A stretch of DNA of 64,000 bases from NCBI RefSeq assembly GCF_009914755.1, contig NC_060925.1; one strand, written 5' to 3'. The notes beneath the pieces are model-generated. The model had not been told where the DNA came from. It ran no database searches and saw only the letters and a list, made by a program, of their open reading frames with translations. Origin of the DNA: the human T2T-CHM13v2.0 reference genome, Homo sapiens. Within the stretch, counting starts at the first letter, position 1; each line of letters opens with the position of its first letter. Of this stretch, positions 1 through 64,000 are shown piece by piece. The translations under genes and the position numbers were made by a program.

Positions 1-1150
1 TCATTGACACCTCTAAATTATTGTTAATCAAATAGTGAACAGACATGGGATAAAGTGAGTTTTAGTGGTGTATTACGAAAATAATAGCTTAAGCATTTTT
101 AGTTTTATAAAGAATAATAGTGAGGTTTTACATTATCATTGATGGTGGAGAGCTTACATATGGGAGTGTAAGGTTAAAACATTTTCCAGTTCAAGAATCC
201 ATGAAGAGAGAATATAATAATTTATTTTCTTAAAGGAATGAATTTACAAACTGATTCCATTGAGGATCTAATAACAAAGCTGGTAGGTAGATGGTAGATT
301 GTTATATACAGCTAAACACATGTATTTAAAAAAAAAATCAGTGAGGGAGAATGAGAGAGAAGGTGTAAGAAGGCAGAGTGAGTTGATCCAAAGAAAGAGG
401 TGTAGTGAACATTATGAGAAAAGCCATGACAATAAGGACAGGAAGAACTCAAAGACCCAGTGGGACAGATTTGGGTCTGGAGAAGAGTGGGAAAAACACA
501 GAAATTGTTGCTAAAGTGAGATTCCACAAAGTAAAGTAGGGGAAGAACCTGAGAATGAGTGGTCACATTTTTAATGTGGGCATTATTCTAGCTAGGATGA
601 TGAAATAAAATACCTGAAGCCAAATAGAGTCCTCCAAAGGTTTATATGGTTTGAAACTACACTTTCTTTAGCAACTGTTAGTTTAGTCTCTGTTTAGATG
701 ACTATTACAAGAAAGACACATGCGTAGCACATGCGGAGCTGTTCTACTCCCTATTCTATGGCAAACATAAATAATACATTAGGACCCTTTTCCACCTAAA
801 GCCTGAACATGGTCTCACAACTCTCCTCGTTACAGTGCTTCAGAAAGCACTTGCCAACTAAAGTTGGCACATGACCAAAAATCTAGTTTCCTTGTCTATG
901 TTTAATCTGTAACGTTGTACTAATCAGAGTGACATAAAATCATCAAATAATATGAGTAGAAAAGACATCAAATGACATTGGGTTCAATTCTCAATCACAG
1001 TAGGTGAATCTTTGCATTATAATCTTCCTAAATTTTGACCTACAACGTGATTGAAAATAGAACCACTGGGAGAGCTTTTTAAAAGCAAGGCAAATTGTTA
1101 GGTTTAACATTTGGACATTTTGTTGCTCAACCCACTTCCTAAGATGAGGA

Positions 1151-1340
1151 TTATGGGCTGAATTGTCCTCCCCCACAAAAAAAAAAGTCGTATATTAAAA
1201 CCCTAACCCACATTACCTTAGAGTGTGACTGTATTTAGAGATAGGGCTTTAAAGAGGTAAGGATGTTAAAACAGGCTCATTAGGGTCAACCTTAATTCAA
1301 TATGACTGGTGTTCTAATAAGAAGAGATAAGGACAGAGGC
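1151..1340 (+). mobile_element. MLT1A/B-like MaLR LTR 5' fragment
   Basis: TATGGGCTGAATTGT...GTGACTGTATTTAGAGATAGGGC...TATGACTGGTGTTCTAATAAGAAGAG resembles the MLT1 5' consensus. Confidence 0.7.
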
Positions 1341-1723
1341 AAGGAATAACACAAACCACGAACAGGAAAACCTGCATCTTCTGGTTTGTTTTAAAATACG
1401 AAGGATAACCTGACACCCAGTGCAACGCAGAGACATATTTTAGACACACATAAACACAATTTTTAGATTCTACCTATCTTATAACAGCAATCCATGTCAC
1501 TCGGATAGTAACATTTTGGCTTTTGAGTCATCTATTATGCTTGCTTTCTTGCTAAAGACGTGCTCAGCTTTCAAAACTCAGATCAGCTATTACCTTGTTT
1601 TAAAGCATTTTCCAACTCTCCTTGTAATGACTACATATTTCTGTGTAAAGCTCTGTATGTATTGTTTCACATTTGATATCCTTTTGTCTTTATTTGTTTG
1701 CATGACTGCATTTTTTTTTTTTA

Positions 1724-1830
1724 CTAGACCATAAGCTTCTTGAGTACAAGAACTTACTCATCTTTATATCTTCAGTATTTACCACTGTTTTTGGCAAATA
1801 GTATTCAGTAAATATGAATTGAATTAAAGA
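1724..1830 (+). mobile_element. L2 3' end fragment
   Basis: ACTAGACCATAAGCTTCTTGAG...TTCAGTAAATATGAATTGAAT L2 tail pattern. Confidence 0.5.
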
Positions 1831-2654
1831 ATAAACCTATTTGAAATATGTTATCTAAATCTAATAGTTTTATGAATGTTTTTTGCAGGGTTCAGACAAC
1901 TGAAGAAGGTGTGTGCTTGCAACCTAAAAATTTATTAATTTCACCTAAATGTTAATAGGTGAAGCTGAGCTATTAGAAGTCATACTATATAGTATAATAC
2001 ATATGGACCATATCTCATTATCTTTGTGCCTCAGTGCCTACCACAGAAGGAGTAGGCAATTCATACTTTTTAAATAAGTAGATAAATGATAAATAAAAGA
2101 TGATTAATGTGTTCATTTATTGCCAACAAAATAAAACATCTGAAGCATTGACTTAGATAATATAAAGTATTACTTTTTTGAAAGTACTGAGAGTATTAAA
2201 TATAAAATAATATGTATCTCATCGAGTTTTTAAAGTAAAGTCTCTGATGGGATGTAATAAAATAGTTTCCTTAAACTATTTTACACTTAGTACATGAAGT
2301 GAAAGAAAAATAATGCACCTATGCAGATACTAATTGTGTCTTCCTGGAGTAGCTAGAGTTTTGGGCCAAGATTGAGAGAAACAGCAGTGTCACAACTAAA
2401 TGCATACAAAAGCAATTTATTGAAGATATATTTCATATTTCTGAGCACTGATGTTAATCTTTCACATTGGTCCTAAGTTTTAAAATATACAATTTAGAAC
2501 AAAATATATAATTTAGAACAAAATATATGAATAAGTGAATTATAATATTTTTATAGTTATATAATATATTATCAGCTTAGGGGAACAGAAAATACATTAT
2601 AAACCCAGTTTTATAAGTTACATTAATTTTTATTATTTAGTTTATTTTAGATTT

Positions 2655-2895
2655 TTTAGTCTAAAATAAATTCAGAGTTATAAAAAGTTGCAAAAATTTC
2701 ATAGGATTCTTATATATCTGACATCCAGTTTCCCAAAATATTAATATCTCTCATAAAATGATTACTGCTACAATGCTATTAAATAATCTACAGGCTTTTT
2801 TGAAAATCATTAATTGTTGCAGGATCCAATCCAAGATCACATATTGCACTTAGTTTTCATGCCTGTCTAGCCTCCTTTAAACTGGGACAGTTATT
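2655..2895 (-). mobile_element. Old L1MC-type 3' fragment
   Basis: TTATAAAAAGTTGCAAAAA...CAGGATCCAATCCAAGATCACATATTGCACTTAGTT typical of the L1MC4/5 3' end. Confidence 0.5.
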
Positions 2896-3067
2896 TAAAT
2901 TGAAGGCATTTCTATCTGTGATGAAAGAGTGAAAAAAAAAATTGTCCCTGAAAAGGCATGTGATATTATCATAATTTTTAGAGCATTAATTCTCTTCATG
3001 TATTAGGATCTGAAAACTTGTGAAATTGTAGTTAATTGCTTTCCCCCCCTAAAAATAACTTTTTCAG

Positions 3068-3270
3068 ATAGATTATATCCAAAGTAACTAAATCATTTCA
3101 AGGACATGAGTTTGGCCACTAGATGACAATATAACCCTTTTCTATTTGGCAGGAATTTTTTTTTTTTTTTTTTTTTTTAGTTTTGTTCAGATTTCCAGTT
3201 TAAGAATCACTACCAGTGGTGTCTTAACCAAAGGTTTTACAATATTCTGATACTATTTGGAGATATATGA
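3068..3270 (+). pseudogene. Dynein-like relic block (end of AAA1)
   Basis: TTTTCAG at 3061-3067; translations ..PLDDNITLFYL.. and DFQFKNHYQWCLNQRFYNILILFGDI* vs dynein QLSKQxHYD[FW]GLRxIxSVL; interrupted by a T-run at 3155-3178. Confidence 0.4.
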
Positions 3271-3452
3271 AAATCTTAGCAATGACATCTTATGCTAGAA
3301 GATTGAACATTGTACAAATCACATTGTCTTATAATTATCTGTTTACCTGTCTCTTCCACTATACTGTGAGGTACTTAGAGTACCTAGTATCCTGATTTAT
3401 TCCTGTGTTCATAGTAAGAGCATACCATGCTACAACCAATATATGTTTTCAG

Positions 3453-3555
3453 TATGTATGTGTGTGTATATATAAACATATATATACACATATATATAAA
3501 CATATATATACACATATATATACACATATATATATACACATATGTTATATATATA
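3453..3555. repeat. (TG)/(TA)/(CATATA)n microsatellite
   Basis: Directly visible dinucleotide array. Confidence 0.9.
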
Positions 3556-4934
3556 CTCTTTAATCCTGTTTTTTGGGAGAACTAAGAATTATTTTTAAAT
3601 TTGCTTTTTAAAGACTGATTTGGGGTCAGTTTCACCGGAAAACAACAGTTAGTAATTATGCAGTATTAATTAGCATTACAAAACTTTTTTGTTTGACTCA
3701 CCGTATCCTTCTTAGTTATCTTTCAGTCAAAAGTGACAATATAATCCAGGTTTAGACCAATTAATTGGAACTAGAAGTATGCTGTGGACTTCCTGCAGAC
3801 TTTTGCTGTTTTCCTATAGATGCTGTCTTTTTTCCTTTCCTTTATCTTCCACTGAAACAAATACATTATTACTCATTTATAATGGGTTGTGCAATAGGCG
3901 TCGTAGGATCATGAGAGGCTCTCTCAAGGGACAGCAGAAGACAATAGCAAAGTTGTAGGTCCACATTCAATGAGCTGCCGAAGAAACAACAGCAGTTGCC
4001 TACATCTAGAATATATGTATATGAGAAAAATTAGCCCTATATATTTGTGCCACTGTATCTTCACTCTATGTTACTTAAAGCTTGATTCATTTCTAATGAT
4101 GGATACAAATTTCATGTGTAATTTGGAAGGAGGGGCTGTTACTCTTTTAACCAGACTTCAAATTCTACAAGGGCAGGCATCATGTTTATCTTTGCTTTGT
4201 ATTAACTTTCTTAACTTTCTAGTGACTAATGCAGGGCCTCATACAAATTAGAAGGCTAATAAATATTTGCTAAATAAATGTATAAATGATTGAGCTATGA
4301 AGTCTGTAGGCATAGCTTATTTTAAATCGAAATATTCTTTTTGAAATGGTCATCCTTACTCAGAAAAAACAAACAAAAAGGTAATGAATTTTTCAGAAAT
4401 CAAAAGAAATTTCAAAAATTAATCAGAAATGATACCTGCTTTTTAATTATTTCTGCACATGAACTTTACTTTAGGCTTGCCGAGTTTCTACAACCTATTT
4501 CTTGATTAATTGTTTGCCCTTTATTCTGACTGAATGATCTTCAGCAAATATAGTGAATATCCCTCATCATCTCTAAGCTAATAATAACATATATCTGACT
4601 TTATGGCTTAATATAATGCTATTATAAAAGTCCAAATCATCTAAGGTTATTAAATATTCAGCTGCTTAAAAATTGGTAAGATTTTGTTATATTCATTACA
4701 GAAATGCTTGGCACCTGAGGAATTATTAGGTTAGGCTGGTATGGGAAGATTTGAGATAGATCTTGCCCTGTTTTGTATTAGGGTCATGGAAGCAGCAGAA
4801 AATAAAACTAGAAGGAACATTTATCATTAATTAATTTGTTCTCTTATTCTTTTAATATGCATTTTATTTTATGAAATGCATACTGTTTTATTGTCCATAA
4901 GTTAATTGAGAAATCGGTGTCATTAAAAACTTTG

Positions 4935-5243
4935 TGCCATGTCTGGTGGCTCATGCCTGTAATCTCAGCACTTTGGGAGGCAGAGGTAGGAGGATCCCTT
5001 GAGGCTAGGAGTTTGAGACCAGCCCGGGCAACATAGCTAGACCTCACCTCTACAAAAAGTAAAAAATTAGATGGGCATGGTGTCATATGCCTGTAATCCC
5101 AGGTACTCAGGAGTCTAAGGCAAGAGGATTGCCTGAACCCAGGAGTTTGAGGCTGCAGCGAGCTATGATCACACCACTGCACTCCAGTCTGAGTGACACA
5201 GCGAGTCCCTGTGTCATATTAAAAAAAAAAATTAAAGTAAAGA
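4935..5243 (+). mobile_element. AluJ-type element
   Basis: Dimeric Alu with A tail; TSD AAAAACTTTG at 4925-4934 and 5244-5253. Confidence 0.95.
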
Positions 5244-5814
5244 AAAAACTTTGAAGTTAAGCAAGGGAGGCAGATGAATAAGCCATGGTAATTTTGGGAG
5301 ATGGCAATACAAAGTTCACATTGAGCTAAGAATTTTTTTATTTATTTATTTTTTCTGGGCAGCAGCAACTAAGAGCCTAAGGAAGACCTGACGGTGGAAC
5401 TGTAGAACAACTTCAATGTTGTTCTGGTTGTTAGTTAATGCTAGTAAAGCCAAACTATGAGACGATATGGGGAGGCTAGAAGTTGAGCCTAACAGGTGAA
5501 CCAAGAAGCAAGAAGTTGTGTAAAAATACAGAAAGTATAGGCCAATTGGAGGTTAGGAAGCAATTTACATGAATTGTTGGTAGACAGAAATAGCTCACAT
5601 TGGAACTGCTGGATGGGGCTTTTTATCCTACTACCTCTGATCTTTAAGGAATATTGAGAACCATCTAGTTGCATTTAGAGTGAATGTAACAGCTTTTGTT
5701 TCTCCTCTTAGATAAAAGAATCTCATAAAAATAAATCATAATGAACATCATTCCTAGAATCTGTGGTCCTCTGTCACTTAAATACAATGATTTATTTTTC
5801 TAAATTACTAAACT

Positions 5815-6940
5815 TTTTTTCTAAGAAATTTTAGTTTACAAATAAAGGAAGCAGAAATTACACAGTTCCTATATATCCCTTCATTTCCCAAGTCCACAGT
5901 TTCTCCTATTATTAACATTTTGCATTAGTGTGGTACATTTATTATAATATATGAACCAATATCAATACATTATTATTAACTGACATCTTTTTTACACTGA
6001 GGCTCACTCTTTGTGTTGTACATTCTATAGGTTTTGACATATGTAATGACAGATACCCACCATTATCATATCAGACATAATAGTTTCTCTACCCTGAAAA
6101 TCCCCCAGGCTCTGCCTCTTCATCTCTTGTTCCCTCTCTAAGCCCCTGGCAATCATGAATCTTTTTTGTCTCTACATAGTTTTGCCTTTTCCAGAATGTC
6201 ATATAGTTGGAATCATACAGTATTAGCTTTCTCAGATTGTCTTCTTTCACTTAGCAGTGTTCATTTAAGTTACCTCCATGTCTTTTCATAGCTTGATAGC
6301 TCATTTCTCTTTAGGACTGAGTAACATTACATTGAATGAATGTATTGAAGTTTGCTCATCCATTTACTCATTGAAAGGATATCTTGGTTGCCTTCAAATT
6401 TTGACAATGATAAATGAAGTTGCTATAAATATTTGGGCACAGGTTTTGTGTGTGGACATACATATTCAACTCATTTCAGTAAACATCAAGGAATGTGATC
6501 ACTGGATCATATGGTAAGAGTATGCCTAGCTTTTGTAAGAAACTGCCAAACTGTCTTCCAAAGTGATTGTACCATTTCGAAGTACCACCAGCAATAAATA
6601 AGGGTTCCTGTTGTTCCAAATCCTTGTCAGCATTGATGTTGTCAGTGTTTTGGATTTTAGCCATTATAACAGGTGTATAATGATACATCATTGTTTTAAT
6701 TTATATTTCCCTGCTGCAATACGATGTTGAATATCTCTTCATATGCTTATTTTCCATCTGTGCATTTTCTTGGGTAAGATGTCTTTTCAGATACTCTACC
6801 CATTTTTTAACTGGGTTGTTTTTCTTTATGGTTGAGTTTTAAAAGTTTTTAGTATATTTTGAATACCAGCACTTTATCAGATATGTGTTTTGCAAATATT
6901 TTCTCCCGGTCTGTGGCTTGTCTTTTTAGTCCTTTCACAA
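5815..6940 (-). mobile_element. L1MC-type 3' end / ORF2 C-terminal fragment
   Basis: TTTTGCCTTTTCCAGAATGTCATATAGTTGGAATCATACAG etc.; minus ORF 6476-6691 resembles the L1 ORF2 C-terminus. Confidence 0.85.
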
Positions 6941-8351
6941 ATATTTATTTTTCAAGATAATGAAGTTGAAGATATACAATACAACAATGTTAAGCTGTAT
7001 TCATAATTAGTAGAGATTTTCCATAGCAGCAAAATATTATGTGATCATGATTATTTTAGATGACTAAGAAAATTTAATAAATGATATAATATTAAATAAA
7101 TCTCAAATATTCCTGGGAAAATTATCATCTATTATTTGAAATTTCTGAAAAATATGTGTTTAGTGGCAGTGTTGGCTATCTGTGCTGTTAATTAATGGAG
7201 TTGAAAGAAATGAAATGCTTTCAGGTTTTATTAGATATAATGTGTCTATAAATAGCAAATGTTTTACAGCAATGACCTCTTCCATGTTGTTAAATATATA
7301 CAAAGGATACAGAGGCTTCCAAGTTTTTCACAGTAAGCATTATGCATAAGCTTAGGTATCATAAACTACGTATTGATAAGCAGCCTGTATTTATCAAAAA
7401 TATGGTACTTGATAATGTAAAAAAAGAAGTAATTCAACTTAATTTGTACTAACTAGTCAAATTATGTTAATTTTGATCAAGTAAGTGAGAATACTACTAT
7501 ATTGGGATTCCCAATTGCAAGCAAACTAATTCAGGCTGATTTAAGTAAAACAAACAAACTTATTTTGATGTATTTATGGCTCGTGTGACAGAGGCGAATA
7601 ACTTTTGAAAAGATGTACTTTTCTTATATCAAATAGGATTGTTGCTGAGGAATTGTTGCAACCTATGGACTGTAAGTATATTTCCCTTCACCTGTGAGTT
7701 CATGTGTGTTTGGTATCTGGGTCTCACCAAGGAGAATGCACAGGAGACAGGATTTTTTTTTTTTTTTTAAGTAGAGTAACTTTTCCATGCCGTCTTTTCT
7801 TTTGCTCTAACCACAAATGTTGAAGAAGTCCTAGAGGTTTAGAATGAAAACAGCCTGAGTCATCCACTACCAAAACACCCTCTAAGGTTGTTAAATTGAT
7901 AAGAAAGGAACTTCCATGCTTTAGGCTACTGAAATTGTGTTGATTTATTACAACAACTGCCATAGTTACCTTAACTGGTAAATTCACAGATTTGTTGGAA
8001 TCCTGACCAAACTGGAAAAGTGGCAGTAACCATGGAAAAGTCAAAGACAAAATGACAGCCAAATCACACCAGTAAATAAGTGGAGTGAAGACACGTCTGT
8101 TTTCACAGCTGAACACTGGAAATTGCAAATTTGATTGCCACTGGCATTGGATGCTGGAACTGCTTCTGTTTTTACTGACACTAGCATACCGGGATACTTC
8201 GAAGTTGCTGTAGTCTCTGCAATATTGAGTGTTGGAAGGTGCTAGAAAATGAGTGTCTGTCTTTTTTGTCTTTTATACTGGAAGGCAATCACCTAGACCT
8301 ATGCTGGAGAGTCATCCTACAAGGTCATTCAAATGTACAATAAACTGGTAT

Positions 8352-8790
8352 GTGTATTAGTTACTTATTACAGTACAATAAGTTAATCACAAATATGAAT
8401 GACTAAAACAAAAAATGTTTAGTATCTTGCAGTTTCTCTGGTCAGGAATGTATTGGCAGCTTAACTGAGTGGTTCTAGCTCAAGGTCTTTCATGAAGGAC
8501 CTGGTAGGGGCTGCAGGCATCTGCTGTCTTGACAGGAGCTGGGGAATTTGCTTACACGGTGACCCACTCACATGGCCATTGGAAGGAGGCACCAATTTCC
8601 TGCCACATGGGCCTCTTCGTAGGACTACATTTGTGTTATCATGATGTAGCAGCTGGCTTCTCCAGCGTGAGTAACGTAAGGGGGAGGAAGACAGGCAGAA
8701 GCCACGATTTTTGTTATAACTTAGCCTCATAAACTACATGTCATCACTTCTGTCATATTTATTGATCACATAAAGCAACAATGATATAAA
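8352..8790 (-). mobile_element. MLT1H-like MaLR LTR
   Basis: TGTATTAGTT terminus, GGTCAGGAAT..GCAGCTTAACTGAGTGGTTCT..GGTCTTTCATGA, CACTCACATGGC. Confidence 0.65.
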
Positions 8791-9229
8791 GAAGAAGAGT
8801 AGAGTTTATTTCATCACTTACATTTCAATTTTGGCTACTTAATTTTAATCATAGAGTCTACAATAGGGGTTTATTTTATTAATCCAAGTAGTACCAAATA
8901 TTACTCTGAGTTTGTTTAATTAATATCCCTATGAATTCCTGGGGTTTCAGTCCACTTTGGGAAGAGGCTAGTTTGTTTTCATATCTTAAAAGTGAGTAAT
9001 ATCAGCATTGTTGGTAATTCTATACCTTCATATTCCCAAAGTAGTATCAAGCAAATACATGGTAAGAGTGAGCATGAGAAGTTGATGCTGTTCAGTTATC
9101 TGGATAGCAGGCTAAGCATTATTGATAGAAAAATCTGCAGCTATACTCAGAAAACTCAGAACTTCATGGCAACTTTTTTTTAAATTAAAATACAGTTCTT
9201 AAGGTTTCAAAGTTTTATTTCTGTTTTTG

Positions 9230-9978
9230 TCAAATAAAACTGTTCTTTCAGAGACCAATAGTTAGAGGAAGAAACAAATTATATGGACCTCTGGTACAAT
9301 TTCCCAATCTGTGAGCTACCAGACCTGAGTGTTTTGGTAAGAGGTCCACAAAATCAAATATAACATTCCATTGTCTGCAGACCAGTTAATGACTGCATAG
9401 TATTTTAATGTATGTCATATGTACAAATACAAAAATATCCTCCAAAATGGGAAGATTGGGAACACAAATTAGAGCCATCAAATAAAACTGTTCTTTCAGA
9501 GACCAATAGTTAGAGGAAGAAACAAATTATATGGACCTCTGGTACAATTTCCCAATCTGTGAGCTACCAGACCTGAGTGTTTTGGTAAGAGGTCCACAAA
9601 ATCAAATATAACATTCCATTGTCTGCAGACCAGTTAATGACTGCATAGTATTTTAATGTATGTCATATGTACAAATACAAAAATATCCTCCAAAATGGGA
9701 AGATTGGGAACACAAATTAGAGCCATCAAATAAAACTGTTCTTTCAGAGACCAATAGTTAGAGGAAGAAACAAATTATATGGACCTCTGGTACAATTTCC
9801 CAATCTGTGAGCTACCAGACCTGAGTGTTTTGGTAAGAGGTCCACAAAATCAAATATAACATTCCATTGTCTGCAGACCAGTTAATGACTGCATAGTATT
9901 TTAATGTATGTCATATGTACAAATACAAAAATATCCTCCAAAATGGGAAGATTGGGAACACAAATTAGAGCCATCAAA
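9230..9978. repeat. Perfect tandem triplication of a 248-bp unit
   Basis: Units start at 9231, 9479 and 9727; no differences found by eye; TCAAA microhomology at the junctions and ends. Confidence 0.97.
9252..9336 (+). pseudogene. Candidate relic exon (repeated at 9500-9584 and 9748-9832)
   Basis: TGTTCTTTCAG acceptor and TTG|GTAAGA donor; DQ*LEEETNYMDLWYNFPICELPDLSVL. Confidence 0.45.
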
Positions 9979-10184
9979 AATGCACATTTTTCCAATTCCA
10001 GGTGACTGATTAATTTGTAAATGGATTCAACCATACTCTTTGGGTTTCAATTTTGTACAAGGCAATGCACACAAATACATATGTATCAACCAACAATTAG
10101 GATGTACATTTTATGTCTTAAATATCCTGTCATTGATATTTGAGTGGAGTTTTATTGGGATCCAATTGTATCTACTTTCTGCAG

Positions 10185-10352
10185 GGGACAAATTAGTTCA
10201 TACCTTATCTTGACTTATAGAGGAATTACTTTTTCAACAGTTTGGAGAGGTGTACAATTTACCATACCTTCTGACCTGTATTATCTTACTTTTACGGTGA
10301 ATAATAGCAACAAGATATTTTGATCAGAAAAATCCTGGTATTTACTACTGAG
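10185..10352 (+). pseudogene. Candidate relic exon (dynein NLPK region)
   Basis: TTTCTGCAG / GAG|GTAGTG; IEELLFQQFGEVYNLPYLLTCIILLLR*IIATRYF vs dynein E..L...L.D.NLPK....D..LF..II.DLF. Confidence 0.4.
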
Positions 10353-11034
10353 GTAGTGGTGAAATAAAATGACAAACATTCCTTATCTGATAAAAATATA
10401 TGCAAACCAGCTTTTGTCTTAACCAGTAGAATAATAAGAAATAGATTAGTTCCCTTCTCCATTTTCTGTAGCCTTATATTTGTTTACCTATGCATGATGA
10501 AAAGCAGATTACTTTCTGATTACACTGAAGGGTTATTCATGTTATTTGGGGTATTATATTTTTAGGATTATGTATTATTGCATTTTATTGTAAAAACGTA
10601 TGCTGTAGTCTTATGGAATAATAAAGTAATGACTATGTCATAAAGAAATAATGTAAACATTGACTTAATTTCTTGGCAATACTTTATAACAAGTATTTCT
10701 TATGGCTTACAGGAAAATTAGTAGTTTCTGCACTTAATTTATTGTTTAACTCATTATAATTTCAATTTATTTCCTAGCATCCCACTACCTAAATAGCTTT
10801 TAATAAAGTTGCTTATTATCTCGAGTCTCTTTTTTTCTCTGATTTTATTTTAGTTTTTACTGTTCAGAAAATCTGTCTGGCATTTTACACTTTACTACAC
10901 AACTCATCCTTCTCAAGACTCTCTCATTACCTGGCTTTTGGGACACTGCGGCTTCAGGTTTGCCTACTTTTCTGAGCCATTTTCCATCCCTACTTTCATT
11001 TCTCCCTCCCTCCTTTCCTTCCTATCTGTCTTTC

Positions 11035-11095
11035 TTATTTATTTATTTATTTATTCATTCACTCATTCATTCATTCATTCATTCATTCATTCATT
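11035..11095. repeat. (TTTA)n(TTCA)n microsatellite
   Basis: Direct observation. Confidence 0.85.
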
Positions 11096-11209
11096 TTTGG
11101 CTACTCTTGCTTATCCTGATCCTTTTATGCTTTTATTCTAAAGCTTTTGCATTTGCTGTTTTTTTAAAACTTTATTTATTAGTGTTTCTTAATTTTAACT
11201 TCACATAGC

Positions 11210-11352
11210 AATCACCAGGTAAGTTTTTCTAACACAGCAACACCTGGCCCCAACCACAGAAATGTTGTTTATGGGGTGAATCCTGGGTATTTTATTTTTT
11301 TAAAAAAAGCTTCCTAGGTAGCTTTAAACTGTAGACAGATTTGAGAACCACT
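11210..11352. mobile_element. MER5-type hAT-Charlie MITE fragment
   Basis: AATCACCAGG...CCTGGCCCCAACCACAGA...TTTGAGAACCACT terminal motif. Confidence 0.6.
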
Positions 11353-12962
11353 ACTATTTACATTTTCGTAGAGTGATCTCATCCACTCATAAAACTTCAA
11401 CTACCTACTTTACACAGAAGATTTATAAATATGTATCAGCAGCTCTAGCTTGTCTCCTAAGCCCTTGCCTGTTATACATACTTGCCAGTTTGGATTCTTT
11501 CTTTTCTTCTTTCAATCATTGAATGTTTTTTAAGTGCTACCATGTGCTAGACACTGTGCTAGACATGAGGATTCAGACATGAGCTACACATAGTTCCAGC
11601 TCTCAGGGACTTTGAGAAGCACAGTATATGGAATAAAGACAACAGACAACTAAATGTTACGGTGTCATAGTCTAGAAAGGGGTAAGAAGAGGAGGATATA
11701 GGACATGAATATAAACCAGATTAGGGCAGATGTTTATAATTTTCACGAATTTAATCCTGGATATGTATGAAAGGCAAAACATATCTTAAAAATAGAAATA
11801 AATTTCCAGGTATAAAAGATATGGCATGGAGAGAGAGAAGATAAATCTCAGGAATAGACACAAGGAAAACTAGGATGGAATTGGGGCAGCACCCATAGAG
11901 GCTTCTCCTTCAGAGCTTCTTCCTATTAATGATTTCCTAGTGAAATACTTTTATGCCTTTACTTCATAGAACAAATTTATCTGTTACTGAAAGAATTTTG
12001 GTCAAAATTTATATTTATGCCCTCAAATGCAAAACAATATATTGGAAATCTCATTACTTTCCAAAACAATTGGTAAAATGTCTGATTCATGTGTAGATGT
12101 TTGAAAACTCACGTTGACTATCAGCAATAGGGACATGCATCTCCATTGCTACTGGTGCTGTTAGAAGATTCACATTCCCATACCCTATTCATTCCTCTCT
12201 CTGGATACTTTGTCACCATCCTGAATTTTTTTTTTCTTTTCATTTTTAGCTTTTGTTCTTGCCTACAGTCATGTAATGAGGAACAAAAATTAAAACAAAA
12301 AAATAGAAAGAATGCTCACACAAAAGGTAATAAGAGGTTTGATGAAAGTGATTACATTTGAAGCACTACAAGTATATACAAAGAAAATGACTAGCAAGAT
12401 TACAAGCAAAGATGCATTTTGCAATTTGTGCATATTGGAGCATTGACCAGCTGCCCTGCAGAGTTACTGAGCCTTCTTGTCTTAGAGTCCTTTGATGCAC
12501 CAAAATAGTGGAAACTGTCAGTTCCTCTGAGTCTGGTAATTAGCTGAAATTTACTCTTCAACACCCATCTATTCAGCACCATAATGTTTCATAACCAGTG
12601 ACATACTGTGCCTGCTTCAAACCTACTCTCTTCTCCGTCTTTAAGCTTTTAAAGCTTTTATTCCCCTTCTCACTTGAGAATAAAACTTTTTTCATGAAAT
12701 CACCTTGCTTTTTTTTAATTAAACATTTTTTATTTTCTTTGTTCTAACAAAAATGTATTCATTTGTGGATTTTTTGCCTTGTTATATTGTAAATGCCAAC
12801 ATTTATGGCCTGGGATGCAAACACTACACATTATTGAATAAAAATCAATGGCTTATTAACAAACATATTGATTGTTTAGTAATGAGATGAAGATATGTTT
12901 ACATATCATGCACTCTGACCCTATCAATTGTAATGAATCTAAGTTTTTTTCAAATGTTGTAG

Positions 12963-13013
12963 CTCCATTGTTCAGAAATTAGTGGAAGGCTTCAGCTTGA
13001 TAAGTAACCCTTG
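12963..13013 (+). pseudogene. Candidate relic exon, 51 nt
   Basis: TTGTAG acceptor, TG|GTAAGT donor; open frame SIVQKLVEGFSLISNP(W) vs DNAH5 AISRQVEEAGLINHPPW (recalled). Confidence 0.55.
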
Positions 13014-13029
13014 GTAAGTTTGTTTACTG

Positions 13030-13490
13030 GGAAATGAGGTCCTAGTTGATGTTCTTATGCAGTGTCTAATCTTGGGGAATGGATTACTGATGTTACCTGG
13101 AAAAGGCAATGCCTTTGCTTCATCACACCCAGAAGACAGATTCCAAGGCAGTGAGTGACCTGTTGAGATAAGATGGAAGCAGGCTCTAGATCATGGTGAA
13201 TCATAGCTACTAGGATAAATAATTTGTATAAAGACATCTCTGGAAAGTCTTTGAGTGATCTCAGTGATGTGAATTTATTTGAACTTAGAAAGGTCATTCT
13301 GCTGTCAGTATTGAAAAAGGATCAAAGGAGCAATACTGAAGGCAATGAGACTAGCTAAAAGGCTGTAGAAGTAATCCAAGCAGAACATTCTGAGCATTTC
13401 ACAGAAGCAAAGAAAGGGGAGTAGAGAAGCTGATGGATTTTAGAAATATAAGGAAATCAACTCAAGTGTCCAATAGGATAGCAAAGGGCA
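13030..13490 (-). mobile_element. L2 fragment
   Basis: GGCTCTAGATCATG...TTAGAAAGGTCATTCTG...AGTAATCCAAGCAG, antisense L2 pattern. Confidence 0.5.
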
Positions 13491-14229
13491 TGGTAAGCAT
13501 AAAATATTAATGTGCAAATGGATAACTTTTGAAGTGAAAAGGGCCACTATTTTCATTGCACTGCGTAAGCACACATGAAGTGGGCGTCCTGAGGAAAACT
13601 GGGAACTATGGCAACCACAGTGATGTGTCATGGAGAATAATAATAAAAAAAAAATTCACAAGGGCATATATCTATCAGGCACTGTGAAAGTCTTTTCCAT
13701 AGGTCATTTCACATAATCCAGATACCACCCCATACAGTTAAGTTCAATTCTTACTTGGCCTTTCTGATTTTCAAGTCATTCACCTCACTATTGCAATTAT
13801 TGCCCTTTCATTCTGAAATGTTGATAAAGAATCTCTTAAAATACCATCCTCAAACAAAATTAGTAATAACATCTTAAGACAGGTGTAACTGATCTTCATA
13901 TGGGGAAGAGGTAGGAATACTGTCACGCTTTGAGAGGAATTTGTTTGATACCCACATGATCCACGTGAGCATTTCTTGGTTTCCCCTTGCCCAATTTAAT
14001 GAGAAATAGACAAGTGTAGGAATTACACTCTGAAAAAAGCATAGAGATTTTGTGCTCAGATTCTCTACTGCAGGAAAACAACTGAGACTAGAACTGGTGC
14101 TAGCTGAGGGTGATGGAAATCTAGAATGGATATTATGAGAGGAAGAGAAGGAATGTTATTTGTGGTCTTAAGAGTAGGCTGCCATCGTGGGGGCTGTTGT
14201 TTTTCCAACTTATTTTCTTGGTTTCCCCC

Positions 14230-15120
14230 AGTGGTTCATGTTCTAGACTAGTTGAAATAAGCCCATTTTACCAGTCTATACTATTGAATGCAGCTATGAA
14301 GGCTGGATAGAATGTATAAAGCAACTACCTGAGATTCTGTAAAGTGAATAGTAGCAGGTAGTTTGGGGAAGAAGACCAGAATTTAGAACCTAAGGGGAGT
14401 TTACCTTTGTTTTATTTTTATGCTTGTATCCCCTCACCTCAAATCGTTGTAATTTGAAGCACAGAAGGGGCCCCTGAGACATAGAGAGGAAGAGAGCCAA
14501 AGAAGCACTCTAGCACTAGCTCAAGGAGCATGAGAAATTCCAATTTTCTACTCTCCTTTTTTCAAATTTCTTCTATCGCAGGTTCCAAGCCATGCTGTTG
14601 TGGCAGCTCCTGCCTTTTCAACAGGAATCTTAAGCCAAAATTCTGAGATGGGGAAACTTCCTCTCTGATCAGTTGAACTGCAATTCCTTAAAGGATAGGG
14701 CTGGAGTTTTTCTTCTCTGCTGGTGTTTTTCTTCTCTACTACGTGGCTCCCAATGCAATCATAGAAATGCAGGGCAAAGTGCGGTAAGTAAAGCCACACC
14801 TTTCTAATTAGAAGAATAAAAGGGAGGACATTAGAAAACCAGAAAGTGTGGGAGAGATTGTCCAGAGAGGGTTGCTAGAGAAAAGCATAACCTATGAATT
14901 AGTTTATGTGGTCTTGGCATCTCTGCTGAGCTGCATATGCATAGATCTGATTCTCACTGGAATGCCAAAGACTGAGAAGTGGACTAACAGGCCATCTGCT
15001 GGTCAATGAGTAGAGTTCATGTGGGAGGTAATCAAACAGCCCAGCAAAGACTTTGAATGCTGAAGTGACAATGCAACCACAGTCCTCAGAAGATAGTTGG
15101 AACCTGTGGTCTGAAAAAGG
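14230..15120 (+). mobile_element. Old L1M 5' region fragment
   Basis: CAGCTATGAAGGCTGGATAGAATGTATAAAGCAACTACCTGAGATTCTG resembles the L1MC/MD 5' end. Confidence 0.4.
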
Positions 15121-15407
15121 CTGCTTATTTTAAGAGAAAAGAAAAATGTTAAGTTAGAAGGTACTCAATTCCTTAAAGCACTGGATTAGAGAAAAACTTG
15201 GGATAAACATACAGTCAATTCCTTCAAATGACCAATTGGATTAGATGCCCTCTCTTAGACAAAAAGAGATTTATGCTCACATCCACTGTCAAAAATAAAT
15301 CAGCTAGCATTGTAGCTCTGGTAGAAACATGTTTAAGTAGAAATGTGAGAAACATAAAAACAGAACAAAACAAAACATCATGTCTGATCTGTTCATTTTT
15401 TCCCCAG

Positions 15408-15481
15408 GTGTTCAGAATACCATTTTATAAAATGTGCCTAATAATTGAAATCTTAGAATATCAATGCTTTAAAAATTATAG
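15408..15481 (+). pseudogene. Candidate exon, 74 nt
   Basis: TTTTTTCCCCAG acceptor, AG|GTCAGA donor; open frame VFRIPFYKMCLIIEILEYQCFKNYR; no motif assigned. Confidence 0.35.
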
Positions 15482-15584
15482 GTCAGATTAACCCTACTAA
15501 ACATTTAATCTTAAGGGGCATGGTTTTTATAGAAAACATTCTTTCAAATTTAAAAAGCTTTTAAATTATAAATATATATTTTTA

Positions 15585-15710
15585 GGCTAACAGTGGCTCA
15601 TGCCTGTAATCCCAGCACATTGGGAGTCCAAGGGAGGAGGATTGCCTGAACACAGGAATTTGAAACCAGCCTAGGCATCATAGTGAAACCCTGTCTCTGT
15701 AAAATTAAAT
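15585..15710 (+). mobile_element. FLAM / free left Alu monomer
   Basis: Single Alu monomer CAGTGGCTCATGCCTGTAATCCCAGC...CCCTGTCTCT. Confidence 0.85.
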
Positions 15711-16920
15711 ATATATAGTTTTAAAAAAACATAAGTCATTGCTTTTGAGTGATATTTTGTTTTATTTTTAAGTGCAAGTAAATAACAGTGACAAATTTTC
15801 TATTTTTTTCTAGAAAAATTAGATGAAATCTAGATATTAATTGATGAAATGAATAATTCCCCAAGGAGAATAGTTATTTATTCATGAATTATAAAAGACA
15901 ATTTATTTATAATATGCTAGAATACAGCTTAATTTTGAAGCAATTTCAGGTAGGGACTAATAATTTTCCCTTATGAATTAAATTGTAAGTGTCATTTCAA
16001 AGATATTTTTACTTCAGCTTTGGCTTAATGGCATTTCAAATTTCTAATAATTGGATTATATTTAAAGATTCAAAAGGTAAACAATATTTAGGTTTGTTTT
16101 TTTCATTTTATAAACCAAAAACACATTTCCCTGATCTCTTTTCTCACATTCACCAAAGGGGAAAAGAAAAGACAATATAGTTAATAATAAGTGAGAAATT
16201 AAATACCATTGTTTTATTCCTATGCCTTATTTGGTAGTATGTTTCAAGAGTGTTACAGTTTCTTTAATGGATTTTAACCTATCCAGATTTACTATTTCTT
16301 CTTGTGGGTATTGCAATATTATTTTTTGAAAAAAATATCTTTCTTTAATCTATATCTTTAAATATTTAAATTTATACAACTCATATTTTAAATTTATATC
16401 TATAGTTACATTTTTTTCATTACTAATATTCTTTCATTAAGCATTCTCTCTGTCTTAAATTTTAGTCTGGTAGGTAGTTTGCCAATTTTGTCTTTTCAAA
16501 AACTATGCTTTTCTTCTCCCCTTAATGTATGATTTTACGTTATCATTTTGTTCCTCATCATGTTATAATACATGCTTTTCACTGTTGCTCTTGAATCCCA
16601 CTTCCTTTGGCTTCATTTTTCCTTTTGTAGAAAGGATGATTTGTGATTCTTAATGTCTTAAAAGTTTTGATTGTACTCACTGAAAATTTTGCAGTACATA
16701 AACTTTTTATATTTACAATTCTATCCTCTCAACACTTTTCTCTTAGCATCTACCTTTGTTTATTGGTGATTTGGGGGTATTTTCTTTTCTTCATTCTTCA
16801 TGTTGAGCAGTATCTCTATGAGGTGATGAGATATTCATTCAAAAAAAAGTTTATTCTACACTCCATGATTCTACAATCTATGATTATTCTACAAACTATG
16901 AAATTTTTCAACCTGTGCAA

Positions 16921-18615
16921 TTTTTACAGTAGGTCATCAGGAAGACATGAGCAGGGCAGGAGAGGGCTCCCCCTGCAACCAGGAATGTCAGGCAACCATT
17001 AGGTGATGGTCAGGGAGTTGTTAATTGTCTCTCTAAAATAATAATTTTTCACAGCCAGTGCCAGGGAAAGGCAGTCTCCCTATAGATAGGAAAAAAATCA
17101 AAACAAAAAAACTGGTGATCAGCAACTTCCTAATAAGATCTCAGGAGTTGGGTGACTAAGCTTATGCGTGAAGGGGTGGCCTGCCCCTCCATACCTGTGG
17201 GTGTTTCTCATCAGGTGAAACGAGAGACTTGAGAAAAGAAAGAGACACAGAGACAAAGTATAGAGAAAGAAAAGTGGGCCCAGGGGACCGGTGCTCAGCA
17301 TACGGAGGACCCATGCTGGCACCAGTCTCTGAGTTCCCTCAGTGTTTATTGATCATTATCTCTACCATCTCAGAGAGGGGGATGTGGCAGGACAATAGGG
17401 TAATAGTGGAGAGAGGGTCAACAGGAAAACATGTGAACAAATGTCTCTGCATCATAAACAAGGTAAAGAAAAAAGTGCTGTGCTTTTCATGTGCATATAC
17501 ATAAACATCTCAATGCCTTAAAGAGCAGTATTGCCTCCAGCATGTCTCACCTCCAGCCCTAAGGCGGTTTTTCTCCTATCTCAGTAGATGGAATATACAA
17601 TCGGGTTTTACACCAAGACACATTCCATTGCCCAGGGACGAGCTGGAGACAGATGCCTTCCTCTTATCTCAACTGCAAAGAGGCCTTCCTCTTTTACTAA
17701 TCCTCCTCAGCACAGACCCTCTACCGGTGTCGGGCTGGGGGACGGTCAGGTGTTTCCCTTCCCACAAGGCCATATTTCAGACTATCACATGGGGAGAAAC
17801 CTTGGAAAATACATGGCATTCCTAGACAGAGGTCCCTGAGGCCTTCTGCAGTGTTTTGTGTCCCTGGGTACTTGAGAGTAGGGAGTGGTGATGACTTTTA
17901 ACAAGCAAGCTGCCTTCAAGCATTTGTTTAACAAAGCACATCCTGCATAGCCCTAAATCCATTTGACCTTGAGTCAAGACAGCATATGTCTCTGCGAGCA
18001 CGGGGTTGGGGGTAGGGTTACAGATTAACAGCATCTCAAGGCAGAAGAATTTTTCTTAGTACAGAACAAAATGGAGTCTCTTATGTCTACTTCTTTCTAC
18101 ATAGACACAGTAACAGTCTGATCTCTCTTTCTTTTCCCCACACATGCGTGCACATTAAGAGGCAAAATGGCGGAGCATAACTGTTATGTGATCTTCCAGG
18201 GGCATTTGGCGGAAGGGAAGAATGCCTCAAGTGAGGATGCATTCAACTCCAGTAAACACACTGTGCATGCTCCCCTCCCAAGCACATTAGGCCACTGTAC
18301 ATGCGGATAGCCCACCCTACAGGAAGAATCAGGGCAGAAGAGATGCAAGACCCCAGAAGCATGCCAACATAGAAATCCCCAAGTCAAAACGTAAAACCAC
18401 ACACTTGTCCTTCAAGTCACCCACTTGACCCTCTTCAAAGTTTCATTCCTTTCCATCATTTCATTCCTGCTCTAAAGCTTTTTAATAAGCTTTCACTCCT
18501 GCTCTAAGACTTGACTTGGCATCTTCTTTTACCTATGTCTCTCAGTCGATTCTTTCTTCTGAGGAGCCATGACTTGAGGTTGCTGCAGACCTCCAGGGAT
18601 TTGATGTCAGTAACA
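16921..18615 (+). mobile_element. MER50-type ERV1 5' LTR (interrupted by LTR5)
   Basis: CCAGGAATGTCAGGCAACCATTAGGTGATGGTCAGG...; resumes at 18143; ends GTAACA at 18615, followed by a PBS. Confidence 0.8.
17169..18142 (-). mobile_element. HERV-K(HML-2) solo LTR, LTR5B/A-like, 974 bp
   Basis: Reverse complement starts TGTGGGGAAAAGAAAGAGAGATCAGACTG and ends CCACCCCTTCA; 6-bp TSD TATGCG (17163-17168) / CATGCG (18143-18148). Confidence 0.93.
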
Positions 18616-18620
18616 TATTT

Positions 18621-18638
18621 TGGTGCCATGACTTGGAT
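18621..18638 (+). other. Retroviral primer-binding site, tRNA-His type
   Basis: TGGTGCCATGACTTGGAT vs TGGTGCCGTGACTCGGAT (two CpG transitions), just after the LTR end. Confidence 0.75.
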
Positions 18639-21600
18639 AGCTTCCACCGCTAATACATTTTGCTGCCGTGTGACTTGGATAACTTCCATCACCAACGTAC
18701 TTTGGTGCTACATGGCTTGGATACATTCCGTAGTGTTAATATACCTTTATGTCTCACCTTCTTTGGCTGGAGGCATTCAACCCTGTACAAGGTTTTCTTC
18801 TCTCCTTTTACTCTCCTGCTTACTAACCAACACCCAGAACAATTCTTCTCAGTCATAAGTAACTCTTCTCCACCCAGCTGATCTCTCAGCTCACATGGAT
18901 GGGTGGCTTTTGGGGGTGGAAAGGATCTTGGGGTCTGCATTGAGTAGAACTGAAGCACTAATGGCCCTCTTGGACAGGAGGCTTGTGAGAGTGGTAGGGC
19001 TAAAGCCTAAAACCGTGCAATGTCTTGGGTTTCCTCTGCCTTTTCAATTAAAACCGTCTGTTTCCCAAAAACCTGCACTGCCTATTCTCTCGTTTTCTCT
19101 GTGTGTGTTTTACAATGGCCTTGTACACTTGCTGGACCATCCACCTCAGGGGCAAGTCTGCCTCTTTGCTTTCACTTTGCATTCCATGGGATTTCTTAAA
19201 CACACACTCCCTGCTATTCATGTGCTCATGACTTTTACTGCATTTGCATGTCAGCAAAGACAAGGGCTCCCTTGAGGATATCCCCTGAGATTTATACTTG
19301 TTCTTACCCTACCAGCTCGGATGACCTTCAGCCCTTCCCCTGTGTGCTGGCACATTTCTGGGAATGGCACTAATTGGAACTCTGGCTCTGCCAGCTCCTT
19401 ATGACTTACCACATGGTTTTTGTTCCTGTTATGCTCCAGGGCCAAGTTTTCTGGTGGCTTTTGAAGCAGGTTGTCTGCCTCCATAGGGCCTCACTCTGTG
19501 GCCCTTTAAGAATCCCACCTATTGGCTTTTGTGAGCTAGCACCCCTTTGAAAAAAGGGGAAATTCCTCCTTTGCCATCTGTGAGTTCTTATCCCAAGCTC
19601 CAAGTCCTCTGGAGGTTACCACTTTATGTCAAGAGGGCAAATAAATGTTGCTCTTGCAAATCCAAAGGCTGCTGTTTTTGTGAGCATATAAAGGCCCTTA
19701 CGTGAGTATTCCTCATGCATCCTCTCACTTCCTCCCGTAGCCTCCATTTCTCTAATTACATCCACGTCTTTCTCAATATGCATCAAGACCTCCAAGGCTA
19801 TATTCTAAGGGAGGAAGCAGGGAAGTGCAGCCCCTAAAAAACAGGCTTTTTGTCTACTTAAATAATGTAGGAAATGGGAGTCTGAAAAAAAGATAATCTT
19901 TTTTTTTTTTTTTTTTTTTTTTCCTGGAATGCTCCAAGCAAAAGTCACTGTAAGATCATGGAGTCAAGGATATAGGCTGGCCCAAAGTCACAGGCACAAG
20001 AGCCCCATAGGGCAGAGATGAAGGTTGGTCCCAGGCTAACAGGTTGCCATTAGAACACAGATGAAAGGTTAGGGGTACAAAGTAAGACTGGTTATTCCAG
20101 AATCCCAAGGATGAGTAGAGGGTCCACTGTTCACTCCAGTATCTCCTCTGTTCTCAAGTGCATAACCCTCCAGGTTGCCCTAAGGATAGGCTTCCAGGTA
20201 ACTGCCATTGGTGCAGGAAGCCAGGCCACTGGAAGGCAAACTGCCCCAATGGCATAAAAATAGGGAAAAGCCCTGCGTGGCTTGTCTTCTCTACCACAAG
20301 GGCCCCCAGGACAGAATCCCAACCCTTAATGGCCTTGAGTGGAAGGGATCTCTGCTCCAGCAGCTACCAGCTCAGATATCATCATCAACAGAACAAAGCC
20401 AAGGGCAACTCTGGAGGTGGCAAGTAAAATTATAAATGCTCCTTTTGCATTCAAAAGCTGCCTACTCTGTGCTAATCTCCTTCTCTAAGCAACTCTCCTC
20501 CAAATAATGTTGGGTAATCAGGGCAAATAATATCCCCTTCCTTCAAAAGGAAAGATTCATACCCCTTTATATTACTTAAGGGACCAATTACCATTCTCCC
20601 ACCAGTCCCTGGTAAAGTTGAAATACCCCACACCTCTCTAGGGCAAAAATACACTTTCCATGATTTGTGCTCACTTAATATTTACTCCACCTCTGAATTC
20701 ATTTTTCTCTCTAATATCCCTATTTCTCTCAGACAAGCTAACTAAATTGTTAACCAATAACTTCAACCTGGACAGTCCTACCTCTGGGGTTTAGAAATAA
20801 CCCACACTTATTCAGGCAAGCCCTAGCAAAAATCTAACTGAGCAGTCTCTTGAGCGGGGATAACTTCTACAGTATGCAGATAACTTCTGTATCTGCTCCC
20901 CACTCACAAGATGTGCATAGTAACATACACTACAATCCATAACTTCCTAACAGAAGGAAAATGACTTTTGTCTAATTACAGTTATGGGTGGCATGTGCAG
21001 GATCATAGAACATGGGGAGCTTTTTTCTCCCCACAGAGGAAAACTTAAGATCAGATGAGACAGCTGGAAAAGATCCCTTTGCTACTAAAAAGTGGCTGCC
21101 TGAACTTTTGATTCACTGTTGCTGCAACGGGTGGGTCTTTCTCTGGCTTCACTGAGCTCCTTGCCTTCCCCAACCCACTGCAGTCAATGCTTTTCTCTCC
21201 CTCTTTCTCTCCTTTCCCTTTCCTATATTTTGTGTTAGAACCTGCATTCATATTCTCCTGTTTTCTCTGTGTGTGTTCTAAAATGGCCAACTGGGGGCAA
21301 GTTTGAACCTTTCCAGTTCGGTTTTGGTTGCTAAGAGAAGTGGCTAATATCTGTGTTTTGTCAGGCATATTTTGCTCTGGCCAAAATGGAAAATATTAAT
21401 TTGGTTACTCCAGGAAACCACTTGGGCAGCATCTTACAATATTAAGAGGCTTTTTGGCCTGTGGTTTCATGAAATAAAAAGATAATAATAATTTTTCTTT
21501 GTTTTGCCCCTTGGCCCCCAGGGCGACAATACAGAGAGAAAGGTTGCTAGGGCTGCTCAGGGAAAGGGAACCCAGAAACCTGGCATGCTGACAACAGGGT

Positions 21601-22037
21601 AAATTCTTACCAGTCGGAATTCTGGCCTCTCTCTCTGTGCAAATCTACTGTAGCAATGGTAAAAATCACTGTCTCCTCTGCAACATTTTAATTAGTAAGA
21701 AAAAGGATTTGTGAAGCTGGTTTCAGTTTATAAGGAATCTGGTGTATTTTGTGCTATACATTTGTCTTTCTGTGTTGTGGTATATTGGAGAGTGGTACCT
21801 CAGGACAAAACATGGGCTTAGGATCTCATAAGCCCACTGGTCAAGGCAGCTTGGGAAACTTACGTTACAAACTTTACTGCAGGTCCTTGAAACAAACAAA
21901 CCAACCAAAAAGCTAGATGAAGTTTCCCTGTTGTCTTGTTTTAAGTCCTTGGGAGCTTGACCTTGTAACCATGTGGCAATACTTTCTTTTATTCTCTGCT
22001 GTCTGGAAGATAGGAATTTTTGACTTTATGTTATAGC

Positions 22038-22362
22038 TTTTTTTTTTTTTTTTTTTTTTTTTGAGATGGAGTTTCACTCTTGTCTCCCAGGCTAGAGTGC
22101 AGTGCCTCACTCTCAGCCCATCACAACCTTCACCTCCCAGGTTCAAGCCATCCTCCTGCCTCATCCCCCTGAGTAGCTGGGATCACAGGCACAGGCCATT
22201 AGGCCTGGCTAATTTTTGTATTTCTTTTTTTTTTTTTTTTTTTGTAGAGATTGGATTTCATCCTGTTGGCCAGGCTGGTCTTGTACTTTCAACTTCAGGT
22301 GATCTGCCTGCCTCGGCCTCCCAAAGTGTTGGAATTACAGGCATGAGTCACCTTGCCGGGCC
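22038..22362 (-). mobile_element. AluS-type element within the ERV internal region
   Basis: Poly-T followed by GAGATGGAGTTTCACTCT...GCCGGGCC. Confidence 0.93.
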
Positions 22363-22644
22363 ACACTAAAAATTATTTTGAGTGAGTTAAAAGCCACTGA
22401 CAGCTCAAAATTGGCTGCCTCCAGGAACCTTCTGGAAAGAACAATGAAAACTGCCCAATTCTGTAGCTCAGCAGGTAAGTCTTCACCATTTTATAATGGT
22501 GGCCAGGGCTCAATTCCTGGTGTAGAGAATGAGTCCTTTCACATTTATGTGAGACCTTTAGCATTTATGGATTCTCTGCCCCTCCATGATCAACTTCTGA
22601 CTTCTCTTCTTGAATTTTCCTTTCTCTGAGCACCTGTGAGGTTA

Positions 22645-22752
22645 CTTGCCTCAGTCTCTCCTTCTGGCTTATGCCCCTCAGTCAAATTCTTTCTTCCGAG
22701 GAGGCAATAATTGAGGTTGCTGCAGATCCATATGGATTCGTGGCTGGTAACA
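22645..22752 (+). mobile_element. MER50-type 3' LTR remnant (3' end only)
   Basis: Homologous to ~18510-18615 (TCAGTC..ATTCTTTCTTC..GAGG..TTGAGGTTGCTGCAGA..GTAACA). Confidence 0.75.
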
Positions 22753-23914
22753 GAAATTTTTTCTGGTAGATTCTGGGAATATCTCTCTCTTTACACACAC
22801 ACCCACATAGTGCCTTTATCTCTCCAAATATCACTTGTTGCTGCTTCTTTATTAGATATTTTGAAACTTCTTGCTCCATTTTCTGTGTTTCTTAGTTTTT
22901 CTTTAGTATCATTGATTATTTAAACTTTCTGTGCTACATTCTTAAAGATTTTCTCCATTATATCTTGTAATCAATTAATTTTTCTTCAGCTATATCCAAT
23001 TGTTAAATTCGCTTTTAGTTGTAACTATTTATGTTGACATTTTTACTGATTTTTATTCCCCAGAGTTCCTATAGAAATTTGCTTGGTGTTTAGCTTCATA
23101 ACTGTCCTTTCTTGTTTAAGAAATTCTTATTTTTACATACATGATTTCATCACTTTATACAATATCTATAAATACAGTTGCTTTATAGTTATTTTGGATT
23201 ACTCTAATATTTTTTCCTTTTCTTTTGGCATTTTGTTCAGTGTGTTGATTGTCTTTCTTGGAAGTATATGTTCTTTTAAATTTGGTATTTTATGTTGAGG
23301 AGCTAAACTCCTGACCAAGTTCCTCCCTTTATGGTAACTTACTGTTTGCTTAAATCCTGGTCCCTCAGAATGGATAGGTCTTTAGTTCAAAGTCTTCCTT
23401 GTGGCTATAGGTGCTGAATCTTTAGGTTCTGATCCCATGTGTTCACAGCTGCAAATTGGGAAGCCCATTGAAGCTCTTTTTTTTAATAAATGAGCTTTTT
23501 ATTTTTTTAAATAAATGGATAACACAGTTCCAGCTTTAGACTTAATGAGTGGATCCTGATTGTAATTTTCTGCCAAATGCAAGACGCTTGTCTTCTCAGG
23601 TGGCCTTCGAACTCATGCTGTTTTTCTCACATCAAATCACAAAATTCAGTACCTTCTCACCATCATGAGTTTAATTTGTATTTTTAATCAAGATATTTCT
23701 TTCTTATTTTCAAATATAGCTACATATTTTTAACCAACAGTACTGAAGTGCACTTGTGTACAACTGTAGTTTGTATACAATGAAATGTACTCATTTTAAA
23801 GACACGCTTCATTGAGTGTTGACCAATGTATGCACAATCAAGGTATATAATAAAGGTATATAATAGCTCCATTACCACATCAAGTTGCTTTATGTTCATT
23901 TTCTTATTTTTTAT

Positions 23915-24990
23915 ATAATTTTAGAAACAATTTTAAACTTATAGAAAAATTGTACCACAAATGACTTTTTTCCTAAACCATTTGAAAATAAGTTGTCAAC
24001 CCAATGCTCCATTGCCCTGAATATAATTTGGATAATTCTTAAAAACAAACTTGTCTTCTTATATAACCGCAATTACGACTATCAAAATAAAGAAATTGAC
24101 AGTCATACATTACTACATATAATCTTCAGACCTCATTCAAATTTTTCTATATTTTTCAGTAATGTACCTTATGGCAAAATAATATTGTTCAAAATAATGT
24201 ATTATATTTAGTTGACAGGTTTTTATAAGTCTCTTCCAGCCAGAACATTTCTGCAGTTTTACTTTCACTTCTGTGACTGAAATTTAAAGATAACAGATCC
24301 ATTATTTTGCAGAATGCCCTCAATTGTTTTTTGACTGATATTTTTTCATAACTAGATTTAGATTATGTTTCATTGGCAAGAGTATTAGACAAATAATATG
24401 TGTTCTTCTCATTGCTTTCTCCCAGTTGTGTACAGGTTCAGGTTACCTTTCTTATTACTGTGTTGTTTACTTTGATTCTTTCATTAAAAGTCATGTCTTA
24501 ACAGCTTTCTCTCCTGTGAAGAGACTCTTTTGCCCTTTTTAATTATTGAATAATTTGTGTAGAGGTGCAGTACTTTGGAATAACTCAATATAATATTCAA
24601 CTTTCAATATATTAATATATTTATATATTATTTCAGTGTGGATGCATGCATTATCATTTTATTTAATGGATAACAACTTATTGTTAATTTTTATTTTGAT
24701 ACTGATATTTTCTTAGAGTTGGCCAGTGAGAGAGAGTTCCTTCAAGCTGGCTTCTATGTCCTCTGGACATGTTCCTATTCTTCTTTAAGCACTTCCTTGC
24801 TATCTGGCACAATAAATGTTCCAGGCTCATCTTCTAATTTCCCTGCTCCACCTGCAGATTTAGCCATTTCTCCAAGGACCCTTGGTTCCTTTTAGTGGAT
24901 AATGATATTTATAATTCAGCATGTGGATACTAGGTGCACTCATTACTATTGGGGTTTTATTGTGCCCAGATTCTCTCAGTGAATAGACAT
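23915..24990 (-). mobile_element. L1MC4-like 3' end
   Basis: TTTAAACTTATAGAAAAATTG...TTGGCCAGTGAGAG..CCTTCAAGCTGGCTTCT...TCCAGGCTCATCTT. Confidence 0.7.
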
Positions 24991-25115
24991 ATACCATATA
25001 TATCTATATATATCTATATATATAATATATAGATATATATACACACACACAAACACACACATATATACATATCTGTGTATATATGTGTGTGTTTATACAT
25101 GTATATGTATGTGTA
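24990..25115. repeat. (TA)n/(CA)n/(TG)n low-complexity microsatellite
   Basis: Direct observation. Confidence 0.8.
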
Positions 25116-26062
25116 TAGCCCACCCCAGGCTTTGCCCTCATGTTGGTGCCATACTTACTCCACTCAGATTCTGATAGCCCACATCAGGCTGCCCATTTAC
25201 ATGAACAGCCTCTTTGCAGCACTTGTGCTGGACGCCTCACCCATGCCAGGCCCACAACCTGTGACGATGCCTTCTCACTCTGCTCCAGCATGACTCTCAG
25301 TGCCAGATGCTCTTCCGCACTTTCAAATGTTAGTCTTCATTTTGGTTATATATTGCTCCTTCCTTCCTTTCCTTTTTCTTTTCAACCTCCTGTAGGATAT
25401 TGTGTGATGAATTATTCATTGTTTATCTATATTTGTTTTCTTTCTTTACACTGGCTTCTGCTTTCTAACCTAAACTATCTGCCTGCACACTGCCTACTTT
25501 TCCTCATGCCACAACTTCATCATTTTCCTTCCTTTCACTTTTAGACATTTTAAGAAGTCTATGTTCTTTCTCTTCCCATTCTCAGCCAATCACTATCATC
25601 TTGCTTTGAGTCTCATTATTCTAGTAAAAATGATCTCTTTAATTGTAACAGTGACTTCACAAGTTAAAACAGCCTCCTGTTTCAGTTTTTAAGTTGCAAT
25701 ACTTAGTATTCTCACATTATTTTTGAACAATGTCTAAAATGCAAAAAGATTCACTGAAAGAATTACTACTGCTCCTAAAATTCTAAGAAATTCAGGCCTA
25801 CTGATAGAACAACTCAACAAAATTAAAGAAAAAATATTCTTAATAGTATAACAAAATGAAAATATCAGAACTTTCAAATAAATTAATTTATCTCTGTGCT
25901 TAATAATATTTTTCAAAATTTAAATGACATTATAAATGGAATGAAATTAAAATTACCCTATATCATATATTGTATAATGTTAATAAGATCCCAGTAGTAC
26001 TTATTTCCAAACTACCCAACATTTAAGATATTATGTTACAATAGATTTTTAACTTTAACTTG

Positions 26063-26144
26063 TACACACACACATATATGTAAATATATATGTATATATA
26101 TGTGTATATGTATATGTGGGTGTGTGTGTGTCTGTCTATGTGTA

Positions 26145-26177
<33 letters not shown>

Positions 26178-26184
26178 GTATGTA
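26063..26184. repeat. (CA)/(TA)/(TG)n microsatellite at the Alu tail
   Basis: Direct observation. Confidence 0.85.
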
Positions 26185-26473
26185 TTTAGAGACAGAGCCT
26201 TGCTCTGTTGCCCAGGCTGGAGTGCATGCAGTAGTGCAAAGATGGCTCACTGCAACCTGACCTCCTGGGCTCAGGTGATCCTCCTGCCTCACCTTCTGAG
26301 TGGCAGGGACTGCAGGGGTGTGCAATCATGCCCAGCTAATTTTTAAAATTTTTTATAGAGATGGGATCTTGTTGTGTTGCCCAGGCTGGTCTTGAACTCC
26401 TAGTGTCAAATGATTCTCTTACCTTGGCCTCCTAAAGTGTTGGGATTACAGGTGTAAGCCATAGCACCAGGCT
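26185..26473 (-). mobile_element. AluJ-type element
   Basis: AGAGACAGAGCCTTGCTCTGTTGCCCAGGCTGG...GGGATTACAGGTGTAAGCC. Confidence 0.92.
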
Positions 26474-27339
26474 TTAAGTTTTGACAGCAATAAAATTCAT
26501 TTTTATACTAAAATATAGATGAATAAATAGGTAACTTCTGTTTATAATAAGGTAAACCTCTTGTGTGCTTTGAAAAGCTTTGAGAAAAAAGTCAATCATG
26601 GAATGGTTCGAGAAAAATATTTAAAAAGATGCAATATATATTTAAACTTACATAAATTTGAGTACCAGAACAAATCATCTTACCTTTATAAATTGATGGA
26701 AATGACATTATTTGGATGGGCTTTAAAGCACTTGAATTTATAAATATTTGGTGAGAATGCCTAATCACATTTATGTTTCCCTTGTTTAAAAGAATGATCA
26801 CATGCTGGCAAAGGCTAAATATGGTCTGGTTACCTGATTTAGCATACAAATATTTGCCTGGGAGCAAGCCGTGTAACCATGCTTCATTATAACTGGTAAT
26901 TGGGTAGCTGGCAAAGGATAGATAACTCTGTGAGAAAAGGAAACACAAAAAGGAGTTCAGGCTGTTTATCCCAATCCCAAGATGCACATTCATAGGGAAA
27001 TTGTGTACTTTATAACTACACTGGTAAGTTAAGGATTAATTTATTTGAACAAATATTTATTGAGCACCTACTATGTCACTGGGCTAGTTGCTAGAACAAC
27101 AAAATTGAATACAAGGCACAGTTTCCCTAAAGAATTGATCTTATAGTTTAGTGACTTTAGTGTTGAAAACTGATACACAAGCAGCACATTTCATTATAAG
27201 ATTTTAAGTGCTATGATAAAGATATGTTCAAGATGTTTTTCTGCTGATTAAGAAGTCCCTGAGACAATGCCAGTCCTGAGGCTAAGATACTTTAATACAC
27301 AAATCACTTTGTGTGATGATGTTTTTCTTTTGTCATCAG

Positions 27340-27420
27340 AAACTCCTGTAGAATGATTTAAGCTCTATGCCTTGTATATAAAGCTGCTCCTACAACTTGC
27401 TTATAAACTTGATTCTGAAA
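27340..27420 (+). pseudogene. Candidate relic exon, 81 nt
   Basis: TTTTCTTTTGTCATCAG acceptor, AAA|GTACGT donor; TPVE*FKLYALYIKLLLQLAYKLDSE. Confidence 0.4.
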
Positions 27421-27520
27421 GTACGTATATGTAGTATGCGTCAAATGTAAATACACAATAGGGATTTAGTTAGAGTTATTTGTTTTAAAATGTCTTTTCA
27501 TCTTTTAAATGTTGCAGCAG

Positions 27521-27675
27521 ATCAATTATGAAAGCACTGCTCAGTATTGATATGGCAGGTTACATGGCCTGTGTTTGTTTGACTGCTCCCAGTAAATCAC
27601 ATTCTTACTCAGTTGGCAGTCTGAGAAGGGGAAGCCCAAGGATATCTCTGGTATTTTGACAAGTAGACTTTGCAA
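27521..27675 (+). pseudogene. Relic block with a degenerate AAA2 Walker A
   Basis: GTTGCAGCAG acceptor; YESTAQY*YGRLHGLCLF..FLLSWQSEKGKPKDISGILTSRL vs [29 protein letters not shown] (recalled). Confidence 0.45.
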
Positions 27676-27989
27676 TACACAGGAGGAACTGCTATTCCTC
27701 TGCTGGTGAAGAGAGGACAGCCCAGCTCCTTCTTAAATATGTATTTGTCTGGAGTATGAAAACCAAAGTCTTTTTTCTCTTCCTTGACTAGCCATCTTTC
27801 CCTTTCCTAACAAGTTCTCTGGAGGATTGAGAGACAATCTTCTGCAAGCAATTTTTATTTGCATTTGTCGTAATTAATATAGTTAAAAGATATGCATTCT
27901 TTCAAATTCATATATTTATTGAATTGTGTGTCTTTTGCTCACTTTTATCTTTTGGAGCTTTAATATTTTTCTGTTTGTACAAAACGTAA

Positions 27990-28465
27990 CACTTTTATAA
28001 CTTGATTGGAGTAGATTTTACATGTCATATTATGTGAATACTCAATGATTTTTTAGTGAATTTACCAAGTTGTGCAAAATACTGGAAGTCAGTTTCAGAA
28101 CATTTTCAGCACCCCATTAAGATCATTAATGTCCACTAACTGTTAATCTTCACCTTGCCATCTGTCCCCCATCTCGTCACCATAGAAAACCATTAATCTA
28201 CTCTGTGTCTATAGATTTGCCTTTTCAGAATATTTTCTATAAATTAGAATCATGAAATATGTGGTGTTTTTTATCTGGCTTCTTGTACTTAGCATGTATC
28301 AGTAGTTCATTCTTTTTATCACTGAATAGTAATACATTATAATGGTATTCCATTGATATGTATATCAATTCACCAGTTGATGGGCATTTAAGTTGTTTTC
28401 AATTTTTGGTTTAAGAAAAATGCTGCTAAGAACATTCACATGCAAGTCTTTGTGTGGTTATGTAA
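27990..28465 (-). mobile_element. L1ME-type fragment
   Basis: TGTGTCTATAGATTTGCCTTTTCAGAATATTT...TGATGGGCATTTAAGTTGTTTTC. Confidence 0.7.
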
Positions 28466-29439
28466 GATTTAACATTTTTTGACATCATATTGTTGTCATC
28501 AGTTTAATATCATTTGAAATCAAAATCAAGTATGTTTTTTCTATTTATATGATTATTGTGAAGATAAAATGCAATATATGAAATTGAATTACTCTTTCTT
28601 TATCCACTTTTAAAGCTCTCCCTTGAGATTAATTATAAGTTAAAATGTAAAAACTTGTTTTTGATTGTTTATATTTTTCTTACTCATAATTTTCATTATT
28701 GTACTCTTACTCTGTCTTCTAGGAAATTTTCTATGTTGTCTTTTCTATAAATGTTTCTACTTTTTATACCAAAAATCTTGTCCCTTACTGTCTTAAATAT
28801 CTCACTAATTTATTAACAAGTCAATTTTGTTTTCCTAATAATTTTGCTTTATTTTACATATTTTAATTTTATTTGATCCAGATCCTTTTAATAATTCTAC
28901 TTTCAGTTCATCCTGCCCTCTCTTTATGGCTCTCAGTTTCTTTTATTTTCCATCTTATTCATCTTTGAAAGTAAATATTGTCTCAGGTTTTAATCTTTTT
29001 AAAATTATTTATGCTTTCTGATTTAACACCCTAGCCCATCACTTACTCAGCTACTCAATACCTAAGTTTTCTTGTACATAAAATTTAAAAAAAAGTACCA
29101 AATTGGTTCATAGTCAAGAATAATGACAAATCAGTTTCCTAGTAGATGGATAGATAAGTAGAATAAAACCTAGTACCCAAGAAATACACAAAGAAATATA
29201 ATCTAACTAAATGTTGAGGGAGTCATCCTGAGCTTAAAATAACGAATAGTAAAAGAATGATTTAACATCACCCAGAATTTTAGATCTTACTAAAAAGGAA
29301 ATTAATTATTTGAATACCTGAAGTATATCTGGGCTACATTAGGCTTCATAAATGTTTTAAGTTATTTAATCTGATTTAATAGTAACATGATTTACCTGAA
29401 TGCAGTTCTTTCTCTCTTACCAACAGAAGTGAGGTTCAG

Positions 29440-29835
<396 letters not shown>

Positions 29836-29889
29836 TTATATCGGGCTGTGTAGTTCATTGTACAAGCCCTTAGACAGCATATATAAGTA

Positions 29890-30362
29890 AGAGCTGACTG
29901 TGGCCAATGGCTGGGTATATACTTGATCCTTGTTTACTAGCAGAAGCTCTCTGTTACCTCAGATAATGGGCTGATTCATGGAATGCACTGTGCTCTGGGC
30001 TCGCTGCTTAGTTGTGGTGTTGGAGGACAAGGGAGTCAGGAAGGGCAGGTCTGACCGAAGGTCCTCTGTGGCAGGCACAAACACCAGTGCCAAGGGAGAA
30101 TCCAGTGGGTGGTCACCAAACACCTAGAGCTTCCTCGGTTCTAAATTATCTGCTTAGGGATGGAGGGGAGCCTAAGCTCCTAATCTAGGAGAGTGGGTGC
30201 TCCAGATGCCTCGAGATCTGCTGGGATGTGGAGCAGAGAGGGTTCCCTTGCTCAAAGATCTCCACACAGGACAGGTTGGGTGACTCAGGCTGTTGCACCA
30301 GGCAAGTAGGTGCTCCCAAAGCCTGGAGATTTGCCTGGACCTAGAGCAGAGAGAGTCCCACA
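29890..30362 (-). mobile_element. Old L1P 5'-region fragment (antisense)
   Basis: GC-richer segment resembling antisense L1PA13-16/L1PB 5' sequence; abuts a sense L1 3' end. Confidence 0.4.
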
Positions 30363-30365
30363 ATG

Positions 30366-31445
30366 ACAGCAAAAAATTGACAAGCGGAGCAAAATTAAAC
30401 AAGAGCTTCTGCATAGCAAAAAAAAAAAAAAAAAAAAAAAAAATCTATCAACATAGTAATAGACAACCTATGGAATAAGATAAAATATTAACAAGCTATG
30501 CATCTGACACAGGTCTAATATTCAGAATCTATAAGGAAATTAATCACACAAGCAAAAAACAAATAACCCCATTAAATATCCCCACAAATAACCCATTTAA
30601 AAAATGGGCAAGAGGCATGAACAGACACTTCTCAATAGAAGATATACAAGTGAGAAACAAACATGAGAAAATGCTCATCATCACTAACCATCAGACAAAT
30701 ACCAGTTAAAACCACAGTGAGATATTATCTCATACCAGTCCAAATGGCCATTATTAAAAAGTCATAAAACAACAGAAGCTGAAGCTGGAAAGGCTGCTGA
30801 GAAAATGGAATGCTTATATACTTTTGGGAATGTAAATTAATTCAGCTACTGTGGAAAGCAGTTTGGAGATTTATCAAAGAACTTAGAACTACCATTCGAC
30901 CCAGAAATCCCATTACTGGGTATATATACAAAAGAAAACAAATTGTTCTATCAAAAAGACACATTTACTTGCATGTTCATCTTAGTGCTATTCACAATAG
31001 CAAAGACGTAAAATCAACCAAGATGCCCATCTATAGTAGAGTAAATAAAGAAAATGTGGTACATATACACAAAAGGATAGTGCACAGTCAACCAAAAGAA
31101 TCAAATAATGTCCTTTGCAGCAACATAGACATAGCTGGAGGCCATTATCCTTAGTAGATTAATGGAGGAACAGAAAACCAAATACCACATGTTCTCACTT
31201 ATAATTGGGAGCTAAACACTGGGTACTAATGGACATAAAGGTGGCAGCAATAGACACTAGGGACTACTAGAGGAGAGAGGTGGGAAGGGGGTAAAGGGGT
31301 GAAAAAACTCCTGAGCACTATGCTTAGTACTTGGGTGATGGGGTCATTTAGACCCAAAACCTCTGCATCAGGAAATATATACCTAGGTAACAATACAGGA
31401 CATGTACTACCTGAATCTAAAATAAAAATTGAATAAAAAAGAAAG
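30366..31445 (+). mobile_element. L1PA15/16-like 3' end (ORF2 C-terminus and 3'UTR)
   Basis: AAGAGCTTCTGCATAGCAAA...ATGTTCTCACTTATAATTGGGAGCTAAAC...CTGAATCTAAAATAAAA A-rich end. Confidence 0.88.
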
Positions 31446-32662
31446 ATTAAGAAATTTTCTGAAACTCACACGGCTATGAGAATTTATGTGTGGAACTGAA
31501 TTATAACAAATTTGTTATAAATAAAAAGTATGTTCTTTTTACTATACTACATGCACAGTGATTATGATAAATGTTGTTAAAACTTTAATCAGCTCACATA
31601 ATCTTGGGGTTTTAATTTACTATTTCTTAAATTGTCTCTGGGAGAAAATAGATATTGTGAGCTCCATTATGCCCTAAAAATGTGTAGAGCTATCTACATG
31701 TCCTTGCCATATGCTATTTCATGGATGCCATCCCAAAGCCTTTCTACTGCAAGCTCCACTGACTCATTCATTGCCTGAGAACTTTCTCTGTCTCAAAGGT
31801 TCTTACACAATTTAAAATTCCAAGGAATTAACTTCTTTGGGAGCATCCTTCAACTACTGAAGTTCTTGTGCTTCAGTGTGAAAACAGTGAAGGGTGCTCT
31901 TTAAAATCTCTCGAGATCCCTGGGTGCTTGAGCCCTAGATAAACACAGTAATAAATTATTCATAAACACTAATTAACATTCCATTTTATTGGCATTTTAT
32001 CCTTCTTTGTTGCACTTTTCCTCTGCTCCATCGGTGCTTCCTGGGATCAGATCCTCTCCCAAAAAAACTATGTGTATTCACGTCCATGTCTCAACATCAG
32101 CTTCTGAGGGAATGCAACTTAAAACAAAGGGATCCATTGTGAAAATATAAATTGTTTCAAAATTTATACAATTTATATCAATTCCTGGATGATATATGAA
32201 GGATTATTAAGGTAATTTAATTATCTTTGATATTTAATATTTTATATTTGTATTGAATTAAGAATTGATTTGTGAGAAGAAAAATGACAATATTTCCTTG
32301 TTTTTGATTTCATTTTCTTTTAATTGGACCATATGCAGCCATATAAAACTAATTATTCTTTCAATTATTGAAGCATTTAATTTCTAGTAACCAAATATGT
32401 AAATAATTAGGTATAGTTTTCAGTATACTGAATATTTCACATTAATCTAAATATCTGTTATAATAAATACCTAGTCTATTAATACTCATTCCCTTTGATA
32501 AATATCATTAGAAAAAATTTGCTGTAGAACATTATATTTGAATATATTTAACAGTGATGTTAGCATTATTATTATAATTTTATTGCCAGTTATTAAAATA
32601 TGTCCATGTGTTTAAACTAAGCATATGTTTTTCTATTATGAATATCTTTCCTTTTCTTATAG

Positions 32663-32830
32663 AAATGATAAAGAATCCCTTGGATATCAGATCTCATACA
32701 TTTAAATATGTAAAGATTACAATTTGATTCCAGGAGTTGGAGTTAAACATTTGTCTAATTGTGTTTTTACATATTTTTGGAGAAAATCACTCTGATCATC
32801 CTGAGATTGTTAGAAATATAGAAATTATAA
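32663..32830 (+). pseudogene. Relic exon (AAA2, W-x-DG-x-F-xxx-WRK region)
   Basis: TTCTTATAG acceptor; SNCVFTYFWRKSL* (32754-32795) vs DNAH5 TDGIFSTLWRKTLR (recalled), with TGA where CGA/Arg is expected. Confidence 0.6.
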
Positions 32831-32929
32831 GTAGATACCAGACATAAAAACTGAATAAACTAGAACTGCATGCTTTACTGTTTGTTCTTAGAAGTGTTTC
32901 ATTTCTGCTGCTGTGGTTATCTTTTTCAG

Positions 32930-33076
32930 AGGTTGCTCAAATTCCATGAGGACTTCTTTTGGATAGCTTACCACAAAGATTACATTCTCTTTGGAGTTCA
33001 GATACCATACATCAAAACACTGGAGCTTTTGCAAGTTTTCTCTCAACAGGGGAAATATATCCCCTGCAAACTAAAG
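32930..33076 (+). pseudogene. Relic exon (AAA2 Walker B / LxLxxGE region)
   Basis: CTTTTTCAG acceptor; LLLDSLPQRLHSLWSSDTIHQNTGAFASFLSTGEIYPL vs dynein [28 protein letters not shown][DE]xIxM. Confidence 0.55.
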
Positions 33077-34395
33077 GCAAAGTCAAAAGAGCAGTAAACA
33101 ACTTTCTAACTTTCTTCTCTTGGCTTCCTTCATTAAAAAATATAACTACACTATGCTCTCCTTATAGTATGCTTCATTATTCACACTAAATCAATGACAA
33201 GAATGTTGTTAAGTATGTAATTACAATAGGCACATTCTTATATTTGCTTGCTTCTTCTTGGTTTATGGCTTGCTTAAATATAAGCAAGAAATAATCTTGT
33301 TTTTGAAACAAATATTTTCTAAGTTTAATTATTGCATGTTTCAAAGTAGACAAATATCAGCCTTTCTGGAATAATATAATGGAAGGATATAAACAAAAGC
33401 AAATCACATGTTTACTTTAGCTAATTGTGCTGTATCCTCTTATATTTTACCCTCTCTTGAAAATAGGGAACATTCAAGTTCTAGAATTGATTTATAACCA
33501 TGAATGATTATAACAAGTGACTGTCCTCCCCTTGAGTTTTATTGCACATACCCAGTTTGAAAGACTTACAGTGATGTTTCCCAGTATAACTGTATTTTAT
33601 CAAGTTCTTTGATTTCCAGTTATGATCTTGGTTTTTTATCTAATTTTTAATTTTATTATATAAATTTATAACTCATATTTCCATAATAAGCATGCCTGCT
33701 TATTTCCCAATGTCCTTTATCCTGTTAATTGCTTTTAATCTTAAATTCCACCTTGTCTTATATTAATACCACTATACTTGCTTGTCGTTTGTTTGCATAC
33801 ACCTGTTATCTCTTTGTTCATCTTTTAATTTTAACCTTTAATTCTTACCATGTTTAGGGTGTCTTTATTGTAAAGATCCTTTAGAATTTTTTTTAACCTT
33901 AAACTGATTTCTGTGTTTTAGTTGAAGAATTTAATCCACTAACATTATATGTAATTAATGATATACTAAATTTTTATTTTACTTCATATTTATTACTTAT
34001 TTTATCGTTTTCTTTTTATCACTTCATTCATGTTTGCTTCTGTGTTCAAAGTCTTCTTCATTACTCTTTCTTTTCCTTGGTAGATGGAAATACTGTACAT
34101 TTCCATTTATTAACACTTATACTCACTTTTCCTGATGTCATAATCAAGCACTATGCCCCAAATGTTTTCCCATGACAGATGCTCAAATTCCCCCAAATAC
34201 AAATAAGATGGAGCTTTCCAGTATTCTAATTTCCAGTACTCTCATTCCCCATTCTCTTTCTTCATTTCGAAGATACCATAGTAATTTATTTCTTCCCTTC
34301 CTTTCTTCGCTTTCTCACTCTCATTGTTTTGCTTTTGTGAAGATAGTCTAGCACTAATTCCTCTTAACGATAGATCCCTTCTATTTTAAAAGTTC

Positions 34396-34462
34396 TTCTT
34401 TAGCTTTTCTACTTCTCATTTCTATGCATTTCTTTAGCTTTTCTACTTCTCATTTCTATGCA
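34396..34462. repeat. 34-bp tandem duplication
   Basis: TTCTTTAGCTTTTCTACTTCTCATTTCTATGCA x2. Confidence 0.9.
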
Positions 34463-35004
34463 GTCTTTATTTGTCCATAAGCATATCTCACAAGGTTTAT
34501 TGCTCACTTCTTTCCTCTAGTTATTTCCTCATCTTAAAATCCACATTATTTTTCATTTGATGTTTGCTTAGAATCTTTTTTCAGATGTTTGTTTCAAGTT
34601 TGGAGTATGATGACAATATATACTCTAGGAATTCTTTCCTGGCTTCAAATATTTTTCTTTTTCTCTGGCAGATAAATAACATATTTGGGTTGAAATCTTT
34701 CCCTGCCAGTAATATATCAATACTGTTCAACTGTTTTCTAGCTTCCAGTGCTGCAAAAGGAGATGCACTTTGCCAGTCTGAATATATATGTATGTATATA
34801 TATATACATATATATATATTTCCTAGGTAAAAATTTTGTTTTCTCTCTAGAAGCTCATGATATTTCCTTTCAACCTAACACATGTTATTATGATTTTCAT
34901 TATTGTGTATCTAGCCTAGAACTTAGGAAGATTTTTGATCTACAAACTGACGTATCTTTGATCAATTTTTATTTCTATTATTTGTTTAACTATTGCCTCA
35001 CCAT

Positions 35005-35430
35005 TTATTATTATTATTATTATTATTATTATACTTTAAGTTTTAGGGTACATGTGTACAATGTGCAGGTTTGTTACGTATGTATACATGTGCCATGTTG
35101 GTGTGCTGCACCCATTAACTCGTCATTTAGCATTAGGTATATCTCCTAATGCTATCCCTCCCGCCTCCCCCAACCCCACAACAGGCCCCACTGTGTGATG
35201 TTCCCCTTCCTGTGTCCATGTGTTCTCATTGTTCAATTCCCACCTATGAGTGAGAACATGTGGTGTTTGGTTTTTTGTCCTTGTGATAGTTTGCTGAGAA
35301 TGATGGTTTCCAGCTTCATCCATGTCCCTACAAAGGACATGAACTCACCATTTTTTATGGCTGCATAGTATTCCATGGTGTATATGTGCCACATTTTCTT
35401 AATCCAGAAAATGTGGCACATATACGCCAT
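35005..35430 (-). mobile_element. 5'-truncated young L1PA (L1PA3-5-like) 3' end with a fold-back at the truncation point
   Basis: (TTA)n tail then TACTTTAAGTTTTAGGGTACATGTG...; 25-bp inverted copy at 35406-35430; CCATTT flanks both ends. Confidence 0.92.
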
Positions 35431-35563
35431 TTTTACTAGCACATTTTTTTTTCATTTCTGCTACTTCTGAAACTTTTATAGTTCATGTTTTAGCGCTCCT
35501 GAATCTATACTCCAGTCCAGTCTCTTGATTTTTGTATTACGATTTCTGTATTTTTGCACTGTG

Positions 35564-36463
35564 TTTTTCTTTTCTTTTCTGCTTCAAAAAACTTTATTTC
35601 CACTTGTTCCGAGGATTGGGAGAATGCTCCAGGGTAGTTCAAAAAGCTGCCTAGTGGCTGCAGGGGGGCTTAGGCGGAAGCCCTGTTGCTCTACGAGGGG
35701 CCCTTCAGAAGTCGCTGGGGGCAGTAGGCTCCTAGTCGTGCTTGAGAGTGAGCCTTTTGAAGACATATTCACCCGGCCTAGCCTCTGGGCTAGCCAGCCT
35801 ATGAAGATTGGTCAGGTGGTCACTCATCTTCTTGAGGAGTTTCTCTTCCTCATCTAGGAAGTGACTCTCCAGGGAGCAAGAGAGATGGGATTATGTGTGA
35901 GTAGAACTGAGGGTATGAAGATCCGAAAGGGCCTGATTTAGTTTTTTCTCCAGGCTATGGTGGCTTCCGTCGCGTCCAGGGTTTTATCCGTACTCATCTT
36001 GAGCCGGCATCTGGATGTCATGGAAGAGAGCGCAGCTGCCGTGTTGGCTTTGCATTTTCAGGAAACGCTCTGTGCCCTGGCGCTTCTCCTCAGCCAATTC
36101 GCCAAAGTGACCCATGCCTTCCAGAGACACATTATCACGGTGGGAATAGAAGCCCAGACAGAGGCAGATGTAGGAGGCCCGCAGGTGCAAATTGACCAGG
36201 CGGTTGATGGTAGCCTCACCCTCCGTGGAATAATTTTGATGAATCTGGGAGCTCATGGTTGGTTGGCAAGAAGGAGCTAACCACAAAAACGGTGTTGGCT
36301 GGTCCCAGAAGCAGAAGATGGCCAAGAAGATGGTCCCGGAGATTGCAAGTGGAGAGGAGATCCCAAGGTGGTCAGAGGCTGGAAGAAAGAGAGTCCCTGG
36401 ATCAGTTCCGTCCAAACACTGTTGAAGCAAGACACAGATCTCTGGGCCCTCTGAATGGGCTGC
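35564..36463 (-). pseudogene. FTL: Ferritin light chain processed pseudogene (FTL-derived; specific FTLP number not determined)
   Basis: Intronless [29 protein letters not shown]..., ATG at 36256, original stop 35732-35734, frameshift/premature TAA at 35984-35986, full 5'UTR with IRE, AATAAA (35593-35598, minus) and an A-rich tail remnant. Confidence 0.96.
36403..36437 (-). promoter_or_regulatory. Iron-responsive element (ferritin L type)
   Basis: Minus strand CTGTGTCTTGCTTCAACAGTGTTTGGACGGAACTG: UGC bulge, 5-bp upper stem and CAGUGU loop (36416-36421) intact. Confidence 0.9.
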
Positions 36464-36476
36464 CAATGTATTTCTT

Positions 36477-36743
36477 TCTTTTTTGAGACAGAGTCTCGCT
36501 CTGTCACCCAGGCTGGAGTGCAGTGACTTCCGCATCCCGGGTTCAAGCAATTCTTTCTCAGCCTCCCGAGTAGCTGGGATTACTGGTGCACGCCACCAGG
36601 CCCAGCTAATTTTGTATTTTTAATAGAGACGGGGTTTCACCATGTTTGCCAGGCTGGTCTCAAACTCCTGACCTCAGGTAATCCACCCGCCTCAGCCTCC
36701 CGAAGTGCTGGGATTACAAAGGCTTGAGTCACTGCGCCCGGTC
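36477..36743 (-). mobile_element. AluSx-type element with a short internal deletion in the right arm
   Basis: Alu sequence; TSD TATTTCTT at 36469-36476 and 36746-36753. Confidence 0.92.
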
Positions 36744-37803
36744 GATATTTCTTACCCTGGATCTTCTGGGTCACTAGTCTGTTTCACCAGTGACTATCCT
36801 CTCCTTAAGTTTATCTCTTAAGACTTTATGTGAAAAAAAAAATCATAGGTTTCTCAATCACCAAATATCTCATATGTGGGTGTGTATGTGTGATGTACTT
36901 CAATATCTTTAAACTCTTCTGGTAGCCACATTCTTTAGCACTTCTGCTTCTCTGAATGTGTTTTATTATTGTCCTGCCAACTCTTTTTTGATTTGGCTGC
37001 TGAGTCCCTTTGAAGAGCTATTACTTTTGTTATTGTTTTCACTTGTTTGTCTGAAGTCTAGTTGTTAGAGGTTAAAACAAGCAAACAAAACAATCCCATA
37101 AATGGATTTATGTTGTATAATATAAATAGTTTGTCAGTCATATGATAAAGCACTTGGGGAAAACCTTCAAATTCTTCAACCTCCTGAACTTACCAAGCCT
37201 CCAGAGCAGGAAAGGTCTGGCCACTTATTCTGCTTCCTCTTGACATTTTGGGGGACAATGACAGCAAGCCCACTTATGAGGAAGCTGATATCACCCTTTT
37301 CTTGGTGAATCCCCTAATCTCTGCCAAGATTTTCCACAATTCCAATATGCCCTATCCCTTACTCCTTGGTATTGACACTGCTCTCTGTGTTCTCAATACT
37401 TGGCCAGTCTCTGGGGAAGAAAGTTCAGTGCCACTTCTCCCTTTCACTGTATGTTGAAACCCCAACAGAGTTCCTGGCCTCGTTTGAAAAATGTCTACCT
37501 AAAAGATCCAGAAGTTGGTCCCGTGTGTCTTCAAAACTAACAGTTTAAAGCTTTAGTATTTTTGCCTCGATGCACGTATAATCAGAATAATTTTTATTAA
37601 CTGGATTCTACTGATAAAGTGATTTTCCACATGTGGTTTTAATGATCATATAGTTTCATATCCTTAGAAAAGAAATTTTAAAGCCACTAATAAAAGATGA
37701 ATGGATATGGAAAAAAGGGTCTGTTAATGGGTGAATGGATAAAGAAAATATGGTATATATACACAATAGAATCTTGTTCAGCCTTTTAAAAAAGGGAAAT
37801 CTT

Positions 37804-38098
37804 GGCCAGACACAGTGGCTCACACCTGAAATCTCACCACTTTGGGAGGCTGAGGCAGACAGATCTCTTGAGCCCATGACTTCAAGATCAACCTGGGTAA
37901 GGTGGTGAAACCCTGTCTCTACAAAACAGTACAAAAACTAGCCAGGCATGAAGGTATGGACCTGTAGTCCTAGCTACTGGGGATTGGGGGTTGGGGCTCA
38001 AGTGGAAGTTTGCTTAAGCACAGGAGGTTGAGGCTGCAGTGAGCTGAGATCATGTCATTGCACTCCAGACTGGGAAACAGAGAGACAGAAACCCTGTC

Positions 38099-38120
<22 letters not shown>
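37804..38120 (+). mobile_element. AluJ-type element
   Basis: 16-bp TSD AAAAAAGGGAAATCTT at 37788-37803 / 38121-38136. Confidence 0.95.
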
Positions 38121-38129
<9 letters not shown>

Positions 38130-38404
38130 AAATCTTTCTGCCATTTGCAAGCAACAACGTTAATGAACCTGGAGAACATTATACAAAGTGAAATAAGACA
38201 GACACAGAATGACAAATGTTGCATTGAACTTCTTGTATGTAGAATCTAAAAATTCAAACTCATCAAAGCAGAGAGAATGGTGGGTCATGGTGGAATGGGG
38301 CAATATTGGTCAGAAGGTACAAGCTCTCAGTTATAAGATGAGTAAGTTCTACTGTATTGTTTAATTGTAATTTGATAATAGAGCATATTTTAAGAGTTCT
38401 CACT

Positions 38405-38727
38405 GGGTGGGCATGGTGGCTCACACCTGTAATCCCAGCACTTTGGGAGGCTGAGACAGGCAGATCACTTGAGGTCAGGAGTTCAAGACCAGCCTGGCCA
38501 ACATGGTGAAACCCCATTTCTACTAAAAATACAAAAAATTAGCCAGGCCTGGTGATGCACACCTTTAGTCCCAGCTACTCAGGAGGCTGAGGCAGGAGAA
38601 TCACTTGAACCTGGGAGGCAGAGTTTGCAGTGACCCAAGATGGCACCACTGAACTCCAGCCTGGGCAACAGAGTGAGATTCCGGTAAAAAAAAAAAAAAA
38701 AAAAAAAAAAAGAAAAAGAAAAAAAAA
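38405..38727 (+). mobile_element. AluS-type element
   Basis: Full dimer with a long A tail. Confidence 0.95.
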
Positions 38728-39145
38728 TTCTCATCATAGGCATAAATACACAAAAAAATGTAACTATGGATATGTTCATTAATACAATGGTGGTAATCAT
38801 TATGCAATGTAAACATATATCGTGTTGTAGACCTTGAATATATATAATCTTTGTCAGTCAATTTTTTAATTAATAATAAGAAAAAAAATAAGATGGGTGC
38901 AAAGTACCCATGGTCAGGGCTGTTACTGCAAGTTGCACTCTCCCTCATAACATGTTCTAATAAGTATTGTAATAAAAGGTTTCAGAAGAACTCCTTAGTA
39001 GTTGGTATAAAGTTAAATATATCTACCCAAAAGAAGACGATGTGGCAATGGTAAATAAGAGGTCTTATCAGCACATTATTTGAATTATGAGATAGATCTG
39101 ATGTAAATAAAGAGTTACAAGTGCCCTCTTTTTTGTCTTACATAG

Positions 39146-39330
39146 ATGAAAGCAACTTACATTACTTTAAATGCCAACCTGCTCCTGGAGACACATGCTT
39201 CCTGAAAACGAGATTACTTAATGAAGTACTTGGCTACTCCATTCATGACAAGTGCATTTGAAAATGTTGTAAAATAGCCGTAGATTACAGACCTCATCAC
39301 ACACATGACTATTAATGCAATGAGACATGA
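39146..39330 (+). pseudogene. Relic exon (after AAA2)
   Basis: TTTTTTGTCTTACATAG acceptor; FLKTRLLNEV (39199-39228) vs DNAH5 FLKKRSPQEA (recalled). Confidence 0.5.
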
Positions 39331-42300
39331 CAGAGCATGAAATGTGCAATATTCATTCACATTGGGAGCTAAGTACTATCAGTGCATCCATGTGTGAATT
39401 AATACAGTATAACACACTCGTGGCCATGGAATGTCACACAGTGATGATGATTGGGCTTGTAAAATGCCTTAATCAAATATTATTTGAAAAGAACAAGTAT
39501 ATGCTGTCACATTGATGACAAGGTTTAAAAGCGTTGAGCTAAATACATTATGCTTCACTATAGTCAATAGTCCATTAATCCCATCAATTGTGTAATTATT
39601 TTGAATTGCTTTATTTGAACTATATTTCACTTCTGAAGTCTTATATGAATAATAGGACATTGGAAAAGTAAATTAAAGTCAGCAGCATATCTTTATAACT
39701 TCATATCCAGAAATGTAAGCACAGTAAAAATATGAATGTGATTATATTCACTTTTATGTATTTAGGGACACAGACATACTCTACTGGTAATTTTGCCTGT
39801 CTGTCCCTCTTATATTTGTCCCTTCTTTTTCTTTAATAGCTATGTCCCCCCAATCTGTGTGTAAGTGTTTCAGTCATTTCCATATGTAAAATTTACCTTC
39901 TTAGATCCTGCATGCCTCTCCTTCTGTTCACAGGAAATATTCTCACAGTTTCCATTAACTGTTACCACTTCTATATGTTTACTCCATTATCAACTGACAA
40001 AAATCAGCTGCTTTCCTACCAGCCCTATTCCCATCTCAAACCCCAATCTTAAGCTATAATTAGTCAATAATTCTCAATTAATTATTACAAAGACCATTTT
40101 CAATTCCATGAGTCTTGCTTGATCTTTCTTGTGTTTGACAATTTCTATCACTCCCTTCCTGATTTTCATTACATTACATTTAATAGGTTCCCTTCAATAT
40201 CTTTGGTGATTTCCTCTCAGCATTCTTCTCTTCCTCTTCATATTCTGAAACTATTCTTATTTCCTAAGATTGTATTCTTGTCCTTTTTATTATTTTTAGA
40301 TCTTACTCTGCACTCACCTGAGAAATTTTTTCACACTCTGAGTTTCCAGTGCTCATAATTCAAGTGTCACCACTAGCTTACACTTTTCTGAGCTGTAATC
40401 CCATATATATCTACTGCCTACAATATTCCTCCACTTATAGAATCCTCAAAGTCAACATGGCCCAAATAATCTTCCCATTTATCATCCTGCTTGTTTTCCA
40501 ATAATCCCTATTTTGTGAATGGTTTCATCATTAGCTCATTTATCTAAACATCATATGTAAAAGTTATTCTGGCTTCCCATTTTCTCTACCTTCTGAATTA
40601 TACATGTGTCTCTATTGATTACTTACTAAACAATGGGAATATTATTAGTGGATTTATGCTTGTACTCGTCAATACATGATTTTTTATTAGCTCAGGATGT
40701 CATAAATTGGTCCTTCATATTCTCAGAAGTATCTTTGCAGTAGTTTTTCTTTCAATATTTTAATGTATTTTTAAGATTTTGTGAGACTCAGTATATTAAA
40801 TTAATGTATTGCTCTATTTAAGGACTTTCATATTGCTTTCTTCTATAGTATAGATATATGCTTTGTGTTTAAAACATAAACAGAGACAGAGGTGGAGCAA
40901 AATGGCAGAATATAAGGATTCACCAATTGTTCCCACAACAAAGGCACTAATTTAACAACTATCTATATAGGAAAAAAAAAAACACCTTTCTAAGAACTAA
41001 AATCAGATGAACACTCACTGATAGTACTTCGTTTTAACTACATATCACCAAAAGATGCACTGAAGAGGTAGAAAAGACAGTCTTGAATGGCGGGTGATCA
41101 AAAGAGTCTCAATACTGTAATCCAGATAATTATCCTGAGTCTTCCCCAAGACCTTTAAGGTGCTACCTACAAGTCTGCAAGGATCACAGCGTTACTGGGC
41201 TTGGTGTGCCCTATAAAGTAGATACAGTTTAGGTCACAACACCCAAGTCCTTTCAAATATCTGGAAAGCCTTCCTAAGAAGGAAGGCTACAAATAAGCCC
41301 AGACAGTGAAGGCTACAATAAGTAGATAACTCTTCAATGCCCAGAAACTGAAGAACATGTGTTACTATCAATGCTATACATGAAAACATGACCTCACCAA
41401 ATGAGATAAATAAGGCTCCAGGGACCAATCCTGGAGAAATAGACATATATGACCATTCAGACAGAGAATTCAAAATAGCAGTCTTCAGGAAATTCAAAGA
41501 AATTCAAGATAACACAGAGGAATTCAGAATTCTCTCAGATAAATTTATCAAAGAGATAGAAATAATTAATAAGAATTAATAAATTCTGCAACTGAACAAT
41601 GCAACTGGCATACTGAAGAATGTACCAGAGTCCTTTGATAGCAGAATTGATCAAGCAAAAATAAGAATTAGTAAGCTTGAAGACAGGCTATTTGAAAATA
41701 CAGTCAGAGTAGACAAAATTTTTAAAAAATGACAAATAACGAAGCACACCTATGGGATCTAGAAGATTACCTCAAAAGGGCAAATCTAAGAGTTATTGGC
41801 CTTAAAGAAGATATAGATAAAGAGATAGGAGAAAAAAGTTTATTCAAAGGGATGTAACAGAGAACTTCCCAAACCTAGAAAAAGATATCAATAAAATAAG
41901 AAGACTATAGAACACCAAAAGGATTTAACTCTAAGAAGATTATCTCAAGGCCTTTAATAATCCAACTCCTAATGGTCAAAGATAAAGAAAAGATCCTAAA
42001 AGCAGCAAGAGGAAAGAAAGAAATAACATACAATGGAGCCTTAATATGCCTGACAGCTGACTTTTCAGTGGAAACCTTACAGGCCTGGAGAGAGTTGCAT
42101 GACATATTTCAAGTGTTGAAAGAAAGAAAAAAAATAACCTAGAATAGTATATCCAGCAAAAATATCCTTCAAATGTGAAGAAGAAATAAAAACTTTCCCA
42201 GACAAACAAAAGCTGAGGGATTTCATCAACACCAGACTTGTCATACAAGAAATGCTGAAGTAAACACTTCAATCAGAAAGAAAAGGATATTGATGAGAGA

Positions 42301-42734
42301 TAAGTAGTCACTTCAAAGTGCAAAACTCACTGGTAACAGTAAGTAGAGAAACACAGAATGTTCTAAAACTGTGACTGTGGTGTGTAAACTACTTTTATCC
42401 TAAGTAGAAAGACTAAGTGATTATTATTCAAAATAATAACTACAACAACTTTTCAAGACATAGAACAATAAGATAAGTACAATAAGATATAAATAAGTTA
42501 AAAAGAAGGGGTACAAAGTTAAGGCATATAATTTTATTAGTTTCTTTTTTTATTTTTTTATTGTTTACACAGTGTTAAGTTGCTATCAGGTTAAAATAAT
42601 GGGTTGTAAGATAGTATTTGCAAACCTCATGATAAGTTCAAACCAAAAAACACACCACAGATACACAAAAAATTTGAAAAGCAGGAAACTAAATCATATT
42701 ACCAGAGAAAATTACCTGAACTAAAAGAAGACGA

Positions 42735-42738
42735 ACGA

Positions 42739-42782
<44 letters not shown>

Positions 42783-42805
42783 AAAAGAAAGAGAGAGAAA
42801 GAAAG
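42735..42805. repeat. (GAAA)n microsatellite
   Basis: Direct observation. Confidence 0.9.
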
Positions 42806-43130
42806 AACCACAAAACTAGCAGAAAACAAATAACAAAATAGAAAGAGTACATCCTTACTCGTTAATAATAACACTGATTATCAATGGATGAAACTCTCCA
42901 ATCAAAAGACAGAGTAGCTAAATGGATTAATTTAAAAAAGAGACCCATTGATATGCTGCCTATAAGAAAGACAACTCACCTACAAAGATACAAACATAGA
43001 CTGAAAATAAAGAGATGGAAAGAGATATTCCATGCCAACAGAAACCAAAAAAATAGGCCTGTCTACACTTATATCAGACAAATAGATTACAAGAAAAAAC
43101 TATAAGAAGAAAGCAAAAAGGTCACTATAG

Positions 43131-43410
43131 GTTTGGTTTTTTCCAAATATAAGATCATATCATCTGCAAACAAGGGAAATGTGACTTTTTAAATTCCAGT
43201 TTGGATGCCCTTTATTTATGTATCTTGTCTGATTACTCTAGCTAGGACTTCCAGTAATATGTTAAATAACAGTGGTACAAACGGGAATCCTTTTTGTGTT
43301 TCAGACCTCAGAAGAAAGGCTTTCAGTTTGTCCCCATTTAGTCTGATACTAGTTGAGTGTCTGCCATATATAGCTTTTATTATGTGAAGTATGTCCTTCT
43401 ATCTATCCCA
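43131..43410 (-). mobile_element. Inverted copy of the L1 RT segment (homologous to ~44429-44705)
   Basis: Reverse-complement match; ORF-track peptides 43205(+) and 44419(-) are near-identical. Confidence 0.9.
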
Positions 43411-44070
43411 GTGAAAAAGGGGTTAATTCAACAACAAGATACAGCAATGCTGGAGCACCCAGACATATAAAGGAAATATTATTAGAGCTAAAGAGAGAGA
43501 GAGGCCCCAATACAATAATAGTTGGAGGCTGTTTCTTCCAGACAGAAAATCAACAAAGAAATGTTTGTCTTAATCTACACTATAGACCAAATGGATCTAG
43601 TAGATATTAATAGAACATGTCATCCAATGGCTGCAGAAATTCAAAGGATTATTAGTGGCTACTCTGAACAACTATATGCCAATAAATTGGAAAACCTAGA
43701 AGAAATGGGCAAGTTCCTAGACACATACAATCTACTAATATTAAAGCAGGAAGAAATCCAAAACCTGAACAGACCAATAACAAGTAATGAGATTGAAGCC
43801 ATAATAAAATGTCTCACAGGAAAAAATATTTCTGGACCTGATGGCTTCACTGCTGAATTCTACCAAACATTTAAAAAAGAATAACAATTCTATTTAAACT
43901 ATTCCAAAAAAAAAAAAAAGAGAGAGAGACGGAGAGAATACTTCCAAATTCCTTCTATGTAGCTAGTATTACCCTGAAACCAAAGCCAGAGAAAGACATC
44001 AGAAAAAGAAAACTACAGGCCAATATCTCTGATGACTACTGATGCAAAAATCCTCAACAAACTGAATTCA

Positions 44071-44265
<195 letters not shown>

Positions 44266-46374
44266 TTATCCCTGTGATGCAAGGATGATTCACCAAATGC
44301 AAATCATTCAAAGTGATACATCATATCAATAGAATGAAGGATAAAAACCATATGATTATTTCAATTGATGCTGAACAAGCATTTGAGAAAATTCAACATC
44401 ACTTTATGATAAAAATCATCAAAAAACTTGGGATAGAAGGACGTACTTCAACATAATAAAAGCTATATATGACAGACCCTCAGCTAGTATCAGACTGAAT
44501 GGGGACAAACTGAAAACCTTCCCTCTGAGTTCTGAAACACAACAAGGATGCTCACTCGTACCACTGTTATTCATCATATTACTGGAAGTCCCAGCTAGAG
44601 TAATCAGACAAGATAAATAAATAAAGGACATCCAAATTGTAATGGAAGAAGTCAAATTTCCCTTGTTTGCAGATGATATGATCTTATATTTGGAAAAGCC
44701 TAAAGTCTTCACACCTCAAATTATGAAAACTATTACAAGAAATCATTGGGGAAAATCTCCAAGATATTGGTCTGGACAAAAATGTATTGAGTAATATCCC
44801 ACAAGCACAGGCAACCAAGGCAAAAATGGACAAATAGGATCACATCAAATTAAAAGCTTCTATGCAGCAAAGGAAACAATTAACAAAGTGAAGAAACAAC
44901 CAGCAGAATGGGAGAAAATATTTTCAGACTACCCATCTGACAAGGGCTTAATAACCAGAATATATAAGGAACTCTACTTGATAGGAAAAAATCTAATAAT
45001 CCAATCCAAAAAATGGGCAAAAGATTTGAATAGACATTTCTATAAAGAAGACATACAAATGGCAAACAGGCATATGAAAATGTGCTCAATATCATTGATT
45101 ATCAGAGAAGTACAAATCAAAAATTCAATGAGATATCATCTCATCCCATTTAAAATGGCTTTATCCAAAAGACAGGCAGTAACAAATGCTGACAAGGATA
45201 TGCAGAAAAGGGAACTCTCACATGCTGTTGGTGGGAATGCAAATTAGTACAATCGCTATGAAGAACAGTTTGGAGGTTCCTCAAAAAACTAGAAATAGAG
45301 CTATCATATAATTCAGCAATCCTACTGCTGGGTATATACCCCCAAAAAAAGGAAATCAGAAAATTGAAGAGATTTCTGCACTCCCATGTTTGTTGCAGCA
45401 CTATTCATATTAGTCAAGATTTGGAAGCAGCCTAAGTGTCTATCAACAGATGAACGGATAAACAAAATGTGGCATGGAGTACTATTCAACCTTATAAAAG
45501 AATGAGATCCAGTCATTTGCAATAACATGGATGGAACCAGAGGTCATTATGTTAAGTGAAATAAGTCAGGCACAGCAAGACAAACATCACATGTTCTCAC
45601 TTATTTGTGAGATCTAAAAATCAAAACAATTGAAATCATGGACATAGAGTGTCAAAGGATGATTACAAGAGGCTGGGAATGATAGTGGGAGGCTGTGGGG
45701 GGAGGAGGGAATAGCTAATGGGTGCTAAAAATTAGAAAAAATGAATAATATCTAGTATTTGATTACATAACAGGGTGACTATAGTCAATAATAACAATTA
45801 TACATTTTTAAATAACTAAAATAGCTTAATTGGATTATTTTGAACATAGAGGATAAATGCTTGAGGTGTTGAATACCCCATTCTCCATGATGTAATTATT
45901 TCACATTGCATGACTGTATCAAACATCTCATATACCCTACGCGCACACACACACACACACACATATACACATATATATATACCCATATATATATACACAC
46001 ACACACACACATATATATATACATACTATGTACCCATGAAAATTCTAAAAAATAAAATTCTCTGGTTAAATAAATAACATAAAACACAATCAGAAGGTTT
46101 GGGTTACGTCAGCTTTGCTGAGTTTATTGTCATTATGGCAAGTTGTATTGAGGAAGAAAATCACCAAAAATATAAAATGGAAAGAAATGTCAATTATAAA
46201 AGATTAATTTTCAAACTAAAAGTAATGCAATTATAAGATGGAACTATAATTTATAATTAGTGTTTCCAAAAATTAATGAATCTTCCCAAAAATTAGCATG
46301 AGTCAAATGTAAACACAAAGATAGGCTCTCATTTATTGTTTTTTCATAACAATAGAACTTAAAATAATACTATT

Positions 46375-46810
46375 TTTGTAATGTTATATAACAAATTACT
46401 AAAACTTAGCAGTTTAAAAGAATACCCAGTTATTATCACACTTTTTTGTTGGTCAGAAGTGCAAGTGGGCTTACCTGGGTTCTCTTTTCTATGTGCTATA
46501 AGACTGAAATCAAAGTGTCCACTAGGGTGGGCCGTTATCTGGAGGCCTGAGTTCGAAGCTTATATACTTCTAAGGTTATACGTGTCATTGGCAGAAGTCA
46601 TTTTCTTGTGGTATAGAACTGAGGACTCATTCTGTGGTTAGCTGTCAGCCAGGCTACACCATACCTCTGAAAGGCACCTCCCTTTCATCTCACATGGCCT
46701 CTTCAATCTTCAAAGTAGCAGTGGCTCATTGAGTCCTTCTCATGCTTTGATTCTCTCTGACTTCTTCTTCTGGTACCAGATTGAGAAACTCTTCTATTAA
46801 GGGGATTCAA
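46375..46810 (-). mobile_element. MLT1-family LTR fragment
   Basis: AACAAATTACTAAAACTTAGCAGTTTAAAA...GGTCAGAAGT...TTGGCAGAAGTCATTTTCTTGTGG. Confidence 0.6.
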
Positions 46811-47679
46811 GTTTCACTTCCATTTAGTGCCACTAACTGTAAATTTTTATTAACAGGTGCCTCACATTGGCTGAGGCTATTAACAAATGTCTGCTTTTGA
46901 TAGCGTGGGCCCCTGAGAACATCTCCTGGGCTGCAAAGAGCGACTCACTCTTCTGGACCTGTAAAGTTACATCTTAGCTTCTGGACATTTACATCCAATG
47001 TGAAAGGAAGGGTGGTCTTTATACCTCCTTGGGAATTTGCCAGGCTGTATGCCAGATGTAAATAGGCAGAGCATCAGAAAATTGTCTCATAGTTCTGGGA
47101 CAGCTAAACAGGGCTGGATAAGAGGGAGAACTGTGAGAGGCAGCTATGTTGGCCCTCACCCTCACATGAGATCGTTCAGAGTGTGTGGGCAAAATGGGGA
47201 AGTCTACAGGGTAGTGAAGGCAGCTACTGAAAATGGAACAATTAGGGAGTAAAACTACTGAGCAAGGAAATGTTTTTTTTTTTTTTAATTTAAGAAGTGT
47301 AATATTATCTGTGTTTTCTGCAATGAGGGAAGAGTTTGAATCTCTGAACCAGTTTGTGGCACTCTTCTAATCAAAAAGTAAGCAGAGTAAGATCTTTGTT
47401 ATTACCACTGTGGGAAGAAAAATAAGAGGCTCTGCATGAGGGACATAGACAATGAGTCTGTAGAATCAATCACATATGGAGAAAAGCCAAGTCTGGATAA
47501 AAAGAAATGGGCAGTACATGTTATAGTGGATATAGAGTGAGTGAGTATCTCTGAAAATGCAAGTAACAAACAGTCTGACTCTATTTTGAGCAAGCAGTTA
47601 AGTGGAACTAAGAATTTTCAGTTAAATATAGAAACCAGAATTACTGATATATTTCTTTCCACTTTCCTAGTATGGAATA

Positions 47680-47890
47680 TTATTAAGCTGAAAAAAAGAC
47701 AGTCAAAATATCTTGACAATATAAAATAAAAGATTAAGATTTAATAAATATATTCTTCAAGTTCATCTAGCTAGAAGTATTTAAAAATTATTAAGCTGAA
47801 AAAAGAGATCTAGAATATCTTAACAATATAAAATAAAAAATTAAGATTTAGTAGGTAGAGATATTCTTCAAGTTTATCTAGCTAAAATTT
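47680..47890. repeat. Diverged ~108-bp tandem duplication
   Basis: TTATTAAGCTGAAAAAA...TATTCTTCAAGTT(C/T)ATCTAGCTA starting at 47680 and 47788. Confidence 0.85.
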
Positions 47891-48071
47891 TTCAAAAATT
47901 CATAGGAGAAAGAAATTGAAGATAGAGCACAAGAATTTTGGTTTTAATCTGTAGTTTTTGTGAGATTTTTGTGTTTAATGAAGTTAACCATAAAATGACA
48001 ATAGCATGAGTTGGTCATTCTCAGTTTCACTAAAGCACCCATGTATGTCCCAACATAAAACAAAGCTAATT

Positions 48072-48206
48072 GAGAAAGTCAAAGCCATCCTGGAATGACC
48101 CTTATGCATTTATGTCTGATCCATGATCTGGTGTTGAAGGAAGCACTTAAGATCGCTGCAACGTGTGTCCCCTCCTGGTCAGCTAATTTCAGGGGAGACT
48201 ATTGGG
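48072..48206 (+). pseudogene. Relic exon (LERL.F..WS region)
   Basis: GG|GTAAGT donor; ILE*PLCIYV*SMIWC* vs dynein LxRLFVFALLWS; acceptor not evident. Confidence 0.4.
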
Positions 48207-51200
48207 GTAAGTAATAATTTGCTTCATATTTTTGTTTATTTCATTCACCAACAAAGGATATAAACCTCCTATGTCCACACCAGGGTTCAGTAAGAAGAAA
48301 GAACCCATACCAGTTATTTGAACAATGAAATTTTAATATGAACAATTATTAACTAGGTACAAAATTCATAATGAGACAACTGAAATATAAGAAGAGAAAA
48401 GAAAAGTAGCTACCGTAGGAACAGTTATCAATCTTAGAGATGTGGGAACAAAGAGAAGGGATTCAAATTACTCTTGGTAATTTAAATCAATTTCCTCGTT
48501 AAAATGAGGCTGTTTGACTAAATTATGCCTAATATTCTATGGCTATTATTCTCTACAATCTGTGCTCTAAAATCCTGTGACTTCATAAATCAAGCTCAAT
48601 TAACCCCTGTGTGATTTTAAAAAAAGGTGAGAGTAGTGTTTATATTTCACTTCTTCTGAAGGGCTGGCATATTAGTAGAATGTCACCTGAACCCCCAAAT
48701 TATAATGACCCAACCAATATTTAAGGTCATTTTTTGCTCACTTAACAGCCATGAAAATATGTCCCTGGTCATTGAGGGATTCACCTCTACTTACTGACTG
48801 AGGGACACAAGTCTTCCCAGCAATGGCTCCCCTATTCCCCCAGTCATTATGCTCATCTGCACCAAGCTGAGAGGGGAAAGCACATGTAGAATGTATACAC
48901 TGGAGGTTTTGATGGTTATATGCGAAAGAGGTATTTATAATTTCTACTCACATTCTACTGGATAAAACTCAATCACTGTCAAGCCTAACAGAAACAAAGG
49001 AAGAAAAATTTAGCAGAGCTATGCTCCCAATAGAAAAGAAACATGTTTGGTAATCAGTTAACCATCTCTGCTACTGCTAGTTTTATGTAAACATTTTAGA
49101 GTGTAAAATTTCTGAGATAAACAGCTTAATTAGCCCTATTGTGTGTGCATGTTTTTCCAAAAGCATATCCAAATTATGATCTTATTTATTGAATTGATTG
49201 TTATCCATTTTACTTTAACAATTTTATTTAGATGTCTATATTTTATTTTAAAAGTAGTACTATACATTAATTTTTGTTTTATTTGTGTTCCAAAGTAAAG
49301 TGATTTTTGTGCAAGTTACCACATTATATAGAAATACTCTACTTGTGCATTTATTTGTCTCTCCCACTGAAATTTAAGCCATCATGGGCAGGGACTGTAT
49401 CTTTTTTATCTTTTGCTTCCATATCATCAAAAGCACCAATAAAACCACCTAACCTATTAAAAAATGACCATCTAGAATGAAGTAAATGTTTTAATTTTCT
49501 CAGTTCTACATTTTATTAAGCAGGTTCAAAATTGTTTACGATGTAAAGGTATATATATATTTTTAATGAACAGCACGATGTTAGGAAGTCTCAGAAACAG
49601 CCATGGAAGACAGAAAGAGGTGTGAGTGCACTTGTAAGCAATTTGTTCTTTTCCAGACAAAGTCACACCCAGGACCAGAATTAATATAATATTTCCTCTA
49701 GGTCTTATACACTACCCTTTATGTGAGGAAGCTTTGACCCTCAGGAGTCACAAATGGCTTCACTAAAACTTTTAAACTTCATCAACAAAGGTGAAGAATC
49801 AACATAGGCAGCATGTCTGTTCCGCCCCAAATCAAGAATAATCCAGCCCACAGTTTCTAAGATCTTGCCTTTTCCTGGATTAAGTTAGGGCCAAAAAGAG
49901 ATCTGGAGTTCCACTCTCAGTGAAGGTGGATTTATCAGCTTCCAGAAATAAGCAGCCAGGAGGCTGTGACCTTTAAAGTGTTAAAAGGAGGTATACACTC
50001 TGGATCTCTCCTGACTGTAAAAGAGGGCACCAGGGGTGATATTTTGCATATCTTTTTCCAGCTTAGTATTGTTCTCTACTAGGGAAGTGAAATAAATCTA
50101 TCTGTGCATTCCGGTTTTTATACTTAACAGAAATTCTTAGCTCCACTTGCTCACTGCAGTTATTACAGGTTGAGGTGGCAAGGGTAGAGTGAGTTTTGTC
50201 CAAGAGCTTGGCAACTTTGGGCAGGAAACTATTTTTGTCTCAATTTCTTCATTTGTAAGATGAGAGGTAAGGAAGAAATGATTTCTAAGTTACCTTTCAG
50301 TTCTAACTTCTAGTAATTTTATTAGGTTGGCTTTTGCTCTGGAGAGAGAAGACCTAGATTTGACTCTGCGTGATCATGGGTGAGTGATTTAATCTCTCCA
50401 AAGCTTAATGTACTCATTAACAAAATGCAGATAATAATACCATTCCTTACAGGTTAGCACACATCTTCACCTGCAAAAATAGCTGAATAAAATGTAGTTA
50501 TCATTAAAATATCTGTTACTGGCTATCAATTTCTTAAACTTCCCACAGAGTAATACCTTTTGAAATACCTCATTTATTCAAATCTGAAAATCAATAGAAT
50601 TGCTATGAGAGTTTATAAAGTATACGCATTGTTATTAATTGTATATTGTTAACCGTTTAAGAGGTCTGACTTAGGAATTATAAATTTAGTCTCATCAATT
50701 TCTACTCATCCTGTGTATATGTTACATATAATGGGGGGGGGGTTGCAATTATTCAATTTAATAGTTTTACTCAAAATAATTAAATAATTTTTTCTTCAAT
50801 TAAACCAGAGAGAAGAAGTAATGGGAGGTAGAAATGAATTATAGTCATTCATTCACACAGATAAATGTGAAGGTAATAAAACATGTAGTCTTGGACATAG
50901 CAAGAGACACTGAAAATAGACGGAATATTCAAATGGGCCTTATAGAATAAGTAGCACTTCCATAGCTATAAATTTTGAAAATACTATAATGGGTTGGGTT
51001 GGAGGAAGGTAGGAATGGGAAGAGAATGCCATGACCACAAAAAAGAGTAGAATTAAAGTGCAGGACACACTGATGGAAACCTGAAAGTAATTTTGACTCT
51101 GGAAATGTAAGTGTTAAACTTAAGTGAAAGAAATGAAATAAACATTAAATGCAATAAATGCTAAATGAAATCAAGCATGCTCATAAAAAATAAGTGGAAT

Positions 51201-51540
51201 TTTAGGGAAAGTTTTGTAGGGAAAGTAAAAATGAGATTGATAAACCAGTGCACATATGAATGGGCAGGAAAGAAAACATTTATATCAATATTATTTCTTA
51301 CTTAAAATTAAATATATGTTTAGGAAAGCTTTATCCCCCCAAACACTAAACTCCTAACTTTTTGTTTTTCTATTGTTACATTGCAATAAATATTAAACAA
51401 ACAGACAATTAAAAAGAAATATTCTGTGTGAATTGAGCTGTTTTTGATACCCAAATGTATCTGATTTCGTTGAAGTTACCAGGCACTCTGAAGTTAGATT
51501 TCACAGAAAGTTTAGATTCTCCTTTCTTTCTTGAACTCAG

Positions 51541-51645
51541 TGAAATTCTTCAGCAGTGTAAATCCCTTTGAAGTCAGGTTGATATGCCGATGTTGAATCA
51601 AATTTTGTGAACTTCAAAGCTTGCTCTCTTCTAGAGGATATCCTG
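51541..51645 (+). pseudogene. Relic exon (AAA3)
   Basis: TTTCTTGAACTCAG acceptor, CTG|GTGAGG donor; KFFSSVNP, then after a frameshift LNQIL*TSKLALF*RI vs FMSKYDP..LNFSSATTPLMFQRTI (recalled). Confidence 0.5.
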
Positions 51646-51884
51646 GTGAGGCTAGATATTGCAAAAAGAAATAATACTACCTGAACATTTTAACTAACCT
51701 GGTTTGTAAAATAATATGTAAGCCTTCTTATTTCGTGACTGTTCATCTTTTTGATATATTTACAATATTTAGTGCTTTATTATTACTATAATATTTCAAA
51801 ATTTTGGTTCATACATATTTTATGCAATAGAAGTCTGATGAACTTACCTTACATGGAAATTTTATTTTATTTTCTTATAAAAAG

Positions 51885-52010
51885 GAGTTTTGAAAAGAAT
51901 ATAGAATTGTGAACCGCAGAAGCTTCATGAAGGTGTCAGCTATGAGTCGTGGGGTAAATGTATTCCAAAAAGGAATTAACAAATGAACATCCCAAGTTTT
52001 TACAAGAAGG
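51885..52010 (+). pseudogene. Relic exon (AAA3 Walker B region)
   Basis: NRRSFMKVSAMSRGVNVFQKGIN (51912-51980) in register with [23 protein letters not shown] (recalled). Confidence 0.45.
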
Positions 52011-52379
52011 AAATAACATGATGTATGTCTAAGTGCTTAGTATTCATTTAGAGTTAATTTAAAGCATCTGATTGAATTTTCTTCCTTCTAATCTCCATGA
52101 AACACTGAAAATTATCAGAATGATGACTTTTTAAATTAAGATATTTTTATTAATTATTCCAGAGTAAGGAACATATGGGGAATAACATGTATAACTCCTC
52201 ACTTCCTCTCATATCCCACATACAAACCACAAGGAAATTGTGGGTTGCATGGGAATTAGATGCCATTATATTAGAATGTTATTGTAGAGTCTTCTCCAAA
52301 CAGTTCGAAAAGTATTACAAAAAATACATAAATTCTTACAATGCCATATATAGGCATGAATTTAATTAAATTACCACAT

Positions 52380-53330
52380 CCATTCTTTATCAAATTGGTA
52401 CTGAGAGTCAACTATGTACTAGGCACTATTTCCATCAAGAATAAATGAAACACTCCTGTGCTCATGAAGTTCATGTTCAGAGTTTAGAGAGAGGCAATTA
52501 AAAAAAAGAATGAATAAGTAAATTATATAATAGTGGGAAGTAATACAGAAAAAAAGAAAATGCAGAGCAGGGTTAGGTGAATCAGCAGTGGAAGGCATCC
52601 CTTGCATGTGGGTTTAATTTCAGATAAATTGTGAGGGAAGGCCTCGGTGAACGTGTAACACATGAACCAAGACTTGAAGGTGCGAGAGTGAGTGCTGTGC
52701 ATGAGCAGGGAAAACGTTTGAAGCCAAGGCAGTGGCAGTGTGGAAGCCCGAGAACAGGAGTGTCCATCAAGCGGTTAAGGAGCACAGTTTCCTGCAAGCA
52801 AAGTAAGCAAGGAGAGAATGGAAGGACATGGGGGAAGGAGGGTGATTGTGGAAGGCAAATAAGCCTATTTTTTAAAACTTTTAATTACATTCTAAATGGA
52901 TTAGCAAGAGCCATGGGTGGAATTTGTGAAGTAAACCAAATTGTTTTGGTTTGTATTTTAAAAGGAACACTCTGGCTACTGTGTTGAGAATAAACAAGAC
53001 AAGGATGGAAGTGGGGAGAGGAGCGAGAAGGCTGTTGCAGTGATGAGAGGGAGAGAAGGCCGTGGCTCCCAAGAGAGTGCCAGCAGGTTGGGTGGTGGGC
53101 AAGGGGTCAGGCTCCGATTTCATTCTGAAAGTAGAACCAGTAAGATTTCCTTGTGGGTTTTATGTCTGTTATGAGAGAAAGTGAGGTGTCACAGATGACC
53201 CATGATTTTTTTTTTTCCTATGAGTGACAGAAAGAATGATCTGCTATAAACATGGGAAAAGCCATAGGAGGAACAGTTTCTTTCTTTCTTTGAAGAGAGT
53301 GGGTGGAATGAGAAACTCAGTTTTGATAAA
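52380..53330 (-). mobile_element. L2a-like fragment
   Basis: ACTATGTACTAGGCACT...GAGGGAAGGCCTC...CTCTGGCTACTGTGTTGAGAATA... Confidence 0.75.
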
Positions 53331-53633
53331 ACAATCTACCCAAGTCAAATACCCTTTTCCTTATTGAATAAAAGCATAACATAAAAGACAGATGTATTTG
53401 TACTAATTTAGGTAGGAAGTCACCACAGTTTTCATAATTCATTTTGGCCTATGTTGCAGCATTGCATTTCTGGTATCAACAGACTATTAATAAACCAACA
53501 ATGAAAAGCTTAGGGAGACCAACATCTTTAGACATACTTAGAACAAAGTATAGATAGCTCATATTGAATGAAATTCTGCCACATGAATTTAAGAGAAAAG
53601 GATCATTTTTTCAATATTAATCTTGATATTTAG

Positions 53634-53756
53634 CTTTTCATTAAATGGATAGGTTTTAAGGGAGGCATTAAATGTATTGGAAAAGGTGAATTGCTTGCCA
53701 CAAAAATAAAATTTTAAGGAGGTTATTTTAATATAATAAAAAGTGTGTTTTGGAAG
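53634..53756 (+). pseudogene. Relic exon (AAA3 LPTP..HY.FNLRD..VWQ region)
   Basis: TTTAG acceptor, AAG|GTATTG donor; ..LEKVNCLPQK, then YFNIIKSVFWK (53724-53756) vs [21 protein letters not shown] (recalled). Confidence 0.5.
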
Positions 53757-54578
53757 GTATTGTATCAAATGAGTGAAACAGAATATCAAAAAATAATTAG
53801 TAACTTTTAAAGTCAATTAATACTTAAACCAGAGTCTTTCAGATTATCAAAGAAATTTTTGGCCATAGTGGGTAAAGTACTGGTTAAAAACTTTTATTTT
53901 TTTGGAGCTAGAAAGACTTTGGTTAAAATTCAAATATTTAATATACTTAGCTAATCTTAGTTTCTTTCTTCTCTTCTCAACGAATGGGATAATAATAATC
54001 ACCTTATAGGATTTGGTATATGATGACTATGAAAATAATTTCAATAATATTGCTTATAATTATGTGTAAAATATACACATATATATTCATATATATACAC
54101 ACACACACATATATATTAAAAACTTACCACAGTACTTAACATCCAGAATGTGAACACAGCCAACATTCAGTTTTCTTATGAAATTAAATCCAAATTTTCT
54201 TTTGGAGGATGAATCATTTTACTTCATACGATCTGTTGAGATTATAGTTGACTACAGTTAGGAATTATATCAGTTAAGACTGGCTAAAATGCTATAAAAA
54301 ACATGAAAATATCATTAGCTCCCATTCAGTAAAAGTGCATCTATTAATTACATATAAATCAAGGGTAAACATTGCAAGATGGTGGGAATTTTGCCTCCAT
54401 AGTGATTTGGAGATCCACACTTTTTTCTCATTTTCTGACTGTATCAACCTCTAGGGCTTGTTGAATATCTATATTTAGCAAACTGAAGGATTAATAGAAC
54501 ATGGAGGAATTATGTCTACTTCCAAACAGATGAGCTTTCTGAGTATAGTTCAATACTTGTCATATTGTCACACCTGAC

Positions 54579-56005
54579 GGAGAGGTGACAACGTGCTAGC
54601 AGCTTTTGCTCGCTCTCAGCACCTCCGTGTCCACTCTGGCTGTGCTTGAGGAGCGCTTCAGCCCACCCCTGCATCGTGGGATCCCCTGTCTGGGCTGGCC
54701 GAGGCCGGAGCCGGCTCCCTCTGCTTGCAGGGAGGTGTGGAGGGAGAGACCAGGGCGGGAACCTGGGCTCCGCACGCGGAACTGGCCGGCCAGCGCACGT
54801 TCAGGGTGGGCACAGGCTTGGCAGGCCCTGCACTTGGAGCAGCCAGCCAGTGCCGCCAGCCCCAGGCAGTGAGTGGCTTAGCACCTGGGCCAGCAGCTGC
54901 GGAGGGGGCACCGGGTCCCCCAGCACTGCCGGCCCACCCATGCAGCACTCGAATTCTCGGCCGGGCCTCACCCACCTCCCCGTGGGGCAGGGCTCGGGAC
55001 CTGCAGCCCGCCATGCCAGAGCCCTCCCACCCCGTGGTGGGCTCCCGCGCAGCCCGAGCCTCCTGGATGAGCAACACCCCCCCTGCTCTGTAGCACCAGG
55101 TCCCATCCACTGCCTGAGGAGTGCAGGTGTGTGTGGCGTGGGGACTGGCGGGCAGCTCTGCCCTGCCACCCTGGTGTGGGATCCACTAGGGGAAGCCAGC
55201 TGGGCTTCTGAGTTGGGTGGGGACTTGAAGAACTTTTATGTCTAGCTGGAGGATTGTATATGCACCAGTCAGCACTGTGTCTAGCTCAAGGATTGTATAT
55301 GCACCAATCAGCACTCTGTATCTAGCTAATCTGGTGGGGACTTGGAGAACCTTTAGGTCTAGCTAGAGGATTGTAAATACACCAATCAGCACTCTGTCTA
55401 GCTCAGGGATTATAAACGCACCAATCGGCACCCTGTCAAAACAGACCAATCAGCTCTCTGTAAAATGGACCAATCAGCTCTCTGTAAAATGGACCAATCA
55501 GCTCTCTGTAAAATGAGCCAATCAGCAGAATGTGGGCAGGGTCAAATAAGGGAATAAAAGCAGGCTGCCTGAGCCAGCAGCGGCAACCTGCTCCCGTCCC
55601 CTTTCACACTGTGGAAAGTTTGTTCTTTCACTCTTCGTAATAAATCTTGTTGCTGCTCACTCTTTGGGTTTGCACTGCCTTTATGAGCTGTAACACTCAC
55701 TGTGAAGGTTTGTAGCTTCACTCCTGAGGCCAGCGAGACCACAAACCAAACCCATCAGAAGGGTTGAACAACTCCAGATGTGCCGCCTTTGAGAACTGTA
55801 ATACTCACTGTGAATGTCTGCAGCTTCACTCCTGAAGTGAGAGAGACCACGAACCCACCAGAAGGGAGAAATTCTGGACACATCTGAACATCTGAAGGAA
55901 CAAACTCCAGACACATAGTCTTTAAGAACTGTAACAGTCACCATGAGGGTCTGTGGCTTCATTCTTGAAGTCAGTAAGACCAAGAACCCACCAATTCTGT
56001 ACACG
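54579..56005 (+). mobile_element. ERV9 solo LTR (LTR12C/D/E-type)
   Basis: GAGAGGTGACAACGTGCTAGCAG start, GC-rich U3, CCAATCAGC repeats, CCAATTCTGTACAC end; 4-bp TSD TGAC/TGAT. Confidence 0.93.
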
Positions 56006-56317
56006 TGATACCAAAGAGAATCTGAAAAATAGACGTCTCAGCTAGTTTCTCACCTAAAGTTTTATGTACTATGGAAATGGAAGACAAATGTAATAATTAG
56101 TTATGCTAGCTAAAGACATTGAGCATCTACTGGGTCAGATATCAGCACTTGACCCAGTGTTGATGAAGTGGATACTAATTTATTTTTAATTTTATGTTTA
56201 TTGGAGTTATTTTCTTAGTGGTTAATCTTGGGATTACAGCTTGCATCTCAAATTAGCCACATCTATCTCAGATTTCTACCAACTTAAATGTAGTGATACA
56301 TATACAATTTGTTTCAC

Positions 56318-57341
56318 TATACGGTCATTTTTATTCACTGTGTGTTATTCTGTATTCATGCTGCTGATAAAGACATACAAGACTGGGGAATTTACAAAAG
56401 AAAGGTTTAATGGCCTCACAGTTCCATGTGGCTGGGGAGGCCTCACGATCATGGCAGAAGGTGAAAGACATGTCTCACATGGTGGCAGACAAGAAAAGAG
56501 AGTGAGAGCCAAGAGAAAGGGGTTTCCTCTTATAAAACTATCAGATCTTGTGAGACATATGGACTACCATGAGAGCAGTATGGGAGAAAAGGCTCCCATT
56601 AATTCAATTATCTTCCACTGGGTTCCTCCCACAACATGAGGGAATTATGGGAAGTTACAATCCAAGATGAGATTTGGGTGGGGACACAGCCAAACTATAT
56701 CACACTGTTTTACTTTTCATGGTTTCAATTAGCTGTGGTCAACCACAGACTGAAAGCATTAAATGAAAAATACCAGAAACAAAAAATTTATAAATTTTAA
56801 AATGTGTCATTCTGAGTAGTGCGATGAAACCTCATGCCATTCTACTGCATCCTGCCCAAGACATGAGTCATCTGTTGGTTCAGCATATCCATGCTGTATA
56901 TGCTACCTGCCCTTTTGTCACTTAGTAGCCATCTCATTTATCAGATTGGCTTTCATGATATTACAGTGCTTGTGCAAAAGTAACCCTTATTTTACTTAAT
57001 AATGGCCCCAAACACAATAGTATTGGTGATGACAATCTGAATATGCCAAAATGAAGCCATAAAATACTTTCTTTACATTAAAAGATAAAGGATCAAAACT
57101 TAATAAGAAAAGAAAAAAAATCATATACTTTGGCTGCTAAGATCTAGGGTAAGAGCAAAACTTTTATCCTTCAAATTGTGAAGAAGGAAAAGGAAATTTA
57201 TACTAGTTTTGCTGTCATACCTCAAACTTTATTATTATGCATAGGAAAAACATTGTGTATATAGGTATCGTTACTATGTGCTGGTTTCAGGCATTCATTG
57301 GGGAATCTTGGAATATATCCCATGCAGAAAAGGGGGTACTA
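56318..57341 (+). mobile_element. MER44 (Tigger7-derived) DNA transposon, interrupted by THE1
   Basis: GTGGTCAACCACAG...AATGGCCCCAAA...AAGGGGGTACTA terminal. Confidence 0.75.
56341..56702 (-). mobile_element. THE1B/C-type MaLR solo LTR
   Basis: GCTGCTGATAAAGACATAC...GATTTGGGTGGGGACACAGCCAAACTATATCA; 5-bp TSD CACTG at 56336-56340 / 56703-56707. Confidence 0.9.
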
Positions 57342-57344
57342 TTT

Positions 57345-59288
57345 TAGTTTTCTTCACTACCCCTCTTTGTGCTATTATTGTCAAATGTATTATATCTGTA
57401 TATCTTACAAACACCACAATGCAGTGTTATAATCATTGCTATATATAAAGTTAGGTCACTAAAGAAAGGACAAAAATACGTTTATAGTGTTTTTGATCAA
57501 ACTTATCACTCTTGATAGTCTTCCGGTGGAGTAGAGTTAATAACTCAATGTCACTTTCTTACTCCACTGTAATCTTCTTTCCCTCACTACTTTGGGCTGT
57601 TTTTGTCAAATATGTTATATGTTTATATGCTATAGTACCAGTATTTCAATTTTATAGATATTATTTATAGTATTATTTTAAATCAATCAAGAAAAGAAAA
57701 GAAATATGTAAGTGTCTTTTATAATTACTAGGTTGTTATCTTTACTAGCACTTTTTTATGTCAATTAGAATTACTGTCTGATATTACTTTATTTTAGCAT
57801 GGATAAATTTCTTTAGTATTTCTTATAAGGTACATCTGCCAGCAACAAATCCTTTCAGTCTTGGTTTTCAATGTTTTATTATGCCTTCATTTTAAATAGC
57901 TGTGCTGCATATAGGACTCTTGGTTGACAGCTCTTTTCTTTAAGCACCTTGAGTAAGTCACCTCACTGCTTTCTGGACTCTACTGTTTCTTAGGAGAAAT
58001 CAGCTGTTTATCTTATTTGTGTTTGCTGGTATACGGTAAGTTATTTTTCTCTTGCCGCTTTAAAAATTTTTTCTTTGTCATTAGCTTTCAACATTTTGAC
58101 TATATCTAGATATATATTTTAAAAGTTTACTAGGAATTTGTTGAGCTTCATGTACATGTAGATTAATGGTTTTCATTATATCTGGGAAGTTTTCAGGCAT
58201 TATATCTTTGTGTATTGTATGCCCTTTTCTCTTTTTTCCTTTACATTCCACTGGGCATATGTTTGTGCACTTAATAGTATCCTACAGATCTCTGAGGCTT
58301 TGTTCATTTTCCTGAATTTTTTTTCCCTGTTCTTCAGATTCCATACTCTCTAATAATCTATCTTCAAGTTTGCTGATTCATTCTTCTGCCAGCTCAAAGC
58401 TACTGCTAAATCCCTTTAGGTATTTTTTATTTTTCATTATGGTACTTTTCCACTCCAAAATATGTATTTTTTTAAATATCTACCTCTTTATTTATAATCT
58501 ATTTGATGTCATTCTCATCAATTTTCTTTAGTTTGTTGAACATATTTATAATAGTCCTGTTGAAGTCTTTGCTAATTCTAACATCTGGGTACCCTCAAAA
58601 ACAGTTTATATTCCTTGCTTTTTAAAATCCTCTTTGAGTAAGGTACACATTACCTTATTTCTTTGACTTTCATAATTTTTTTGGTCAAAAATTGGACATT
58701 TTAGAGAGTATAAGTTAGCAACCATTCCACCACTACCCACCAGGGGTTGATGTTGGTGTTTAGTGTTATTTGCTTAATGACTTGGCTAAATTAATTAATG
58801 AAATCTATTTCCCTTGTAATGTGAAGTCTCAGATGACACATTTTCCCCCCCTCACTTTTAAATTTTAAGCTTGCTTGTCTAGCAGTCTCCTCTGGGTTAA
58901 CATATTTTACTGTTCATCTAGTGGCTAGTCAAAAGTTATCCTTATGTGTTACTTCTTGTTACAGCTATATTCATGGAACTATTAGCCTTCTACTCTTAAT
59001 TCTCTATTCTTCTATTATTAATTGCTCACTACTAGAACTATACTTTTTGAGAAAACCTTAAGGCATGTGATTTCCATCCTCTTTTCCAAATGAAGTCACC
59101 CCCTTCAACAGATTAACACACCTACCTGTCTTTGTTTTGCCTCTCACCTAGGCAGAACCTCTGTTGTATCCCACTGGAGGAAGGGGTGGCAGCCTGTTTC
59201 TCTGGAATTACATCTCTGTCCTATAACCAGAAGCTGAGGAGAAATGAGGAGGAAAAGCCCTGAATTTTCACCTCTCTCATCATAGAAC
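57345..59288 (-). mobile_element. Old L1M (L1MC/MD) ORF1-region fragment
   Basis: GAGAAATCAGCTGTTTATCTTATT...TCTTCAAGTTTGCTGATTCATTCTTCTGCC, antisense L1 ORF1 pattern. Confidence 0.65.
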
Positions 59289-60148
<860 letters not shown>

Positions 60149-60972
60149 GAACCACTGCCAGACAAGTAGGAGCTGGGGAGTATGGGCAATTGAGATCCCA
60201 GTGTTCTTGAGAACACCCTGCCTGGGTAAAGATTCTTCCCTGTGAATGGAAGCAAGGTGGGAGAAGAGAATTAGTTTCCTTAAACACACCAATCCAGAAT
60301 AGAGCTTCCAGAACATGTAGCTAGGATGGGGGTAAAAATGGGAAAATGCAGCAGTGTGTCCCTCCTAGGCAGCATCATCACACAACTGTGAACTGAAAGG
60401 AAAGATAGCCTCCATCGTCTTGGATGCACACCTTTGGAGTAAAGTTTTTGAAACATGTAACTGGAGGGTGGTGGGTGGTAATATCAGATTCTTATTCAAA
60501 TGCCTTAGACTCCCATTGTTCTTGTGAATATTCAGAATATATTCTTGAGTAAGTGGTTCTTAGTTTGCTTTGTGCACTTAGGTCAATTTCCAGAGAATTC
60601 AAATTGTTCTGTTTTACAAATTTCAATAGTTTCATGATTGTTTTCCTGAAGAGTGGATTTACCAAACTCTTCACACTGCCATTCCAGGCTGAATTTTTTC
60701 TTCATTAAATTTGAATATTGAACAGCAAGACAAGGACTCTATATTAACATTTGAAAAAACATTCTTCCTACTGGTGATGTCATGATCTGACTGTTCCATC
60801 TACCCAGCTTCCAAAGCCACTTCATTATGATCCCTTGCCAGGTATGATTCTCCAGCCATCAGTTAGATTTGTCCATTCATTTATTTGTTCAATAAATACT
60901 TATTGGGTTCCTATTATGCCTTAGACACAGTTGTGGAAACACAGGGTCAAGCACGAAGACATAAAAATCCTT

Positions 60973-61142
60973 GGCCAGGCGCGGTGGCTCATGCCTGTAA
61001 TCCCAGCACTTTGGGAGCCTGAGGCAGGCGGATCACGAGGTCAGGAGTTCAAAACCATCCTGGCTAACATGGTGAAACCCCGTCTCTACTAAAAATACAA
61101 AAAAAAAAAAAAAAAAAAGAAAAAAATTAGCCAAGCATGGTG
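60973..61142 (+). mobile_element. 3'-truncated AluS/Y (left arm plus expanded middle A-tract)
   Basis: Alu sequence stops abruptly after TTAGCCAAGCATGGTG. Confidence 0.9.
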
Positions 61143-61579
61143 TAGTGATGGATGCTTTATTAAATAAATCAAATTATGTGAATCTTAGTGTCCTTTACAA
61201 AGTTTTTTGTTTTGTTGCTGAAATTAGACTGAGTCAGTCTCTGTGACTGACTTTAACTATGCCTGATATAGTAGCCATTCATGAAATTATAGTTTTTATT
61301 ATTGTTATTCTACCATTTTAAGAAAGGATTAAGAATAGAAGGAATACATTAAAATGAGAATCTGTATTTTGTATTTTTTTGATTCCGTTTAAACATGGAG
61401 ATGTCTATATTCATTATTTTTGCCAGTTAATATTAATTGCAGATATATCAAAATCTTTTTAATGCCACAATTAAGTATCTCAGGAAATATAACAATTTAG
61501 TAATTTTTTTCAAATTTTTGTCTCAAATATTACCTTCTAAGTGATATTCTCCATTAAATCACTATTTAATCTTTACCTC

Positions 61580-61672
61580 TCCAACCACTAATCTGTGTTC
61601 ATGTTTTGTTTTGCTTTGTTTTAGTGTTTCCAACCACTAATATGTGTTCATGTTTTGTTTTGCTTTGTTTTT
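61580..61672. repeat. 49-bp tandem duplication
   Basis: TCCAACCACTAAT(C/A)TGTGTTCATGTTTTGTTTTGCTTTGTTTT x2. Confidence 0.9.
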
Positions 61673-61754
61673 AAACCTTTACATATTGTCCATTTTGTCA
61701 CATTATCACCTTCTGACATACTAAATATTCCATTTATCAGTGTCACTGTATGTA

Positions 61755-62080
61755 TGCCAGAGGCTGGGAGTGGAGTGGGGAGGGAGGGAATGAGAGGTTG
61801 TTGATCAAAGAGTACAGAATTTCTGATAGACAGGAGGCATAAGTGTTGAGATATGTTGCACAGCAGGGTGACTATAGTCAATAATAATGTATTGTACATT
61901 CCAAAATAACTAAGAGAGCATATTTGAAATGTCTCAACATAAAAATCATATGTAAGCAAAATGATGGCTATGTTAATCAGTTAGACTTAGTCCACATTTC
62001 ATACATAGATCAAAATATTACCTTGTACCCCATAAATGTATACAATTTATGATTTGTCATAATAATACTAATAAAAAGAA
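61755..62080 (+). mobile_element. L1MA-type 3' end
   Basis: CCAGAGGCTGGGAG...GCACAGCAGGGTGACTATAGTCAATAATAATG...TACCCCATAAATGTATACAA. Confidence 0.8.
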
Positions 62081-62378
62081 ATCATGACAGTAATAATAGT
62101 TCAATTTAACATATTTAATGAGAACGGAAGACATGCTTTTAATTTAATATTGCAATTAACTATAAAGAAGACTGAATTTCTAATTAGTCTACTAGACCTA
62201 ATATATTTAAGAGTATTAAAATATTACTGTAGGAAAAAATATCTTAATTCTTCTTCATTTTATAATATAATTTTATGTAAAATCTAGGTATCATGCCATC
62301 ACACATGAGGTAAGCAAAGTTAATAATAATGTATGACCCTCAGTTCCCATTGCTCTTCAGTCATCAGAAATGCTGTAA

Positions 62379-62719
<341 letters not shown>

Positions 62720-63250
62720 TCACAAGAAACAGTAGTGAAAGCTGTGAATATACTGCTTAAATAATTTTGAGAAATCAGAAACTTATAAAGCCCATCTTAA
62801 ATTCAGTTCTTTAGGGGCTTGGCCGCAATTCTTCAAAATGTTGTAAAAATAAAATACTCTCATATATGCTGAAAGCTTTCTAAGCCATAAATATCTGCAC
62901 AAATGTTTAACTTCATTAGAAATAATTAGAATACAATATATGTGTAATATAATTAGATAATAAATGTAATCTACACATATAATTACACAGAATAAAATTA
63001 TATGTGTTATATAATTAGATAATAAATATAAATATATGTACAGTATTGCATAACATTATTTTATGTAAAATATGACTCATATTCAGCAAATTAAGATAGA
63101 TATGAACTTATATAACCTTATGATTAAATACATTTACTCAGCAATGTTGATCAGAAAAATAATAATTTTTATTGCAAAGTCAAAATTTATCTGGGTTACT
63201 TGGAAGAGATAAATTTCTAAAGTCAGTGATTCAGAGATGTGTCTCCACAG

Positions 63251-63430
63251 GTCAAAAAGTCATTATGGAGCTGCAACCAACATACAAAGGGAAATACTGC
63301 AGAAATTTTCATTCTTATTGCCCCTAAGGAGGGTACTTAGAACAAGGGATGGAATGTAGCTGTATGAAGGGTAGAGCAAACTGTGTGTGCTATGGGAAAT
63401 ACATTTCTTCTTGAAGTTAATGATATTATC
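63251..63430 (+). pseudogene. Relic exon (AAA4 start)
   Basis: TCTCCACAG acceptor; LLPLRRVLRTRDGM*LYEG vs LVKISRVIRTPQGNALLVG (recalled). Confidence 0.5.
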
Positions 63431-63503
63431 ATGAGAAAACCACAGGGAAACAAAATAAAGTGGGGACCTCACTTGGGTTACTTTACCATATTCTATTTTC
63501 AAG

Positions 63504-63690
63504 GAAAATCTATAAAGACATATGGAAAGACAAAGAAGAGATTATTGAGATAAATAATAACGCCTGTGTCAGAGCTCTGAGTACCACAGATTTTTTTTTT
63601 CATTCTGCCACATAAGTGTAGAAAAATACATCCTACACCAGATTTGCCTATCTGATCCTGTTTCTGACCTCACTAACTGTTATGGAAACT
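63504..63690 (+). pseudogene. Relic exon (AAA4 Walker B region)
   Basis: TATTTTCAAG acceptor; IYKDIWKD..NACVRALSTTDFFF..FAYLILFLTSLTV vs Y....EDLK....AG....TFIFTD.....FLEYMNNVLSSGEV. Confidence 0.4.
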
Positions 63691-63893
63691 AAGGAAACCA
63701 GAATAGGAAAGGTGGATGCTCACTTTCACTGTGCTTTGTAAATGCCTACAATCTCAGCAATAGTGACAACCTGCTGTTTGGACTCTTCTGCCCTCCACTG
63801 TTGTACCCTAAAAATTCCAGTTTCTCCAGCTGTAGTGTACAGTGGTAGACTACAGGAAATCTACATTTTAAATTTTGATCTCATTTTAAGCTT

Positions 63894-64000
63894 TGTGAAA
63901 GGAAAATAAATCTTGGGGCCCCAAAATCACTCAGCTAAAGGGAAAAGTCAAGCTGGGAACTGCTTGGGCAAACCTGCCTAATAATCTATTCAAAGTCATC
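63894..64000 (+). mobile_element. MER4-group ERV1 LTR 5' end (runs off the window)
   Basis: TGTGAAAGGAAAATAAATCTTGGGGCCCCAAAATCACT..GCTAAAGGGAAAAGTCAAGCTGGGAACTG. Confidence 0.75.

What the first reader, a model, noticed from the sequence alone, without database searches (positions are those of the whole stretch)
9230..9978. Perfect 3 x 248-bp tandem triplication of unique sequence with TCAAA microhomology
Seen: three apparently identical 248-bp units start at 9231, 9479 and 9727, and the array is bounded by TCAAA (3 x 248 + 5 bp). The other duplications of ~50 bp or more in the window are diverged, so zero divergence implies a very recent event. Likely mechanism is microhomology-mediated slippage/MMBIR followed by unequal crossover, probably giving a copy-number-variable locus. 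An assembly or constructed artefact is the alternative. The unit is not a recognisable transposon.
Basis: seen in the sequence. Interest (0 to 1): 0.8.

Follow-up and report, generated by a model that had tools for sequence, protein, structure and literature searches.

The report
Young perfect 248-bp tandem triplication
A 248-base stretch of otherwise unique, non-coding human DNA sits three times head to tail without a single difference, bounded by a 5-base repeat, which is the ordinary signature of a young microhomology-born tandem duplication that has begun to grow into a minisatellite.

Summary
Window 9230-9978 is 3 x 248 bp at 100% identity plus a closing TCAAA. The unit, and 1 kb to its right, match nowhere else in the 3.1-Gb assembly. 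It has no Rfam match, no Pfam match above cut-off, no ORF over 54 aa and no unusual fold.

The anatomy is MH-(core-MH)x3, the defining layout of microhomology-mediated tandem duplication (MTD). That class is already described as pervasive in human genomes (PMC13167724). A junction microhomology of 5 bp or more arises by chance in 0.8% of random placements. A perfect 10-bp hairpin straddles the left breakpoint.

"Zero divergence means very recent" is overstated. With 744 bp and no CpG, zero differences only bound the origin to roughly 8-15 My or less, with a median of about 2-3.5 My.

Copy number in other humans and apes, read support and the exact pathway could not be tested here. An assembly artefact is unlikely on the published accuracy of T2T-CHM13 (PMC9186530).

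Verdict: real, ordinary, a new member of a known kind, of low interest.

The parts
9230..9477 (.). tandem unit 1 (248 bp; begins with the TCAAA microhomology arm)
   Evidence: identical to units 2 and 3; unique in the genome
9478..9725 (.). tandem unit 2 (248 bp)
   Evidence: 100% identical
9726..9973 (.). tandem unit 3 (248 bp)
   Evidence: 100% identical
9974..9978 (.). closing TCAAA, the right-hand microhomology arm (the ancestral right breakpoint)
   Evidence: exactly 5 bp shared with 9230-9234; the match stops on both sides
9211..9241 (.). perfect 10-bp inverted repeat (arms 9211-9220 and 9232-9241, 11-nt loop). The left breakpoint and TCAAA arm (9230-9234) lie in its loop and right arm.
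   Evidence: (I5), 15, 32: DNA hairpin -5.5 kcal/mol, z -2.29, 5 of 200 shuffles fold as well; only 0.84% of window positions lie in such a hairpin

Best explanation
This is a real, evolutionarily young tandem array born from unique, non-coding DNA by microhomology-mediated tandem duplication (MTD). The ancestral single-copy allele read TCAAA-243 bp-TCAAA. In step 1 (1x to 2x), a DNA 3' end or flap carrying one TCAAA re-annealed at the other TCAAA 248 nt away during replication or replication-coupled repair. The segment was then copied or ligated in twice. The AT-rich hairpin at the left breakpoint may have helped by stalling synthesis or shielding a flap. In step 2 (2x to 3x), the two perfect 248-bp copies misaligned out of register, by slippage, unequal sister-chromatid exchange or out-of-register re-annealing. 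This is a far more frequent kind of event than step 1. The result is a nascent minisatellite/VNTR with no evident function, expected to vary in copy number among people. Shown: the anatomy, the uniqueness and the non-random microhomology. Inferred: both steps, their order, the enzymes involved and the polymorphism.
For: The layout is exactly MH-(core-MH)x3, with 749 = 3 x 248 + 5. A junction microhomology of 5 bp or more occurs in 0.787% of 200,000 random 248-bp placements in this window. The unit and right flank have no other match in the 3.1-Gb genome at E up to 10. The same search detected 41 old dispersed matches (65-86% identity) to the left flank, so it is sensitive to old repeats. There is no coding or RNA signal. 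A hairpin sits at the left breakpoint. From the literature (PMC13167724, abstract, passages and sections 10 and 12): MTD is described as the major source of tandem duplication. Nearly 80% of perfect arrays of 3 or more copies in hg38 and nearly 90% of variable loci carry microhomology arms. Expansion from 2x to 3x is documented, and loss of Rad27/FEN1 raises the rate 7-10 fold in yeast. PMC12350158 (passages) counts 15,295 tandem-duplication insertions among 1,019 people.
Against: No 1x or 2x allele was seen, because no other human or ape sequence is reachable, so the ancestral state is inferred only. Zero divergence does not date the event tightly. The hairpin statistic is post hoc and modest (5 of 200 and 7 of 200 shuffles fold as well), and the right breakpoint shows no structure (z 0.27). 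At 248 bp the unit is long compared with the MTDs characterised in microbes, where units under 50 bp make up 38-51%. The unit-size distribution for human arrays was not seen. No read-level check of the assembly was possible.
Confidence: 0.75

Rival explanations
1. Old array, not a recent birth. The locus is a long-standing VNTR, shared with other apes or fixed in humans, whose few copies are kept identical by repeated contraction and expansion or by gene conversion. On this reading the perfect identity reflects turnover rather than origin time.
For: Zero differences over 744 bp allow an origin up to about 8-15 My ago even without homogenisation. Tandem arrays are known to turn over.
Against: The array has only three copies. 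The microhomology arms are intact and the edges are sharp, with no partial or decayed units at either end. The older long-period arrays nearby are visibly decayed, at 66-95%.
Confidence: 0.12
2. Artefact or culture-born change. The extra copies come from an assembly or consensus error in T2T-CHM13, or from a somatic expansion in the CHM13hTERT cell line rather than a germline allele.
For: A perfectly identical triplication is what a graph mis-walk or a very recent clonal event would give. No reads could be inspected here.
Against: The 749-bp array is far shorter than the 20-kb, 0.1%-error HiFi reads the assembly is built from. The published consensus accuracy is about 1 error per 10 Mb, and flagged issues cover 0.3% of the assembly (PMC9186530, passages). 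The clean microhomology junction is a biological signature rather than an assembler signature.
Confidence: 0.06
3. One-step triplication. A single replication accident with two successive template switches at the same TCAAA (serial FoSTeS/MMBIR, or rolling re-copying) made 3x directly from 1x, with no 2x intermediate.
For: Both internal junctions are identical and no difference marks an order of events. A stalling hairpin sits at the breakpoint.
Against: The two-step route leaves the same sequence. In natural populations 3x alleles are found alongside far commoner 2x alleles (131 of 9,149 yeast loci with a 2x allele also reach 3x; PMC13167724 section 10).
Confidence: 0.07

Closest known systems
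Microhomology-mediated tandem duplication (MTD) and its expansion into tandem repeats (Wei et al. 2026, PMC13167724; first described in fission yeast, 10.1101/2020.03.03.972455, seen in the search listing only)
   Same: A single-copy segment flanked by short direct repeats is copied head to tail, giving MH-(core-MH)n. The arm is 5 bp, the locus is non-coding and the copies are 100% identical. It matches the paper's class of perfect hg38 arrays with 3 or more copies (4,719 loci, nearly 80% with arms).
   Different: The 248-bp unit is long relative to the microbial MTDs described, where units under 50 bp make up 38-51%. The 1x and 2x alleles were not observed here.
Haber and Louis model of minisatellite origin (as summarised in the introduction of PMC13167724; the original paper was not read)
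   Same: [quoted passage not shown]
   Different: That model was drawn from yeast and classical minisatellites with short units. This array has only three copies of a long unit, so it is at the birth stage.
FoSTeS/MMBIR and Rad27/FEN1 flap-derived duplications (mechanism names recalled; Rad27 data from PMC13167724 section 12)
   Same: Replication-based joining at 1-15 bp of microhomology. Secondary structure near a breakpoint is a plausible trigger.
   Different: FoSTeS/MMBIR is usually invoked for larger, often complex rearrangements with templated insertions. This junction is simple and clean, and no enzyme dependence can be read from sequence.
VNTR / tandem-duplication structural variants in long-read human cohorts (PMC12350158)
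   Same: The size class and structure match. That study reports 15,295 tandem-duplication insertions and 34,006 VNTR insertions.
   Different: Polymorphism at this locus was not shown. Its coordinates were not found in that paper's one text-held supplement.

Membership tests
Microhomology-mediated tandem duplication (MTD) / nascent tandem repeat | Head-to-tail copies of one segment with identical junctions | tested here: met
   3 x 248 bp, 100% identical
Microhomology-mediated tandem duplication (MTD) / nascent tandem repeat | Array = n x unit + one extra microhomology arm; arm of 3 bp or more and longer than chance | tested here: met
   5-bp arm (TCAAA), 749 = 3 x 248 + 5; P(5 bp or more) = 0.0079 in 200,000 random placements
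Microhomology-mediated tandem duplication (MTD) / nascent tandem repeat | Duplicated segment is otherwise single-copy, with no donor elsewhere | tested here: met
   the only matches in the 3.1-Gb genome are the three units themselves (E up to 10). Caveat: the tool scores only the best candidates.
Microhomology-mediated tandem duplication (MTD) / nascent tandem repeat | A 1x (ancestral) allele exists in other haplotypes or sister species | not testable with these tools
   No other human or ape assembly is held. An exact 32-mer scan of genome contigs, tried for stray human DNA, found 0.
VNTR / minisatellite | Copy number varies among individuals | not testable with these tools
   No population data are reachable. 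The coordinates are absent from the one text-held supplement of PMC12350158 and from full-text paper search.
Transposable element or TE-internal tandem repeat | Dispersed related copies in the genome; TE coding remnants | tested here: not met
   no dispersed match to the unit, although the same search found 41 old matches to window 8349-8799.: 6 of the 11 ORFs were scanned against Pfam and none reached a cut-off. The hub's list of masked stretches does not include 9230-9978.
NAHR / segmental-duplication-mediated duplication | 100 bp or more of homology at the ancestral breakpoints | tested here: not met
   only 5 bp shared (first step). The 248-bp copies could support a homology-driven second step.
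Assembly artefact | Not supported by spanning raw reads | not testable with these tools
   No reads are available. The published accuracy of the assembly argues against it (PMC9186530).

The most novel reading that the evidence does not exclude
The array is a private or rare human allele made in one step: a hairpin at 9211-9241 stalled replication and the nascent end re-primed twice at TCAAA, taking unique DNA straight from 1x to 3x. It would then be a caught-in-the-act birth of a long-unit minisatellite. Each copy also carries a strong splice acceptor/donor pair around an 85-nt pseudo-exon (9252-9336), which could be exonised in triplicate.
Probability: 0.07. Interest if true: 0.35.

Novelty: new member of a known kind. 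Interest (0 to 1): 0.15.

Why it matters
It matters little on its own. It is a clean, textbook-quality instance of how a tandem repeat is born from unique DNA: intact microhomology arms, zero decay, a long 248-bp unit and a hairpin at one breakpoint. It could serve as a teaching example, or as one data point in a genome-wide survey of long-unit MTDs. If polymorphic, it is a simple PCR-typable marker (248-bp ladder) in the gene desert distal to the amylase cluster (position relative to amylase recalled, not tested). No gene, annotated enhancer (the nearest is 17302-18023, per the hub table) or RNA overlaps it.

Tried and rejected
- TE origin: rejected. Neither the unit nor the right flank has a dispersed match. 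The left-flank repeat at window 8349-8799 ends about 430 bp before the array.
- Functional RNA: 0 Rfam matches at E up to 1 on 8000-11500. The unit fold is not unusual (z -0.58, 55 of 200 shuffles fold as well).
- Coding: the longest stop-to-stop ORF touching the array is 54 aa. 248 is not a multiple of 3. Six of the 11 ORFs were scanned against Pfam and none was near a cut-off (best E 0.061).
- Structure at the right breakpoint: none (z 0.27).
- Independent haplotypes: an exact 32-mer scan of genome contigs for stray human DNA found 0.
- Coordinates in print: 0 hits in the one text-held supplement of PMC12350158, 0 papers in full-text search for six boundary coordinates, and no human locus tables in the two supplements of PMC13167724. 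Its SI Appendix PDF, which holds the human microhomology figure, could not be read.
- A wider base-rate sample: only 200 kb of neighbouring genome could be fetched.

Full report
**1. Observation**

The sequence at 9230-9978 reads as three identical 248-bp units followed by TCAAA.
- TRF reports period 248, 3.0 copies, 100% matches, 0% indels, score 1498.
- The gap-free repeat finder reports three 253-nt copies at 9230, 9478 and 9726, all 100%.
- A string comparison in a script confirms unit1 = unit2 = unit3.
- The shared end motif is exactly 5 bp. The match runs 5 bases forward and 0 backward from the breakpoint. The base before is G vs A and the base after is T vs A.
- The unit is 35% G+C, like the window (36%), and has no CpG.

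**2. Is it unusual?**

- In the window, TRF gives 34 rows. Apart from homopolymers and one (TTA)n, this is the only 100% row, and it is the only row with a period above 120.
- In 264,000 bases (the window plus the 200 kb upstream fetched), TRF with periods up to 2000 gives 89 rows, 9 of them with period 30 or more. One of those 9 is perfect (this one). The other 8 are 66-95% identical with about 2-5 copies.
- Of 18 direct-repeat families of 50 nt or more in the window, this is the only perfect tandem one. One dispersed pair reaches 99% over 148 nt (44093-44240 and 59814-59961).

**3. What the unit is not**

- Searching the whole 3.1-Gb assembly with one unit returns only the three units themselves.
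- Unit 3 plus 1 kb of right flank, searched at E up to 10, returns only itself and the two other units.
- One kb of left flank plus unit 1 returns 44 matches. Three are the array. All 41 others fall in query 120-570 (window 8349-8799) at 65-86% identity. That is an old interspersed repeat, and it ends about 430 bp before the array.
- The search can therefore see old repeats, and it sees none in the unit. The tool warns that it scores only the best candidates and skips very common words, so a very old fragment below this sensitivity is not excluded.
- The hub's list of masked stretches, which goes down to 178 bp, has no entry at 9230-9978.
- There is no Rfam match at E up to 1 on 8000-11500.
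- The longest stop-to-stop ORF touching the array is 54 aa.
- Six of the 11 ORFs were scanned against Pfam. None came near a curated cut-off; the best E was 0.061.
- The unit does not fold better than shuffles (z -0.58).
- RefSeq annotates nothing here, and the nearest functional element is the enhancer at 17302-18023 (hub table).

**4. Anatomy and mechanism**

The array is MH-(core-MH)x3, with MH = TCAAA and a 243-bp core, so 749 = 3 x 248 + 5. I placed a 248-bp duplication at 200,000 random positions of a one-copy version of the window. Junction microhomology of 5 bp or more arose in 0.787% of them. For unit lengths of 100-1000 bp the figure was 0.78-0.85%. So the arm is unlikely to be coincidental.

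A perfect 10-bp inverted repeat (9211-9220 and 9232-9241, 11-nt loop) straddles the left breakpoint. TCAAA (9230-9234) spans the end of the loop and the start of the right arm (pair I5).
- As single-stranded DNA it folds at -5.5 kcal/mol on the + strand (z -2.29; 5 of 200 shuffles fold as well) and at -5.4 on the - strand (z -1.94; 7 of 200).
- Only 0.84% of window positions lie inside any perfect hairpin with a stem of 10 or more and a loop of 3-20, and many of those are in simple TA-rich repeats.
- This was noticed after the fact, so the nominal rarity should be discounted.
- The right breakpoint shows nothing comparable (z 0.27).

My reading has two steps. In the first (1x to 2x), a 3' end or flap bearing one TCAAA annealed at the other, 248 nt away, during replication or replication-coupled repair. 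The candidate routes are slippage or template switching, MMBIR, an unprocessed Okazaki 5' flap, or polymerase-theta end joining; these names are recalled. The hairpin could stall synthesis or shield a flap from FEN1, which is inference. In the second step (2x to 3x), the two perfect copies misaligned. A one-step route with two switches at the same arm leaves the same sequence and cannot be excluded from one haplotype.

**5. Age**

With zero differences, P0 = exp(-mu x 248 x (2T1 + T2)). I used mu = 0.5e-9 per bp per year, a recalled human rate.
- The 95% upper bound is 8.1 My if all three copies are equally old, and 12.1 My for the first duplication if the third copy is new. The medians are 1.9 and 2.8 My.
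- At 0.4e-9, which is reasonable for a CpG-free unit, the bounds are 10.1 and 15.1 My.

So "young" is right on an evolutionary scale, but "very recent" does not follow. The array could be private to CHM13, polymorphic, human-specific and fixed, or shared with African apes.

**6. Comparison with what is known**

- Wei et al. 2026 (PMC13167724; abstract, passages, sections 10 and 12) define MTD with exactly this layout.
  - In hg38 they count 423,331 perfect doublets and 4,719 perfect arrays of 3 or more copies with units of 8 bp or more.
  - Over 50% and nearly 80% of these, respectively, have microhomology arms.
  - Nearly 90% of variable loci among about 3,000 genomes carry arms.
  - Expansion from 2x to 3x is rarer than the first step: 131 of 9,149 yeast loci.
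  - Loss of Rad27/FEN1 raises de novo tandem duplications 7-10 fold in yeast.
  - Their introduction credits Haber and Louis with the model that tandem repeats start from non-repetitive DNA flanked by microhomology.
- The 1,019-genome long-read study (PMC12350158, passages) reports 15,295 tandem-duplication insertions and 34,006 VNTR insertions.
- Audano and Beck (PMC10904011, passages) note that tandem duplications are a common SV type that may arise with little or no homology.

The class is therefore well known. This locus is a long-unit, birth-stage member.

I did not find the locus in print.
- Six boundary coordinates gave 0 papers.
- Four coordinate prefixes gave 0 hits in the one text-held supplement of PMC12350158.
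- The two spreadsheets of PMC13167724 hold no human loci, and its SI PDF was unreadable here.

**7. Artefact?**

Nurk et al. (PMC9186530, passages) give three relevant figures for T2T-CHM13:
- 20-kb HiFi reads at 0.1% error;
- a consensus error rate of about 1 per 10 Mb;

A 749-bp array is spanned many times over by such reads, so a mis-assembly is unlikely. A culture-born or mosaic expansion cannot be excluded without reads.

**8. Verdict**

The feature is real and ordinary: a young microhomology-born tandem triplication (nascent VNTR) of unique non-coding DNA. Three things remain open: copy number in other haplotypes and species, read support, and which replication or repair route acted. Interest is low.

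Noticed in passing
window 9240-9345 (and the same phase in units 2 and 3): Each unit carries a splice-acceptor-like tract (CTGTTCTTTCAG, AG at 9250-9251) and a strong donor-like site (TTG|GTAAGAG, GT at 9337-9338). These delimit an 85-nt pseudo-exon at 9252-9336, so the array holds three such pairs 248 bp apart. No transcript is annotated here. The consensus comparison is from memory and was not scored.
   Followed up: no
window 8349-8799: An old interspersed repeat. It has 41 matches elsewhere in the genome at 65-86% identity (73 candidates, 40 scored, so this is a lower bound). The family was not named, as no TE library is available.
   Followed up: partly
window 9974-9989: A small palindrome, AAAAAT-GCAC-ATTTTT, directly abuts the right TCAAA arm. 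It is not better than shuffles (z 0.27).
   Followed up: yes
window 47679-47900: An older tandem duplication of a 107-bp unit (2.0 copies, 84% matches, 6% indels; D17/D18). It shows what such an event looks like after long decay.
   Followed up: no
window 55216-55526 and 55677-55988: Nested tandem repeats of 24, 39 and 117 bp rich in CCAATCAGC motifs, plus three 71-nt copies at 76-83% (D9/D12). They lie inside stretches the hub lists as masked. They are probably the internal repeats of an interspersed (LTR-like) element, which is a recalled impression and was not tested.
   Followed up: no
window 11037-11095: An (ATTC)n microsatellite with 14.8 copies at 94% matches, 1 kb downstream of the array.
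   Followed up: no
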